A stretch of DNA of 64,000 nucleotides, from the NCBI GenBank assembly GCA_043811375.1, contig JBDRNJ010000006.1, positions 32,001 through 96,000 on the forward strand, given 5' to 3'. A model generated the notes under the pieces. It worked only from the letters and a program-made list of their open reading frames with translations. It was not told the DNA's origin and ran no database searches. Below, one piece after another: positions 1 through 64,000 of the stretch. Made by a program: the position numbers and the translations under genes. The first letter of the stretch is position 1. Each line of letters opens with the position of its first letter. Source of the stretch: a bacterium. Lineage in GTDB: Bacteria; Zixibacteria; MSB-5A5; GN15; FEB-12.

Positions 1-305
1 ACACCATTGTGACTATAACCGACGCGGCCGGGAAAACGATATCCTGGGGTTCCGCCGGCAAGGTGGGATTCAAAGGCTCAAAAAAGTCAACGCCCTTTGC
101 AGCCCAGTTGGCCGCCTCCGAGGCTGCCAAGGAGGCTATGGGCCTGGGTCTGCGAAAGGTAGAAGTCTGGGTTAGAGGTCCCGGCTCCGGGCGGGAAGCG
201 GCTATCCGATCGCTGTCGGCAGCCGGCCTGGAAATCGCCATCATCAAAGATGTCACCCCGATCCCACATAATGGTTGTCGGCCGCCCAAGCGACGGCGGG
301 TGTGA
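1..305 (+). CDS. rpsK: 30S ribosomal protein S11 (5' truncated by window)
   Basis: [23 protein letters not shown] and [18 protein letters not shown] motifs; alpha-operon order. Confidence 0.98.
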
Positions 306-354
306 TGGATTATGGGAATCAGGTGGTGTCAACGTTCGACAATGAGGAGTATTG

Positions 355-984
355 ATGGCTCGCTATCGTGACTCTAATTGCAAATTATGCCGTCGGGAAG
401 GTGAAAAGCTGTTTCTGAAAGGCACCCGCTGTATGAGTGACAAATGTGCGGTGGAAAGACGGCAGTATGCTCCCGGACAGCACGGACAGCGTATGCGCCG
501 CAAGATATCGCCCTACGGTATTCAGTTGAGGGAAAAGCAGAAAGTGAAACGTGCCTACGGACTATTGGAGAGGCAGTTCCGCAACTATTTCAGGAAGGCT
601 GATCGCGGGAGCGGTGTGACCGGAGAGATCCTGCTGCAGCTTTTGGAGACGCGGCTGGATAACATGGTTTACCGCCTGGGTTTTGCGTCATCACGCAAGG
701 CTGCCCGACAACTGGTCCGTCATCGACATATAACCGTCAACGAGCATATAGTGAATATTCCCTCGTTTCAGGTTAAACCAAATCAGGTTATCCGGGTCAA
801 GGAGAAATCCAAGAACCTGGAAATGATACATGCTGCTCTCAAGGAGGTCGGACGCGGCGATGAATATCCGTGGATACGATTGAACAAGGCCGCACTGGAA
901 GGCGAACTGCTGGAAATTCCCAAGCGGATCGATATTCCATTACCGGCCAACGAGCAGTTAATAGTGGAGCTGTATTCCAAGTAA
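355..984 (+). CDS. rpsD: 30S ribosomal protein S4
   Basis: MARY...[41 protein letters not shown] before ATG 355. Confidence 0.98.
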
Positions 985-1015
985 GCAATTGACCTACTGG
1001 GAGGTTTTGCATCAG

Positions 1016-1999
1016 ATGAAGTGGAAACCACTCACCATGCCCAAGGAGGTCGTTAACGACCTGTCCTCGGCCACTGAGAATTACTCGCGTTTTACCATTG
1101 AACCGCTGGAACGCGGCTACGGCACGACTCTCGGCAACTGCCTGCGACGGGTTCTGCTTTCGTCGATTCAGGGGGGCGCGATTGTATCAATGCGCATCAC
1201 CGGTTGCCTGCACGAATTTTCCACCATCAAGGGTGTCTACGAAGATGTTACTGACCTGGTTTTGAATGTCAAAGGCATTCGTGTCAGGATGCATGCCGAC
1301 GACATGCGTACCATCACCTTGAAGGCGTCCGGAAAAGGCAAACTGACGGCCGGTATGCTGCAGGGAGACACGGAAGTAGAAATACTCAACCCTGATCATC
1401 ACATCTGCGAATTGACCGATGATATCGACTTTGAAATGGAACTCGACGTTGATTCGGGCCGCGGCTATAACGTTGCCGAGGGCAACAAGCGGCCCGATAC
1501 ACCGGCCGGGACGATTTTCATCGACTCCCTTTTCTCACCGGTTACCCGGGTATCTTATCATGTCGAAAATACCCGCGTGGGACAAAGAACCGACTATGAC
1601 CGGCTCATTACTGAGATCACTACCGACGGCTCCATTACACCCGAAGATGCCCTCAGCTATGCCGCCAAGCTGGTCAAAGATCACCTGCAGTTGTTCATTC
1701 ATATGGATGAGGAAGTCCTGATCAAGGAAGAGCCCGAAGAGGACGAAGAGACGGTCCGCGTTCGTAATCTTCTGAGAACCCGCGTCGACGAATTGGAGCT
1801 GTCCGTGCGTTCATCGAACTGCCTGCGGGCCGCCAATATCCAGACGCTGCAGGACCTCGTCACCAAGACGGAAGCGGAAATGCTCAAATACCGCAATTTC
1901 GGACGCAAGTCACTCAACGAAATCAGCTCCATCCTGGAAGAGTTGAATCTTTCACTGGGAATGGAGATATCCAAGTTCACGGAACCGCAATCAAGTTAG
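1016..1999 (+). CDS. rpoA: RNA polymerase alpha subunit
   Basis: EPLERGYGTTLGNCLRRVLLSS, LELSVRSSNCL, NFGRKSLNEI; GGAGG RBS favours ATG 1016. Confidence 0.98.
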   Translation: MKWKPLTMPKEVVNDLSSATENYSRFTIEPLERGYGTTLGNCLRRVLLSSIQGGAIVSMRITGCLHEFSTIKGVYEDVTDLVLNVKGIRVRMHADDMRTITLKASGKGKLTAGMLQGDTEVEILNPDHHICELTDDIDFEMELDVDSGRGYNVAEGNKRPDTPAGTIFIDSLFSPVTRVSYHVENTRVGQRTDYDRLITEITTDGSITPEDALSYAAKLVKDHLQLFIHMDEEVLIKEEPEEDEETVRVRNLLRTRVDELELSVRSSNCLRAANIQTLQDLVTKTEAEMLKYRNFGRKSLNEISSILEELNLSLGMEISKFTEPQSS

Positions 2000-2016
2000 G
2001 CCGCCGCGAGTAACAC

Positions 2017-2442
2017 ATGGGACATCGGGACAAAGTCAACAAACTGGGACGTACCAAGTCACACCGGGAAGCAATGCTGGCCAATATGGCTATGTCGCTG
2101 TTTAGCCACCGAGTGATCAAGACTACCGACGCCAAAGCCAAGGCGCTTAAACCACTGGTGGATCGCATTATCTCTACTGCCAAAAAGGACACTCTGGCAG
2201 CTAAACGGCAGGTGGCGCGCACAATTCACCAGAAATCGGTTTTCAAGAAGCTCTTTGGCGAAATAGTGCCGCACTTTACCGACCGGGAGTCAGGCTTCAC
2301 ACGTATTGTCAAGCTGGGTGTTCGCCGTGGCGATGGCGCCCCCATTTCGGTGGTGGAGTTGCTTACTCCCAAACCGGAAGCTGACAAGGACAAAAAGGGT
2401 AAAAAAGGCAAAAAGGACAAGAAGGCCGCTGCCGCAAAGTAA
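2017..2442 (+). CDS. rplQ: 50S ribosomal protein L17
   Basis: KLGRTKSHREAML, IKTTDAKAK, GFTRIVKLGVRRGDGA; follows rpoA. Confidence 0.97.
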   Translation: MGHRDKVNKLGRTKSHREAMLANMAMSLFSHRVIKTTDAKAKALKPLVDRIISTAKKDTLAAKRQVARTIHQKSVFKKLFGEIVPHFTDRESGFTRIVKLGVRRGDGAPISVVELLTPKPEADKDKKGKKGKKDKKAAAAK

Positions 2443-2681
2443 GACGCCCTGTCTCTTCACGCGGAACTTTTGATCGGTTTTCTTGTGGCACCGGATCGGG
2501 GGCTTGTGCTCACCGGACATCCTTAAGCTTTTTTCGGGAAGTAGTTGTCGGAAGGATACGTTCGACTCTACCCGGGATAACGGGGAAAGCTCCTCTTATT
2601 TAACAGTCAACTTCCGGGACAACTTTTGTACACCACTCATCGTGTGGTTTTTCTTTGCTCGGAAGACTTCAAAACAGCAGA

Positions 2682-2927
2682 GGTTTTGACCTGCAACTCC
2701 GCGTAGCGGGTGCCGAGGGCACATTTATTGCATCCGCCGGTGGCATCGCCACTTTTATTGGCATCACCAGTGACAAGTCAGTGGCAAGCCACCTTTTACG
2801 CGCGGTCAGGAATCCTTTCCTGACCGCACCAAATGTAACCGTCACGAAAGGATTCGTGACGGCGCAAGAAAAACGGGGTGATTGTCCTGCTGCTACAGGG
2901 TTTTGACCTGCAAGACCTGGCAGGTCT
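2682..2927. repeat. REP-like palindromic cluster bracketed by a 15-bp direct repeat
   Basis: GGTTTTGACCTGCAA at 2682-2696 and 2899-2913; palindromes GCGGTCAGGAATCCTTTCCTGACCGC, CCGTCACGAAAGGATTCGTGACGG, AGACCTGGCAGGTCT; inverted homolog at ~30886-30979. Confidence 0.75.
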
Positions 2928-3008
2928 GTTTAAGACCCCCCCCGCGATGCCGACTGCAGAAGTCAACATGACCTGAGCTGCCGTTGCCTGAAGGGCTTTA
3001 TTTACTAC

Positions 3009-3037
3009 TTGCCAATGTTCGCGGCGCCAACTACTAT
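3009..3037 (+). promoter_or_regulatory. sigma70-type promoter
   Basis: TTGCCA-N17-TACTAT upstream of ORF 3103. Confidence 0.55.
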
Positions 3038-3102
3038 ATAACAACCTGAATGAACCTGAATGAACTTTGAAAAAAACCAACTTATCAAGAGAGTGATATG
3101 AA

Positions 3103-3552
3103 ATGACTGAAGGAACAGCGAAGAAAGGGATGTCCAAAGGCTGCCTGGTTGCCCTGATTGTGGTGGCCGCAGTGCTGCTGGTGGTGATAATCGGGGGTGT
3201 AGTCATCTACCTGGAGAAGGACTCGTTGACCCGCCAGGGCGCTTCCACTCTGGTTACGGATATCAAGGACAAGGTTAATCAGAATCCGGCACCCGGTGTC
3301 GACACAGTTCGGTTCAATGCAGTGGCCGACGGTTTTGTTGCCAAACTTGATGAATCGGAAATCAAAGTCGAGGAGATTCTTCCCTTCTTGCAGTCAACGC
3401 AGGCGATGGCGGCTGACAGAACGCTGGATTCGCTGGAGTCGGAGCAGTTGTTACAGTCGATGATTGATTTCTTCCCGGAACTCGAGCAGTTGCTACCGCC
3501 ACCCGTGATCGAGGATACCACTTTGACCGAGGATTCACTGGTTACTGAATAG
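3103..3552 (+). CDS. hypothetical membrane-anchored protein
   Basis: KKGMSKGCL followed by one TM helix and an acidic soluble domain. Confidence 0.75.
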   Translation: MTEGTAKKGMSKGCLVALIVVAAVLLVVIIGGVVIYLEKDSLTRQGASTLVTDIKDKVNQNPAPGVDTVRFNAVADGFVAKLDESEIKVEEILPFLQSTQAMAADRTLDSLESEQLLQSMIDFFPELEQLLPPPVIEDTTLTEDSLVTE

Positions 3553-3609
3553 ACGCCGTCGGCTCCCGGTCTTTATGGCCAACTGACAGGGCCAAAAACG
3601 AAGGAAAAC

Positions 3610-4269
3610 ATGGTAATCGCGGCGCCGATCATCATGGCCTATCTGTTGGGGAGTATTCCCTTCGGTTTTCTCGTGAGTCGTGCGTTCGGTGTCGGAGACA
3701 TCCGGCAGCACGGCTCCGGAAATATTGGTGCTACCAACGTCTGGCGTGTGATTGGTCCCCGGGCGGCCGCGTGGACCTACGTCGGCGACATCGGCAAGGG
3801 CGCGGCGGCGGTGCTGCTGGCACGATACTGGTTAGGCGCGTTTGATGTGACGCCTGGTATTGTCGATCCGCTGCTGGTGGCAACGGCCCTGGCGGCCGTG
3901 ACAGGACACATGTTTCCGGTTTACCTCCGTTTCCGGGGAGGCAAAGGAGTCAGCACCGCTCTGGGGGGGGTGATGGTGTTGCTGCCTTTGGAATCTCTGG
4001 CAGGGTTACTTGTGTTTGTTCTGGTGGTAGCGTTCAGTCGGTACATATCGCTGGGTTCGATGGCCGGTGCGGTCAGTCTGGGAGTGGTCGTAGTCACCGA
4101 AAAGTACCTGCTGCAGCGTGATATTGCGGTGATTTATGTCGGTCTGGCTGCGGTTCTGGCGGTGTTGATAGTGCTGACTCATCGCCACAACATCGGCCGT
4201 CTTCTGTCGGGCACGGAAAACAAGTTCTCGCTGTCGTCCGGATCGGGTAAGGATCAGTCTGATGTCTGA
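3610..4269 (+). CDS. plsY: glycerol-3-phosphate acyltransferase PlsY
   Basis: YLLGSIPFG, GSGNIGATNV, GHMFP..FRGGKGVST, HRHNIGRL. Confidence 0.96.
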   Translation: MVIAAPIIMAYLLGSIPFGFLVSRAFGVGDIRQHGSGNIGATNVWRVIGPRAAAWTYVGDIGKGAAAVLLARYWLGAFDVTPGIVDPLLVATALAAVTGHMFPVYLRFRGGKGVSTALGGVMVLLPLESLAGLLVFVLVVAFSRYISLGSMAGAVSLGVVVVTEKYLLQRDIAVIYVGLAAVLAVLIVLTHRHNIGRLLSGTENKFSLSSGSGKDQSDV

Positions 4270-5266
4270 AAAGATAGCTATACTCGGCGCCGGTTCATGG
4301 GGCATGGCGATAGCGCGCCTATTGGCCGGCAATGGCCTGGCTGCCACCTTGTGGGAATTTGATCCGCAGGATTTTGAGATACTGTGCTCCCGTCGCGGCC
4401 ATCCGGACAAGCTGCCTGGTATCATCTTGCCGGAGTCGGTAAGCATAACCAACGATCCTGATGATGCCGTCAGTGACAGCAGCCTGATAGTGCTGGCGAT
4501 TCCTTCCCAGGCATTGCGCTCAGCACTGGTGCGGCTGCGCGGCCGACTCGATCATACCGCAGGTCTGGTCAACCTGGCCAAGGGAATCGAAACCACCACG
4601 CTGAGTCGTATGTCGGAAGTAATTACCGAAGAACTGGGCCTGTCGATAGAGAACATAGTCACGCTGTCGGGTCCGTCGCACGCCGAGGAGGTTGCGAAGG
4701 ATATGCCCACCGCTGTGGTGGCGGCCGGTGGCGGGCAGCTTGTCGCCCGGGTTCAGGAATTGTTCAGCAATCGCTTCTTCCGGGTGTACCAGAGCGACGA
4801 TCTGATCGGTGTTGAGTTGGGCGGTTCACTGAAGAACATAATCGCAATTGCAGCCGGGATTGCCGATGGGCTCGGTTTGGGAGACAACACCCGGGGCGCT
4901 ATTATCACGCGGGGCCTGGCTGAGATCACCCGGCTGGGGGTGGCGCTGGGTGCACGCGCCGAGACTTTTGCCGGTTTGTCGGGTATTGGCGATCTGGTAA
5001 CTACCTGTACCTCGCGGCACAGTCGCAACCGCTTTGTCGGGGATAAAATCGGCCAGGGGCAGAAACTGAGCGAAATCCTGGCCGCTATGCACATGGTGGC
5101 CGAAGGAGTGGAAACAACCCGGTCCGGGTATGAGTTGGCGACGGCTTACAGCGTTGAGATGCCGATTACGCGGGAGGTATACGCGGTACTGTTTGAGGAG
5201 AAATCTCCCCGGACGGCGGTGGACGACCTTATGGGTCGGGAATTGAAGGCAGAAATATGGCGGTGA
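4262..5266 (+). CDS. gpsA: NAD(P)H-dependent glycerol-3-phosphate dehydrogenase
   Basis: GAGSWG, LSGPSHAEEV, GGSLKNIIAIAAG, GDLVTTC..SRN. Confidence 0.97.
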   Translation: MSEKIAILGAGSWGMAIARLLAGNGLAATLWEFDPQDFEILCSRRGHPDKLPGIILPESVSITNDPDDAVSDSSLIVLAIPSQALRSALVRLRGRLDHTAGLVNLAKGIETTTLSRMSEVITEELGLSIENIVTLSGPSHAEEVAKDMPTAVVAAGGGQLVARVQELFSNRFFRVYQSDDLIGVELGGSLKNIIAIAAGIADGLGLGDNTRGAIITRGLAEITRLGVALGARAETFAGLSGIGDLVTTCTSRHSRNRFVGDKIGQGQKLSEILAAMHMVAEGVETTRSGYELATAYSVEMPITREVYAVLFEEKSPRTAVDDLMGRELKAEIWR

Positions 5267-5289
5267 ACATAGATGGGAGAAACAACAAA

Positions 5290-5640
5290 ATGAAGAAAGC
5301 CGGTGTTGCAACCAGGCGGTACTATTCTATCAGCGAGGTGTCACGTATGACCGGCCTTCAGGCATACGTACTGCGATACTGGGAGAAGGAATTTCCTCTC
5401 CTGAAACCGCGCAAAAACCGGGGTGGGAATCGCGCTTATACCGACAAGGACATCGAACTGATTAACCGCATCAAGCACCTGCGCACCAAAGAGAAATTGA
5501 CGATTGCCGGAGCGCGAACCAAATTGATGATGAAACGCGGCAGTGAGCAGAAGACCGCTCTGCGAACCTCGGCACGTGCCGAAACTCTCATCGGCCAGAT
5601 CAGAAAAGAGGTACAGGATCTGCTCGGCTTTTTCTCTTGA
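5290..5640 (+). CDS. MerR-family HTH regulator
   Basis: YYSISEVS..LRYWEKEFP.LKP.KNRGGNRAY; usual position before tRNA-Pro(GGG); RBS favours ATG 5290. Confidence 0.9.
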   Translation: MKKAGVATRRYYSISEVSRMTGLQAYVLRYWEKEFPLLKPRKNRGGNRAYTDKDIELINRIKHLRTKEKLTIAGARTKLMMKRGSEQKTALRTSARAETLIGQIRKEVQDLLGFFS

Positions 5641-5700
5641 GTTATGGCGTTTCTTTGGTAAATTGAGGGTGACACCGCCTTCAACAAGGTGTTTTCGAGT

Positions 5701-5778
5701 CGGAGCGTGGCGCAGTATGGTTAGCGCACTCGCTTGGGGTGCGAGAGGTCGGCCGTTCAAATCGGCTCGCTCCGACCA
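5701..5778 (+). tRNA. tRNA-Pro(GGG), CCA encoded
   Basis: CGGAGCG/CGCTCCG acceptor stem, CTCGC-TTGGGGT-GCGAG anticodon arm, TTCAAAT T-loop, ends ACCA. Confidence 0.96.
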
Positions 5779-5847
5779 TTTTCCGAATCCCGGTGCAGTT
5801 CCATCCATCGCTGCGTTACCCGGTAACTTTTTCGACCGCCGAACGGT

Positions 5848-6528
5848 ATGGGCAATCTGAATCGACTCTCCTGCTTAGTGCTGGTGCCGGCATACAATGC
5901 CGCAGACCATTTGCCGGAACTGATCGCCCGGATCAGGAAGTATGTGTGTGACGACAACCTGCTGGTTATAGATGACGGCAGCACCGATGACACCGTGACG
6001 GTTCTTAAAACCCAGGGCGTCAATTACATCTCTTATCCTCAGAATCGTGGCAAGGGGAGCGCCCTTATGACCGGTTTTCGTTATGCTGTCGACGGCGGCT
6101 TCCGTTCGGTTCTCACCCTGGATGCCGATCTGCAACATCTACCGGAGGAAATCCCCCGCTTCTATGCTTTAGACAACGGTCATCGGCTGCTGCTGGGTGT
6201 TCGCCGTATCTCATTGGATGATATGCCGTTAGGTCGATGGTTGTCCAACAGTATGACATCTCTTATCGTCTCGGTGTTTTCCAATCAACCCATCCGCGAC
6301 AGCCAATCTGGTTTCCGTTTGATTCCCATCGACATGTTGAGGTTGTTGAAACTTAAGACTCATCGGTACGATTTCGAATCGGAAATGTTGTTAAAGGCGG
6401 CGTCTCTGGGGTTTACTGTCGTGCCGGTGCCGATCTCTACCGTGTACGCCGGTTCTCGTTCTTATATAAATCCGCCGGCGGATACGGTGCGTTTCGTGCG
6501 ACAGGTGCTGAGAAGTCTCTGGTACTGA
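5848..6528 (+). CDS. GT2 glycosyltransferase (DPM1-like)
   Basis: VPAYN, DDGSTD, NRGKG, DADLQH, DSQSGFR. Confidence 0.92.
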   Translation: MGNLNRLSCLVLVPAYNAADHLPELIARIRKYVCDDNLLVIDDGSTDDTVTVLKTQGVNYISYPQNRGKGSALMTGFRYAVDGGFRSVLTLDADLQHLPEEIPRFYALDNGHRLLLGVRRISLDDMPLGRWLSNSMTSLIVSVFSNQPIRDSQSGFRLIPIDMLRLLKLKTHRYDFESEMLLKAASLGFTVVPVPISTVYAGSRSYINPPADTVRFVRQVLRSLWY

Positions 6529-6608
6529 CGTGAAGACTTGCCTTCCGTCTCCATGTATGTTAGACTGTCAGCCATGAAGCTGGAGTATACAAGGGATTAA
6601 ATTGCATT

Positions 6609-7376
6609 ATGTCTAAGAAGATGCGGATACTACTGACCAACGATGACGGCTATTTCTCAGACGGTATCAAAGTGCTGTTTCGGGAACTGAGCAAATCCGC
6701 GAATGTGTACATGGTGGCACCGGACAGGGAACAATCCGCGTCGTCTCATTCGCTCACTCTGGAACGACCGCTGCGGGTGCAGAAACTGGGTGAACGGTGC
6801 TACACAATCGATGGCACACCTACTGACTGTGTTATGCTGGGCGTCCATATGGTGCTTAAACGGCGCCCTCCACATATGATAATTTCGGGTATCAACCATG
6901 GCGCCAACATGGGCGAGGATGTGACCTATTCGGGAACTGTCGCCGCCGCCATCGAAGGGTCAATCCTGGGTATCCCCTCGCTGGCTGTTTCTATGGTTGA
7001 CTGGGCGCTGGGTACCCCGATGACGCGAGCCGCCCGGTTTGTCTGTCGGATGGTATCGCGGTACCGGCAACTCGGACTCGATCCGGCAACTTTTCTCAAT
7101 ATCAATCTTCCGCCCGATTCCGGCCGACCGTATCGGCGTTTCCGTTTCACCAGTCTGGGTGTACGTCAGTACCGGGATTACGTGATACACAAGACCGATC
7201 CCAGGGGCAAAGCCTACTACTGGATAGGTGGTTACCCAACCTGGAAAGCCACCCCGGGGTCTGATTTTGAAGCTGTCGACAGTGGTTCCGTATCGATCAC
7301 CCCACTGAAGCTGGATTTTACCGACAGTGGCTCCCTCAAGCGACTGCAGCATCTTGACCTGAAGGTGCTTTCCTGA
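6609..7376 (+). CDS. surE: 5'/3'-nucleotidase SurE
   Basis: ILLTNDDG, GTPTDCV, SGINHGANMG..YSGTVAAA. Confidence 0.97.
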   Translation: MSKKMRILLTNDDGYFSDGIKVLFRELSKSANVYMVAPDREQSASSHSLTLERPLRVQKLGERCYTIDGTPTDCVMLGVHMVLKRRPPHMIISGINHGANMGEDVTYSGTVAAAIEGSILGIPSLAVSMVDWALGTPMTRAARFVCRMVSRYRQLGLDPATFLNINLPPDSGRPYRRFRFTSLGVRQYRDYVIHKTDPRGKAYYWIGGYPTWKATPGSDFEAVDSGSVSITPLKLDFTDSGSLKRLQHLDLKVLS

Positions 7377-7438
7377 GGAGTTTCCATATAGACAGGGATG
7401 GCAGTCTGGCAGCGACCGGATTCGAGTTACGAAAATCG

Positions 7439-7466
7439 TTGACAATCGATATCTGGAACGTATAAT
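7439..7466 (+). promoter_or_regulatory. sigma70 promoter of tRNA-Pro(CGG)
   Basis: TTGACA-N16-TATAAT. Confidence 0.8.
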
Positions 7467-7490
7467 AAAGCTTCGTTAGGACAGAAGTTT

Positions 7491-7564
7491 CGGGGCGTAG
7501 CGCAGTTTGGTAGCGCACTTGGTTCGGGACTAAGGAGTCGCTGGTTCAAATCCAGTCGCCCCGA
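7491..7564 (+). tRNA. tRNA-Pro(CGG)
   Basis: CGGGGCG/CGCCCCG acceptor stem, CTTGG-TTCGGGA-CTAAG anticodon arm, GGTTCAAATCC T-arm; no encoded CCA. Confidence 0.96.
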
Positions 7565-7667
7565 TTTTCTTCCTGGTGTTAGTGGCTGCAAGATGCCAGA
7601 ACACGGGGCTGAGGTGAGGCAGAGCATCACGTGAAGCCCCCATCTCTCAGAGCGAGGATATTACATC

Positions 7668-8141
7668 ATGTCAGGCAACCGAAAACTTATGATCGCCGTG
7701 GTAGGAGCGGGCAAGTGCTCCAAGAAACTGCGGGATACGGCCGCCGTGGTCGGCAAGTACGTAGCCGAACAGGGCGGAATCGTGGTCTGTGGGGGCATGG
7801 GGGGCATCATGGAGGGGGCAGCCAGGGGAGCTAAAGAAGCCGGCGGTATCACTATCGGCATCCTGCCCACGGGTGATAAGGCTGACGCCAACGAGTACAT
7901 CGACTATGCCATTCCGACCGGTTTTGGTGAAGCTCGTAATATTATAGTAGTCAGAACCGCGGACGCGGTTGTCGCTTTTCCGGGCAAATACGGCACTTTG
8001 TCCGAAATGGCCTTCGCGCTGCACGCCGGGAAACCCGTGATCGCCATCAATGCCTGGCGGCTGGGTGATGAAATCGTACAAGTCGATGACCCGTTAGAGG
8101 CCGCCAAACTGGCGATGGAACTGGCTGCAAAGGGAAAGTGA
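7668..8141 (+). CDS. TIGR00725-type Rossmann-fold (LOG/DprA-like) protein
   Basis: VCGGMGGIMEGAARGA, TGFGEARN, GKYGTLSEMAFAL. Confidence 0.88.
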   Translation: MSGNRKLMIAVVGAGKCSKKLRDTAAVVGKYVAEQGGIVVCGGMGGIMEGAARGAKEAGGITIGILPTGDKADANEYIDYAIPTGFGEARNIIVVRTADAVVAFPGKYGTLSEMAFALHAGKPVIAINAWRLGDEIVQVDDPLEAAKLAMELAAKGK

Positions 8142-8416
8142 ATTCAGTCGGAGTCCGGTTGACCATTCGGGGGAATGTGCAGGGAGTGGGTTACCGTTAT
8201 TACTGCTACCGCCGAGCGGCCGGTCTCGGTGTCGGAGGCTGGGTTAAAAACAACCCCGATGGTTCGGTTTCGGTTGCCGCCGAGGGAGAGCGGAGTCTGC
8301 TGGAGGAACTGATAAAAGACCTCAAGGTCGGTCCGCCCGGTGCGGTGGTGACGGATATCGATGTGACATGGGAAAAATTATCGGGAAGCTATCAAGGTTT
8401 TAATATTACCCACTGA
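8138..8416 (+). CDS. acyP: acylphosphatase
   Basis: GNVQGVGYR, GWVKNNPDGSV, GPPGA. Confidence 0.93.
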   Translation: MNSVGVRLTIRGNVQGVGYRYYCYRRAAGLGVGGWVKNNPDGSVSVAAEGERSLLEELIKDLKVGPPGAVVTDIDVTWEKLSGSYQGFNITH

Positions 8417-8434
8417 ATATCAAAGGCTGCAATC

Positions 8435-8959
8435 ATGCAGGAATTGAAAAAGTACGTCCGTATGGTTCCTGATTTCCCTCGCCCGGGAATCAGTTTCTAT
8501 GACATAACCACTCTCCTGGCCGACCCGGCCGGGTTCAAACTGGCCCTGGGACAAATGGAAAAGTACGTCCAGACACGTCGGGCGCAGCGGTTGGTCGGTA
8601 TTGAGTCGCGCGGATTTCTTTTTGCGGCCGCCCTGGCGGACAGGTTGAACATTGGTCTGGCGGTGGCACGCAAACCCGGTAAACTGCCCTACCGAACCGT
8701 TTCACGTCAGTATGATCTCGAGTACGGCACCGACAGCGTCGAACTGCACCAGGACGCTGTGGCGCCGGGGGAACGAGTGGTAGTGGTGGATGATCTTATC
8801 GCCACCGGCGGGACGCTGCAGGCGGTGTGTCAGTTGGTCCAGCAGTTGGGAGCCGAAGTGGTCGGTGTCTCCGCCGTCATTGACCTGTCGTTTCTGCCGT
8901 GGCGGGAGAAGCTGGCCGGGCATGACGTGAACTGCCTGGTTTCTTTCGATTCGGAGTGA
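8435..8959 (+). CDS. apt: adenine phosphoribosyltransferase
   Basis: PDFPRPGI.FYDIT, ESRGF, RKPGKLP, VDDLIATGGT. Confidence 0.96.
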   Translation: MQELKKYVRMVPDFPRPGISFYDITTLLADPAGFKLALGQMEKYVQTRRAQRLVGIESRGFLFAAALADRLNIGLAVARKPGKLPYRTVSRQYDLEYGTDSVELHQDAVAPGERVVVVDDLIATGGTLQAVCQLVQQLGAEVVGVSAVIDLSFLPWREKLAGHDVNCLVSFDSE

Positions 8960-9046
8960 AGCCCACTTGTGTCATGACGGCTTTGACTTAACCGTTGACT
9001 CACCTGCCGGCGTCTGTTTTCTTGTTTAGGGACTGGTTTTTTCGAT

Positions 9047-9120
9047 GCCCCCGTAGCTCAGTCGGATAGAGCAGCGGTTTCCTAAACCGCGGGCCGCAGG
9101 TTCGATTCCTGCCGGGGGTA
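9047..9120 (+). tRNA. tRNA-Arg(CCT)
   Basis: GCCCCCG/CGGGGGT acceptor stem, GCGGT-TTCCTAA-ACCGC anticodon arm, GGTTCGATTCC T-arm. Confidence 0.95.
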
Positions 9121-9241
9121 TTTGAATGACGGAGATTATTTCTGGTAAGCAGGGTTGGTATAATCACACCCAAAAAAGGTTTGAGGGTACCACCCCGTCG
9201 CCTGTCAGCTACAAAGACATTTGAGTTATGAGGAGAGAGGC

Positions 9242-10042
9242 ATGGCAAAGTGGTCAAAAGAAGAAGCGTTGCGGGAGCTTCATCGGTTGCGAGTCGCGAC
9301 AGAAGAATTGAAATCCCAGCGAAGATATTCTGCAGATCACACGCGGTGGCTGGTCAACTGTCTTGAGCTTCTAGAGGATGTTTTTGGGCATGATTCGCGG
9401 TACTACATGACCTTTGCCAAGCTAGAGTGGCAGCGTACTGGTACCGTTCTTGTAGGCGGCCCTGGTGATCCTTGGGGCAGCCGTAATCCCGCAGCAGCAC
9501 TGGAACGTGAACATCAGGAAGCCTACGTGGCGACTCTGGACAGCGCGTCAGGACTTCTGCAAGCGGCATCCGACTTGTTAGAACAATCCGAATTGGCAGA
9601 GGTATACCAAGGCAAGGATACTCCACCCGAATCAAGCGCAATAGTAAGAATCATTAACCTGTGTGACAGGCAATTACGAAAGGTAATTAGGGACAAACCA
9701 CGGAAAGAAAAAGAGGTTCAAGATGGCTTGGAGAATCTACTAATAGGAGCTACCGTTGAATATGCGCGGGAATCAGATCACATTGAGTTTTCTTCGAAGA
9801 CATATGTTCCTGATTTCACATTCTCGAAAATCGATTTAGCACTGGAAGTAAAACTTTGCGGCAGTAATGAACGAGAAAAAGCAATGATAGGCGAAATAAG
9901 TGATGATATCCTCGCCTACCAGACGAAATATGGAAACTTGCTGTTTGTCATTTATGACAATGGTTTCATAAGGGATACCGACAGATTCAAGCGGGATTTC
10001 GAGAGATCCGAGAACGTCATCATTGTGGTCGTGAAGCATTAG
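9242..10042 (+). CDS. PD-(D/E)XK nuclease, DpnII/MboI-like C-terminal domain
   Basis: YVPDF...LALEVK...DDILAY...LFVIYD pattern; GAGGAG RBS favours ATG 9242. Confidence 0.75.
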   Translation: MAKWSKEEALRELHRLRVATEELKSQRRYSADHTRWLVNCLELLEDVFGHDSRYYMTFAKLEWQRTGTVLVGGPGDPWGSRNPAAALEREHQEAYVATLDSASGLLQAASDLLEQSELAEVYQGKDTPPESSAIVRIINLCDRQLRKVIRDKPRKEKEVQDGLENLLIGATVEYARESDHIEFSSKTYVPDFTFSKIDLALEVKLCGSNEREKAMIGEISDDILAYQTKYGNLLFVIYDNGFIRDTDRFKRDFERSENVIIVVVKH

Positions 10043-10320
10043 GAATTGCGTTGTATGGATTCTGGTTGGGCGCTCGCCGAATTGTCATTGGGAAGATGCA
10101 CTTCTTGGAATTCGAAACTACAGCCGTTTGGACGCAACCGTATCTACACGGAGAATACCGAGAGCTGCAGGGCTTTAGCCCATTGGAGACCGGGGGAATT
10201 CAAAGCCGATGGTTCGCGAATCGTTCAACTCGAAGTATAGAGATGGTGAGTGAATCTGTAGTTACCGCAGACTTTTCGTCTCACCGGACTGGGTAATCAA
10301 GAAAGGAAAGAAAGATAAAT

Positions 10321-10527
10321 ATGTCAGACGTAAAATACTGGTTTGGATTCAGACAGACGTCACCAAAACCACCTGGTCAAGCTATAGCCTGCGGTCCCTA
10401 TTCAACGCAAGAAGAAGCCCGGATCGAGAGGGAAAAAGCCAAAGCATGGGACTGTGAGGTTTCCATTCCATATATGGCATCAACTCAAAAAGAAGCAAAA
10501 GAAAAGGCAAAAGAGTTTATGTCATGA
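10321..10527 (+). CDS. small hypothetical protein (68 aa)
   Basis: AAAGGAAAG RBS, ATG start, inside islet. Confidence 0.6.
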   Translation: MSDVKYWFGFRQTSPKPPGQAIACGPYSTQEEARIEREKAKAWDCEVSIPYMASTQKEAKEKAKEFMS

Positions 10528-10864
10528 CGTTCATAATCACAATCAGCCAGGTTGCACACCATTTCATGGGGGGATTCACTGAACGCTGGTGGCAATCCAC
10601 CTCCCGTCCACCCGGTAGCCCACATAACAGATCGGTTCTTTCAGCTCACTAGCGCAAGAACTCAATCCTAACGGTTCGTAAATCATTCAGTTCGGGGGTA
10701 TTTTGAATCAGGAAATAGTATCTGGGAAACAGGGTCAGTGTAATCGCACCCAAACAAGTTTGAGGGTGCCACCCGTCGGTCGCTCCCCGGGTCAAACGCC
10801 CGGTAGTCGGCTCAACTCGTTTTCGGCTAACGCAATAGCTTCGCCAATAATTTTCAAAAACGGT

Positions 10865-10893
10865 TTGACACGGGCGTCGAACAGGCATATATT
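10865..10893 (+). promoter_or_regulatory. sigma70-type promoter
   Basis: TTGACA-N17-TATATT. Confidence 0.65.
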
Positions 10894-10971
10894 CGTTAGT
10901 CGATTTCAGCCCTCTGTGCGTCTGTAAGAGAGTTGGAAAAACAGGTGTTTATGAATAAAGGAGTTGAGAGT

Positions 10972-12504
10972 ATGAAGTCCTGCCTGATAAGCTGTGCTGT
11001 GTTGATAGTAATACTGGCCGGTACCGGTGCGGCACAAACCTCGCAAGATTATGAGTACATTAATTATATCATGGAGAGACCTTTCGTCGAAGGCTACCAC
11101 TTCGATTTCACCGGTGGTGGTGCTCGCGCCGAGGGCATGGGTAAGGCTTTCATCGCTGTTTCTGACGACATAACTGCCGGTAGCTGGAACCCGGCTGGTC
11201 TGTATGTCCAGGAGAAACCGATCATCTCGCTCAGTTGGGCATCTTTGGATCCGCGGGGTTCGACCAATTCGAACGTATTCGAAGGCAGTGCGATATTCGA
11301 TCACAGCGGTCGCTTCAGCGGGATTTCAGCCTTCAGCTTCATAGCACCCCTGAGAATCAAGGGGCACCATTTTGTCGGCTCATTCAGTCTAACGCGCAAT
11401 TTCGATGAGTTTCAGGGTGACGGCTTTGTCGGGCACGGTGACAGCATCAGTAATATCGCCGGGCAGGATATGTTCAATGTCTCTTCGGACTTCCACTATG
11501 TCTCAGAATTGCAGGGCGGGCTCAATTCTGTCAATATCGGTTTCGGTACTCGAGTTTATCGCAATCTCTCGTTTGGCGCCAGCATGAACGTCTATACCGG
11601 GAAAATGGTGCGTGACCAGTATTTTGATGCTTTTGAGAGGTGGGTGTCTTTGAAACCGGATGTGGTCGATAGTAGACGGATTACCGGTCACGCCACTATC
11701 CTTGATACCAGCAGCTTTTCAGGATACAACGTTAATATCGGTTTCAAGTTGAAGGGGGAGGCTCTGGATGTTGGTCTGGTGGTGCGGACACCATTCTCTC
11801 TGAACATCAATACAGGCCGGTCAATCTACACTATTAACCGACGAGCCGCTCTGGATCAAGGTCAACTGGTCACGGTTGGTTCTGATACTGTATATTTTGA
11901 TGATCTACTGACTAAATACAGTATGCCTCTGATGATCGGCGCCGGGGTTGTCTGGCGAGCTTCTGAGAAGTGGCTGCTGGCGACCGATATCGAGTATCGC
12001 GGTTTCAGCAGCGGTCAAGTCGAACGGCGAGACTCTTTGCGCATTGACCCGGGCGGAAGCAACGAAGAGTACTATACTAAAATTGACCCGCGGTGGAATG
12101 ACGTGTTCACAGTCCGTTTGGGAACCGAGTACTTGCATCAGACCGGTATCGGCCTGATTCCGCTACGGGCCGGTTTTGGTTATCTGCCCACTCCGGCACC
12201 CAGTATCGACGTTGACGGACGAACCTCGTCAGCGGTCAACTACAACCTGTCGCTGGGATTTGGTATTCACTGGAATCAGATCCATCTAGACTGGGGCTAC
12301 ACGTATTCGATAATTGATTGGGAAATGTCTGACCAATATGAACCTGTCAACGACCCTGATCAACCCCGCATCGTCCGCAATCGCCACAACGATTGGGCCT
12401 ATACACTCACCAAGGAAACCTGGGAAGACACCGATCCGAGCGTTATTATGGAACAGAAAAACCGCAACCATCACCTGAGTTTCACGTTCACCGGGTATTT
12501 CTAA
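10972..12504 (+). CDS. outer-membrane beta-barrel (FadL/PorV-like family)
   Basis: signal peptide, GGGARAEGMG.AF.A..DD.TA..WNPAGL motif, C-terminal FTFTGYF; AAGGAG RBS before ATG 10972. Confidence 0.8.
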   Translation: MKSCLISCAVLIVILAGTGAAQTSQDYEYINYIMERPFVEGYHFDFTGGGARAEGMGKAFIAVSDDITAGSWNPAGLYVQEKPIISLSWASLDPRGSTNSNVFEGSAIFDHSGRFSGISAFSFIAPLRIKGHHFVGSFSLTRNFDEFQGDGFVGHGDSISNIAGQDMFNVSSDFHYVSELQGGLNSVNIGFGTRVYRNLSFGASMNVYTGKMVRDQYFDAFERWVSLKPDVVDSRRITGHATILDTSSFSGYNVNIGFKLKGEALDVGLVVRTPFSLNINTGRSIYTINRRAALDQGQLVTVGSDTVYFDDLLTKYSMPLMIGAGVVWRASEKWLLATDIEYRGFSSGQVERRDSLRIDPGGSNEEYYTKIDPRWNDVFTVRLGTEYLHQTGIGLIPLRAGFGYLPTPAPSIDVDGRTSSAVNYNLSLGFGIHWNQIHLDWGYTYSIIDWEMSDQYEPVNDPDQPRIVRNRHNDWAYTLTKETWEDTDPSVIMEQKNRNHHLSFTFTGYF

Positions 12505-12629
12505 ACAGATCGCTTCAGGCAGGACAGGTCCACAAGAGGTTGCAGGAAAGGATCAAGTGCCGATCTAATATGATGATGATCGGTTGCCGATAATGGCCAC
12601 AGAGCCATGTTCACTAATGGGAGTTCCCA

Positions 12630-13304
12630 ATGTACGGTAAGACCAAGCTGAGTAAAAGACAGATCAAGGAAGATAAATTCACGGTTTTCATGCTGACCGC
12701 CAGGAACCAGGTGCTTGACAACTGGCAGTACCTGGCCCTTGGTTTGATAGTGGTGGTGCTGGCTATTGCCGGTATCGTTTACTACTTCAACTCTCAGCAG
12801 ACACAACGAGAAGAGGCAGCGACACAACTGGCACGAGCCATGCTGGACTACCGGGCCGGAAACAATCAGGTGGCAGTTATGGGTTTGAACCAGGTGGTCC
12901 AGGAATTCGGCGGTGATCAGGTTGCCGAGCAGGCCACATTTATGCTGGGTAGTATCAACTACGAGATCCGCAATTATCCGGAAGCGATCAGTCATTTTGA
13001 GGCTTACCTGTCACACTATCCCGACAATCGTTTCTACCGAGCGGCCTCTCAAGCCGGTATAGCTTCCTGCCTGGAGACTCAGGGCCAGAATCGCCAGGCG
13101 GCCGAAAAGTTTGCTGCCGCCTGCGCAGAATACCTCGATGGGCCGCTGGCCGCCGAGTATAATATGTCGGCGATGCGCAATTATCTTGATGCCGGAGAGA
13201 TAGATCAGGCCAGAACTCATCTGCAGACGCTGCAGGATGATTTTGCCGGTTCGGACCTGGTTAATTGGGCTATTCGCGTATTCCACGAAAAGAGTCCGGG
13301 ATAA
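12630..13304 (+). CDS. membrane-anchored TPR protein (YfgM-like)
   Basis: KRQIKEDKF N-terminus, one TM helix, TPR helices. Confidence 0.75.
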   Translation: MYGKTKLSKRQIKEDKFTVFMLTARNQVLDNWQYLALGLIVVVLAIAGIVYYFNSQQTQREEAATQLARAMLDYRAGNNQVAVMGLNQVVQEFGGDQVAEQATFMLGSINYEIRNYPEAISHFEAYLSHYPDNRFYRAASQAGIASCLETQGQNRQAAEKFAAACAEYLDGPLAAEYNMSAMRNYLDAGEIDQARTHLQTLQDDFAGSDLVNWAIRVFHEKSPG

Positions 13305-13331
13305 GCAGTTCCGTCTGCAGGTAGGTGCCCC

Positions 13332-15461
13332 TTGTCCAATCAGCCTGCTTTGAAGGTCGCCATCCTCTGGCACATGCACCAGCCCGACTATCAACAACCC
13401 GATTCCAAGAGTATGGTTCTGCCGTGGGTGCGTCTCCATGCCACCAAGGACTATCTCGATATGCCGTTGCTGGCCTCCGAATTCGAGAGAGTCCGCCTCA
13501 CTTTCAATCTGGTGCCTTCGCTCATAGAGCAACTCCAACTTTACCTGGATGGCGGCAGCGATCGTCATCTGCAACTGTCTCGCCGGGAAGCTCACAATCT
13601 GTCGGAACCGGACCGGCGTGAGATTCTCGACACTTTTTTCGCCTCTCATCCGCCACGCATGATCGAACCTTACCCACGTTATCATGAACTCTACGCCAAA
13701 ATCAGAAAGAACCTGGGGGATCCGATTCTGCCGGCTCTTTTCTCGTCGGAGGAAATCCGTGACCTGCAGGTGTGGTCCAACCTGGTCTGGGTCGATCCGA
13801 TGTTCCGCGGTGAGGAGCCGATCCGTTCACTTCTTGATAAAGGAAAACATTTCACGGAAGTCGAAAAGCAGGCCCTTCTGGACTGGCAACTACAACTGAT
13901 TGCCCGGATTATTCCAACTTACCGGACTCTTCTCGAAGAAGGTCGTATAGATATTTCTTTTACACCCTATTACCACCCGATTTTGCCGTTACTGTGCGAC
14001 ACCAACAGCGCTCTGGAGGCGGTTCCCGGAATGACACTGCCGCGTCATCGGTTTCAGCACCCGGAGGATGCTCAGTGGCACGTGGCTAGGTCGCAGGAGT
14101 TGTATACTTCTCTGTTTGGTCGCCCAATGAACGGTATGTGGCCCTCTGAGGGCTCCGTATCCGAAGAAGTGGCAGCTTTGCTGATCAAGCAGGGTATCCG
14201 CTGGGCGGCCACTGATGAGGAGATACTGAAGCACTCATTGAACAAAGCAGGCCTGGACCCGGCCGAGAACCCGCAACACAGTGTCTATGAATACGGGCCC
14301 GGTCTGAAACTTTTCTTCCGCGACCACGCCCTGTCAGATCGGATCGGGTTTGTCTACTCGGACTGGGATGCCGACAAAGCAGCAGCGGATTTCATTCATC
14401 ACCTGAAGAACTTGCGGTCGTTGCTGTTGAATCAAATCGACTCGGCCGTAGTGCCGATCATTCTTGACGGAGAGAATTGCTGGGAGTATTTCGCCAACGA
14501 CGGACAGGATTTTCTCCGGCAGACGTACCGGTTGCTCAATGAGGACCCGGAGATTGAAGCCGTCACTATGACCGAGGCAGCCGAGACTATCCCGGCGCGC
14601 CGGCTTCCCCGGTTGTTCGCCGGCTCATGGATTAACCACAGTTTTCGTATCTGGATCGGACATCCGGAAGACAATGCCGCCTGGGAACTGTTGCACCAGG
14701 CCAGAGAGACTCTGGTTCGGTTCGAACAAGACAACCCCGGCTTTGGTGAGCGGAAACTGGCGCTCGCCTGGAAACAGATCTACATCGCCGAGGGCTCTGA
14801 CTGGTGCTGGTGGTATGGCGATGAGCACCGGGGTCAGGGTAATGAGGAGTTCGACCGGATATTCCGACAACATCTCGCGGCAGTATACGACTGTATCGGC
14901 AGGGAAGTTCCTCTGGAGTTTCTCAATCCTATCTACCGGGAAACGGCCATGTCCAGGGCAACACTGCCGGACCAGTTACTCACGCCGGTTATTGACGGAT
15001 GCCGGACGCACTTTTATGAGTGGGCTGGAGCGGGTATCTTTGACTGTCAGGAGGCCGGGGGAGCCATGCATCGGGTCGACCGCTATATCTCAAGAATCTC
15101 CTTTGCCTACGATCAGGAGCAAGTGTATATTTGTCTGGATTTTATGGATCGACGAGCGCTGGATTCTCTGGATCGTCCGGGTTTTCAGTTGACCTTCTTC
15201 ACTCCCGAGGTGAAGCGGGTAAGCTTTGCCGTAACCGCCGATCAGCCCGATGGTGGCCAGACGGGGAAGTTCCGGTATTGCCTGGGAGAGATTCTGGAAG
15301 CAGCAGTGGCGCGATCCTTTCTGTGGCAGCCCGGTTTCGGCACACTCGGCCTGACGGTGACATTACTTGATGGAGATGTGAGTTTGGAGACTCAACCCGA
15401 AGGCGAACCCGTTATGTTGGACGTATATGAACGTAATATGGAGTTGTTCTGGCCTTCATGA
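13332..15461 (+). CDS. glycoside hydrolase family 57 (amylopullulanase-like)
   Basis: HMHQP, YYHPILPLL, GMWPSEG, LDGENCWE, AEGSDWCWW. Confidence 0.93.
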   Translation: MSNQPALKVAILWHMHQPDYQQPDSKSMVLPWVRLHATKDYLDMPLLASEFERVRLTFNLVPSLIEQLQLYLDGGSDRHLQLSRREAHNLSEPDRREILDTFFASHPPRMIEPYPRYHELYAKIRKNLGDPILPALFSSEEIRDLQVWSNLVWVDPMFRGEEPIRSLLDKGKHFTEVEKQALLDWQLQLIARIIPTYRTLLEEGRIDISFTPYYHPILPLLCDTNSALEAVPGMTLPRHRFQHPEDAQWHVARSQELYTSLFGRPMNGMWPSEGSVSEEVAALLIKQGIRWAATDEEILKHSLNKAGLDPAENPQHSVYEYGPGLKLFFRDHALSDRIGFVYSDWDADKAAADFIHHLKNLRSLLLNQIDSAVVPIILDGENCWEYFANDGQDFLRQTYRLLNEDPEIEAVTMTEAAETIPARRLPRLFAGSWINHSFRIWIGHPEDNAAWELLHQARETLVRFEQDNPGFGERKLALAWKQIYIAEGSDWCWWYGDEHRGQGNEEFDRIFRQHLAAVYDCIGREVPLEFLNPIYRETAMSRATLPDQLLTPVIDGCRTHFYEWAGAGIFDCQEAGGAMHRVDRYISRISFAYDQEQVYICLDFMDRRALDSLDRPGFQLTFFTPEVKRVSFAVTADQPDGGQTGKFRYCLGEILEAAVARSFLWQPGFGTLGLTVTLLDGDVSLETQPEGEPVMLDVYERNMELFWPS

Positions 15462-15488
15462 TAAGGGCACCGCTGTTGCCCGGGAGGA

Positions 15489-15908
15489 ATGATGACCGAA
15501 TCGTTTTTCAAAAACGAACCTGACCAACAATCATCGGAAAGCATCCCCGATCTTGAAGATGACGCGACCCAGGCGGCCGATGATACGACGGGTGCTGAGG
15601 AGAGCTTCAGGACGGAAGAGGGTCGAATGGCAGCTATTTTGTCGTACATCCCGTTGATTTGCTTCATACCGTTACTGAACATGAAAGACAATCGGGAAGC
15701 ACGTTTCCATGCCCGTCAGGGTGTCATCCTGTTTCTGATCGAACTGGTAGCGATTCTGTTTCTGGTTGACGGTATCTCTGATTTTATCTTCAAAGGTATC
15801 CTGATTCTGGCTGTTGCCCTGTCTGTGGCCGGTATCTATTTTGCGTTGCAGGGCAAGAGTTACCGACTGCCGGTTATCGGCGATCTGGCCGACCGAACCA
15901 AACTCTGA
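15489..15908 (+). CDS. DUF4870-type membrane protein
   Basis: AILSY, FHARQG, LPVIG motifs; three TM segments. Confidence 0.8.
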   Translation: MMTESFFKNEPDQQSSESIPDLEDDATQAADDTTGAEESFRTEEGRMAAILSYIPLICFIPLLNMKDNREARFHARQGVILFLIELVAILFLVDGISDFIFKGILILAVALSVAGIYFALQGKSYRLPVIGDLADRTKL

Positions 15909-16064
15909 AGGGCTCGCTGTTGGCGTTATCAGGCGTAACGACCGGTTTTCCGGCTGCATAAGCGCTTTGTAGGCGGACGCCGGCGGCGTGAAAATCGCTT
16001 TCAGAATAAGGGTGCATGTATTATCTTAAAGTACAACGAACAAACGTAAATCGGGAGAAAAAAT

Positions 16065-17057
16065 ATGAAAAGGCTTCTGAGCATCCTGCTGATATTGCCG
16101 CTGGTACTCTGGACCGGCTGCGGTGATGATAACGGCACCAACGGTGATGATGATGATAAAATTATCAGGTTGGTGGCCAATACGTCCGTCGGGTCACCAG
16201 ATATCACGATCGTCGACGATCCCGTCTGGGACAGTGTGGCGACCACGACCATTGCGGTCAGTACTACCGTGGCCCCCAAAGTGCGACCGCCGCTGGCCCT
16301 GGGGGTGGCCAATTCGATCAGCCTGAAAGCGATCAAGAAAAACGACAGCCTGTTTATCCAAGCCGTCTGGAGCGATGACAGCCTGCATCTGGTCAAGGAT
16401 GCTTTCGCGGTCTTCTTTGATGAAGGAGGAGGGCTTCAGTTTACCCATCAAAAGGACGCTTACTTCGAAGATCAGTTAATGCTGATGTTTACTCTGCCCG
16501 GCAGTACTTGGTATGATGTCTGGAACTGGCGATCGTTGCAGACGGCCCAGGGTTTCCTGGCCGAGGGCGCCAATTACTATCCTGCTGAAATTGATGATTC
16601 TCTTTATTGGGTTATTGACGATGGTAACAGCAAAGTTTACTGGGTGAATCAACCGATTGGAGAATCTACAACACCGACGTACCTGCACAAGGACGGGTCT
16701 GGTTTCCACGGCCAGGTGATGAATAACCTGGACAGGATGACTTATAGATACTTAAGCGGATGGGAAGATGGTCAGATAATTCCCGGCTGGTCCATCGATA
16801 CCAGTGTTGCCGGTATCGTTGCTACAGCTCCGGAAAGTCGCTGGGATGTGACGTCGGCCTATGCCTACGATTCTGATGTGGACCAGTTTACGGTTGTTCT
16901 GACCCGCAAGCTGAACACCGGCTCGAACGATGACCTGGATCTTTCGACAGTCGGCTCGGTTTCTATGAAGGTTGGGGTGTTCAACAATCAATCGGCATTA
17001 TTGCTGGGTGGTTCGCAGAGAGGTTTTACAAAAGAGTTCTTATTGGTCCTGCCGTAA
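16065..17057 (+). CDS. lipoprotein with EB_dh/DOMON-like (cytochrome b558-type) domain
   Basis: lipobox WTGC; WSDDS, FEDQLMLMF, DVWNWRS, VVLTRKLNTG..DD. Confidence 0.65.
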   Translation: MKRLLSILLILPLVLWTGCGDDNGTNGDDDDKIIRLVANTSVGSPDITIVDDPVWDSVATTTIAVSTTVAPKVRPPLALGVANSISLKAIKKNDSLFIQAVWSDDSLHLVKDAFAVFFDEGGGLQFTHQKDAYFEDQLMLMFTLPGSTWYDVWNWRSLQTAQGFLAEGANYYPAEIDDSLYWVIDDGNSKVYWVNQPIGESTTPTYLHKDGSGFHGQVMNNLDRMTYRYLSGWEDGQIIPGWSIDTSVAGIVATAPESRWDVTSAYAYDSDVDQFTVVLTRKLNTGSNDDLDLSTVGSVSMKVGVFNNQSALLLGGSQRGFTKEFLLVLP

Positions 17058-17209
17058 GCGGGCCGGGTCGCCGACTGAAGCATTTTACTTGTTTTCCAAC
17101 GGGGACTGAGTTGTTCCCTTTATCTACAGGTCTGTCCGCCGGTTGAACAAACTGCCCGGTGTCGGGTATTTATCTACAGATCAGCTAAAACGCATCCGAT
17201 ACATGCACC

Positions 17210-18052
17210 ATGAGGCTGCTCTGCTTAGTGCCGACAACTGCCGTCATGGTGCTGCTTTCGACCGTTTGCCTGTTTGGCCAGGAAGTGCTGCATCCGGCCG
17301 GTTATTCGATCGTAATCCGTTACGACGTAAGCGCTGATACCGTCACTCTCGGTGATACCCTGACTGTCAGCCGGGTGATCCTCAACCAGGAAGCCTTTGA
17401 TCTGACCGGGCTCTATTTTGGTGACAATCTCCCTTCCGAATTCCAGGTGACGGGGTTTTCTGTCTCAATCAACGATACTCAGGTTGATGCCATAACCAGC
17501 GGTCCTTTCCGTGACTCGATCCTGTCCGGGTACGATACCTATTATTGGGTGGTCGATTCTCCTGACACCGCTGAGCATCTCCAGAACCCGCTGGGACCCG
17601 CCGACAGTGCAGTTCTGCAGCTCAGGATTGTAGCCGGTGATCTTGGCGATTATACCCTGCCGTATCATGCAACCGTATTCTATGGAGCGGCGTCCGGTTT
17701 TTTTGTCACCGGCGACTCCGCAGTTGTTACCGTCACTATGGCTTCAGGTGTCGGTGACGATAACCGGCCGGAAGGTTTGCCGGAGGATTTCCTGATTTCA
17801 ACCGCCTATCCCAATCCGTTCAATTCCGAGGCGGTTATTACATACCAAGGAAATTCGGTCAGAGGTCACCGATTGCTGCTTGAAGTTTTTAACGTGTTGG
17901 GTCAGACAGTTACCCGCCGGGAGTTCGACGGTGTGACCGATCAGGGCGAAATCTGCTGGTCGCCGCCATCAAACCTCGGTACGGGCGCTTATTATTACCG
18001 CGTCAGTGCCGGCTCCGCCAGTGCCGAAGGAAAGCTGATGCTGTTGAAATAA
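17210..18052 (+). CDS. secreted protein with DUF11-like domain and C-terminal sorting domain
   Basis: signal peptide; AYPNPFN...FNVLGQ...GAYYYR...KLMLLK. Confidence 0.8.
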   Translation: MRLLCLVPTTAVMVLLSTVCLFGQEVLHPAGYSIVIRYDVSADTVTLGDTLTVSRVILNQEAFDLTGLYFGDNLPSEFQVTGFSVSINDTQVDAITSGPFRDSILSGYDTYYWVVDSPDTAEHLQNPLGPADSAVLQLRIVAGDLGDYTLPYHATVFYGAASGFFVTGDSAVVTVTMASGVGDDNRPEGLPEDFLISTAYPNPFNSEAVITYQGNSVRGHRLLLEVFNVLGQTVTRREFDGVTDQGEICWSPPSNLGTGAYYYRVSAGSASAEGKLMLLK

Positions 18053-18087
18053 GCGATCTGCCCCGTCATTAAATAGGGCTATTTGTC

Positions 18088-19200
18088 ATGAGAAGACTAC
18101 TAACCGTCATGTTGTTGACCGGGTTGATATCCGGTGCCGTACAGGCTGCCCAACAACGAGTCTCGATCCTGTTTGTACATTACTCGGTCGGGACCCAGAT
18201 AACGCAGGGATACTGCTGGGATCCCCAGTATCGTCGGAATATCATCGAGACACTGGACACGATGACAATTGTTGCTTCCTCGGACACGGCTGACATTGTT
18301 TTTCGCAGTTACCGTATGAACAACGAAGGAGCCGGCAACCCGCTCAGCGATACACTGCCGGGTCCCAGTGAAAACTGGTGTGGCTTTGACCGGTTCAGCG
18401 GTTTTGAGTACGACTTCTATGGCGCCGACTACAACCGGATGCGTATCTGGAACAACGACGACGGTTTCTCCGGTGACGCCTTTGCCGGATTGATCGACCA
18501 GTTCTTTAATATTCCGGGCAAAGAAAGCATGTTGTTCTGGAAGATGTTCACGACTCACAATGTGCCCTCAGGATTCCCCGATTCCGTGACAGAAACAGAT
18601 GGCTATGATCTGGTTATAATCAAGAATCCCTTTGCCTGCTGGGCACAGATGACAACGGCGCAATCGGATTCCATCAAGATTCTGTATCAGGCGGTACGGG
18701 ATTCGATCATCAACCATCCCGAAATCAATGTGGCGCTCGCTTTCGGTACCCCCCTGGTGGTCGGTCCGGAACAGGCCGACTCCAGCATGGGCAAGATCAC
18801 CTACCGGTTGGCTACCTGGTTCGCCAGTGACAGTTTTTTCATGCATGACAATACCGGCACCTATCGCAACATCTGGAAATGGGATTCCTATCGAGGTATG
18901 TGTGAGATGAGTCCGGACAGCTCCAACCGTTACTGTCTGAAAAGGCAGTACAGCGTCAGTCCCGGGGGTGGCGATTCGCACCTCAGTCACGCCGGTTCCA
19001 CCGCCGCTCAGGAGAGCATGGTCGGTTTCATTCGGTTGGCAGTGACCGATCTGCTTATTCAGCGGGGTGCTGAACCGGATTTGCCGTCACCTCAACAACG
19101 CCTGGAAATTGACCGCAAGATCAACGACTTCCGGATTGGCGCCGCCACCGAGCAGGAAGTTCTGGGGTTGATCGCCGGCTACAATACCGGCAGCCAATAG
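18088..19200 (+). CDS. secreted hypothetical protein, possibly SGNH-like hydrolase
   Basis: signal peptide AVQA; FVHYSVG near N-terminus, GDSHL near C-terminus. Confidence 0.6.
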   Translation: MRRLLTVMLLTGLISGAVQAAQQRVSILFVHYSVGTQITQGYCWDPQYRRNIIETLDTMTIVASSDTADIVFRSYRMNNEGAGNPLSDTLPGPSENWCGFDRFSGFEYDFYGADYNRMRIWNNDDGFSGDAFAGLIDQFFNIPGKESMLFWKMFTTHNVPSGFPDSVTETDGYDLVIIKNPFACWAQMTTAQSDSIKILYQAVRDSIINHPEINVALAFGTPLVVGPEQADSSMGKITYRLATWFASDSFFMHDNTGTYRNIWKWDSYRGMCEMSPDSSNRYCLKRQYSVSPGGGDSHLSHAGSTAAQESMVGFIRLAVTDLLIQRGAEPDLPSPQQRLEIDRKINDFRIGAATEQEVLGLIAGYNTGSQ

Positions 19201-19374
19201 AGACAAACGGCTACACTATACATCCGGCCCTGTCGCTGGCCTGAAGACAAACCCGCCCATAAGCAGGCGGTGTCTATTTCTTTCGTCTATAGCGTTAAAA
19301 ATCTGCTTGCCAAACAGGTCGGGACAATATATATTGTTCTCAGTCATACGGATGTTCGCGCCACGGAGGATATC

Positions 19375-20907
19375 ATGTTTAACCGCCCGCTTGTTGCCAC
19401 GCTGATAATTTGCTTATTGACAGTATTTTGCTCGGTATCGATTGTGGCCGGTCCGGCGGTGCGCCTGTCGGTTAGCCACGCAGGATTGGTGGGCCAACCT
19501 GCCGGCCTGACGATTACGGCCGATAGCCTCGGCTTCGCCCCCGGCGGCTTTGACCTGCTGCTGGCCTATAACCAGACCGCGGCCGCATTGTACCAGGTGA
19601 TCCCCGGCCAGTTCATCAAGGACTGTCAGTGGGACTATTTCACTTATCGGATTATGACCGACACAGCCGGGGTGTACGACCTGGGCGATTTCACCCATCT
19701 ACTGAGTATATCAGCCAGAGCGGGAGACGCGCCGGTTTGCCCCCCGACTGATTCCGTCTGGGAACTGGCCAATTTGGATTTCATCGTCAGCATGCCTCAT
19801 CCCGGCAACAATATTGAATGCCAATGGCTGCCGATCCGTTTCTTCTGGCGCGACTGCGATGACAATGTGCTTTTTTCCACCGGCAACGATACTGTCTACA
19901 CTGGTGCCCACCTGTTTGAATACTATTATCCTGATCCGATAGAATTAACTCTTCCTTTTCCCGGTTTTGGGGTGCCTCAGCCACCCTGTCCCGACCCACC
20001 GGGACAGATCGCCCTCGATACCCTCAGCTTCTACAACGGGGGTATTGATGTCATGTGTCCGACGTCCCTACGGGGCGATGTCAACCTGAATGGTATCCAT
20101 TATGAGATGGCTGATGCCGTTCTCTTTATGAGCTACTTCATCTGGGGTATTCCGGTGTTCATTATTAACCCTGAGTGGCAGTTGGAGCAGTGTGACATTA
20201 ATTTCGACGGCATTGTCGGTGTCAATGACCTGGTATTGATGATTCGCATCATTAGCGGTCATATTCCTCCCATTCTGGGCAGCTATAAAGTGAGCCCGCC
20301 GGCGGCACATGGCGTGTCGAGCTTCGATGGTCGGACCTGGCAACTGGGTGATCTCGACCGAGAGGTTGCTGCCGTCTATTCTCGCTGGGTCGGCACCGGG
20401 GCGGAAGTGTTGATATCGTCTGACGTTTCATTTACGGGACCTGAGTTTGAAATGGGCCGAATCGGCGATACCACCACGATGCTGCTGCTCAACACCGATG
20501 GCTCACCAGTGTTGACGGCCGGATCGCACCAATTGATTCAATTCGATAGACCGGGTTTGACGCTTCAGGAGTTGCAGGTAGTCGATGTCTATGGGCGTTC
20601 GTTCCGAATCGTTCATACCGGTTCGGTATTACCGGATAATTTTGAACTGCACCAGAATTACCCCAACCCCTTCAACCCGTCGACCAACATAGCCTTCTAC
20701 CTGGCCGACCGTTCGGACTGGCAACTGTCGGTTTTTAACATCAGGGGTCAGATAGTCCGGCAGTTCAGCGGTCAGGATCAGGGCCAGGTAACGATTGAGT
20801 GGGATGGAACCGATGCTGCCGGGCACCAGGTTGCCTCCGGTGTATATTTCTACCGGCTCGATGGCGGTTATGGCTCGGCTGTCAGGAAAATGATCCTGTT
20901 GCGCTGA
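19375..20907 (+). CDS. secreted cohesin-like + dockerin + FlgD-Ig/T9SS-type C-terminal domain protein
   Basis: GGFDLLLAYN; dockerin pair RGDVNLNG..DAVLF / CDINFDG...NDLVLM; QNYPNPFNPST...WDGTD...ASGVYFYRL...KMILLR; GGAGGA RBS before ATG 19375. Confidence 0.8.
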   Translation: MFNRPLVATLIICLLTVFCSVSIVAGPAVRLSVSHAGLVGQPAGLTITADSLGFAPGGFDLLLAYNQTAAALYQVIPGQFIKDCQWDYFTYRIMTDTAGVYDLGDFTHLLSISARAGDAPVCPPTDSVWELANLDFIVSMPHPGNNIECQWLPIRFFWRDCDDNVLFSTGNDTVYTGAHLFEYYYPDPIELTLPFPGFGVPQPPCPDPPGQIALDTLSFYNGGIDVMCPTSLRGDVNLNGIHYEMADAVLFMSYFIWGIPVFIINPEWQLEQCDINFDGIVGVNDLVLMIRIISGHIPPILGSYKVSPPAAHGVSSFDGRTWQLGDLDREVAAVYSRWVGTGAEVLISSDVSFTGPEFEMGRIGDTTTMLLLNTDGSPVLTAGSHQLIQFDRPGLTLQELQVVDVYGRSFRIVHTGSVLPDNFELHQNYPNPFNPSTNIAFYLADRSDWQLSVFNIRGQIVRQFSGQDQGQVTIEWDGTDAAGHQVASGVYFYRLDGGYGSAVRKMILLR

Positions 20908-20932
20908 TCAGTGAGATTACATCGCATTTATG

Positions 20933-21310
20933 CTTCGACTCCGCTCAGCATGACAGCCTTCGGCTGATTTATGGGTTCCCCGGTCCACCTCAGTCTCACA
21001 TTCATTGCTTAAAACTTATGTGGCGATGCCACTTACCCTTCGACTCCGCTCAGGGTGACGACATTCGCTGCCTTGTGAAACATTCTTTTGGGACAACCTC
21101 TGGACATCTGCCGGTCACAAGTGGTTTTATTCTTGTAGGGCAGGTCTCCTTGAAACCTGCCAAGAAGTCGGAACCACCCTTCGACAAGCTCAGGACAGGC
21201 AGGGGTTCCGACCCAGACTGGCAATGCCACCGGTCGGGTCACTCCTCGCCCGGAGGCGAGCCAAGACCCAACCGAACAAACGGATTGCGACACAGCCTGG
21301 GAGTCGAAGG
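20933..21310. repeat. composite REP-like cluster between convergent genes
   Basis: CTTCGACTCCGCTCAG(CA/GG)TGAC at 20933 and 21038; GTAG-type REP 21135-21213; 21217-21277 matches 30967-31027 at 52/61. Confidence 0.8.
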
Positions 21311-21367
21311 GCGGCTGTATCTCCGAGCACGTCTTCTATTGTCGCCGCGACACCATGAAATCAGGTA

Positions 21368-22561
21368 TTACTCCAGGGCTTCCCGCACTATTTGAGCATA
21401 TCGTGCCGCCGGCGGTCCGCTGGTGTAGGTTTCACGAGCATAGCGGCAACCGGCTTCAGCCAGTCGACGGCGCAGGCCGTCATCATCCAACAACCTCAGA
21501 ATAGCCCGGCTCAGACTGGTGCTGTCATCGACCGGAACCAGTAATCCCCGTTGCTCATTTGCTACAATGTCAGGTATCCCACCGGAATCAGTGCCGATAA
21601 CGGCAGCGCCGCACAACATGGCCTCTGAGAGTGCCAGGCCGAAACCTTCCTGGTACGAGTTGAGTACCACCACGGCAGCCCGGTTGTAGACGGTGCGTAG
21701 CTGCGGCTGTGTCACCGGGGGTGACAGCTTTACCCGCCCGGAGAGATTGAGCCGTTCTATCAACCTTTCGATTTCCGGTTGACGGGGGCCGGAGCCGTAT
21801 ATCTCCAGTTTTACTTCCGGTCTTTTTTTCGCTACTGCAGCCAGGGCTTTGATAAGGTATTCAACCCGTTTCTGACTCGTGAAGCGGGTGACGGAGACGA
21901 TCAGATCATGTTCTCGCGGGATATTTTCATCCCGGTAGAAAATGTCTTCATCATGAGGCAGAGGCAGGACTTCCACGGTTTCCTTAATGTGTTGGTCGAG
22001 CCGGACAATCTGTTTTTTAAGGAAGCTCGACACTACCGTCCATCTGTGTATCCGGCGGCAGAAACCTCTGAAGTATGGATAGACGGCCCAGCCGTATCGG
22101 TTCAGAAGTCGGATATCGGTGCCGTGCGAGGAGAGGATCATCGGTAGTTCCCTGGTGTGAGCCAGCCGCTTCATAACGATACCGGCCGGAATCAGCCAGT
22201 GACCGGCCACAACCTGCACTTTCTCACGGTCTATGATGTCGTGGGCGGCGGTGCTGAAATCATTCAGGAAGTGGCGAAATTTGAAAAGCCCGCCCGGAGA
22301 GCCGAACACCCGCTGCTGCATGTTGCCCCGGTAAGCCAGGTTTTCATCTTCCGCTTTTTCGGCGTAGCGAAAGCGGTAAATAGTGACACCATCGACCATC
22401 TCATATTCAATAGCGCCCCTGTCATGAGGCGCCAGGATAATCGGGTGCACACCCAGTTCCGTTAATCGCCGACTCAGCAATGAGATAAATACGCCCGCAT
22501 GATCGCCCTGGAAGCGCGGGTAGTTGTGAGTGAGGACCAGCAGCCGGATGCTTCCCTTCAT
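21368..22561 (-). CDS. GT4 glycosyltransferase
   Basis: THNYPR, HGTDI, QKRVEYLI, EGFGLALSEAM.CG..VI.T..GG.PDIV. Confidence 0.92.
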   Translation of the reverse strand: MKGSIRLLVLTHNYPRFQGDHAGVFISLLSRRLTELGVHPIILAPHDRGAIEYEMVDGVTIYRFRYAEKAEDENLAYRGNMQQRVFGSPGGLFKFRHFLNDFSTAAHDIIDREKVQVVAGHWLIPAGIVMKRLAHTRELPMILSSHGTDIRLLNRYGWAVYPYFRGFCRRIHRWTVVSSFLKKQIVRLDQHIKETVEVLPLPHDEDIFYRDENIPREHDLIVSVTRFTSQKRVEYLIKALAAVAKKRPEVKLEIYGSGPRQPEIERLIERLNLSGRVKLSPPVTQPQLRTVYNRAAVVVLNSYQEGFGLALSEAMLCGAAVIGTDSGGIPDIVANEQRGLLVPVDDSTSLSRAILRLLDDDGLRRRLAEAGCRYARETYTSGPPAARYAQIVREALE

Positions 22562-22646
22562 GCTGTTTATAGTACACAAACGGCAACAGGGATAAAACAT
22601 AATTTTATTGCTACCCTGACCCCGATTAGTATTTTCAGATAAGACC

Positions 22647-23582
22647 ATGACAACAGACAATCACAGAGAACTGGATTTCATTACTGAGATTCCGTTTGAT
22701 GAAATCCTGACCAATCCGATTCTTGATATCGCTGCTCGCTTCTGGGATGAGGAGAGATACCGCGCTTTTCGTGTTTGTTACCGCTCCATGCGCATCATCG
22801 ATGACCTGATCGATGACCGCAGGACCGCCGGAGGGGTAATATCGGAACGGGAAAGACAGCATTACCGGCAGATGCTGAGTGATTTCATCGAAGCTGTTCG
22901 CGGTCAACGACCGGCCGATGCCTTCCAGCAGGAACTGGTCGCTGTTATGCGGAAGTTCGATATCCCTGTCTGGCCCTGGGAGCGGCTGGCCAGGGCTATG
23001 ATCTATGACCTCTCCCACTATGGATTCCCCACCTTTCGGCGTTTTTTGAAATACTGTGAAGGAGCCGCCGTTGCCCCGGCCTCGGTCTTTATGCATCTGT
23101 GCGGTGTTACCCACCGGGAGGGCCGGTACATACGGCCAACGTTCGATAGTCGCCGGGCCGCCCGACCGCTGGCTCTGTTCTCCTACCTGGTGCACATTAT
23201 CAGGGATTTTGAACCCGATCAGAAGGCCAGTCTGAACTACTTTGCCGATGATCTGTTGAGCAGCTTTGATTTGAAACCATCAGACCTTACTGAGATGGTT
23301 GAAACCGGACAGATTAAACCCGCATTGCGGGAATTGATCGGTCGCTATGGCCAATACGCCATATATTACAGAACCGAAGCGCGGTCAACTCTCGACCGCC
23401 TTAAGCAGCATCTTGAAAGCCGGTATCGTCTGAGCCTGGAGATAGTCTATGGTCTGTATCTGCAGATATTTGAACGCATTAATCCGGAGCGAGGCAGTTT
23501 TTCGGCATCGGATCTCAACCCCCGACCGGAAGAAATCCGGCAACGTATCGACACTATAACGACATCCTTTCAGCGAAATTGA
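22647..23582 (+). CDS. squalene/phytoene synthase family protein
   Basis: YRSMRIIDDLIDD, YCEGAA, HIIRDFEPD aspartate-rich motifs. Confidence 0.85.
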   Translation: MTTDNHRELDFITEIPFDEILTNPILDIAARFWDEERYRAFRVCYRSMRIIDDLIDDRRTAGGVISERERQHYRQMLSDFIEAVRGQRPADAFQQELVAVMRKFDIPVWPWERLARAMIYDLSHYGFPTFRRFLKYCEGAAVAPASVFMHLCGVTHREGRYIRPTFDSRRAARPLALFSYLVHIIRDFEPDQKASLNYFADDLLSSFDLKPSDLTEMVETGQIKPALRELIGRYGQYAIYYRTEARSTLDRLKQHLESRYRLSLEIVYGLYLQIFERINPERGSFSASDLNPRPEEIRQRIDTITTSFQRN

Positions 23583-23715
23583 GAGGATTTTTTGAGGAAG
23601 ATATGTTATTCATGTCGGTATTACTTCTGACAGAAGAGCTGGCCGCTGTTGCGGTACCCGGACTTGCCGGGAGCCGGATCGGGCCGGGTAATGTATAAGA
23701 GATGGAGGAAAAACT

Positions 23716-25065
23716 ATGAAAATGCTCACAATCACCGGTCTGTTGTTGGTGCTGGCCATGATGGTTCACGCCGATGAGGTTGCCGTCACGGTGTACAACA
23801 GCAACCTGGGAGTGATCAGCGAAACACGATCGCTGCCGTTCGAGAAGGGTGTCCATCGGTTGGCTTTTCGCGATGTTCCCTCCCGGATCGACGCCAGTTC
23901 CGTCAGGTTTGACATTACAGGCTCCGATCGCGGGGCGACGATTCTCGAGCAGAATTATGTTTATGATCTGGTCAGCCCGGAGCAGATGTATATCAAGTAT
24001 ATCGATCACGAGATTGAGCTGATCGACACTGATGGCAAGCTCTACTCCGGGACACTGCTGGCTTATGGCGGTGGCGCTGTGACCCTGAAGGAAGAATCCG
24101 GCCGGGTCAAGATTGTGAGGCTGGAACATGTCGCCGAAGTTAATTTCCCCAGTCTTCCGGAGGGGCTTGTTACCAGGCCGACACTATTCTGGCTGTACGC
24201 CTCCGATGTCAAGGGTCAGTTTGATTGTCGGGTCGGTTATCAGACTTCCGGGTTGATCTGGTCCGCCGAGTACGTCGGCGTGCTCAGTAGTGACGAGAAA
24301 CAGCTTGACCTGTCGGGCTGGTCATCGATCAACAACACTTCCGGCAAGACTTACACTGACGCTACGTTGAAGCTGGTAGCGGGAGATATCCATCGCGCCA
24401 AGGGGGAGTCGGAGCCCCGGATGATGAAAACACTGGCGATGGCCGACGTTGCCGGCGCACCCGGTTTCGAGGAAAAGGCTTTCTTTGAATACCACCTGTA
24501 CACCTTGCCGCGTCGGGCGACCCTGGCTGATCGGGAAATCAAACAAATTTCGCTGTTTGAGCCGGCCGGCACGACGGTGGAGAAGGTCTTTGTGTATCGA
24601 CCCGAACGCAATCCGAAAAACGTCGAAGTGGCCCTGAAGTTTCAAAACTCCGCCGAAGCCGGGCTGGGCCTGCCGTTGCCGGCCGGGAGGGTACGACTGT
24701 TTAAGGCTGATGACGACGGTTCTCTCATCCTGTTGGGTGAAGACCGGATCGACCATACGCCGCGGGATGAAGAGTTGAATCTGAAAGTAGGCTATGCCTT
24801 TGACATCGCCGCCGAAGAGAGGATGATGGATCAGAGTCGCATCTCCAAGCAGGTCGAGGAAAGGACTTATGAAATCGAACTGCGCAATCGGAAACAAGAG
24901 GACGTGACGATCAAGATCGAGAAGAAATTGTATGGAGATTGGGATGTGGTCGAAACCAACTTTGAATATACGAAGAAAGATGCCGGCACCCTGGTGTTTA
25001 ATATCCCGGTCGGAGCCGGGGAGACGGTCACGGTTCGCTTTCGGGCGCGCTTCAATCTGCAGTGA
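23716..25065 (+). CDS. DUF4139 domain secreted protein
   Basis: VTVYNSNLGVI.E.R, EQNY.YDL, LPLPAGRVR, GEDRIDHTP. Confidence 0.85.
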   Translation: MKMLTITGLLLVLAMMVHADEVAVTVYNSNLGVISETRSLPFEKGVHRLAFRDVPSRIDASSVRFDITGSDRGATILEQNYVYDLVSPEQMYIKYIDHEIELIDTDGKLYSGTLLAYGGGAVTLKEESGRVKIVRLEHVAEVNFPSLPEGLVTRPTLFWLYASDVKGQFDCRVGYQTSGLIWSAEYVGVLSSDEKQLDLSGWSSINNTSGKTYTDATLKLVAGDIHRAKGESEPRMMKTLAMADVAGAPGFEEKAFFEYHLYTLPRRATLADREIKQISLFEPAGTTVEKVFVYRPERNPKNVEVALKFQNSAEAGLGLPLPAGRVRLFKADDDGSLILLGEDRIDHTPRDEELNLKVGYAFDIAAEERMMDQSRISKQVEERTYEIELRNRKQEDVTIKIEKKLYGDWDVVETNFEYTKKDAGTLVFNIPVGAGETVTVRFRARFNLQ

Positions 25066-25076
25066 TTTCAATGCGG

Positions 25077-25105
25077 TTGACAAGCTTATTAACATCAGTT
25101 AGATT
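25077..25105 (+). promoter_or_regulatory. sigma70-type promoter
   Basis: TTGACA-N17-TAGATT. Confidence 0.65.
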
Positions 25106-25150
25106 CAGCCGTTTAATTGGAGATAATACCTGTTAGTCTGCGAGGAATCT

Positions 25151-26536
25151 ATGTTAAGAGCATTCACAAAAGCGCTGGTGATTGGTTTGGGATTGATGCT
25201 GGTCACAGGTGGAGTTGCGGCCCAGAAGAAGGGCAGGAAACTGAGCGTCGGTGCTTACCTGAAAACGGCCAAGATTGAGATTCTGTCGGGGGAACCCGAG
25301 CGATACGAGTACGCCGTGGCCATGCTCGATTCCCTGTTCATGCATTACGGTCCCCATGCTGAAGGCCTGTACCTTATGGGCCAGATCATGGTCGATGGGA
25401 TCGAGCAGTCGCAAAGCCTGGAGGACAAGGGCACGTACCTGGGTAGTATGGTGGCCTATTTTGATTCCCTGAGGATGTGTTGTGAGAATGAGGAAATCAA
25501 GAAGAGCCGGAAGAAGGGTTGCCAGGAATATGTAACGATATCCGATTCCCTTCAGGTCAAATACTGGCGTGAGTTCTTTAACTCCGGCCTAACCCAATTG
25601 AGTTTTGCCGAAGAACAGAATGCGGAACTTGAACTAACAACCGATTCATCCTCCCGGTCGTTTTTGAAGCAGGGTATCGAGGTCAACCTTGACTCCTGCA
25701 TTCAGAATATGAAGCTTTCAATCATATCAATCGCCGACAGCTCCCGGCCCTACCTCATCATTGACAAGGCCTATGGATTGAAGGGGGATTACCAGTCGGG
25801 TATAGAATGGCTCAGGAAAGGTTTTGACAAATCAAATGACCCCACCGGGGTGCGGCTGTCCATTGCGTATGACTACATCAAGATGAGTGACTGGGCAGGA
25901 GCCATCCCATATTACGAGGAACATATCAGGGAAAACCCGGATGACATGGGTACTCTTAAGAATCTGGGTATCTGTTACAATAATGCCGGTATGTATGATT
26001 CGGCAGCGATAATCAATCTCCGGGTCCTGGAGCTGGAGCCTGAAAATGCTGCCATAGCGGTGACTATCGGCCGGTACTTCAATTCCAAAGCCAGCGCTGC
26101 ATCTGATTCCATGGCGATGTATCAGCAGGAGAACAACAGTGAAATGGCCAACGCCTGGTCGGAGAAAAAGAAGCAGGCATTTGACTCCTCGCGCGTCTTT
26201 TTCCGGCGAGCTTATGAAATCGACCCGGAGAATGTCTCGACTGCCGAGCAGTACGGGCTGGTCTGTGCCCTTCTGGGTGACTACGAGGAAGCAATCATCG
26301 GTTTTGCCAAAGCGGCTGAACTGGAACCTGAGCGGGTCGGTACCTGGACGTCACTGGGCGATTGTCACCTGTCGCTGAAGCAGTTTGATGAAGCTCTGGT
26401 CGCTTATCAGAAAGTTGTGGCACTGGAACCTGACAACCGTAGTGTGTGGGAGCACCTGAGAGACCTTTACATCGAATCCGGCCAGAAGGCCAAGAGAGCC
26501 GAAGCGGAAAAGAAACTTCAGGAACTCGACAGATAA
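25151..26536 (+). CDS. secreted TPR protein
   Basis: signal peptide; repeated TPR units ending LEP(E/D)N. Confidence 0.85.
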   Translation: MLRAFTKALVIGLGLMLVTGGVAAQKKGRKLSVGAYLKTAKIEILSGEPERYEYAVAMLDSLFMHYGPHAEGLYLMGQIMVDGIEQSQSLEDKGTYLGSMVAYFDSLRMCCENEEIKKSRKKGCQEYVTISDSLQVKYWREFFNSGLTQLSFAEEQNAELELTTDSSSRSFLKQGIEVNLDSCIQNMKLSIISIADSSRPYLIIDKAYGLKGDYQSGIEWLRKGFDKSNDPTGVRLSIAYDYIKMSDWAGAIPYYEEHIRENPDDMGTLKNLGICYNNAGMYDSAAIINLRVLELEPENAAIAVTIGRYFNSKASAASDSMAMYQQENNSEMANAWSEKKKQAFDSSRVFFRRAYEIDPENVSTAEQYGLVCALLGDYEEAIIGFAKAAELEPERVGTWTSLGDCHLSLKQFDEALVAYQKVVALEPDNRSVWEHLRDLYIESGQKAKRAEAEKKLQELDR

Positions 26537-26639
26537 ATCTATTTGGACTGTCCGCCAGTCGCTGGTCGGACATATAGACAGCAAACATTGACGGCAGGCA
26601 CGAGGCCTGCCGTTTTTGATCGGCGAGGATGTCCCGGTA

Positions 26640-29039
26640 ATGGCTCGCACCAGCGAATACGTCACGGTGGCCGTATCCGGCCCCCTGCGCAGAACTTTCA
26701 CCTATCGCCTGCCGTCGATATCGACTACTCTACAGCCGGGACAAAGGGTTCTGGTGCCTTTTGGTTCGGCCAGGAAAGTTGGTTTCTACCTCGGCCCGGG
26801 TGAACCGATCGGGTCTCTGAAGATCAAGGAGATCATCAGATTTATCGATGAGTACTCACTGTTTCCCAAAGAACTGTTTCGCCTGTGCTGCTGGATGGCT
26901 GACTACTATTTCGCCAATCCGGCCGACTGCCTTCAGACAGTATTGCCGCCGGGTATGAAGTCCGGCCACCAGGCAGTCTACTATTACAGCGAGACGGCCG
27001 ACCGAAGTGTTTCATTACCCGCCTGGCTGGAACCGTTAGTGAAGCCGGGACGACCGGTGGCGATATCAACGTTGCGCAGGATAAAATCCCAGGGTGGTCG
27101 TCTGCTGACACGATTACGACAGCAGGAAGTTATTACCGAAGTCTGGCCGGAAGTGAGTTCCCGGTCCCAAAGGAAGGCCGCCGGCTACCGGGTCGCGGCG
27201 GTCGAGAAATGGCATCTGTATTTTCAGAAGAAGGGCTTCACCCCGGAGCCATTTGATGGCACCAGGACCCGAAAAGAATTAACAGCCACCGGTTTCAGCG
27301 ATTACCGCATCCGCCAATCGGTGGCGGATGGTCTCCTGCAACCGGTTTACCATGATGATCTCAAAACAATACTGAGTTTTATCGAACCAAGGCAGGATGT
27401 CGCTTCTCTCGTACTTAATGATGAACAACAGTCTGTGCTGGATACTCTCAAGGCCGATCTCAATAGTGGTTTCACTACCGGTCTGCTTCACGGAATCACC
27501 GGTTCCGGCAAGACCCTGGTCTACTGCCACCTGGCCAGGGAAGTGCTGCGGCAGTCGAAGACCGTTTTGGTTCTTACACCGGAGATTGCCCTGGCCGGGA
27601 CCACTTTGGCATATTTCAGGGGTTTCTTTGGCGGGCAGGTGACAGTAGTGCATTCGGCGATGACCCCGCGAGAGAGGATGGCCGGATGGCGGGGTGTCAG
27701 GGAAGGGAAATTCCGTGTTGTGGTGGGTCCGCGCTCGGCTTTATTGACGCCGTTGCCGGACCTGGGATTGATTGTGGTCGACGAAGAACATGACAGCTCC
27801 TACAAACAGAATGATCCGGCACCGCGCTTCCATGGCCGCGACACAGCCATCATGCGGGCCAGATTTAACGACATCCCTGTTTTGCTGGGTTCGGCCTCAC
27901 CGTCTCTCGAATCATACTATAACACCCGCACCGGTCGGTATCGTCTGCTGCGTCTCACCAGGCGTCCCGGCACTACCAGCCTGCCGACCGTAAAAGTAGT
28001 AGACATGCGCAAAGAGCGAATCAGGGGTGACCTGCCGTTTCTGTCTTACCCGCTTAAAAAAGCAGTCGAAAGACGGCTGCAAAACGATGAGCAGGTTATT
28101 CTTTATCTCAACCGGCGCGGCCACTCCCCACAACTCAAGTGTGCATCATGCGGCCATGTACCCCAGTGTCCTCAGTGCCGGGTGAACCTGACCTGGCACA
28201 AAGCCGGTGGTAAGCTCTCGTGTCACTACTGTGGCCACCTGGCGGCCGGATTCAGCAGTTGTCCCCGGTGTGGGGGCGGCGATATTCTCTATCTTGGAGC
28301 CGGGACCCAGAAGGTGGAAGAGGCCGTTGGCCGCCTGTTTACCGATGCTCGAGCGGTCCGGTTCGATTCTGATTCTGTAGCTGGAAGGACCAAAGCCCAC
28401 CAGGTCCTGACCCGGTTTGCCGCCGGAGAGCACAATCTGTTGCTGGGGACACAGATGGTTACCAAAGGGCTGGACCTGCCGGGAGTAACTCTGGTGGGCG
28501 TACTGGCGGCTGATCTCAGCCTGGACCTGCCTGATTTCCGTGCTTCCGAGCGAACCTTTATGCAACTTCTCCAGGTAGCCGGTCGTTGTGGCCGCGCCGA
28601 CAAACCGGGTGAAGTGTTAATCCAGACTTTCTATCCTGACAGCCCGGTTATAAACGAAGCTGCCGCTCAGGACTATCAGACATTCTTCGACCGGGAGATA
28701 AAATCCCGCCGGGAACTTCACTATCCGCCGACAGCACGCCTGGTTAATTTTGTCCTTTCCTCGACGAACGAAAAGCAACTGGAGTCCGCAATCACCTCTT
28801 TTCGTGACCGGCTTAACCGGACGGTCGACGAGTCCGGCGTCAAGGTCACCATACTGGGTCCGGCGCCCTGCCCCATGTATTTTCTACGCGGCCGCTACCG
28901 CCGGCAACTGATTGTCAAGACCCGACAGGTAATAAAACTCCTGAAAACCCTGACCGACTGGGAGAACCGCCGGCCACGATTCAAACTGCCCTCCTCGGTG
29001 CGTATCGCCGTCGACGTAGATGCTCAGGATATGATGTAG
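26640..29039 (+). CDS. priA: primosomal protein N'
   Basis: HGITGSGKT, DEEHD..YKQ, SASPSLES, four CxxC pairs, GTQMVTKGLD, QVAGRCGR. Confidence 0.97.
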   Translation: MARTSEYVTVAVSGPLRRTFTYRLPSISTTLQPGQRVLVPFGSARKVGFYLGPGEPIGSLKIKEIIRFIDEYSLFPKELFRLCCWMADYYFANPADCLQTVLPPGMKSGHQAVYYYSETADRSVSLPAWLEPLVKPGRPVAISTLRRIKSQGGRLLTRLRQQEVITEVWPEVSSRSQRKAAGYRVAAVEKWHLYFQKKGFTPEPFDGTRTRKELTATGFSDYRIRQSVADGLLQPVYHDDLKTILSFIEPRQDVASLVLNDEQQSVLDTLKADLNSGFTTGLLHGITGSGKTLVYCHLAREVLRQSKTVLVLTPEIALAGTTLAYFRGFFGGQVTVVHSAMTPRERMAGWRGVREGKFRVVVGPRSALLTPLPDLGLIVVDEEHDSSYKQNDPAPRFHGRDTAIMRARFNDIPVLLGSASPSLESYYNTRTGRYRLLRLTRRPGTTSLPTVKVVDMRKERIRGDLPFLSYPLKKAVERRLQNDEQVILYLNRRGHSPQLKCASCGHVPQCPQCRVNLTWHKAGGKLSCHYCGHLAAGFSSCPRCGGGDILYLGAGTQKVEEAVGRLFTDARAVRFDSDSVAGRTKAHQVLTRFAAGEHNLLLGTQMVTKGLDLPGVTLVGVLAADLSLDLPDFRASERTFMQLLQVAGRCGRADKPGEVLIQTFYPDSPVINEAAAQDYQTFFDREIKSRRELHYPPTARLVNFVLSSTNEKQLESAITSFRDRLNRTVDESGVKVTILGPAPCPMYFLRGRYRRQLIVKTRQVIKLLKTLTDWENRRPRFKLPSSVRIAVDVDAQDMM

Positions 29040-29293
29040 GCAGCATCCGTATCAGCGCCAGTAAGTATCATCTACCGCCATTACCTGAAATTGATAAAAT
29101 CATCAGCCTGGTTCCGGCTGCAACCAAACCTGAACTTGATAATGTACTGGAAGGTGCTAAGTTCACTCAAGCCGTTTACGGCGGTTGGTTGAGGGTTATA
29201 TTATGCTGTCATAGAGAGAGTTACGTCAGGTCATTTTCAGGCAAGTCTATTATTAAGAGATGTGAAAAAAATACGAATTGTCTAAGATAAAAG

Positions 29294-29322
29294 TTGACAT
29301 AGGTTTTGTGGACATATTAAAT
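29294..29322 (+). promoter_or_regulatory. sigma70-type promoter of the leader/AsnRS-like unit
   Basis: TTGACA at 29294 followed by AT-rich -10 region (TATTAAAT 29315-29322), AT-rich upstream. Confidence 0.6.
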
Positions 29323-29337
29323 ACAATTTTCAAAGAC

Positions 29338-29424
29338 ATGTTAATCATAATTTTAGGCATAGTACTACTATTGCTTTCAGACGCCAAACTGCTGGCCATA
29401 GAGGGAGCGGCGGTTGTCGTCTAA
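29338..29424 (+). CDS. putative attenuator leader peptide MLIIILGIVLLLLSDAKLLAIEGAAVVV (28 aa)
   Basis: ATG 29338 to TAA 29424; 17/28 Ile/Leu/Val, many TTA/ATA/CTA/GTA codons; lies between promoter and terminator. Confidence 0.7.
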   Translation: MLIIILGIVLLLLSDAKLLAIEGAAVVV

Positions 29425-29470
29425 ATTCACGAGGACTGGGGATAAAACCCCGCACGGTTTTGGCATTTGT

Positions 29471-29504
29471 GGCCACCCGGTATTGATCGGGTGGCCTTTT
29501 TTTT
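29471..29504 (+). terminator. intrinsic terminator (attenuator) upstream of AsnRS-like gene
   Basis: GGCCACCCGG-TATTGA-TCGGGTGGCC followed by T8, about 20 nt before the start codon. Confidence 0.85.
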
Positions 29505-29526
29505 ACCCCAACATGAGGAGAGCGAG

Positions 29527-30522
29527 ATGCGGCATTTAGCGGTTACCAATGGCGAGTTTGTCAGGACCAGTGTCCTGCGTTCGAGGTTACTCAAGTCTGC
29601 CCGCGATTGGTTTGATGAACATTCATTTGTCGAGATTCAGGTACCTCATATTACCGGAGCAACCGGTTCCTGCGAGTGGTTTCCCAACGCCATGCCGGTC
29701 ACGATGTTCGATCAGGATGGTGCCGAGACCACCATGTTCCTGCGGCAGACGGGGCAACTCTACCTGGAAGCCTTCACGGTCGCCCATAACCGTGTCTACA
29801 CCATTGGACCGTCGTTTCGTCAGGAACGCAAGGTAACCGACCGCCACCTGTGCGAATTCACGCTAATCGAGTTTGAGGCTCGGGACCTTGACCTGGACAG
29901 CCTGATGGATCACATTGAGTCGTTGATCAAAACAATGTTTACCGGTGCACAGGAATTGTATCCCAACGGTTTGCTGTCTAAGTACGCACACCTGCCGTTT
30001 AACCGGATATCGTACGCTGACGCAGTTGCTCTTCTGCAGACGAACGGCCACACGATTGAGCTAGGTGATGATTTCGGAAGTGGCGAAGAAGGAGCTCTGT
30101 GCCGGATGCTTCACGATCTGCCAACTTTTGTGACTCATTACCCCTCCAATCCCAGACCGAAAAAGGGCGGCGTGATAAAGTTCTTCTCCATGAAACGCGA
30201 TAACGGGACCACGCTTTGTTGCGACCTGCTGCTGCCGCACGCCGGGGAATCAGTCGGCGGAGCCGTGCGTGAGGGCTGCACCGGGACCTGCAAGAAACAG
30301 TTTGAGGAATCTTACATGTACGACCACCTGGTGGAACGTGGTGTCGATCCGGCCCAGTTTGAGTGGTATTTTGAGACGCTCCAGCAGGCGGATGGTCAGT
30401 CGACCGGATGTGGGATCGGCTTTGAGCGGGTGGTGCAGTCAATCATGGCGACTGAGCAAGGCCACATGAGTATCAAGACGGCTGTGGAGTTGCCGCGATC
30501 ACCGGAGTTCCTGACGCCTTAG
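29527..30522 (+). CDS. AsnRS-like class IIb aminoacyl-tRNA synthetase paralog, catalytic core only
   Basis: FVEIQVP (motif 1), QTGQLYLE, GPSFRQE...RHLCEFTLIEFE (motif 2), GESVGGAVRE, GCGIGFER (motif 3); no N-terminal OB domain; GAGGAG RBS before ATG 29527. Confidence 0.88.
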   Translation: MRHLAVTNGEFVRTSVLRSRLLKSARDWFDEHSFVEIQVPHITGATGSCEWFPNAMPVTMFDQDGAETTMFLRQTGQLYLEAFTVAHNRVYTIGPSFRQERKVTDRHLCEFTLIEFEARDLDLDSLMDHIESLIKTMFTGAQELYPNGLLSKYAHLPFNRISYADAVALLQTNGHTIELGDDFGSGEEGALCRMLHDLPTFVTHYPSNPRPKKGGVIKFFSMKRDNGTTLCCDLLLPHAGESVGGAVREGCTGTCKKQFEESYMYDHLVERGVDPAQFEWYFETLQQADGQSTGCGIGFERVVQSIMATEQGHMSIKTAVELPRSPEFLTP

Positions 30523-30649
30523 AGACGGCAACGGATTCAACTCAGTGGCGGCGGCATGGAAGTATCCAGGGGCGGATTGCCGGGCTTCAGGTAGTCGGTG
30601 AACGATGGCCGGGTCACGGCAGGCGGTCGGGCTGAAGTCTGGTGAAACA

Positions 30650-30722
30650 TGACCCCAACGGGAGTCGAACCCGTGCTTCCGCCGTGAAAGGGCAGTGTCC
30701 TAGGCCACTAGACGATGGGGTC
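30650..30722 (-). tRNA. tRNA-Glu(TTC)
   Basis: minus strand GACCCCATCGTCTAGTGGCCTAGGACACTGCCCTTTCACGGCGG...GGTTCGACTCCCGTTGGGGTCA. Confidence 0.95.
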
Positions 30723-30747
30723 ATATTCGTGACTCTGTCGAGCCTTC

Positions 30748-30775
30748 ATAATACACCTTAATTGCCGCCTGTCAA
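30748..30775 (-). promoter_or_regulatory. sigma70 promoter of tRNA-Glu
   Basis: minus strand TTGACA-N16-TATTAT. Confidence 0.7.
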
Positions 30776-30885
30776 GAAGATTACGGCTCTGAAGGCAGGG
30801 CCGATTCCGGAGTTATTTTCGACTGATCCTGCAACCGATAATATCGGGAGAAACCGACGAAGTCGGGAGTGTGACCAGACGAGCA

Positions 30886-31027
30886 TTTTTCTTGCGCCGT
30901 AAAGAATTCTTTTGAAGCGGTCAGGAAAGGATTCCTGACTGCGTGTAAAAATAGAGGTGACTTGTCACTGGCGATGCCGGCGGCCGGGTCACAACTCACC
31001 CGGAGGCGAGCCAAGACCTGACCGAAC
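30886..31027. repeat. composite REP-like cluster
   Basis: left part is an inverted homolog of 2760-2873; right part is a direct homolog of 21217-21277. Confidence 0.8.
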
Positions 31028-31057
31028 GGTAGACATCCCCGGGGATGACCGGTGGGG

Positions 31058-32455
31058 TTATGGACCCTCTGTGACGATCACGGTATCAACCGCCGCAGCC
31101 GTGCCGCAGCCGTTACTGATGAGCAGGGTCACGGGGTAATGGCCGGTGTCGGCATACTTGTGTGTCGCTGTCGGGCCGGTGGCGGTGGAGTCATCGCCAA
31201 AATTCCAACTCCAGTTCAGAATGACGCCGGGCGAAGCATCATCAAAGGCGAACTCGGTCGTGGTGTCTCCGGTGGTGGGGCCAATGCCGAACGAAACAGT
31301 GTAGAGGGTGTCTGACAGTGTTACAAAACCGGCCTGAACCACTGTAGCCTCACCGCAAGCGCCCCAGACCTGCAGGGTGCAGTCGTATACACCCGGACTG
31401 GTGTAGGCGTGTACCGGATTGGAATCGTTGGCCAGACTGGTACCGTCGCCGAAAAACCAGAGCAGGCTGTCCAGGGCACCGGTTGATTCGCTTTTGAATT
31501 TAACCTGAAACTGTCGAGATGGCAGGTGGCAGCCCTCGGTCGGACTCTCGGCAATGAAATTGGCGTCGGTGGTAGCATAGGCTGTGATGGTGTCGACCGC
31601 TACGGCGGTGCCGCCGTCACTGGTGGCGGTCAGGCTGCAGATGTACACTCCCGCCACGGTGAACGTGATGGTGGTATCCTGGCTGTCGGACGTGGCAACA
31701 TCCCCGAGGGTCCAGTACCAACTCTGCATGGCGTGGTTGGGGCCGGCATCAGATGAATCGCGAAAAACAACTGTCAGAGGTACACATCCCTCGCGTGGAA
31801 TGGCGCTAAAAGCGACCTCCGGACATTCACCTATGTGTATCATGCTGTCGTTGGTAATCACTTTGGTGCCGCAATTGCCCCAGGCCGTCAGCGTTACATT
31901 GAAATACCCGGATGAGTCGTAAATGTGTGTGGGAGTGGTGTCTGTCGACCAGGCGGTCCCGTCACCGAAGTCCCACCGGAACGAATCCACAGCCCCATAT
32001 TCGACCGGTGTGAAGGTGACTTCCAGGCCCTGGCAGCCTTCAGTTGTATCAGCGCTGAAATCTTTTATCGATGTGCCCGCGATTATCGCCCGTTTCTTGG
32101 TTTCTGTATCTATCCCGGAGTCGGCCGAGTTTTTGATCGTAAAGGTCACGTGGTAGATGCCGGCACTGTCGTAGGTGTGAGTTGGTTCGACCACCGTATC
32201 GTTCGTGTCACCGAATATCGAATCACCATCCCCAAACCACCAGAACAGGCTGTCATGCGGTCCGGACGACATGTCCTTAAAACGCACATCCAGTGGGATA
32301 CATCCAGAATCGGTGCTGATTCCAAACTCCGCAGTGGGGTGGCCGGCGATAGTCACTTCGGTAACTTCCGTGATCAGTTCATCACAGCCCGGTACAATTA
32401 GACCCAGGACTGCTGTAACCAGGCCAATTATCACAAGACAGATATTACGATTCAT
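31058..32455 (-). CDS. lipoprotein with about five PKD domains
   Basis: lipobox VPGC; repeated W.FGDG...P.H.Y...G.Y.VTL. Confidence 0.9.
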   Translation of the reverse strand: MNRNICLVIIGLVTAVLGLIVPGCDELITEVTEVTIAGHPTAEFGISTDSGCIPLDVRFKDMSSGPHDSLFWWFGDGDSIFGDTNDTVVEPTHTYDSAGIYHVTFTIKNSADSGIDTETKKRAIIAGTSIKDFSADTTEGCQGLEVTFTPVEYGAVDSFRWDFGDGTAWSTDTTPTHIYDSSGYFNVTLTAWGNCGTKVITNDSMIHIGECPEVAFSAIPREGCVPLTVVFRDSSDAGPNHAMQSWYWTLGDVATSDSQDTTITFTVAGVYICSLTATSDGGTAVAVDTITAYATTDANFIAESPTEGCHLPSRQFQVKFKSESTGALDSLLWFFGDGTSLANDSNPVHAYTSPGVYDCTLQVWGACGEATVVQAGFVTLSDTLYTVSFGIGPTTGDTTTEFAFDDASPGVILNWSWNFGDDSTATGPTATHKYADTGHYPVTLLISNGCGTAAAVDTVIVTEGP

Positions 32456-32637
32456 CCAACCTTCTTTCATGTATGGTGCCTATCGGCGGCTATATAGCCT
32501 TGATACAAGAGCCTGTCAATCATTTACTTGTCATACTCCCGCTGGTGGCCATGGGTTCCAAAGGGGCCGGTCTGTAAAGTAATATGTCCTCGGTGACGAA
32601 AATCTTAGAAAACCGCTTTTTCCATCCGGGAGGACAA

Positions 32638-33771
32638 ATGGGACTACTGATAGAAGTAATCGAATGGGTTGACCCCTCAGGCGAGGAGATGATACACCGC
32701 CTGCCCCAGGAGGGTTCGGCAGACTTCAAGTTGGGCGCTCAGCTTATCGTTCGTGACAGTCAGATGGCGATCTTTTTCAAGGATGGCCATGCCGCCGACT
32801 CTTTCGCCACCGGCCGCCATACATTGAAAACCCTGAATGTGCCGATCCTGACTCGCCTGGCGGCTTTCCCGTTCGGGTTCAACTCGCCATTTAGGGCGGA
32901 AGTCTACTTCGTGAATCTCAAGGTTTTTACCGATCTGAAATGGGGCACCAAACACCCGGTCACGTTCAAGGACAGCAAACTGGGTCTGATCCGCCTGCGC
33001 GGGCATGGCGCGTTTACCATGAAAATCGTTAAACCGAGCCTTTTTCTCAATTCTATCGTAGGCCGGCAGGCACGCTACACCAGTTCCGACATTCAGAGCT
33101 ATCTGCGGGATGTTATTATCGCCCGCATGAACGACCTCCTGGGTGAAAAGCTGGACACGATACTTGATTTGCCGGCTATTTACACCGAGTTGGCCGAACA
33201 GTTCAAAGAGATCGTCAGTAACGAATTCGAAAAGTATGGTCTGGAACTGGTTGATTTCTACATTTCCTCGATCACACCTCCGGAAGAAGTTTCCAAAATG
33301 ATCGATCAGCGCTCTGGATTGGAAGCGGTCGGAGACCTCGACAAGTTTCTCAAGTTCGAGATGGCTAAGGGGATTGGCTCAACAGCCGGGCCGGGGCAGG
33401 CCGGAGCCGGTCTTGGGATGGCCGCCGGTGTGGGGCTGATGATGCCAGCCATGATGTCGAAAGTGTTTGCGCCGGAACAAACTGAGCTCAAGCGCGAGCC
33501 GGTGGCAACAGTTCCCTGCCCCAAGTGCCACACCGATACTCCGGAGCAGTCCCGTTACTGCTATCGTTGCGGGTACACGATGATTCCGCAGAGTCTCTGT
33601 CCGGCCTGCAACCGGGAGCTGCCCACCGAGGCCAACTTCTGCCTGCACTGTGGCGCCCGGCTCGATGCCCGGACGAACTGCCCCCATTGTTCAGCCGACT
33701 TGATAACGGGATCGAAGTTCTGTGGCGAGTGTGGCAAGCCGATCAAGGACAATGACCAGCAGCAGGGATAA
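32638..33771 (+). CDS. SPFH/band-7 (YdjI-like) protein with C-terminal zinc ribbons
   Basis: [36 protein letters not shown]; six CxxC pairs; GGAGGA RBS before ATG 32638. Confidence 0.85.
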
Positions 33772-35161
33772 GAGCGGCTTTTTTATAGGTGTTACCTGCC
33801 CCGGGTGCGGAGGGAAGTTGCAGCTTCAGGAGGATTTCTTTGTCCTCACCTGCTCCCATTGTGGTTCCGCTCTGAGAGTCGTGGCTCCGGACCTGCCACC
33901 GGCCTACCTGGCCACCGGCAGACTGACCCGTCGGGAAGTACGCTTCCATTGCGATCGCTTTCTGAAGGAGAAGGGTCTGCCGCTGACTGACTCCGATCTG
34001 CAGGTCAAGGCGCTGTACTACCCGTATTGGAAAGTCGATGCCGTCCTGTTGAGGAAACGTAACAAGGTGGTCCAGCGGTTTACGTCTGACGATGATGATC
34101 CTTATAACGAGGACAGCAACTCTTACGAACAGAGACGAACCGAAATCAATCTGTCGCCGTTCTGTATCACTCTGCCTGCCGGTTCTCCATTCCAGGGTAT
34201 CCCGGCCTCCCTGGGTTTGCGGACCGAGTGCTTTCAGGTGGTGCCCTACAGCCGGGAGAATATCGCCGAGGGCTTTGATTCACTACCTGTTTTCACCGGC
34301 TGGCCGGAAGCTGTAGATCGGACGATAGCGTCAGCACAGAATGTCGGGCGTATAGCTCCGGCTGATTTCGGTCGCAACCGGACCAGGCTTTTCCGGCCTG
34401 TCGGATCACTGATTTACTTTCCCTATCACGTAGTGGAGTCATACCAGAGCGGACAGTTTCTGCGGCTGGTCGTGGATGGTGTTACGGGACGGGTCGTCAA
34501 CCATGTTACCGAGTTGTCGTCCGGTGATCCGGAGACATCGGTTGAGGTACCGGATTTTGAGTTCGGACAACTGACCGTCAATTTCCACCGCTGTACCAAC
34601 TGCGGCGAAGATCTGCCGACCGAGCAGTCGTATGTATACATTTGTAGGAACTGCCATGTCCTGACTATGCTTGAGACCAATCCGCTGGTGGCGCCTGAGG
34701 TCGATATTGTACAGTCGGCGGCCGGCGACAATGACCGGCTGCTGCCCTTCTGGTCATTCCGGCTGGCCGGTCCCGATGCCGCCCGCGTGCGGCGGCTGAT
34801 GGGCGGTATCTACAATTCTGAGTTCTTCGTTGTTCCGGCCTTCAGATTGAACAATTTCGAGGCGGCTTACCGTCTGTCCAAAAGAATGTCGGCCGCCTGT
34901 GCGAAGCTGGAAATGGCCGTGGTTGCTGGTCCCGACGGTCGCTTTATACCGGTCACTGTCAGCCCCTCTGAGGCTATTATCCTGGGCCAGGCCGTTATCT
35001 ATCGTGAGGAAATCAAAAAGGACGCTCACCGGGAACCGGAGGATATCAACCTGCAGGTCCCGCAGGCGCGGTTGTTCTATGCCCCATTCCACCTGGAGCA
35101 GTACTTCTACGTCGATTCGGCGATAGGTGCTGTGACTGTGGAAAAAAGCCTGGTAGGTTGA
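33752..35161 (+). CDS. zinc-ribbon protein, partner of the SPFH protein
   Basis: CPGCG..CSHCG and CTNCG..CRNC; duplicated YYPYW/LLPFW modules; overlaps upstream gene. Confidence 0.75.
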
Positions 35162-35333
35162 TCATTTGGGGAACCTGCCGCTCCTTTCGGGGTGTAAAAG
35201 ATCAGAATGTTGTCGCCAATCTCCAAATTGCCTTGCCCTCAAAGTTCCAAATGCCTATGTTCGGTCTGATACTGGTGTTAGAATAAATGCGAGATTGACC
35301 GGGTAGGTCCGATTGACTGTAACGAAAAATAGT

Positions 35334-38054
35334 ATGAGTAGGGAAGGTCTCGTAAAGACCTGCCAAGCCTCTGTCGGAACCACAGGGGTTCCGACCTACA
35401 AGACCACAGGGGTTCAGACCTACCGGACCAGATCGAGAATTACCAATAATATGCTTGTCTGCTGTCTCCTGGCGCTGATGGCTCTGTGGACCCTGCTGCC
35501 GTCATTTGCGGAAGCGGAAGTAGTCCAGTCTTTCGGCGACCCTGACACCGTTTTGGCCAGCAACCAGGTAGCCGATATCATCGGGCATTACCAAGATGGT
35601 GTTATGGGAGTCTGGTTTGCTACATCTGAAGGAGTAAATTTCTCTCTCGATAACGGTCTGACCTGGTATCTCTACAATGCTAACAACGGTTTGGTCAGTG
35701 ACAATCTCTCGGCCATATACTCTTTTAATGACAGCCGCATCTGGATAGCCACCGTAACCGGTTCAGGTGAGAACGCAATTTCCGACGGCCTGTCCTATTC
35801 TGATGATATGGGTCAGAACTGGACCCAGGTGAACTTTGGCGCCGCCGGTGTCAACATTCCCTTTGTCTGGGGCGGCAATCGGACCATTTACGATATTACC
35901 GGTCACCACGATATCGATCATTTTGCCGACACGACTACGGACTGGCTGTTTTTTACGGCGTTCGCCGGGGGGCTGCTGGCGTCGCAGGATGGCGGCACGA
36001 GCTGGCGTCGCATATATCCTTCACCGACGGATTCGATGGATTTCTTCTGGGCTCATAGGGAAGAGGCTACGATAGTACTCTCGCTTCGCAATCGTTATTT
36101 CTCCTGTGTGGCCGACACCTCGCACAACGACTCGCTGTACCTGTGGGCGGGTACTGCCGGGGGGTTGTTTCAGTTTGTTTACTCCTCGCCGCGGCACAAA
36201 CCGTATTCCAGGCAGATAAACGCTATTGCTCTTTGTGACCAATGCCCCGATACCGGCGGTGGTTACATTTTTCTCGGAGGTGACAACGGTATGACCCGCG
36301 GGTTGACGACCGGTGCTCCGTTTATTTCTCGCTTTGAAACGTTCGATAGTCTTCCGGGTCTGTTCATCACTTCTATTATAGACTTTGGCGGTAAGTTGTT
36401 CGTGGGAACTATGGATAGTGCCGGGGGAGAGTCGCAGGGGATAGCAATCTCGGATGACAGCGGCAGCAGCTACACCGCTATTTCACCGCCTTTCCTGGCT
36501 GAACCCAACCAGAAGATTTCAGATTTTGCGGTTATCGGTAACCGCCTTTATGTTGCTGCTGAAGAGGCGGGGTTGTATGTCTCTACCGACAGCGGCGGAA
36601 GCTGGATGTACATTGCGGTCGATACGCTCGATACATCACCGGCCAACCGGCGCAACGTCGTCCACGCTCTCGATGCGCTGGCCGATACGCTTCGTGTCGG
36701 AACCGATTCCGGCCTGGTGACGCTCTACTTAGACGCGCTGGGAGATATAGATTCTTCACGTTTCTACGTTTTCCCCGAGGATGACAGCAGTTCCGCGCAG
36801 GTTATCTGTGTCCGCACCCATCTGTACTACGACACCACTTCCGGCGCCTTTGATTCTCTGGCTGTCTGGACCATCAATCGCCCGCTGACGGTCGACGGCA
36901 CGCCATGCGTCTTCCGATCATCTAACGAGGACAAAGAGTTTTTCTCGACGCGCAACAATGAAGCGAGCAACGATATTGGTTTCATAGGTGACTCGGCGAT
37001 ATTAGTCGGTGACGACGGCCTGCGATACAACCGATACGGCCTGGACACCTGGTCCACGTTTCAGGTCTCTTCTGATAATGATAATCTCAATCAGAACAAC
37101 GTCAAGGCGATGGCTATTCGCGGCGATACGATTGTGATGGGAAGTGACAACGGCTTCGCTATCTCCAATGATCGTGGTGAAACGTTTGATATTTACCGTC
37201 CGCACCCGGATACATTGGGCGCCGATTTTGTGGTCAACTACTCTTCTAATGTGCCGGGGATCACCGGCAACTGGATACCAGCCCTGGGGGTGCAGTACGT
37301 CGAGGGTGAACGCTGGGCACGTATCTGGGTATCGAACAGGCCAACGAACAGTTGGGAGAAAGCGGGCATTTCGGTTGGTATGGTCGTGGGGCTTGATTCA
37401 GCGAAGGAGAATATAGTCGAATACGACCAGGCTGTCTCATTTATATACGCTTGGGCATGGGCTTACCGTGATAATTTCGCCTGGAACTTCGCCTTTAACG
37501 GAGATTCGGTTTTTGCCGCCACCGACGATGGTCTCTTATTGAACTACGGGGATACCGGCATCACTTGGGAGAATATTCCCCTGGTAGATTCGATGGGTGA
37601 AGATCTGGTGTTACCGGGGACACCGGTCTACGCGGTCGAGGTTATAGATGAACATCTCTGGGTCGGCACCGGTGATCGGACAATTCGCTTTAATCTGCCC
37701 ACTATGGAAGTCGACCTGGCGCTCTATGTAGTCGACACAACCGAGGAAGTGTATGCTTTCCCGGTGCCGTTCAGCCACAAGTATCCGCATGATCTTGGTG
37801 TCGATTTTCATTTCTATATTGACCGGGAAGCTTATGTCACGCTGGAGATTTATGATTTCGCCATGAACCTGGTGCGACGGGTGATTGACAATCAGTTGTT
37901 TTCTCCAGGTTACTACCCCCAGGCGGGAGCCAACCGTCGAACCTGGAACGGTCTGAATGAGCGGGGCGATCCGGTGTCGGTAGGTGTTTACTACTTTAAG
38001 ATCGAGTACTCCACGGGTGAAGTTCGCTGGGGCAAACTGGCGGTGATACCGTGA
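35334..38054 (+). CDS. large secreted BNR/beta-propeller protein with FlgD-like C-terminal domain (start uncertain: 35334 or 35451)
   Basis: repeated S.D.G.TW Asp-boxes; AFPVPFS, IYDFAMNLVR, WNGLNERGDPV..GVYYFKI, GKLAVIP. Confidence 0.8.
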   Translation: MSREGLVKTCQASVGTTGVPTYKTTGVQTYRTRSRITNNMLVCCLLALMALWTLLPSFAEAEVVQSFGDPDTVLASNQVADIIGHYQDGVMGVWFATSEGVNFSLDNGLTWYLYNANNGLVSDNLSAIYSFNDSRIWIATVTGSGENAISDGLSYSDDMGQNWTQVNFGAAGVNIPFVWGGNRTIYDITGHHDIDHFADTTTDWLFFTAFAGGLLASQDGGTSWRRIYPSPTDSMDFFWAHREEATIVLSLRNRYFSCVADTSHNDSLYLWAGTAGGLFQFVYSSPRHKPYSRQINAIALCDQCPDTGGGYIFLGGDNGMTRGLTTGAPFISRFETFDSLPGLFITSIIDFGGKLFVGTMDSAGGESQGIAISDDSGSSYTAISPPFLAEPNQKISDFAVIGNRLYVAAEEAGLYVSTDSGGSWMYIAVDTLDTSPANRRNVVHALDALADTLRVGTDSGLVTLYLDALGDIDSSRFYVFPEDDSSSAQVICVRTHLYYDTTSGAFDSLAVWTINRPLTVDGTPCVFRSSNEDKEFFSTRNNEASNDIGFIGDSAILVGDDGLRYNRYGLDTWSTFQVSSDNDNLNQNNVKAMAIRGDTIVMGSDNGFAISNDRGETFDIYRPHPDTLGADFVVNYSSNVPGITGNWIPALGVQYVEGERWARIWVSNRPTNSWEKAGISVGMVVGLDSAKENIVEYDQAVSFIYAWAWAYRDNFAWNFAFNGDSVFAATDDGLLLNYGDTGITWENIPLVDSMGEDLVLPGTPVYAVEVIDEHLWVGTGDRTIRFNLPTMEVDLALYVVDTTEEVYAFPVPFSHKYPHDLGVDFHFYIDREAYVTLEIYDFAMNLVRRVIDNQLFSPGYYPQAGANRRTWNGLNERGDPVSVGVYYFKIEYSTGEVRWGKLAVIP
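35338..35423. repeat. GTAG-type REP element plus partial tandem copy
   Basis: GTAGGGAAGGTCTC...GTCGGAACCACAGGGGTTCCGACCTAC then ACCACAGGGGTTCAGACCTAC. Confidence 0.75.
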
Positions 38055-38061
38055 GGAACCC

Positions 38062-39051
38062 ATGATATTGCGTGCCGGCTACATATCACTGGCGGTTTTA
38101 TTGCTGCTTTGTTCACCTTTGGGAGCAGTTGAAGGCAACGGCGGTTATGCCGGTGCGTTTTTCCAGATTCCGATTGGCGCTCGTCCCACCGGTATGGGCG
38201 GAGCTTATCTGGCCGTCTCAGACGACGGCGCCGGAACGCTGTTTAATCCCGCCGGACTGGCGAATCTGCAAAGGAAACTGTTCTCTACATCCTACCGCTT
38301 TTTGGGACTTGATCGAACCCTGGGATATGCCACCGTCGTCTTTCCATCGCGGGGTCAGTCGGCTATCGGCCTTAACTGGCTTTATGCCGGTTCCGGTGAA
38401 GTTACCGCCCGAGACAGAAACGGCCGTGACCTGGGGCGGACGCTAAGCGAGCATAATCATTCTTTCGGTTTGATTTTTGCCAAGAGGTTTGAAAAGTACC
38501 TCTCGACAGGAATTCATGCCAAGTATCTGCACTCTGTTTTTGCGGAGATGACCGCCTTTTCGCTCTCGTTTGACTTCGGCCTGATGGTGCATGTCAACCA
38601 GTTCTTTGATCGTGAAACCAGAGACCTGATGGCTGTTCAGGATATGCGGATCGGCTTGACCGTTAAGAATATCGCAGCCGAGTATCGTTGGAATAACCAC
38701 AATTATCTCGTTAAGTATCGTAATCCGGAAGCTCTGAGTACCGATCAGGATGACCCGGTTCCCCTCGAGTTCGGTCTGGGAGGATCGGCGCGGTTTCTCG
38801 AACGCAAACTGCTGGCGGCCGTGGACGTGCGGAAAAACACCAAGCAGAGTTTTGATTTCCATGCTGGGGCCGAGTATCAGGTAGCCCCGGAGTTTACCGT
38901 CAGAAGCGGTTTTTCGGCAGGCCGGTTCACGGCCGGGACCGGATACATGTTTGATCTGAAACACTACAAGCTGGCTGTAGACTATGCCTTCTCGACCGAT
39001 AGGGTTGGTGAAGGTTCTGAACATATTTTCTCGATGGATTTTTTGTTCTGA
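38062..39051 (+). CDS. PorV/PorQ-family outer-membrane barrel
   Basis: FFQIPIGARPTGMGGAY.A..DD....FNPAGL; VDYAF; C-terminal DFLF. Confidence 0.82.
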   Translation: MILRAGYISLAVLLLLCSPLGAVEGNGGYAGAFFQIPIGARPTGMGGAYLAVSDDGAGTLFNPAGLANLQRKLFSTSYRFLGLDRTLGYATVVFPSRGQSAIGLNWLYAGSGEVTARDRNGRDLGRTLSEHNHSFGLIFAKRFEKYLSTGIHAKYLHSVFAEMTAFSLSFDFGLMVHVNQFFDRETRDLMAVQDMRIGLTVKNIAAEYRWNNHNYLVKYRNPEALSTDQDDPVPLEFGLGGSARFLERKLLAAVDVRKNTKQSFDFHAGAEYQVAPEFTVRSGFSAGRFTAGTGYMFDLKHYKLAVDYAFSTDRVGEGSEHIFSMDFLF

Positions 39052-39064
39052 TGGCTGGTGAATT

Positions 39065-39967
39065 ATGAAACGAACACTTCTTATCATTGGTGTCATACTG
39101 GCTATCGGTTGTGCCGGTTCGACGGAGATATGGGCTGTCGACGGACTCGCTCTGCTGAAAAACGATCCCAGCGCCCGGGCAGCCGGGATGGGTGCCGCGG
39201 TCGTATCCCTCGCCGGCGATGTGAGCGCCGTTGCATATAATCCTGCCGGTGCTGTCGGACTGGACAAGTTCACCGCTTCATTCGGACATGCCTTCTTCTG
39301 GCAGAGAATCCGCCTGGAGTCGGGTTACGTCGGTGCCCGGGTAGCATCACGTCTCTATGCCCACAGCGGGGTCAGGTTTGCCGTAGTGGATAAAATGGAA
39401 GCCCGACGGTATCCGACCGCAGAACCGTATGATCTGTTCGATGCTCATGACGTTTCTTTCAAAGGCGGGTTGGCCTGCCAATTGACCGACAAGGTTTCCG
39501 CAGGTTTTGCAGTTGGTTGGTTTATAGAAAAGATCGACGCCTGGCGCGGCGCGGCGTTCAATGTCGACCTGGGTTTGCTGGTAACGCCGACCGACGAGAC
39601 AAGTATCGGTGCCGCCATCACCAATTTCGGTTCCGACTTTAAGCTGGAAAAGCGGAGCCTGGTCGGCTCCCGCGATATTTCCCTGCCGACCACCATTCGG
39701 ATTGGTGGTTCTTATCGCTACCAGGACTACCTGGGTGCGCTGGATGCCGTTATTCTGGACGACAAACTGCATCTTCACACCGGTGCCGAGGCCGATTTGC
39801 ACCCGCAATTGAAACTGCGAGCCGGTTACCTGTTCAACTATGACGTACGCAACTTCACGGCCGGGGCATCATTCATCAGGAAGAATATGACGGTGGATTA
39901 TGCCTTCGTGCCTTTCTCGGGGAACCTTGGTTCCACCCATATGTTCAACTTCACTTTCACTCTCTAA
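39065..39967 (+). CDS. PorV/PorQ-family outer-membrane barrel
   Basis: SARAAGMG.A...YNPAG; VDYAFVPF..LG.TH.F. Confidence 0.82.
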   Translation: MKRTLLIIGVILAIGCAGSTEIWAVDGLALLKNDPSARAAGMGAAVVSLAGDVSAVAYNPAGAVGLDKFTASFGHAFFWQRIRLESGYVGARVASRLYAHSGVRFAVVDKMEARRYPTAEPYDLFDAHDVSFKGGLACQLTDKVSAGFAVGWFIEKIDAWRGAAFNVDLGLLVTPTDETSIGAAITNFGSDFKLEKRSLVGSRDISLPTTIRIGGSYRYQDYLGALDAVILDDKLHLHTGAEADLHPQLKLRAGYLFNYDVRNFTAGASFIRKNMTVDYAFVPFSGNLGSTHMFNFTFTL

Positions 39968-39987
39968 ATGACATAGGAGTCATCACT

Positions 39988-41106
39988 ATGCCGAAATATA
40001 AGATCGCCTGGTTGCCGGGCGATGGAGTTGGCAACGACGTCATGGAGGCGGCCCGGATCGTCCTGGACCGGATGAGTTTTGACGCTGAGTATATCCACGG
40101 TGATATCGGCTGGGAATTATGGAAAACCGAAGCGGACCCGCTGCCGCCGCGCACAATTGATTTGCTGAAAAACACCGATTGTGCCCTGTTCGGAGCCATC
40201 ACTTCCATGCCCAAAGAAGAAGCCGAGAACGAACTGGTTCCCGAACTTCAGGGGAAGGGTCATATCTACTCATCGCCGATTGTCCGCCTGCGGCAGGAGT
40301 TCAATCTGCGCACCAATCTCCGGCCCTGCCGGGCTTATACCGGTAATCCACTGAACTACAAAGATGGTATCGATATCGTCGTATTCCGGGAAAACACCGA
40401 GGACCTTTATTCCGGGGTGGAGTTTTTTCCCCTGCCGGACGAGGTTCGTGCCACCCTGAAGAAGCACAACAAGAAAATGGCTCGTTTCGACGCCAGCCCC
40501 GCCGATGAAATCGCCGTCTCGCTGCGCATCAACACCCTCACCGGATGCCGCAACATTGTCACCGACGCTTTCGAATATGCCAAGAGAACCGGCCGCAAGA
40601 CGGTAACGGTGGTGGAAAAGCCCAATGTCATCCGGGAAACGTCCGGCCTGATGGTACGCACAGCGCGCGACGTCGCCAAAAACTACCCCGGTATCGAGTT
40701 ATGGGAGACCAATATCGATGCCATGTGCATGTGGCTGCTAAAAAACCCGCATGACTACTCGGTGCTGGTGACTACCAACATGTTCGGTGACATCATCAGT
40801 GATCTCTGTGCTCAGCTTGTCGGCGGGTTGGGTTTTGCCGCCTCGGGGAATATCGGTGATGACTATGCCGTCTTTGAGCCGACCCACGGCTCAGCCCCCA
40901 AGTATGCCGGGCTGTACAAGGTCAACCCGATGGCGATGCTGATCACGGTTCGCCTGATGTTTGAGTGGTTGGGTGAGAAAGACAAGGCCGAGGCTCTGGA
41001 GCACGCTATTGCCGAAGTCATCCGGGAGGGTAATATCCGCACCTACGACATGGGCGGCAGCAACACTTCATTGGAGGTCGCCGAGGAAGTAGCCTCGAAG
41101 GTGTAG
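39988..41106 (+). CDS. isocitrate/isopropylmalate (possibly homoisocitrate) dehydrogenase family
   Basis: LPGDGVG, FRENTEDLY, NMFGDIISD, FEPTHGSAP. Confidence 0.9.
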   Translation: MPKYKIAWLPGDGVGNDVMEAARIVLDRMSFDAEYIHGDIGWELWKTEADPLPPRTIDLLKNTDCALFGAITSMPKEEAENELVPELQGKGHIYSSPIVRLRQEFNLRTNLRPCRAYTGNPLNYKDGIDIVVFRENTEDLYSGVEFFPLPDEVRATLKKHNKKMARFDASPADEIAVSLRINTLTGCRNIVTDAFEYAKRTGRKTVTVVEKPNVIRETSGLMVRTARDVAKNYPGIELWETNIDAMCMWLLKNPHDYSVLVTTNMFGDIISDLCAQLVGGLGFAASGNIGDDYAVFEPTHGSAPKYAGLYKVNPMAMLITVRLMFEWLGEKDKAEALEHAIAEVIREGNIRTYDMGGSNTSLEVAEEVASKV

Positions 41107-41122
41107 CCTGTCCGTTACGCCG

Positions 41123-41266
41123 GTAGCAGAGAACCTTCAATCTCCAATCCGCAGTCGTGTAGTGCTGAACCCTTTAGTGGTTCTGCCGTGCGTTGTTTCT
41201 GCAGGCACAACCGCTACGGGTTGTGCCCTACAAAGTGCTAAAAAGCGCCCTACAGAGCGCCCCTAC
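41123..41266. repeat. GTAG/CTAC-type REP cluster between convergent genes
   Basis: GGCACAACC-GCTACG-GGTTGTGCC-CTAC palindrome, repeated GCGCCC(C)TAC, GTAG..GAACC units. Confidence 0.6.
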
Positions 41267-43404
41267 CGCTCTTCAATCGGTAAGTAGATCGTAAACGTGG
41301 TGCCCTCGCCCTCGGTTGACTCTACCTTGAGGGTGCCGGCGTGGGCCGAGATGATCCGTTCCACCACCGCCAGCCCCAGGCCGGTGCCGGTTTTCTTGCT
41401 GGTGTAATAACGATCGAAAACCTTGGACAGGTTCTCTTTTTTTATGCCGACGCCGGTGTCGCTGATACGCAGGGCCAGGTAATCGTTCTTCTTGTGCTCC
41501 GGCCGTTCGATCAAACCGCGCACCGTCAGTTTGCCGCCGTCGGGCATAGCGTCGATAGCGTTGATAAACAGGTTCAGCAGCGTTTCCAGTACCTGGTTCT
41601 TATTGATGATAACATCCCAGTTGGCTTCGTCGAAAGAGGCCCCAAACTCGATGCCGTGTTTGTGCATATCCGGTTCGACCAGTTCGGCGGCGCGGGTGAC
41701 CTTCCGCCGGAGATCGACCCGTTCCGTCTGGTACTTGTTGGGGTTGGAGAAATCGACCAGTTCCCGCACCAGTTCGTTCATGCGGTAAACTTCGCTTTCG
41801 GCCGTTTGCAGCAGTTCGGATTGTTTGATCTCCGGCCAGCGCTGCGTGAGAATATGCAGGCTGCCCTTGATGGAGGTCAGCGGTTTGCGCAGGTCGTGCG
41901 AAATTTCAGAAATCATATTGCCCATCGTCAGCAGGCGAGTAGCGTTCAGCAACGCCCTTTCTTTTTCGGACAACAGCGCCGCCTGTGAGATAACCAGCCG
42001 CGCCAGGGAGATATCATCATCGGTGTAGGTCTGCTCACTGTCGGCGCCGAAGTAGAACACGCCCACCGGTTCGTCAAAACGCATTATCGGTATGGCCATA
42101 CAGGCCGGTCCGGGTTGCGGGAATTGCTGGTTGTGCGAAAGTTGCTCTGCCATAATCGTTGACAGCCCGGGGATATCATTCAGGTTCAGTCGTCTCAGAT
42201 CGATCGGCTCCAGCGTGATGCTGTCCCGGTTTATTCGACGCAGATCAATGCCGCCACTGTCGGTCAGCGGCATATCCGTAGCGCCGGAGGCACTGCCGGG
42301 CAGCAGTGTCTTGCTGTTGCTGTCCCAGTTGAACCAGATCGCGTAGTCGATGGGGAAGACCCGGCGCAGTTTGTCTACCAGGATGCGCCGGAACTCGTTC
42401 ATCGACTGGATATCCGGCAATTCCGCCGAAATCTCATGCAGAATCTCAAATTCAACCAGGCGTCGTCGATTCTTCTCAAACTGGTGAGCATCGTCAACAG
42501 CTACCGTGGCCTGGGATGCGAATGTCGTCAGCAACCGCAGATCGTTATTGGTGAAGGATTCTTCTCCCTGCTTATTGGCCATGTTGATAACGCCGATCAC
42601 TTTGTTTTTGATCGTCAGCGGGGCGCACAGCAGGGAAGCCGAGTGGTATTTCTCGCGATTGATTCTCCGGAAACGCTCATCGGATTCGATGTTCTCGATA
42701 ACCAGCGGTCGGCCGGTCCGGGCAACATAGCCGGCGATCGATTCTCCCACCGGCAGACGCGTCTGGTCGATGATCGCCTGGTCCAGTCCGATAGCGGCTT
42801 CGATAGTCAGGTATTGTCGGCGCTCATCAAGCAGCATGATGGAGCCGATCTGCGCTTCGGTAACCGATGATGCCAGCGCCACAATCTGTCTCAGCAGGTC
42901 CTTGAGATTGGCTGTCGAACCGATCGACTTGCCGGCTTCGTACAGGGCGTTCAGTTCTCCGATGCGTCGATGCAGAATCAGGTTCGACAGCTTCAATTCC
43001 TCCATCAACTGCAGTCGCTCCAGGTCGGAACGGCGTTTCTGAAGAGCCCTCTGGACAGCCAGTTCCAGATGCGTAAACTCCACCGGTTTCATAAGGTAGT
43101 CGTAGGCTCCGCGTTCCACCGCTTTCACCGCTGTGTCCAGAGAGGCGTAACCGGTCATCAGGATAACCGGGATATCTTCGTCGACCTCCTTGACGATTTT
43201 GAGGATTGCCAACCCGTCCATTTCCGGCATCTTGATATCGGTGATAACCAGGTCGACCTTTTCGTTGCGGATGACGTCCGCTGCTGCAATCGGGTTCTGA
43301 TAAGACTGGACCAGGTAACCGTCATCACGCAGTAACGTCGCCAGCGAGTCGCACATCCGCTCCTCGTCGTCAATGATAATGATTTTCTCGTTTTTCTTAC
43401 TCAT
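41263..43404 (-). CDS. hybrid sensor kinase REC-GAF-GAF-HisKA-HATPase
   Basis: IIDDE..DIKMP..KP receiver; GAF (APL.....VIGVIN); SHDLRKPL; DTGVGI, GTGLGL. Confidence 0.92.
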   Translation of the reverse strand: MSKKNEKIIIIDDEERMCDSLATLLRDDGYLVQSYQNPIAAADVIRNEKVDLVITDIKMPEMDGLAILKIVKEVDEDIPVILMTGYASLDTAVKAVERGAYDYLMKPVEFTHLELAVQRALQKRRSDLERLQLMEELKLSNLILHRRIGELNALYEAGKSIGSTANLKDLLRQIVALASSVTEAQIGSIMLLDERRQYLTIEAAIGLDQAIIDQTRLPVGESIAGYVARTGRPLVIENIESDERFRRINREKYHSASLLCAPLTIKNKVIGVINMANKQGEESFTNNDLRLLTTFASQATVAVDDAHQFEKNRRRLVEFEILHEISAELPDIQSMNEFRRILVDKLRRVFPIDYAIWFNWDSNSKTLLPGSASGATDMPLTDSGGIDLRRINRDSITLEPIDLRRLNLNDIPGLSTIMAEQLSHNQQFPQPGPACMAIPIMRFDEPVGVFYFGADSEQTYTDDDISLARLVISQAALLSEKERALLNATRLLTMGNMISEISHDLRKPLTSIKGSLHILTQRWPEIKQSELLQTAESEVYRMNELVRELVDFSNPNKYQTERVDLRRKVTRAAELVEPDMHKHGIEFGASFDEANWDVIINKNQVLETLLNLFINAIDAMPDGGKLTVRGLIERPEHKKNDYLALRISDTGVGIKKENLSKVFDRYYTSKKTGTGLGLAVVERIISAHAGTLKVESTEGEGTTFTIYLPIEER

Positions 43405-44752
43405 AACTCTGTTTCTGGCTGTGGAGGGGCAGGAAAATCTCAAAACAACCGCCGCGGTCGGTGTTGTGAAATAATATCGATCCTTTATGTCTCCGGATGA
43501 TGCCGTAGCAGACGGATAAACCCAGTCCCGTTCCTTCACTGGACTTCTTGGTTGTGAAAAACGGCTCGAAGATATGAGGAATCAGTTCCACCGAAATCCC
43601 GGGACCGGTATCGGCAAAACGAACAGAGAGTTGTTCTCCGGCCGTCTGAAGACCGACTTCCAGCGTACCGCCGTCAGGCATGGCGTCGGCGGCATTAATG
43701 ACCAGGTTAATGAGCACCTGTTTGAGGTGTTCGGATGATGCCGGTATCTGCGGCAGCCCATCGTCGATTTGGCGCACGACGGCAATCCCGCTTTTTTCCA
43801 GTTTCTGCGACATCAGCGTCAGGACCTCTTCAACAACCGTCGCCATATCAGTAGGTTCCAGTGACAGACCGTCGGGGCGGTGGAACTGCATGAGTTCTTT
43901 GACAATTCGGGCTATCCGCGAGATTTCCTGGCTGACGACGTCGGTGTAGTTGCGAGCCTCGACATTTTCCCGCAAAGACCTCCGGATCAGCAGCAGGTAG
44001 TTCTTGATGATCCCCAGCGGGTTGTTGATTTCGTGGGCTACCTTGGCCGACATTTCACCGAGGGCTGCCAGACGCTCGGAATCGAGTAATTGTTGCTGAG
44101 CAGCGCGCAGTTGAGCCGTGGCTGTTTTTTCGGCATCATAGAGTCGGGCATTATCAATTGCCACCGCAATCTGATTTCCCAGGATCGACAGAAACTCAAC
44201 GTCGTCGAGGTTAAACGGACGCCCCGATATCTTGTCTGAAACCAGCAGCAGTCCGCTCAGGCGGGCCTGATTAATCAGCGGCACCACCAGTCCCGGTTGA
44301 AAGATTTTAAGAATTTTCTGTTCGTTGCCGCCGGTCAGATCACCTGACAGTTCCCCGGTGGCAACCGGTCGGTTTAGCCGTGTCAGATAATCCAGGAGCC
44401 TGGATCCGGTTTTGAAATGCAGGGCCGGACCCGGCATGGCGCCCGACCCTTTGCCCCTGGCCATTACGAAGCTATCGGACTGTCCGTCCTCCTTAAGGAA
44501 AACGGCACCCTTGGCGGCGCCGACCTGGGCCAGACAGGTCAGGACAAAAGAGTCCAGCAGCGTCTGATAGTTAAGAACCGAATTGAAGTTACGGCTGATT
44601 TCAAAGATCGTGTAAAGATCGAATATCTTGCGTTTCAGTTGGCGGTTGGTTTCGGTCAGTTTGGTGAGGTGACGTTCGGACGCCTCGGGTTCCGGTAAGG
44701 CTGGGGGAGTCCTGGAGGTCGATCCCGACTTAGTTTTTTTTCTGTCGTTCAT
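43397..44752 (-). CDS. GAF-domain sensor histidine kinase
   Basis: AHEINNPL, NAADA, DTGPGI, FEPFFTTK, GTGLGL. Confidence 0.92.
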   Translation of the reverse strand: MNDRKKTKSGSTSRTPPALPEPEASERHLTKLTETNRQLKRKIFDLYTIFEISRNFNSVLNYQTLLDSFVLTCLAQVGAAKGAVFLKEDGQSDSFVMARGKGSGAMPGPALHFKTGSRLLDYLTRLNRPVATGELSGDLTGGNEQKILKIFQPGLVVPLINQARLSGLLLVSDKISGRPFNLDDVEFLSILGNQIAVAIDNARLYDAEKTATAQLRAAQQQLLDSERLAALGEMSAKVAHEINNPLGIIKNYLLLIRRSLRENVEARNYTDVVSQEISRIARIVKELMQFHRPDGLSLEPTDMATVVEEVLTLMSQKLEKSGIAVVRQIDDGLPQIPASSEHLKQVLINLVINAADAMPDGGTLEVGLQTAGEQLSVRFADTGPGISVELIPHIFEPFFTTKKSSEGTGLGLSVCYGIIRRHKGSILFHNTDRGGCFEIFLPLHSQKQSYE

Positions 44753-46026
44753 CCAAGCCTGTATTTCTCGAAGAATTCACCTACCAAAAAATGAGAACCG
44801 GTTACAGTGATAATATCGTCACCGGAACAGGTTTTCAAAAGCCGCCGGTAAGCTGTTCCCAGTGAGCCACAGCGTCGGGTTGGAACTGAGCGCCAATTAA
44901 TGCCGGTAAAGAGTTCTTTTGTATTTGCCGAGCGGCTTGTTCTGAGCGGCACCACCAGAAACTCTGCTGCGATTTCCGAAAGCAAATCAAACATCGCCTG
45001 ATGTTCCTTGCGTTTGACAAAGCCGGTGATGATATGGGTTTTGCGTCCGGGGAACCGGGACCGGAAGGCTTCCACAAAAGCAACCACGCCGCCGGTATTG
45101 TGGCAGACATCTAACACCAGAAACGGTCGGCCGCGTTTCTTGACGACCTGAAACCGGCCCGGCCACCGGGTCCGCATCAGGCCCTCGGGCACGGCCGCAA
45201 CCGGCACCGGCAGGCCATCATTGTTCAGAATGGAAATCGCCTTGAGCACCAGTGCCGAGTTTCTCAACTGGTGCAGACCGTAGAGGCCGGGGGTAAGCTG
45301 TCTTAAGGTCAGGCCGTTGTGTTGAAAATCCAGTTGCATAGTAGTCTTGTGGATACTGAAATCATTCTTATTGAGACGAAAATACGGCGCCCCGCGTTGG
45401 CGGCATTGAGCACGTACTACATCCCGGGCCTCGCGCGGCAGCAGTCCGATCAGATGCGGTACTGATTGCTTGATAATGCCGGCCTTCTCCCGGGCGATCT
45501 TTTCAAGAGTTGAACCGAGTATTTCCATGTGGTCGCGGCTGATGTCGGTAGTGACGGTCAACACCGGTAGCAACACATTGGTGGCGTCAAGACGACCTCC
45601 CAACCCGGTTTCGATCACCGCCACCTCAACTTCGGTGTGACGGAAATGACACAACGCCAGCGCCGTAACTACCTCGAAAAACGACAGTTTTCTGCGGACC
45701 AACTCAGACCGGTGGCGATCTATAAAAGCCGCCACTGATGGTCGGGGTATCTTACGACCGCGAACCCGTATCCGTTCCCGCAGGTCACACAGGTGAGGTG
45801 AGGTAAACAAGCCGGTCTTGTAGCCGGCCGTGCGCAGAATCGCCTCCAGCATTGCCGCCACCGATCCCTTGCCGTTGGTGCCGGCGATATGGATGGTCCG
45901 GTAGCTGTTCTGGGGTGAGCCGATCGAGTCCAGAAAGGCGGAGATATTCTCCAGCCCCAGCTTCATGCCGAAAAATTCCCGCGAGAGAATGAATTTCTCA
46001 GCCGAAACATAGGAATGCTTCGGCAT
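44749..46026 (-). CDS. folC: folylpolyglutamate/dihydrofolate synthase
   Basis: HIAGTNGKGS, FTSPHL, ETGLGGRLDATN, WPGR, TGSHFLVG. Confidence 0.95.
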   Translation of the reverse strand: MPKHSYVSAEKFILSREFFGMKLGLENISAFLDSIGSPQNSYRTIHIAGTNGKGSVAAMLEAILRTAGYKTGLFTSPHLCDLRERIRVRGRKIPRPSVAAFIDRHRSELVRRKLSFFEVVTALALCHFRHTEVEVAVIETGLGGRLDATNVLLPVLTVTTDISRDHMEILGSTLEKIAREKAGIIKQSVPHLIGLLPREARDVVRAQCRQRGAPYFRLNKNDFSIHKTTMQLDFQHNGLTLRQLTPGLYGLHQLRNSALVLKAISILNNDGLPVPVAAVPEGLMRTRWPGRFQVVKKRGRPFLVLDVCHNTGGVVAFVEAFRSRFPGRKTHIITGFVKRKEHQAMFDLLSEIAAEFLVVPLRTSRSANTKELFTGINWRSVPTRRCGSLGTAYRRLLKTCSGDDIITVTGSHFLVGEFFEKYRLG

Positions 46027-46868
46027 TACTTTCTCCGCATGAACTTCAGCAAGCTGACAACAGTATTACGGAGATCCTGGCGCTCCACCACCTTGTCCAG
46101 GAATCCTTTTTCCAGGAAGAACTCCGAAGACTGAAAGCCCTCGGGCAACTTTTGACCGATTGTTTGCTGTATGACTCGCGGTCCGGCAAAACCGAGCAGC
46201 GCTTTCGGTTCGGCCAATATGACATCACCCAGCGAGGCATAGGAAGCCATTACGCCGGCAGTTGTGGGGTTGGTTAAAATCGAGATATACGGTAGTCGCT
46301 TATCATCCAGCCTGGCCAGCAGCGCCGACGTTTTGGCCATCTGCATCAGCGACAGAATCCCTTCCTGCATTCGGGCGCCGCCTGAACAGGAAACGATAAC
46401 CAGCGGTACTTCGTGCTTGATGGCTCGCTCTATAGCCCGAGCAATCTTTTCACCAACTACCGAACCCATCGATCCCCCGATGAATTGGAAGTTCATGATA
46501 GCAAAGGATACCGGCATACCTGCAATTTCTGCCATGCCGGCCACAACGCCTTCAATAGTGCCGGTTTTTTGCTGAGCTGCCTTGATTCGATCAGGGTACT
46601 TTTTGGAATCTTTGAACTTAAGCGGATCCTTGGAAGCCAGTTTGATATCATACTCTTCCAGTTGACCGTCATCCAGCAGCAGATCAATGTACTTGCGAGT
46701 TGAAATACGGAAATGATACCGGCAGTTGGGGCAGACCCACAACAACTCTTCCATCTTTTTGCTGTAGACGATTTCGCCGCAGGAGGGGCACTTGGTCCAC
46801 AGGCCCTCCGGTATATTTCTCTTCTCCTGTGTCGCCGGGCCGGATTTTGCCTTCCTAAACCACGCCAT
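46026..46868 (-). CDS. accD: acetyl-CoA carboxylase carboxyltransferase beta
   Basis: LWTKCPSC, GGSMGSVVGEKI, SGGARMQEG, FAGPRVI. Confidence 0.97.
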   Translation of the reverse strand: MAWFRKAKSGPATQEKRNIPEGLWTKCPSCGEIVYSKKMEELLWVCPNCRYHFRISTRKYIDLLLDDGQLEEYDIKLASKDPLKFKDSKKYPDRIKAAQQKTGTIEGVVAGMAEIAGMPVSFAIMNFQFIGGSMGSVVGEKIARAIERAIKHEVPLVIVSCSGGARMQEGILSLMQMAKTSALLARLDDKRLPYISILTNPTTAGVMASYASLGDVILAEPKALLGFAGPRVIQQTIGQKLPEGFQSSEFFLEKGFLDKVVERQDLRNTVVSLLKFMRRK

Positions 46869-46870
46869 GT

Positions 46871-47359
46871 CTACCGAATTTCCTCGCTCTGTTCTACCTG
46901 GCGCACCAGCACCAGCGCGTCTTCGACCGGATCATTATACCACTGTCGCCGACGGTACCGATAGATAAAACCAAATCGCTGATAGAATGCGCAAGCTGCG
47001 ACATTGCCGGGACGCACCTCCAGGAACAATTGGTCGCAGCCACACTCATTCACGATGGATAAGATAGCCTTCAGGAGTTGCGTGGCAACCGATTTTCTGC
47101 GGCTGTCCGGGCTAACGGCAATGTTGGTCAGATGGCCCTGGTTGCCGCTATAACAACAGCAGGCATAACCGATTACGCTGCCGTCCCGGTCTGCCACCAG
47201 GGCTCGGCAGTCAGCATTATCCAGGTGATCCTGAAAAGCCGAGCCCGGCCAGTGATCAGTGAAAATGCTCAACTCCAGCGACACAATGGCCGGCAGATCG
47301 GCGACTGTCATATCCCTGATTATTACCGCCGATTTATTTTTTCTTTGGTTGTTGTTCAA
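46871..47359 (-). CDS. rimI: ribosomal protein S18 N-acetyltransferase (probable TTG start overlapping tsaB)
   Basis: HLTNIAV, LEVR..N..A..FY..FGF, DALVL; follows tsaB. Confidence 0.85.
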   Translation of the reverse strand: MNNNQRKNKSAVIIRDMTVADLPAIVSLELSIFTDHWPGSAFQDHLDNADCRALVADRDGSVIGYACCCYSGNQGHLTNIAVSPDSRRKSVATQLLKAILSIVNECGCDQLFLEVRPGNVAACAFYQRFGFIYRYRRRQWYNDPVEDALVLVRQVEQSEEIR

Positions 47360-48008
47360 AGCGCAGCTCCGCGCGAGACTTCTGTACGTACAGCGGCTCC
47401 AGGGCGGCCAGGTCATCATAATCCCCGACCGTCAGCCGGTTTTGGCCCAGGGTGAGCAGATCCGCGGCATCGTACTCAATCAGATCCGTCCGGTCGACCC
47501 TGCCGAGATCAGGCGTGACCCCGACACCCAAAAGGCGATCCTCACCGACAACGGTCGCCAGTTCGGTATAAGCAACAACTCTGATGTCAGCGGCATCAAA
47601 TGATCCCTTGCCAACCGGAGCCAGCAGGCACTCGTCGCGATTCAGTCCGATTACGATCCGGACTTTGTGGTCCTCATCGCGCAACCGATGAGCCGCCATT
47701 TGAAACAAACTGATGCCGACTATTGGAATATCCAGAGCTACCGCCATTCCTTTAGCTGCCGCCAGCCCAATCCTCAGGCCGGTGAACGAACCGGGGCCGG
47801 TGCACACTACCAGAGCCTGAAGGTCATCCGGCTTAAGTCCCCCCGAGAGCATCAGGTCGCCCATTTTCTTGACGATTAGTCGTCCATGCGATCGATCCAC
47901 CCTTTCATTCAATTTAACGATTCTGTCAACGCCGGACGATACCGCCAGTCTCAGGTAGCTGGAAGAAGTATCAATTGCCAGGATATTCTGAAAGCGATTG
48001 TTGCTCAT
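47334..48008 (-). CDS. tsaB: t6A biosynthesis protein TsaB
   Basis: ILAIDTS, GPGSFTGLRIG, EPLY. Confidence 0.95.
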   Translation of the reverse strand: MSNNRFQNILAIDTSSSYLRLAVSSGVDRIVKLNERVDRSHGRLIVKKMGDLMLSGGLKPDDLQALVVCTGPGSFTGLRIGLAAAKGMAVALDIPIVGISLFQMAAHRLRDEDHKVRIVIGLNRDECLLAPVGKGSFDAADIRVVAYTELATVVGEDRLLGVGVTPDLGRVDRTDLIEYDAADLLTLGQNRLTVGDYDDLAALEPLYVQKSRAELRFEQQPKKK

Positions 48009-48439
48009 GGCTGAACCAGGGAAACAGATATTCGGCGCCGATGTTCTCCGACAATAGTGAAACAGATGCGATAATACTCATCCGGTATCAGATCACCGGC
48101 TTTCTCACCCCACTCGATAACCATCAACCCTTCCCGCTGTAGATAATCATCCCAGCCAAGTTCATACAGTTCGGATGGGTCCGTCAGCCGGTAAAGATCA
48201 AAGTGAAACAGGGGATACCGACCGGGGTATTCATTGACCATCGTAAAGGACGGGGAATGGATCAGTTGTTCATCGATCCCCAGCGCCGACGCCAGGCCAT
48301 GCACGAACAAAGTTTTGCCCGAACCCAGATCTCCCGACATGATGACCACGTCCGGTCGGCGCAGGTGCGGTGCCAGCCGGGTGGCCAGCGCCAAAGTCTG
48401 TTTCTCGGAATGAGAGACTATGTCCAGTTCCTGGAGCAC
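48005..48439 (-). CDS. tsaE: t6A biosynthesis ATPase TsaE
   Basis: GDLGSGKT, SPSFT, HFDLYRL, IEW. Confidence 0.95.
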   Translation of the reverse strand: MLQELDIVSHSEKQTLALATRLAPHLRRPDVVIMSGDLGSGKTLFVHGLASALGIDEQLIHSPSFTMVNEYPGRYPLFHFDLYRLTDPSELYELGWDDYLQREGLMVIEWGEKAGDLIPDEYYRICFTIVGEHRRRISVSLVQP

Positions 48440-48443
48440 TGTT

Positions 48444-50003
48444 CTACCGTGGTGTCAGCACCGCGAGCGGTACCACCATTTCTTCCAGGGAAATACCGCC
48501 GTGCTGGAATGAATCCTGAAACTGGCGCACCATTTCGTTGTAATTGTTGGGGTAGACGAAGTAGAAGTCTTCCCGGGCAACCAGGAAGGTGGTTGCCAGC
48601 TTAAACGATGGCAGTCGCCAGTCCTGCGGCTTCTTGATCAGGACCGATTCTTTGGGGTCCGAATTCAGGTTATCACCGTACTTGTAGCGCAGGTTGGTCG
48701 ATGTCGACCGCTTGCCGTGTGCCATCGTCCCGCGTCGGCACAGCACAGAGCCGTGATCGGAAGTTATGATGACGGTGAAATCCCGGGCGGCGAACGATTT
48801 CAATAAAGAAAACAACGGCGAGTGTACAAACCAGCTTTTCATAAGAGAACGGAAAGCAGCCTCGGTACCGGCGATTTCTTTGAGGATGACATTGTTGGAG
48901 CGGCCGTGGGCTAGGATATCCAGAAAATTGAATACAAATGTCACCAGTTGGCGGTCAAAAAAATCGGCCGCTCTTTTGACGATGGCTTCACCTTCAGTAT
49001 TGTCATTGATTTTGTTATAGCTGAGCTGGTGCGCCAGGCGCACGCCATTGCGAGCCAACTGGTCGGTCAGAAATTTTTCTTCGTGGCGGTTGAGCGAACC
49101 TTCATCCCCGCTGCTGTAGTTCTCGGGATAGGTGCGATGGATCTCATCGGGAAACATACCGGCAAACAGGGCGTTACGGGCAAACGGCGTGGCGCTGGGC
49201 AGTATCGAGAAATAGCAGTCCCTTTCAACGGAGTAGTAGTCTGCCAGCAACGGTTCCACCAGCATCCACTGATCCAGACGCATGCAGTCGACTACAATCA
49301 GCAGTACCCGCTGTTTCCGCTTCAGGCGGGGGATCACGTATTTATCCAACACGTCGGGCGAGAGCACCGGCCGCTGGTCGTTATGCAGCCAGCCCTGGTA
49401 ATTGTTCAGCAGGTACTTGGTGAACTCGGTATTCCACTCGCGACGGGTACCATCGAGAGCCTGTTCCAGACCGACATCAGCCTGCTCGTCCAGTTCCAGA
49501 TTCCACCAGGCAATAACCCGGGCGGCCTCATGCCAGTCCTCGGCCGCCATGGCGCCATACAGCTTCTGATTGAAGCGATTAATCTCAGTAATATAGCGGC
49601 GCATCGAGGAACTGCCGATGATCTTGCGGGATTGCAGCAGCCGCTTGATTACCAGCAGTACCTGCGAGGGGTTGACCGGTTTGACGAGGTAATCGGATAT
49701 CTTTTGCCCGATAGCTTCGTCCATCAATGTCTCTTCTTCCGACTTGGTGACCATAACCACCGGCAGGTGCGGCCGTTTTTCCTTGATTTCCTCCAGCGTG
49801 GTCAGACCGTCCTTGCCCGGCATCATCTCATCCAGCAGAACCAGGTCGAAGTTCTCTTTGCCAATGAGAACCAGGGCATCGTCACCGGACATGGCGCCGA
49901 CAACCTCGAAGCCCTTGTTCTGAAGAAACACGATATGTGATTGCAGAGAGTCTATCTCGTCGTCTACCCACAGGATTCTACTCTTGTCTGACTGACCTGC
50001 CAT
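48444..50003 (-). CDS. porX: PorX-like response regulator (REC + PglZ alkaline-phosphatase domain)
   Basis: ILWVDDEID, TKSEEE..MDEAIG..I.DYL.KPVNP.Q, SILPSATPFARN, SDHGS, FQHGGISLEEM. Confidence 0.88.
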   Translation of the reverse strand: MAGQSDKSRILWVDDEIDSLQSHIVFLQNKGFEVVGAMSGDDALVLIGKENFDLVLLDEMMPGKDGLTTLEEIKEKRPHLPVVMVTKSEEETLMDEAIGQKISDYLVKPVNPSQVLLVIKRLLQSRKIIGSSSMRRYITEINRFNQKLYGAMAAEDWHEAARVIAWWNLELDEQADVGLEQALDGTRREWNTEFTKYLLNNYQGWLHNDQRPVLSPDVLDKYVIPRLKRKQRVLLIVVDCMRLDQWMLVEPLLADYYSVERDCYFSILPSATPFARNALFAGMFPDEIHRTYPENYSSGDEGSLNRHEEKFLTDQLARNGVRLAHQLSYNKINDNTEGEAIVKRAADFFDRQLVTFVFNFLDILAHGRSNNVILKEIAGTEAAFRSLMKSWFVHSPLFSLLKSFAARDFTVIITSDHGSVLCRRGTMAHGKRSTSTNLRYKYGDNLNSDPKESVLIKKPQDWRLPSFKLATTFLVAREDFYFVYPNNYNEMVRQFQDSFQHGGISLEEMVVPLAVLTPR

Positions 50004-50012
50004 TAATGATCC

Positions 50013-51269
50013 TCACTTACCTGTTTGTACCGGCAACTGGATTTCAAAGACTGTTTCATCCGGTCGCGATTTTTTTAGTGATACTCGGCCGAAGTGCGAT
50101 TCTTCAATTATACGTTTCACCAGCGTCAACCCCAGGCCCCAGCCGCGCTTTTTGGTAGTGAATCCGGCTCGGAAAATTTTACGCGCCGCGGCCGCCGAGA
50201 TTCCCGGTCCGTTATCGCAGACCTCTACCACAGCACATTTTCCCGGTGGTTGCAATGATGTACGGACATTAACCCGGCCTGTCTTGGAATCAACCGTCTG
50301 CAAGGCGTTCTTAATCAGGTTTTCCAGCGCCCAACTCAGCAGTTCGGGATTGAGCGGGACATCCGGTATCTGCCCGGCCTCAAAGTTCAATTTTATTCCG
50401 CGACCTTCAAACGGCAGCCGGCGTCGATAGTACTCGACCGTTTCCCTTACTACCTGGTTAAGATCACTCGGCTGCAAGTCCGGGACCGAGCCAATCTGGC
50501 TGAAACGGTTGGCGATTCTCTCCAGCCGATTGATGTCTACTTTCATGTTGCCGGTAACCTCAGTCACCGTCACGGAACTGTCGTCCGTGGGATGTCCGGA
50601 CGAGCACTCGCTCACCATTACTTCCGTCCAGCCCATCAACGAGGATATCGGTGTTCCCAACTGGTGGGCCGTCTCCTTGGCCATCCCAACCCAGATGTGA
50701 CGCTCTTCACTGCGGCGTATGTTCTGAAAACCGATCATGGCCACCACCATAAAGGCCACTATTATGCCGATTTCGATAAACGGCATCAGTCGCAACTGAC
50801 GGATCACCCTGGAGTCACCGTAGCAGAAGTAGTTGACATGACTCTCGCCGAACCGTAACGGGAAGCGGCCGTGGGTTTCGGTCATTCGAGCGGCAGTTTC
50901 CCTGAGGTGTTCCAGCGCCTGAACGGACGTATCACCGGCCGGTACACCGTCGATATTGCGCCAATGAATCGGTTCCCCGTCAGTCGCCAGCACAATGATG
51001 GGAAAATTGGCTTTGACAATTATTTCATCGAATATGAACTGCAGTTCGGTGCCGGAAGTTGGGGAATTGGCTGCCATCTGCCACATGCGCACGTACTTCT
51101 GAACCTGAGATCGGGTATCCCTTTGCAGTTGACCAATGACATTAAAAGTGTACCAGATAAAAACAGTCGAGATCAGGACCACTCCGCCCAGCAGAAATGC
51201 CTTAAAGACAGTCGATTTGCCGATATAAAGCCGGGACGTGCGGCCGGGGATGGTCGATAGCATGGTCAT
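50013..51269 (-). CDS. membrane sensor histidine kinase, PorY-like
   Basis: two TM helices; WVGMAKETAHQLGTPISSL H-box; RFSQIGS; TTKKRGWGLGL. Confidence 0.8.
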   Translation of the reverse strand: MTMLSTIPGRTSRLYIGKSTVFKAFLLGGVVLISTVFIWYTFNVIGQLQRDTRSQVQKYVRMWQMAANSPTSGTELQFIFDEIIVKANFPIIVLATDGEPIHWRNIDGVPAGDTSVQALEHLRETAARMTETHGRFPLRFGESHVNYFCYGDSRVIRQLRLMPFIEIGIIVAFMVVAMIGFQNIRRSEERHIWVGMAKETAHQLGTPISSLMGWTEVMVSECSSGHPTDDSSVTVTEVTGNMKVDINRLERIANRFSQIGSVPDLQPSDLNQVVRETVEYYRRRLPFEGRGIKLNFEAGQIPDVPLNPELLSWALENLIKNALQTVDSKTGRVNVRTSLQPPGKCAVVEVCDNGPGISAAAARKIFRAGFTTKKRGWGLGLTLVKRIIEESHFGRVSLKKSRPDETVFEIQLPVQTGK

Positions 51270-52534
51270 CAGCCTATTGTCTCGATCCCGGCCATGTATG
51301 ACCGGAGAACTTCCGGTATCGTCACCGTGCCGTCGGCATTCTGGTAATTCTCCAGAATGGCGGCTACCAGGCGTGCCAGCGCTACTCCCGAGCCGTTAAG
51401 CGTATGCGGGTGGCGCACCTTGCCGTCCTCATCACGGAAACGACAATTCATCCGCCGGGCCTGGAAATCCTCGAAGTTCGAAACCGTAGAGATTTCCAGA
51501 TGCTGTTTTACACCCATCGCCCAGATTTCAATATCGTAAGCTTTAGCCGAGGCAAAAGTCAGATCGCCGGTGCAGAGTTGAACCACACGGTACGGCAACA
51601 TAAGTCCCCGGAGCACCTTCTCCGCCTGTGTCAGCAGGGACTCCAGTTCATCGTAGGAGTTTTCCGGTCGAACGATCTTCACCAGTTCCACTTTGTCAAA
51701 CTGATGAACCCGCAGCATCCCGCGAGTATCCTTGCCGGCCGCTCCGGCTTCCCGACGAAAACATGGCGTGTGTCCGGCCAGATACAGAGGCAATTGCTGA
51801 TAGTTGAGAATCTCATCGCGAAACAGATTGGTCAACGGCACTTCCCCGGTGGGAATCAGGTACATGTTATCTTTGTCGATCCGGTACATGTCATTTTCCA
51901 GCTTGGGCAGTTGCCCGGTGCCAAACATGGCTTCGGCATTGACGATGTAGGGCACGACATGTTCGGAGAATCCGTCGGCAGCGTGCAGGTCGAGCATGTA
52001 AGCGATTAGCGCTCGATGCAGCCGCGCGCCCATGCCGCTCAGTACATAGAAACCGGAACCAGCCACCCTGGCGGCTGCCGGAAGATGTACAATCCCCAAT
52101 TGGCTGCCGATCTCCCAATGCGGCAGAACTTCAAAATCAGCTTCCCTCGGTTCGCCCCAGTGGCGAATCTCCACGTTACCCTCGGTATCGGCACCGACCG
52201 GCACCGATTCATGCGGCAGATTGGGTACCCGGGACAGCTTTGTCCGCAAATGGTCGTCCAGTTCCCGCAGCGTCTTGTCCAGGGTGGCTATGTCCTGTCC
52301 GACTTGTTTCATGGCGGCGATGTCCTCATCAGCCGGTTCGGCCGCCTTTTTCTTACGGGCAATCTCTGCCGTCACCTGATTGCGTTTGGCCCGCAACTGC
52401 TCAACCCGATTTACGGTCTCACGCCGGCGACCGTCCAGGGCCAGTATTTCATCAATATCGGAATCATCCTTTTTCCTGGCGATGGCCTCTTTGACGGCAT
52501 CCGAGTTTTCCCGGATGAATTTCAAGTCAAGCAT
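51269..52534 (-). CDS. serS: seryl-tRNA synthetase
   Basis: MLDLKFIR, GTGQLPK, FRREAG, HQFDKVE, TLNGSG. Confidence 0.98.
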   Translation of the reverse strand: MLDLKFIRENSDAVKEAIARKKDDSDIDEILALDGRRRETVNRVEQLRAKRNQVTAEIARKKKAAEPADEDIAAMKQVGQDIATLDKTLRELDDHLRTKLSRVPNLPHESVPVGADTEGNVEIRHWGEPREADFEVLPHWEIGSQLGIVHLPAAARVAGSGFYVLSGMGARLHRALIAYMLDLHAADGFSEHVVPYIVNAEAMFGTGQLPKLENDMYRIDKDNMYLIPTGEVPLTNLFRDEILNYQQLPLYLAGHTPCFRREAGAAGKDTRGMLRVHQFDKVELVKIVRPENSYDELESLLTQAEKVLRGLMLPYRVVQLCTGDLTFASAKAYDIEIWAMGVKQHLEISTVSNFEDFQARRMNCRFRDEDGKVRHPHTLNGSGVALARLVAAILENYQNADGTVTIPEVLRSYMAGIETIG

Positions 52535-52593
52535 ATGGTTTCCTGTTGTTTACGTGCCTTTCAGTCGGTCGCCAATACAGCGTCCCAGTAACC

Positions 52594-52622
52594 ATTATAC
52601 ACCAATGGCAATGTTTAGTCAA
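52594..52622 (-). promoter_or_regulatory. sigma70 promoter of serS operon
   Basis: minus strand TTGACT-N17-TATAAT. Confidence 0.75.
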
Positions 52623-52796
52623 ACAGAGACCCAAGCGGCCTTACCGGCTGTATCGGTGGGGGAGACCGGCTCGCTGAGATTTATGAGTGGAAGTTTCCAG
52701 TCACGGGGGGGTAGATATTTCTTGCATTTACCGAGAATATATCTTATATGTTAAAATTGGACTGCAAGAGGCTCTGGAATAGAATTGAGGCCTGAC

Positions 52797-53015
52797 ATGG
52801 CAAAAGTATGCGAAATTTGCGGCAAGAAAACAACATTTGGACATAACGTTTCCCACGCCCACAATGTGACCAATCGACGCTGGTATCCGAATCTCCAATC
52901 TGTCCGGGCGTTGGTTAACGGCACCTCCAAGCGGATCAAGGTCTGCACTTCCTGTCTGAAAGCCGGCAAGGTTATCAAACCCAGCTACAAGAAAGCCCCA
53001 TCGGGCAAAGCCTGA
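52797..53015 (+). CDS. rpmB: 50S ribosomal protein L28
   Basis: [10 protein letters not shown]...[17 protein letters not shown]...VCTSCLK. Confidence 0.96.
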
Positions 53016-53159
53016 CCGATTTGGAAGACAGGGTGGGCGGCCGGACGCTCGCGATCCGTAACTTGATTTCCTGAAAAATAAGCGACCGCCAGACCGATGA
53101 GAGGCCTGACGGTCACCCAGGGGGGCTATCCTATAGCTGGGGGAGCAGGTACACTAACG

Positions 53160-53927
53160 TCATGTGCTCAGAAGACCGAGCACCGTTTTAGCGCCGATAT
53201 GCGAGTGAGCCCACAGGGAGGCGCTCACCTGAAACTTGACCATCTCACCGATGAAGGAAGCATATTCTTTGGCGTAATCGGTATCACGAAGCACCGACTC
53301 GGCGGCCTGGAGATTTTCGGCTGTTACCTGCAGAGAAGCGCGATGAGTCTCCAACTCGTTTTTCTGAGTGGCGCCCAGATTGACCTGAACCGAATCCAGT
53401 TCGGCAATCGCGGCATCGATGGTCGCAATCGACTGTTCAGCCGTCTCAGCCGTCGACAGATCAATCCCCTCCAACTCGCTGATATCAGCCAGTGATTGCT
53501 GTGAACCATCCAGCAGCTTCATACCATTGTATTCAGCACTTCCAAGCATGTCGTTGTAGCTGGAGACAATGTATTGGCCCGTTGTCTCGTAAGCCTGTTG
53601 AGCGCTTTCGGAATTTCCTCCCGAATTGGCGGCGCCAACGGCCAGCGAACGAAGTTCCGATAGTTTGGAACGCATCTCACCGGTATACGACGAACCGGTC
53701 TCGTACTTGCCGATCGTGGCGGTGGTATTCTCAATTTCCTGGTTCAGCGTGGCTATCTGTGACCGGAGTTGTTCTGAAATGACCAGAACCGCCGGTCCGT
53801 CCGAAGCCCGGTTGATTTTCAACCCTGAAGACAGCTTCTCAAGCGGATTTTTCATACCCAGAAAGTGGGTATTCAAATTTCTGGCCAGTAAAGTGCTGCC
53901 CAGATCAAAACGAACACTCAAGCCCAT
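53160..53927 (-). CDS. minimal flagellin-like protein (D0/D1 only)
   Basis: LEKLSSGLKINRASD, YNG.KLLDGS, LGATQKN.LE, ENLQAAES.LRDTDYA; AAGGAGG RBS. Confidence 0.85.
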   Translation of the reverse strand: MGLSVRFDLGSTLLARNLNTHFLGMKNPLEKLSSGLKINRASDGPAVLVISEQLRSQIATLNQEIENTTATIGKYETGSSYTGEMRSKLSELRSLAVGAANSGGNSESAQQAYETTGQYIVSSYNDMLGSAEYNGMKLLDGSQQSLADISELEGIDLSTAETAEQSIATIDAAIAELDSVQVNLGATQKNELETHRASLQVTAENLQAAESVLRDTDYAKEYASFIGEMVKFQVSASLWAHSHIGAKTVLGLLST

Positions 53928-54248
53928 TGTAACCTCCTTGCCCGAAATGGCTATTGGTGGAGATGAGCATCCACTATGCCGTGCAGTAGAAAAGTTAACT
54001 TATTGTGTGATAAGGCATTGGAATTCCGGGGAATGTAAGGCTGTTTCTTTCGGTGCCGGAGTATGGGCCGCTGCCCATAATGTATGGCACAGAGGAGACT
54101 ATCGGGGTTGAGGGAAGCGGTTTCCGGTCGGTCCGTTGTATGGGTCGAGTCAGTCCCCCCGGTCTTTATCGGTGACAGAACCCAAAGGCGCTAACCTGTG
54201 GCACAGATACGAAGGGGCAAATGAACAGAGATGAAATGGCGGGGCCGA

Positions 54249-55247
54249 TCAGTATTTTTGGCGCCGTTCGACCATGTAGATGGAGCCCTGACGCTGTTTC
54301 GCGGCTTTCTTAAGATCGGCCAGCATCCGGGACAATTCGCCAGCATGCGAGAACTTACCGTTGCCGTTGACTATGACGGCGATTGAGACAGTCAGGAGAG
54401 GAAAATCCTCTATATCGCCCCGGCGGCTACGGGTGGTGATATGCCCGTGCTCGCGATCGTCAGGGTCGTAGCGATAAGGAATCAACGCATCGAAGGTCTT
54501 AATCGTCCAGGTGCAGACAGGATCGATCAGTTGCGGGGGAATCATCATTATGAAATCGTCACCGGCTACGTGACCAACGAAACCCTCGGGGCAGAGATCG
54601 AAAACGACATCCTTGATGATCGCTGCGGTCAACCGTATTACCTTATCACCGGCGGCGTAGCCATAGTAATCATTGTAAGCTTTGAAGTTATCCAGGTCGG
54701 CGTAACAGACGGCAAACTCCGATTTCATGTCGATTTGACGCGTAATCTCCTTTTCAATCGTCGCCGGGCCCGGCAAATGGGTGGATGGATTAACTGACAG
54801 GTCGCGGCGACTGCGTTCGATCACCTTTTTGATACGTACCCGAACCAACTGGTTTTTCCACTCACCGTAGAGAAAATCCTCCACGCCATTTTCATAGGCT
54901 GCCACCATCAGGCTCGCTTCAGGCTCGGGATGATACAAAATGATGGGGATTATCGACAAAAACGTGTTCTGTTTGATGGCCCGGACCAGTTCAATCTCCC
55001 CAATGAATTCCGACCTGCCCCCCATCAGGATGGCATCAACCGGGAACCGCTGACAGATGGTTACCAGTTGCTCTATGCGATCAAAGTAATGAGAACTGAT
55101 TTGATTGGGGTGGAAAAACTGCTCCATGTAAAAATCAAGACTTACCCCATCTTGTTTTATGGCAAAGTGATAGTGAGGTTTTCTTGGCCGGTCAGTCGTC
55201 TTTGGACCCGGCCAGTTCTCGAGGATGGTATTTTCTGTGTTCTGCAA
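54249..55247 (-). CDS. REC-like + GGDEF-domain protein (AGDDF variant)
   Basis: NPSTHLPG, DLDNFKAYNDYYG...GD, GHVAGDDF. Confidence 0.85.
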   Translation of the reverse strand: MQNTENTILENWPGPKTTDRPRKPHYHFAIKQDGVSLDFYMEQFFHPNQISSHYFDRIEQLVTICQRFPVDAILMGGRSEFIGEIELVRAIKQNTFLSIIPIILYHPEPEASLMVAAYENGVEDFLYGEWKNQLVRVRIKKVIERSRRDLSVNPSTHLPGPATIEKEITRQIDMKSEFAVCYADLDNFKAYNDYYGYAAGDKVIRLTAAIIKDVVFDLCPEGFVGHVAGDDFIMMIPPQLIDPVCTWTIKTFDALIPYRYDPDDREHGHITTRSRRGDIEDFPLLTVSIAVIVNGNGKFSHAGELSRMLADLKKAAKQRQGSIYMVERRQKY

Positions 55248-56088
55248 CCAGGTATTCCCGATCTATTGTCGTATATATCTGTGTTGTAGATATATCGGCA
55301 TGACCGAGCATTTCTTGCACGATCCGCAGATCGGCGCCCCCTTCCAGCAAGTGCGTGGCGAAGGAATGGCGAAAGGTGTGGGGGGAGACATTTTTGCTGA
55401 TTCCGGCCTTGATTACTCGCCGACGGATCGCCTTGAACAGACCGACCCGGGAATAACGTTTACCCCAACGATTGAGGAAAACATACCGGCTTAGAGTGTT
55501 CTTAAGAACTGCTGCCTGACAGTCCAGATGGGTTTGAACAGCCTTTCCGGCGTAGGTTCCCAGCGGAACCAGTCGCTGGCGGCCACCCTTTCCACGGACA
55601 CGAATAAAGCCGGCCTCGAACTCGATTTCACTTACAGACAGATTGATCAACTCTGAGATTCGCAGCCCGCAACCGTAAAGCAGTTCCACTACCGCCCGGT
55701 CTCTTTTACCCAGTGGAGTTTTGTCGTCGATAGCCGTAATGATACGGTCTATTTCTTCCGGTGAGAGGTAGTGGGGGTGATAACGGGAGATTCTGGGCGT
55801 CGGCAGAGCCGTAAACGGATTCTCCGTGACCAGACCGTGTTCTTTCAGATAGGTAAAGAACTGTTTAAGGCATGAGATTTTACGGGCTACCGTGGTTGGT
55901 TTGCGGCTCGCTGTCATCTGTCGGCGCAGGTAGTCGTTGGCATCTCGCAAAGATATGGTCTCAACACCGGTCTTTCCCGACTGCCGGCAGAACTCGACCA
56001 GATCGCGTTTGTAAGACGATAAACTGTTCGGCGAAAGACCTCTCTCCAGTTTGAGGTGCTGCAGGTAGTCGTCAACATGTGCCAGCAT
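55192..56088 (-). CDS. xerD: site-specific tyrosine recombinase XerD
   Basis: ERGLSPNS, RDRA..ELLYGCGLRISEL, SPHTFRHSFATHLL.GGADLR.VQEMLGH..ISTTQIYT. Confidence 0.92.
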   Translation of the reverse strand: MLAHVDDYLQHLKLERGLSPNSLSSYKRDLVEFCRQSGKTGVETISLRDANDYLRRQMTASRKPTTVARKISCLKQFFTYLKEHGLVTENPFTALPTPRISRYHPHYLSPEEIDRIITAIDDKTPLGKRDRAVVELLYGCGLRISELINLSVSEIEFEAGFIRVRGKGGRQRLVPLGTYAGKAVQTHLDCQAAVLKNTLSRYVFLNRWGKRYSRVGLFKAIRRRVIKAGISKNVSPHTFRHSFATHLLEGGADLRIVQEMLGHADISTTQIYTTIDREYLVAEHRKYHPRELAGSKDD

Positions 56089-56102
56089 TATCAGCAATTC
56101 CC

Positions 56103-56816
56103 TCAGCGACTATGGGCCATAGCCAGCACCGCACAAACGTGGTACCCGCCCTGCTCAAGTTCCCGGCAAGCCTCCCGAGCGGTGGCGCCGCTGGTAACAA
56201 CATCGTCGACCAGAATCACTCTGGTCGTTTTCTCACTGGTGTCGGTGACAGTGAAGACGTCACGCACGTTCTTTTCGCGCATGTTAAAGTTGAGTCGGGC
56301 CTGGGGTTTTCGCTTTTCAGTACGATGCAGGATGTCGGTTCTCATCGGTAGCTTCAGGAGTTGTGATATCTGCTCAGCGAACAGGGCCGCCTGATTGTAA
56401 CCCCGACGTCGTTCCCGGCCGGGATAGAGCGGTACCGGAATGACCAGGTCTGCTTTCAGGTCAGACAATTCTTTCTGAAACTGTTCGTAAAGGGGCGGCG
56501 CCAGGAGTGCTGCCGGGGCAGTCAGACCATGAAACTTGAACTGAATGATCACGTCCTGCAAGGGGGAAGTGTAGTTACCGTAGGCATACAGGGGCACAGA
56601 TATTCCTCCGCAGTCGGGGCATGTTTTCCCGGCGGGAAGAGTGGCAAAACAGCCGAGGCAGAGTGGCTGGTTGTAGGTATCAATCAGTTTCCGGCAGGCC
56701 GGGCAGATTCCCTTAGCGTCTTCATCGAATTTGCCACAAGCCAGGCAGAGCGGGGGCAGGATAAAGTCTATCAGCCCTTTCAACAGCGGGCTTTTTTTAA
56801 GAAGCGCAGGAAGCAT
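56103..56816 (-). CDS. comF: ComF family phosphoribosyltransferase-like protein
   Basis: N-terminal CxxC pairs, PVPL...R.RGYNQA, LVDDVVTSGAT. Confidence 0.9.
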   Translation of the reverse strand: MLPALLKKSPLLKGLIDFILPPLCLACGKFDEDAKGICPACRKLIDTYNQPLCLGCFATLPAGKTCPDCGGISVPLYAYGNYTSPLQDVIIQFKFHGLTAPAALLAPPLYEQFQKELSDLKADLVIPVPLYPGRERRRGYNQAALFAEQISQLLKLPMRTDILHRTEKRKPQARLNFNMREKNVRDVFTVTDTSEKTTRVILVDDVVTSGATAREACRELEQGGYHVCAVLAMAHSR

Positions 56817-56904
56817 GATTTACGGTTCTTCCGTTTGAGGCTCCGATTCCGGACATAGCTGGTGGCATCCACCACATCCGACTGCATAACGCCAACCGGG
56901 GCTA

Positions 56905-57549
56905 TCAGTCACCAATCTGTTCCAAAAGTTCCCGTGCCTGTGCCGCAGCGCGACCGTTCGGGTCCAGCAACAAATACTCCTGCCAGTGAACACGAGCCGA
57001 GTCGGCTTGTTGCAGGTCATAGAAAACAATGCCTAAGTTGAAATGGGCTATCGAATGCGACGGGTCGGCTTTCAGCACCTTTTGAAATTCCTCGATCGCA
57101 CGATACGGCAGTCCCATTCCGTGCAGGCAGGCGCCGTAATCGACTCGCACATCGCCGAAATCTTCCTGCAATGTCAGGGCTTTTCGGTAGCACTCGGCGG
57201 CCACCGCGAAATCAGCCTGGTCCATAAACTGATTGCCATACTCTACCAGCGCGCCGTAATCGGTCGGCATATTCTGAAGTATCTGTCCGATGTCATCCAT
57301 CTCGTCCGACGTTACGCTGCTGTGCGGCCGGCTCTCTCCGTCGGTGCCCGGCGCCACCGGCAGCGGCTTCTTGAAGATGAAGAACCCGGCCGTGATGGCC
57401 GTCATCACTACCGCCAGGATCAACCAGTTTCGGCGTCCGGCGGGATGCCTTGTTCTCACTGTTTTGCCGATAGCACCGACAGGTGCTCCACACGCCGGGC
57501 AATGCAGCGCTTTTAAGGGTACTCCCCGACCACATTCCCGGCATCTCAT
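56905..57549 (-). CDS. zinc-ribbon / TM / TPR protein
   Basis: CRECG..CPACG, TM helix, TPRs (HFNLGIVF, LDPNG). Confidence 0.75.
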   Translation of the reverse strand: MRCRECGRGVPLKALHCPACGAPVGAIGKTVRTRHPAGRRNWLILAVVMTAITAGFFIFKKPLPVAPGTDGESRPHSSVTSDEMDDIGQILQNMPTDYGALVEYGNQFMDQADFAVAAECYRKALTLQEDFGDVRVDYGACLHGMGLPYRAIEEFQKVLKADPSHSIAHFNLGIVFYDLQQADSARVHWQEYLLLDPNGRAAAQARELLEQIGD

Positions 57550-57621
57550 TCGGACGTATCCTCGTTTTCCCACCGGCCGACGACAGCACATACCGAAATA
57601 GAGATCATCTTCCACTACCCT

Positions 57622-59340
57622 CTATTCGAAGACTACCAACAGAGTCAGTGTGTCTGCGTCGCGAACTACCACTACCTCAGTGCTGTCACCTTTGCGGAAC
57701 TTCGACAGGCTGTTCATGTAGTCGTAGATGTCACCAATTTTTATGTCGCCCAGTTTGATAATAATGTCGCCTTCAATCAGCCCGGCCCGGTCGGCCGGTC
57801 GGTCGGGCGTCACACCATCTGCCCGCAATCCCTTTACCTCCGTAATGAAGTCCGGCATGATTCCCAGTGTCACCGATAATGATGCCGGGCGCCGACCACC
57901 GCCGGGGTCTTTGGTCTTCTGAAAGGTCAGGCTTTCCGGGTAATGGTCGAAGTCGATCACAATCCCGGCGATCAGGTTTGCCACCGAGGCGATGCCCTCA
58001 AAGTCGATTTTGTCGATGTCGTCGGATGGTTTGTGGTAGTCCTGGTGAGCGCCGGTGAAGAACATCAGCGACGGAATCTTTCGATTATAGAAGGAAGTAT
58101 GATCGGAAGGCCCGGTGCCCGGCTCCTTGAAAACCATCGTCATATCTCCCTGATCCAGACTGTCGAAGTAGTCCTTGAATTCCGTACACGTTCCGGTCCC
58201 GAATATTGCCAGCCCGTTATCCTGCTCCTTGAGGCGGCCAATCATGTCCATGTTGATCATCATCCGTACTTTCGTGGAATCGATCGTCATGTTCCGCACA
58301 AAATGACCGGACCCCAATAGCCCGGCTTCCTCCCCGGAAAACGCGATGTACACCTGAGAATACTTTACCGAGTCTCTTTTGGCATGGAAGTGTCGAGCCA
58401 GTTCCAGCAGGGCGGCGGTTCCGGAACCGTTGTCGTCAGCGCCGTTGTGGATCAGCTTTTCTTCACCTCGGTAGCGCGAGCTCGGTCCCCCATAGCCGAG
58501 ATGGTCGTAGTGAGCGCCGATGATGATGGTGGTATCATTGTCGGTCGGCAGACAACCGATGACGTTATATCCGGTGTCACGTATGGTGACCAACTCCGTT
58601 TCACCGACCGCCGATGCAATTTGCGGCAGAGATAAATCGAGTCCCAGTCGCTCCAGGCCCAGGCGTCGCAGGAAGATTATGGGAATATTCTTCGGATTGA
58701 CTCGAACCGGGCCGAATCCCTGCAGCGTATCATCGTGGTCTTCGGGAGTGATGAAGAATACTCCGGTCACGCCGTGATCGATGGCGGTCTGAATCTTGGC
58801 TGTGAGCGAAGAGTAGCGGCTGAAATCAATAGCAGAATCTTCCGGTGACGACGGAGAGAACCGTTTAATCAGAACCGCCCGCCCGGTGACATCACGATTC
58901 CGGTAGTCATCATAGTCGCCATCTTCCTCCCCGACCTTTATGCCATAACCGACACTGACCAGGCTGTCAAAGGCAAAGCTCATGCCGGCGGACTGCTGCA
59001 TCGGTTGAAACTCTTCATATAACTCCAGTTCGACCCCATTGACGGTCAGACGATTTCCGTCACCGAAGTCAATTCTCTTGATGAAGCCAAAGGCCTGCAG
59101 GTAAGAATTGCTGTCACCAAGGGGAATCAGGCCGGTGGTTTCAAAGACAGTCTTTATGTACCGGGCAGCCTTCCATTCACCGATCTCGCCGACCTCGCGA
59201 CCCTCAAGGGAATCATCGGCCAGAACAGAGATGTGATGTTGTATCGAATCGGGTGAGATCAGGTACTCTGCCGACCCGGCATTGATACCAAAGGCGACAA
59301 TCGAAATCAGTACCAGCGCGAATAATCTGTAGCAATTCAT
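57622..59340 (-). CDS. secreted M28 peptidase with PA and PDZ domains
   Basis: GAHYDHLG, GADDNGSG, FSGEEAGLLGS, SDH..F, DYHKPSD, LGIMPD..PADRAGL..GDII. Confidence 0.92.
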   Translation of the reverse strand: MNCYRLFALVLISIVAFGINAGSAEYLISPDSIQHHISVLADDSLEGREVGEIGEWKAARYIKTVFETTGLIPLGDSNSYLQAFGFIKRIDFGDGNRLTVNGVELELYEEFQPMQQSAGMSFAFDSLVSVGYGIKVGEEDGDYDDYRNRDVTGRAVLIKRFSPSSPEDSAIDFSRYSSLTAKIQTAIDHGVTGVFFITPEDHDDTLQGFGPVRVNPKNIPIIFLRRLGLERLGLDLSLPQIASAVGETELVTIRDTGYNVIGCLPTDNDTTIIIGAHYDHLGYGGPSSRYRGEEKLIHNGADDNGSGTAALLELARHFHAKRDSVKYSQVYIAFSGEEAGLLGSGHFVRNMTIDSTKVRMMINMDMIGRLKEQDNGLAIFGTGTCTEFKDYFDSLDQGDMTMVFKEPGTGPSDHTSFYNRKIPSLMFFTGAHQDYHKPSDDIDKIDFEGIASVANLIAGIVIDFDHYPESLTFQKTKDPGGGRRPASLSVTLGIMPDFITEVKGLRADGVTPDRPADRAGLIEGDIIIKLGDIKIGDIYDYMNSLSKFRKGDSTEVVVVRDADTLTLLVVFE

Positions 59341-59425
59341 GTGAAGTCTTTCCTCATTTTCTCATTCCGGTCAAACCACGAATCCACGTCCGCGACGGAT
59401 ATAGAAACAGCGCACGGTACGTCTC

Positions 59426-60178
59426 TCACACGATGGGCAGAACGCCATTGGGGTCGAACTTGTCCTTTACTTTGCGAGAGTATACGGCATCGACGGAAGT
59501 ATTGGTTTGTGCGAGGCCGTTTAAGAAATCCTCCCGGCTGACAGCCTTCATTCTCATCGAACTCAACTCGGTCAGGCCCGATTCCGGCATAACGCGAAAC
59601 GTTGCGGATACAATCATACCCAGTACCCCCCATGATCCGGAAAAGATCCTGATGATATCATATCCCGATACCGATTTGAAGCAGGTAGAGCCGGGTTTGA
59701 TGATGTCTCCTTCGGGCGTGACTATCTCGGCCTTGATAAAGTACTTTTTCAGGGGCAGGTCCCGGCCGTGAAGATCGGCACTCAGGCCGACTGCGATTGC
59801 TCCCCCCACCGAACTGACACAGGGCAGATTCGAGTGAGGCAAAGCCAGCTTCAACGGCGCCAGTTGCCGGTTGATTTCGCGCAACGGATAGCCGCCCCCG
59901 ACCGTGATGTAATAGTTTTGCGCGGCAACCTCCAGCAGCGTATTAAGGCGGTCTGACTGGATGGTGATGATTTCGTCGAAAGCAGGTCCGGTGGGACTGA
60001 TATTGTTGCCGAAGCCGCTGATAAAGACTTTCTGTTGATGCTGGTTGGCCAGCTTGAACAACCCCGCCGCTTCTTCAGCCGTCTCCGGGTGAAATGCAGG
60101 TACTCCCTTCTGAAAAGTGACTCGGTCGCCGGGGAATTCCGACCTGACTGCGCCCAGAAACTCATCCGATCGGCTCAT
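59426..60178 (-). CDS. FAD-binding oxidoreductase (GlcE-like, short)
   Basis: SVGGAIA, KSVSGYDI.R.F.GS.G.LG.I, K.KFDPNGVL. Confidence 0.8.
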   Translation of the reverse strand: MSRSDEFLGAVRSEFPGDRVTFQKGVPAFHPETAEEAAGLFKLANQHQQKVFISGFGNNISPTGPAFDEIITIQSDRLNTLLEVAAQNYYITVGGGYPLREINRQLAPLKLALPHSNLPCVSSVGGAIAVGLSADLHGRDLPLKKYFIKAEIVTPEGDIIKPGSTCFKSVSGYDIIRIFSGSWGVLGMIVSATFRVMPESGLTELSSMRMKAVSREDFLNGLAQTNTSVDAVYSRKVKDKFDPNGVLPIV

Positions 60179-60234
60179 AGTGTCAAGATAACAGTTGCCG
60201 ACGCCCTGTCAACGTTAGCCTGTCCGGCTCCGGA

Positions 60235-60272
60235 TAAAAAAAAACCGGGCAGGTGTTGTAAATACCTGCCCG
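60235..60272 (-). terminator. intrinsic terminator of dockerin gene
   Basis: minus strand CGGGCAGGTA-TTTACAA-CACCTGCCCG followed by G and a T-run. Confidence 0.8.
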
Positions 60273-60328
60273 ATATAAATTCCGTATTCAGTTTACTCAC
60301 AGCCTCAAAGACTGCTGCCTGGTTCCGC

Positions 60329-62122
60329 TCACCAGGGAGGGGTGCAGCAACCGGGCATCGGCGCCGGGCCACCCATGAACAAGTAAGCCACCAGGTAGGT
60401 CAGATCGCCGACATCAATGGCCCCGCTGCCGTCCATGTCAGCCACGCAGAGCATCGGATTCGGCGGCGGTCCACCTTGGAATAAATAGGCTACGAGATAG
60501 GTGAGATCGCCGACATCGATGGCTCCGCTGCCATCCACATCTCCGCAAACCACGACACCACCCGCTGGGACCACCACACACAGGCAGAACTCGGAAGTAT
60601 TATTAACGGCGTCGGTAGCGGTGGCAGTAACATCATCTCCAGCCACCAGCACCGTCGTGGTCAGGCTCCAGTTGCCCAGCGCGTTGGGAGTGGTCGAACC
60701 TACATACAGCTCACCTTCGCCATGACCGGAGCCATCCAGCAAGGCACGGAAAACCTCGATGGTAGTCGTATTTGGTGCCGGTGTATCCAGAGTCCCGGTG
60801 ACGGTGACGTTGCCGCCCATGTTGATGATACCGGTGATAACCGGGAAGTTCATCTCCTGGTTGGCGCCTACATCGGGGTCAGTGGGATCGTTGAACGTCA
60901 CATTGGGTATGAACAGGTCTATTCCCAGACCGCCGTTGTCATAGATGGAGTTCTGGGTGATCTGGTTCCTATCGCCGTTGACAATGTCGACACCGTCCTC
61001 CCAGACATAAACTCCAGCCAGGCCGTTTTTCGCGATAGTATTGTTGGGTCCAATGAAATTGCCGTCGGCACAGCCCCACAGTGCAGCTCCGTAGGTGCCG
61101 AGTGTCACCCCATACATTGTATTCGGCAGCGGGTTTAACGCGATGTCGAGTCCGATGATATTGTCCTGAACATGATTGGCGTAGGTCTGAATCGGTGGTG
61201 CAGGGAAGGGGATGTTGTTGTAACCCTGCATGCCGACGCCGTCGTAGTCGTTGCCTGAGATAAGATTGTACTGGACCCAGTTGTCGTGCGTCCCTTCACA
61301 GAGGCAGACACCTTCGTGGTCATTGCCCAGGTCGGCTGTCCCGGAGCGATCGGTCCCTATGTAGCAGTTGTAGATGCCGTTACCGTAAACGTCACCGGGG
61401 ACTATTGGTCCCCAGATGGCAATACCGTCGGCATAGTTGCCCGAGGAGAGGCAGCCGTCGACAATGTTCTGGGTGGCAATACTACCGCCGCCGGTGTTCT
61501 TGATTCGGACACCGGCCCAGGGAGTCAGTATAGTGCGGCCATTGCCGATATCGAAGGTACCGGTCGGATCGGTACCCACGTAGCAACAGTAGACCATATT
61601 GAAGTTAGCCGTCAGATTGGTCACGCCCGCCTCTATCAGGATACCATCCTGCTCAAAATCATTGATGACCAGGCCGTCGATCACATTATTGTCCGACTGG
61701 ACCCAGAGACCGCAAGCGGGGCCGGCAGAGAGGCCGTTGATTTCAATCATCAGCGTGGCCGTGCTGGGTGGGTTAGCGCCGGTAGCGGATCCCGGTTGTG
61801 ACAGTCCGGCGATGTAGCAGCCGGCAGGATCAGTTAGCGCTGGTAACTGGGCACCGGGTATGATCACATGCGGTCCCACGCCGGAGATGTTAAAAGTGAT
61901 CATGTCGAATCCGGCGCTGGCGTTGGCCGAGTTTATGGCCCATAAAAGGTCACCCGGTATTCCGAAAGCAAAAGGCAAGGTAACGGTAAAGGTGGCGGCA
62001 GGTGATTGCTCGGGCCTTTCCGAACGCATTGGCGGCCGTGGTTGTTGCCCGCTGTCCCCAGCCAATGCGACAGCAAACAGACACAACAGAGCCAAGGCCA
62101 CAGTTAACATTTTTCCAGACAT
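60329..62122 (-). CDS. secreted parallel beta-helix protein with C-terminal dockerin
   Basis: signal peptide; IGTD..G..D.GN / ISGN repeats; two copies of D.DGSGAIDVGDLTYLVAYLF.GGP; GGAGGAG RBS before ATG 62122. Confidence 0.85.
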   Translation of the reverse strand: MSGKMLTVALALLCLFAVALAGDSGQQPRPPMRSERPEQSPAATFTVTLPFAFGIPGDLLWAINSANASAGFDMITFNISGVGPHVIIPGAQLPALTDPAGCYIAGLSQPGSATGANPPSTATLMIEINGLSAGPACGLWVQSDNNVIDGLVINDFEQDGILIEAGVTNLTANFNMVYCCYVGTDPTGTFDIGNGRTILTPWAGVRIKNTGGGSIATQNIVDGCLSSGNYADGIAIWGPIVPGDVYGNGIYNCYIGTDRSGTADLGNDHEGVCLCEGTHDNWVQYNLISGNDYDGVGMQGYNNIPFPAPPIQTYANHVQDNIIGLDIALNPLPNTMYGVTLGTYGAALWGCADGNFIGPNNTIAKNGLAGVYVWEDGVDIVNGDRNQITQNSIYDNGGLGIDLFIPNVTFNDPTDPDVGANQEMNFPVITGIINMGGNVTVTGTLDTPAPNTTTIEVFRALLDGSGHGEGELYVGSTTPNALGNWSLTTTVLVAGDDVTATATDAVNNTSEFCLCVVVPAGGVVVCGDVDGSGAIDVGDLTYLVAYLFQGGPPPNPMLCVADMDGSGAIDVGDLTYLVAYLFMGGPAPMPGCCTPPW

Positions 62123-62417
62123 AGCTCCTCCATCAAAATGATATGGTAAAGTTGTTTTCTCATCGCCACTTGAATGAGCAGACCTCTCCGATAGTGGAGA
62201 TACCCGCAATACGAATCGACAAACACAGACGTTCTAACATGCAGAATCACAAAGATGCAAGTACTGGTTTCTAACTACAATAAAACAATCAGCGCCCGAA
62301 AGTCAAGTCATTTTTGGACTTAGCAACGACCGGCGGAGTGTTCGGGCCGCGTCTGTGAGCAGTTATGATCAAGCAAGTCGTTGCTTCCCGTAGTAATGTT
62401 GCTGTTAATTGTTAAAG

Positions 62418-63317
62418 ATGTCTGGTACAAGTGACAAAAACCAAATGATGCCGTTGTTGACCCTAACAATCGGCGCGTCTTGTATTAGTTTTGCCGCTGT
62501 CTTTGTCAAGCTGCTCGGCGGCCGGGGAATGGAGCCGACAGTTATCGGTTTCTGGCGGACTTTTCTGGGAGCGGTGATTTTGTTCGCATGGGCGGCGCTC
62601 AGGCGAGAACGATTGACACTTCCCGGTTCGGTAATGGGCTGGAGTGCTCTGGCCGGTTTTGTGTTTTTTCTCGATCTCTTTTTCTGGCACCGTTCCATCC
62701 TGTACGCAGGAGCCGGGATGGCGACAATTCTGGCCAATACCCAGGTATTCACAACGGCAATCCTGAGTCTTTTGATCTTTAAGGAAAGACTGAGCCTGAG
62801 ATTCTTCGTCGCCATTGTGTCCGCTATTGCGGGAGTAGCCCTGTTGATAGGGTGGGGGAGTGGTATCGTGTTTACTGCCCGCTATCTCAACGGTGTCATT
62901 TACGGCCTGCTGACCGGTATCGTGTATGCCGGTTATATTGTCATCCTGAAAAATGCCGGACAGCACGCGCAGAAACCGGGATTCCTGACGCTGATGGCCT
63001 TCACATCGCTGTTTTCCGCTCTGTTTTTGGGATTAGCCGGGCTGCTGGAGAAAGCCTCATTGGCACCTCCTGACTGGCTGTCGGTGTTGTGGCTGGTTAT
63101 TCTGGCATTGGTGGCCCAGGCGTGGGGGTGGCGGGCGATAGCCGGGGCACTGCCACGGATTGAGGCTTCCCGGGCCGGGTTGGTCCTGCTGCTGCAGCCG
63201 GTTCTGGCCACCGTCTGGGGTGTCATCCTGTTCCACGAGTACCTGACCTCGGTTCAGATAATAGGAGCCGTAATAACGCTGACAGCCATCTATGCCGGAT
63301 CTGTGCGCCGACGCTGA
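62418..63317 (+). CDS. DMT/EamA family transporter
   Basis: about ten TM helices, two EamA repeats (ANTQV, LLQPV). Confidence 0.88.
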   Translation: MSGTSDKNQMMPLLTLTIGASCISFAAVFVKLLGGRGMEPTVIGFWRTFLGAVILFAWAALRRERLTLPGSVMGWSALAGFVFFLDLFFWHRSILYAGAGMATILANTQVFTTAILSLLIFKERLSLRFFVAIVSAIAGVALLIGWGSGIVFTARYLNGVIYGLLTGIVYAGYIVILKNAGQHAQKPGFLTLMAFTSLFSALFLGLAGLLEKASLAPPDWLSVLWLVILALVAQAWGWRAIAGALPRIEASRAGLVLLLQPVLATVWGVILFHEYLTSVQIIGAVITLTAIYAGSVRRR

Positions 63318-63480
63318 CCTGCCTTCAATCAGGAATATCCATGAGGCTAACTTGTTGCGATCAGTGTAATTATTATCTTGGCAAAGGGTTGGTTATAATG
63401 TAGATTGTACTCTGAAAACAGGACCGGACCAGCCGGTGTTCAGAATTTGAGCAGTCCGTCGATAATGTGAGGGAAATGTT

Positions 63481-63795
63481 TTGGAATTTACGTGGCCAAT
63501 TTTAATGTCCGGAGGCCAGGATGGCGGTGGCGGTGGCGCTATTACGCTCGTCTGGTTCGGGCTGATTTTTGTATTGATGTATTTGTTGCTGATTCGCCCC
63601 CAGCGCAAGAAACAGAAAGAACACCAGAAGTTACTCGGTGATTTGAGGAAGGGCGACAAAGTTGTGACCAGCGGCGGCATGTTTGGCATTATTTTCGCCA
63701 TTGATGAAGAGCGCAATCGGGTGGTGTTGAAAATCAATGAAAATACCCGATTGGAGTTCCTGAAATCATCAATAGCCGCCAAGGTCGAAAAATAG
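63481..63795 (+). CDS. yajC: preprotein translocase subunit YajC
   Basis: YLLLIRPQRKKQK, L.KGDKVVTSGG. Confidence 0.93.
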   Translation: MEFTWPILMSGGQDGGGGGAITLVWFGLIFVLMYLLLIRPQRKKQKEHQKLLGDLRKGDKVVTSGGMFGIIFAIDEERNRVVLKINENTRLEFLKSSIAAKVEK

Positions 63796-63809
63796 TTTAA
63801 GGAGTTACC

Positions 63810-64000
63810 GTGGCAGAGCGGCCGATCGTCGTATATGGCGATACGATTCTGCGGCAAGTGTCTCAGCCGGTTGAAGAAATCGACAACGAGGTTAAGGACC
63901 TGGTGGCCACATTGGTGGCTACTCTAAAAAAAGCTAATGGTCTGGGACTGGCAGCAGTTCAGGTCGGCGTTTTGAAACGTCTTTTTATTGTCGATGTCTC
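63810..64000 (+). CDS. def: peptide deformylase (3' truncated by window)
   Basis: GTG start after AAGGAG; MAERPIVVYGDTILRQVSQPV...GLGLAAVQVG. Confidence 0.9.
   Translation, partial: MAERPIVVYGDTILRQVSQPVEEIDNEVKDLVATLVATLKKANGLGLAAVQVGVLKRLFIVDV

What the first reader, a model, noticed from the sequence alone, without database searches (positions are those of the whole stretch)
29294..30522. Ile/Leu/Val leader-peptide attenuator in front of an anticodon-less AsnRS paralog
Seen: promoter, then an ORF missing from the ORF track (29338-29424, MLIIILGIVLLLLSDAKLLAIEGAAVVV) in which 11 of codons 2-13 are Ile/Leu/Val, many of them TTA/ATA/CTA/GTA. Three helices can be drawn by hand: protector 29379-29394 with 29408-29422; antiterminator TGGCCATAGA (29393-29402) with TTTGTGGCCA (29466-29475), which invades the terminator left arm; terminator 29471-29496 + T8. 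Known: this is the layout of ilvGMEDA/ilvBN/leu ribosome-stalling attenuators, and the AKLL...AAVVV stretch resembles my recollection of E. coli IvbL (to be verified). Unexpected: the downstream gene is not a branched-chain amino acid enzyme, transporter or Ile/Leu/ValRS, but an Asn/Asp-type class II synthetase core. The other two frames give no start-codon-bearing Asn/Asp-rich leader. Inference: a possibly undescribed circuit in which branched-chain starvation, or slow AUA/CUA decoding, induces a tRNA-independent adenylating enzyme.
Basis: partly seen in the sequence, partly recalled or inferred. Interest (0 to 1): 0.88.

Follow-up and report, generated by a model that had tools for sequence, protein, structure and literature searches.

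The report
Relay attenuator on pyrimidine-shortcut enzyme
This is a conserved transcription-termination leader in uncultured Zixibacteria, built from two overlapping short reading frames, that likely senses pyrimidine nucleotides rather than branched-chain amino acids and sits in front of a shortened asparagine tRNA-synthetase relative predicted to replace the first three enzymes of pyrimidine synthesis.

Summary
The ORF, helices and terminator are present, but the Ile/Leu/Val reading fails. ILV fills 11 of codons 2-13 here and only 2-7 in 14 homologous leaders, and the hand-drawn antiterminator is not conserved. What is conserved is a relay. uORF1 (sequence free) stops on top of an SD-led second start (29414), and that frame runs through the terminator: 38 of 58 terminator-bearing leaders, 0.6 expected. 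A pyrimidine tract covers the predicted start site in 40 of 45 promoters. This is the logic of the E. coli pyrBI attenuator, with a two-ORF relay not found in my literature searches.

The downstream anticodon-less AsnRS core belongs to a family tied to pyrimidine synthesis. It heads pyrD/E/F operons, follows PyrR-like sites, and is fused to MGS and dihydroorotate dehydrogenase domains. In one Chloroflexota order, 6 of 7 carriers lack carA and pyrB, 20 of 20 sampled non-carriers have both, and the gene occupies the operon slot of pyrB-carAB-pyrC. In Zixibacteria carA is found in 0 of 40 carriers and 13 of 40 non-carriers.

Best reading: an ATP-dependent, carbamoyl-phosphate-free route to dihydroorotate, likely from asparagine and CO2, induced at low UTP. 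Chemistry and regulation are untested.

The parts
29294..29322 (+). Sigma70-type promoter: -35 TTGACA (29294-29299), 17 nt, weak -10 TTAAAT (29317-29322); inferred
   Evidence: Sequence; 45 aligned homologous promoters put T at -10 positions 1 and 6 in 40 and 36 of 45; not listed by the consensus scan
29327..29332 (+). Pyrimidine tract over the expected start-site window, then the first purine (A29332); predicted UTP/CTP-sensitive start-site or slippage element
   Evidence: Four pyrimidines then A in 40 of 45 homologous promoters versus 7 of 367 promoter-like sites in this genome
29338..29424 (+). uORF1, 28 codons, starting near the predicted 5' end without an SD; length and position conserved, peptide not
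   Evidence: 27-29 codons in 15 short-class leaders, ILV-rich only here
29379..29422 (+).
   Evidence: Duplex -15.8 kcal/mol. An SD-hiding hairpin is seen in some homologs only (z<-1 in 14 of 36)
29401..29407 (+). Shine-Dalgarno of uORF2
   Evidence: dG -8.1 here; at most -4 in 34 of 36 leaders versus 18% of control windows
29414..29539 (+). uORF2, 41 codons, TTG start overlapping the uORF1 stop by 11 nt, reading through the terminator
   Evidence: open to the terminator loop in 36 of 36 hand-assigned leaders versus 24 and 20 in the other frames; relay in 38 of 58 by script, 0.6 expected
29438..29451 (+). Small hairpin P2 followed by a U-rich stretch; candidate RNA polymerase pause (inferred)
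   Evidence: Folds; 4-bp consensus helix in 16 short leaders, covariation term only -0.4; U fraction 0.33 after the uORF1 stop versus 0.20 before, higher in 32 of 36
29461..29475 (+). Small hairpin P3 that takes the base of the terminator's left arm
   Evidence: -3.8 kcal/mol; forms in 30 of 36 leaders, mean -4.2 versus -1.9 in shuffles, not above shuffles in this genome
29471..29504 (+). Intrinsic terminator, 11-bp stem plus T8, 46 nt after the uORF1 stop
   Evidence: a terminator is found in 58 of 67 distinct leaders
29527..30522 (+). 331-aa anticodon-less AsnRS catalytic core; predicted ATP-dependent entry enzyme of pyrimidine synthesis
   Evidence: fold; pyrimidine context; family

Best explanation
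The leader is likely a pyrimidine-sensing transcription-translation coupling attenuator: ribosomes finishing uORF1 would restart at the overlapping uORF2 and, when low UTP slows RNA polymerase, would run onto the terminator and let transcription enter a gene whose product is predicted to make dihydroorotate from asparagine, CO2 and ATP. Shown: the two overlapping ORFs, SD, terminator and start-site pyrimidine tract are conserved while the peptides are not; the uORF1 stop lies too far from the terminator to block it alone; the gene family sits in pyr operons and in place of carAB-pyrB-pyrC. Inferred: re-initiation, pausing, UTP as the signal, start-site switching, and the reaction (N-carboxylation of Asn, adenylation, ring closure by the side-chain amide). 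Confidence by step: ORF-through-terminator control about 0.8; pyrimidine signal about 0.7; enzyme feeds PyrD about 0.75; Asn + CO2 chemistry about 0.5.
For: Leader. Relay in 38 of 58 terminator-bearing leaders (0.6 expected) and an SD-led ORF through the terminator in 47 of 58 (10.1 expected). The motif is at 1 of 224 terminator-like sites in this genome, this one. Overlaps of 4, 7, 8, 11, 14 and 17 nt in both shifted frames fit re-initiation, not frameshifting. Stop-to-terminator distance is 32-49 nt; in E. coli a ribosome more than 27 nt away did not repress a terminator (PMC4824070). Other clades of the family put one 40-48-codon ORF into the terminator behind an AATTTG start region, the pyrBI start sequence (PMC6524683). 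Enzyme. PyrR-site matches sit upstream in 5 of 5 distant loci (36-43 bits, below the cut-off of 54). Operons with pyrD/E/F, pyrB and pyrR. pyrB and carA in 1 of 7 carriers versus 20 of 20 non-carriers; pyrC over cut-off in 0 of 7 versus 19 of 20. Same operon slot as pyrB-carA-carB-pyrC. carA in 0 of 40 versus 13 of 40 Zixibacteria. Fusions to MGS, and to MGS + DHO dehydrogenase + PRTase. Asn-pocket positions kept: E115 in 78 of 78, R248 in 77 of 78 (residue roles recalled).
Against: All 40 Zixibacteria carriers tested keep pyrC and pyrB (one frameshifted) and 39 of 40 keep carbamate kinase, so the enzyme is not needed there as a full bypass. 27 of 40 non-carriers lack carA too. G285-G288, G326 and G736 have both carA and the paralog. 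No pyr gene is a conserved neighbour in Zixibacteria, so the link rests on homology at 30-37% identity, with branch support of 91/93, not starred. U enrichment is modest and the longest U run is usually 3. 9 of 67 leaders have no terminator, and 11 of 58 have no SD-led ORF through it by the strict test. Kin are not independent, and absences come from MAGs. Four carriers have unplaced sub-cut-off pyrC-like hits.
Confidence: 0.62

Rival explanations
1. Classical Ile/Leu/Val stalling attenuator: ribosomes stall on the ILV codons, the long-range antiterminator forms, and the gene is read. A weaker form is that this one lineage has added ILV control on top of the relay.
For: 11 of 12 ILV codons; the antiterminator duplex beats shuffles here (z -3.05); ddG is least negative (-12.3 to -14.1 versus -16.1) with a ribosome on about codons 11-15 of this uORF1; codon 3 is Ile in most short leaders.
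Against: Homologs have 2-7 of 12 ILV and no such helix; long leaders have unrelated uORF1 peptides; the terminator still wins by 12 kcal/mol at the best stall position; the gene family is pyrimidine-linked.
Confidence: 0.07
2. The leader is an ORF-through-terminator attenuator, but it reads general translation capacity (growth rate, re-initiation efficiency, ribosome drugs) rather than UTP, like the E. coli ampC attenuator (recalled).
For: Peptides are free in sequence and frame; a relay adds a termination and re-initiation step that could itself be the sensor; U-rich pause signals are modest.
Against: Pyrimidine tract at the start site in 40 of 45 promoters; the same gene family uses PyrR-like sites or pyrBI-like single-ORF leaders elsewhere.
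Confidence: 0.15
3. The enzyme serves pyrimidine synthesis by another reaction: it makes N-carbamoyl-aspartate or another carbamoyl donor, or activates the beta-carboxyl of aspartate as AsnA does, so it replaces only CarAB (and PyrB) and not PyrC.
For: In Zixibacteria only carA is exclusive with it, while pyrB and pyrC are kept; fusion to the CarB-type MGS domain; sub-cut-off pyrC-like hits in 4 carriers.
Against: Carrier operons are paralog-pyrE-pyrF-pyrD with no pyrC, in the slot that holds pyrC in G736; 2 of 7 carriers have no pyrC-like hit at 1e-45; direct fusion to DHO dehydrogenase.
Confidence: 0.2
4. The protein is an ammonia-dependent asparagine synthetase (AsnA or archaeal AS-AR type) that lies near pyr genes because it supplies nitrogen or asparagine.
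For: It is the known function of an anticodon-less AsnRS/AspRS core (PMC3532385); this genome has AsnRS and no full GatB; weak PRK06462 hits (90 bits versus a cut-off of 368).
Against: The closest solved relative is AsnRS (E 5e-42), AS-AR only 7.5e-9; Leu, not Lys, at the carboxylate-binding position (role recalled); the genome has three AsnB-type genes; it does not explain the loss of carA and pyrB in carriers.
Confidence: 0.06
5. uORF1 is an independent membrane peptide or Ibs-like type I toxin, and the terminator is unrelated to regulation.
For: The peptide is hydrophobic in this genome.
Against: Homologous peptides are often Arg/Pro-rich and unconserved; no Pfam family above cut-off and no NCBIfam family; no antitoxin RNA family in Rfam.
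Confidence: 0.02

Closest known systems
E. coli pyrBI (pyrL) and pyrE attenuators
   Same: An intrinsic terminator lies inside a translated leader ORF and the peptide sequence is free; control is by UTP-dependent pausing and a trailing ribosome (PMC4824070, PMC7818426, passages). The Chloroflexota leaders of this family even share the AATTTG start region.
   Different: Most Zixibacteria leaders split the leader ORF into two overlapping frames with an internal SD; short-class uORF1 starts near the 5' end without an SD; one Zixibacteria subgroup has one ORF through two tandem terminators. UTP control is untested here.
pyrC/pyrD start-site switching and codBA/upp/carAB reiterative transcription
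   Same: A run of pyrimidines covers the start-site window before the first purine (mechanisms in PMC6524683 and PMC6245113, passages).
   Different: Start sites are not mapped; the T run precedes the first purine rather than following it, and no 5' SD-hiding hairpin was shown.
ilvGMEDA / ilvBN / leu leader-peptide attenuators
   Same: Short uORF, alternative helices and terminator; ILV-rich in this genome.
   Different: Control codons and antiterminator are not conserved; a second ORF crosses the terminator; the regulated gene is not a branched-chain gene.
Asparaginyl-tRNA synthetase (P. horikoshii 1x54)
   Same: Closest solved sequence and fold (E 5e-42; TM 0.79); motif 2/3 arginines and Asn-pocket positions are kept.
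   Different: No anticodon domain; family signatures G[AS]CE loop, EF-x-L and KFF[NST]M; forms a separate branch; the genome has its own full AsnRS.
AsnA / archaeal AS-AR (AsnRS2) and EpmA
   Same: Anticodon-less class IIb cores reused for tRNA-independent adenylation chemistry.
   Different: Far below their family cut-offs; pyrimidine rather than Asn or EF-P context; EF-P here has Arg at the tip.
CarAB + PyrB + PyrC (canonical route to dihydroorotate)
   Same: Predicted same product, same operon slot, shared MGS regulatory domain in fusions.
   Different: One unrelated enzyme, predicted to work through an adenylate without carbamoyl phosphate.

Membership tests
ILV leader-peptide attenuator | Run of Ile/Leu/Val control codons conserved among homologs | tested here: not met
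   11 of 12 here, 2-7 of 12 in 14 homologs
ILV leader-peptide attenuator | Conserved antiterminator favoured by a stall on the control codons | tested here: not met
   Present only here (z -3.05); flat ddG profile over 36 leaders
ILV leader-peptide attenuator | Regulated gene in branched-chain synthesis, transport or charging | tested here: not met
   PF00152 AsnRS-like core
pyrBI-type coupling attenuator | Intrinsic terminator inside a translated leader ORF | tested here: met
   47 of 58 by script, 10.1 expected; uORF2 here; translation itself not shown
pyrBI-type coupling attenuator | Peptide sequence and frame not constrained | tested here: met
   All three frames relative to the terminator are used
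pyrBI-type coupling attenuator | U-rich pause site before the terminator | tested here: inconclusive
   U 0.33 versus 0.20, higher in 32 of 36; longest run usually 3
pyrBI-type coupling attenuator | One continuous leader ORF | tested here: not met
   Two-ORF relay in 38 of 58; a single ORF occurs in other clades
pyrBI-type coupling attenuator | Read-through responds to UTP | not testable with these tools
   The only RNA run has no cover on the leader
PyrR-controlled leader (RF00515) | PyrR-binding stem-loop | tested here: not met
   No match in the window or in 13 other paralog loci, while this genome's pyrR leader scores 34 bits
AsnRS | OB-fold anticodon domain and score over cut-off | tested here: not met
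   177 bits versus 414; no PF01336
Asparagine synthetase A (AsnA / AS-AR) | PRK06462 score over cut-off; closest to 3p8t | tested here: not met
   90 bits versus 368; 3p8t E 7.5e-9 versus 1x54 5e-42
Asparagine synthetase A (AsnA / AS-AR) | Asp + NH3 + ATP gives Asn | not testable with these tools
   Needs an assay
T-box or riboswitch | Match to a curated Rfam family | tested here: not met
   Only the tRNA passes; other hits are terminator-only chance matches

The most novel reading that the evidence does not exclude
A widespread, unrecognised family of AsnRS-derived enzymes makes dihydroorotate in one ATP-dependent step from asparagine and CO2, replacing carbamoyl-phosphate synthetase, aspartate transcarbamylase and dihydroorotase. 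Zixibacteria control it with a new kind of UTP sensor in which start-site choice and a stop-restart ribosome relay decide whether a terminator folds.
Probability: 0.45. Interest if true: 0.93.

Novelty: categorically new. Interest (0 to 1): 0.82.

Why it matters
The route from carbamoyl phosphate to dihydroorotate is treated as the general entry to de novo pyrimidine synthesis. Genomes that lack carAB, pyrB and pyrC but keep pyrD, pyrE and pyrF would be scored as auxotrophs or incomplete. A one-gene bypass would fill that gap, re-annotate a family now labelled 'asparaginyl-tRNA synthetase' (78 clusters at 50% identity among the best 150 hits) and add new chemistry to the tRNA-synthetase paralogs. 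It is testable by one complementation. The leader extends pyrBI-type control to an uncultured phylum with an added re-initiation step. The novelty label refers to the enzyme route; the leader alone is a new variant of a known kind.

Tried and rejected
ILV sensing and the long-range antiterminator. Asn/Asp control codons: 0-2 Asn per short uORF1. EF-P modification as the enzyme's role: the EF-P tip is Arg and uORF1 here has no Pro. Programmed +1 frameshift at the uORF1 stop: no conserved slippery codon, and overlaps occur in both shifted frames. Riboswitch, T-box or PyrR site in the Zixibacteria leader. PyrB or PyrC replacement within Zixibacteria: both are kept. R73 as a new carboxylate binder: Arg in only 10 of 78 family members. 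Loss of the loop Glu, suggested, was reversed by closer AsnRS rows. An SD-hiding hairpin as a universal element: z<-1 in 14 of 36 only, not here. Covariation in the short leaders is weak (2 of 12 pairs with a double change). Link to the upstream priA: not a conserved neighbour; the one passage seen of the bioRxiv AsnRS/replication paper was not relevant. Viral contigs gave one 30-aa hit; the eight best plasmid hits were about 30-35% identical and, where annotated, asnS; the longer-forms search gave only full AsnRS fusions. RNA run X1 has no cover on the leader. The ESM Atlas gave only PF00152 clusters. Slips: the L078 row of alignment A4 was a wrong slice and was dropped; the P2 fold used a shifted span; the L042 stop was misassigned (corrected).
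Full report
Observation. The window holds TTGACA at 29294-29299, a 28-codon ORF at 29338-29424 with 11 Ile/Leu/Val among codons 2-13, an 11-bp terminator at 29471-29496 with T8, and a 331-aa gene at 29527-30522. The protein is a PF00152 core below every NCBIfam cut-off, best asnS at 177 bits versus 414. Its closest solved relative is P. horikoshii AsnRS by profile (E 5e-42; AS-AR 7.5e-9) and by fold (pLDDT 86.8, TM 0.79). The genome has its own AsnRS, AspRS and LysRS. Most named close homologs are labelled Zixibacteria, at 68-81% identity in the listed hits; the gene is in 60 of 285 genomes of the phylum.

The ILV reading does not hold. In 14 homologous short leaders an ATG sits at nearly the same distance from the promoter and opens 27-29 codons, but ILV fills only 2-7 of codons 2-13 (a 16th leader, L042, had no ORF in the frame tested and proved to be a 27-codon uORF1 with a 7-nt overlap). 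The long-range antiterminator is not above shuffles in 14 other leaders. Masking a ribosome footprint along uORF1 in 36 leaders left the terminator favoured by 13-16 kcal/mol on average; in this genome the gap narrows to about 12 near codons 11-15. A lineage-private ILV layer is therefore not excluded, but it is not the conserved design.

What is conserved. A scripted census of 67 distinct leaders with at least 200 nt of upstream DNA found a terminator in 58, an SD-led ORF through it in 47 (10.1 expected from shuffles), and in 38 a relay, in which that ORF's start overlaps the stop of an upstream ORF in another frame (0.6 expected). Loci without a 5' end were dropped. Here the second ORF is 29414-29539, with a TTG start, an SD at 29401-29407 and an 11-nt overlap. 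In 36 hand-assigned leaders it was open to the terminator loop in all, against 24 and 20 for the other frames and 21.5 expected, and it used all three frames relative to the hairpin. The motif occurs at 1 of 224 terminator-like sites in this genome, this one. Overlaps of 4 to 17 nt in both shifted frames point to re-initiation. The uORF1 stop lies 32-49 nt before the terminator (46 here); in an E. coli system a ribosome more than 27 nt away did not repress a terminator (PMC4824070, passages). So uORF2, not uORF1, would be the ORF that blocks folding. Four pyrimidines then A cover the expected start window in 40 of 45 promoters, versus 7 of 367 promoter-like sites in this genome. U rises from 0.20 to 0.33 after the uORF1 stop. 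Relatives are not independent, so these counts overstate significance.

The gene family is tied to pyrimidine synthesis. Four Chloroflexia loci at 33-35% identity and one at 27% place the gene before pyrD-like and pyrF or pyrF-E genes, or beside pyrB and pyrR, and all five have a PyrR-site match directly upstream (36-43 bits, under the cut-off of 54). In the order of G676 (Ktedonobacterales by the source name of P0238; the tool gave no name) 7 of 121 genomes carry it. pyrB and carA pass cut-off in 1 of these 7 and in all 20 non-carriers tested, which were the 20 listed of 114. pyrC passes in 0 of 7 versus 19 of 20; G736 has a sub-cut-off copy inside its pyr operon, four carriers have unplaced sub-cut-off hits and two have none. 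Behind shared upstream genes (an FKBP-type gene in G676, an arsenite methyltransferase in G757 and G713), G736 has pyrB-carA-carB-flavoprotein-pyrC-pyrE-pyrF, whereas G757 and G676 have paralog-pyrE-pyrF-pyrD, as does G724 behind another neighbour. Among 50%-identity representatives, P0316 is core + MGS and P0317 is core + MGS + dihydroorotate dehydrogenase + PRTase (2 of 26 longer hits scanned). In a panel of 40 of the 60 Zixibacteria carriers and 40 of the 225 non-carriers, chosen mostly for completeness, carA passed cut-off in 0 versus 13. pyrB (79 of 80 over cut-off, the last frameshifted) and carbamate kinase (79 of 80) are general, and pyrC is in 40 of 40 carriers. This genome lacks carA and carB and has pyrR-pyrB-pyrC and pyrK-pyrD-pyrF elsewhere. 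All 31 truncated proteins fall on one side of a branch (91/93) apart from 16 AsnRS rows (97/92); 15 of 27 Chloroflexota AsnRS loci entered the tree, and long branches meet. Of the best 150 representatives, 78 are 280-375 aa; they share the loop Cys (77 of 78) and keep E50, Q77, R98, E115, R248 and R301.

How the leader most likely works (inferred). At high UTP, polymerase runs ahead and the terminator folds. At low UTP it pauses on the U-rich stretch; ribosomes finish uORF1, open the hairpin over the second start, restart, and cover the terminator's left arm, so the gene is transcribed. Start-site switching or slippage on the T tract would add a second layer and might set whether the SD-less uORF1 is translated. 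This is the pyrBI principle (PMC4824070, PMC7818426, PMC6524683, PMC6245113; passages). Other clades of the family use a single ORF into the terminator behind an AATTTG start region, or one ORF through tandem terminators, which suggests repeated solutions to one signal. The Zixibacteria leaders have no PyrR site, though this genome's pyrR leader scores weakly.

How the enzyme most likely works (inferred). It stands upstream of PyrD and replaces three steps in some genomes, so its product is likely dihydroorotate. Asparagine plus one carbonyl gives all ring atoms, and the Asn pocket is kept (residue roles recalled from AsnRS structures). I propose N-carboxylation, adenylation and ring closure, by analogy with TsaC chemistry (recalled). 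In Zixibacteria it would be an inducible alternative to CarAB, on top of carbamate kinase.

Against. Zixibacteria carriers keep pyrB and pyrC; 27 of 40 non-carriers lack carA as well; six Chloroflexota genomes have both carA and the paralog; no pyr gene is a conserved neighbour in Zixibacteria; R248 is Thr in the Chloroflexia clade; 9 of 67 leaders lack a terminator; absences come from MAGs whose completeness the tool did not print for Chloroflexota (a filter of 85% was requested); no RNA data cover the leader.

Novelty. Nine searches of the open library (listings only, except the papers named) showed no AsnRS paralog in pyrimidine synthesis and no two-ORF relay attenuator; subscription journals and supplements were not seen. 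PMC3532385 (passages) describes AsnA; PMC7858274 and one bioRxiv paper added nothing. One unchecked note of this scan, seen after my reading had formed, reports the same family fused to MGS before pyrD-pyrE-pyrF; I confirmed such fusions but not its taxon, and it is not independent support.

Verdict. The feature is real, the ILV interpretation is not supported, and the locus points to a likely new route into pyrimidine synthesis under a relay form of pyrBI-type control. Interest 0.82.

Noticed in passing
window 30650-30722 (-): tRNA-Glu(TTC) directly downstream on the opposite strand; a tRNA lies at the same place in L039.
   Followed up: no
window 26616-29039 (+): priA upstream of the leader; not a conserved neighbour in homologous loci.
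   Followed up: partly
L020-L022, about 45-70 nt before the start codon: Family f2 has no terminator leader but a conserved 24-nt palindrome near the promoter, likely a transcription-factor site, so this clade may use a repressor instead.
   Followed up: no
L073-L077, L125 leaders: Two tandem terminators crossed by one long leader ORF in a Zixibacteria subgroup.
   Followed up: partly
L065 leader: By eye a three-ORF chain: a 5'-end ORF overlaps the start of uORF1, which overlaps uORF2.
   Followed up: no
L002, L024, L026, L045-L047 upstream regions: Short palindromic repeat elements appear to have replaced or split the leader, with loss of the terminator or of uORF1.
   Followed up: no
G000:C21:90931-91857 and 78 other Zixibacteria: Carbamate kinase is in 79 of 80 genomes while carA passes cut-off in 13 of 80, so the phylum likely makes carbamoyl phosphate as Pyrococcus does.
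   Followed up: partly
G245:C27:33129-34253, G250:C14:6378-7373: Degenerate CarA-like genes (28% identity, below cut-off) in two carriers.
   Followed up: partly
G000:C69:38475-39428: ilvC stands alone, with no other ilv gene recognised beside it.
   Followed up: no
L130:3918-5117, L132:4009-5196, L133:3948-5129: A divergent, about 395-aa dihydroorotate dehydrogenase-like protein (52-58 bits, far below cut-off) and a CbrC-like gene follow the paralog in Chloroflexia.
   Followed up: no
L023, L024, L026 downstream: The paralog is followed by kdsB-like and pyrG-like genes (named by eye) in one genus.
   Followed up: no
L135:1153-2538: pyrB next to the paralog is interrupted by one TGA, which may be decay or an assembly error.
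   Followed up: no
P0320 (822 aa), P0358 (795 aa): Family-like core at the C-terminus behind more than 400 residues with no Pfam match.
   Followed up: no
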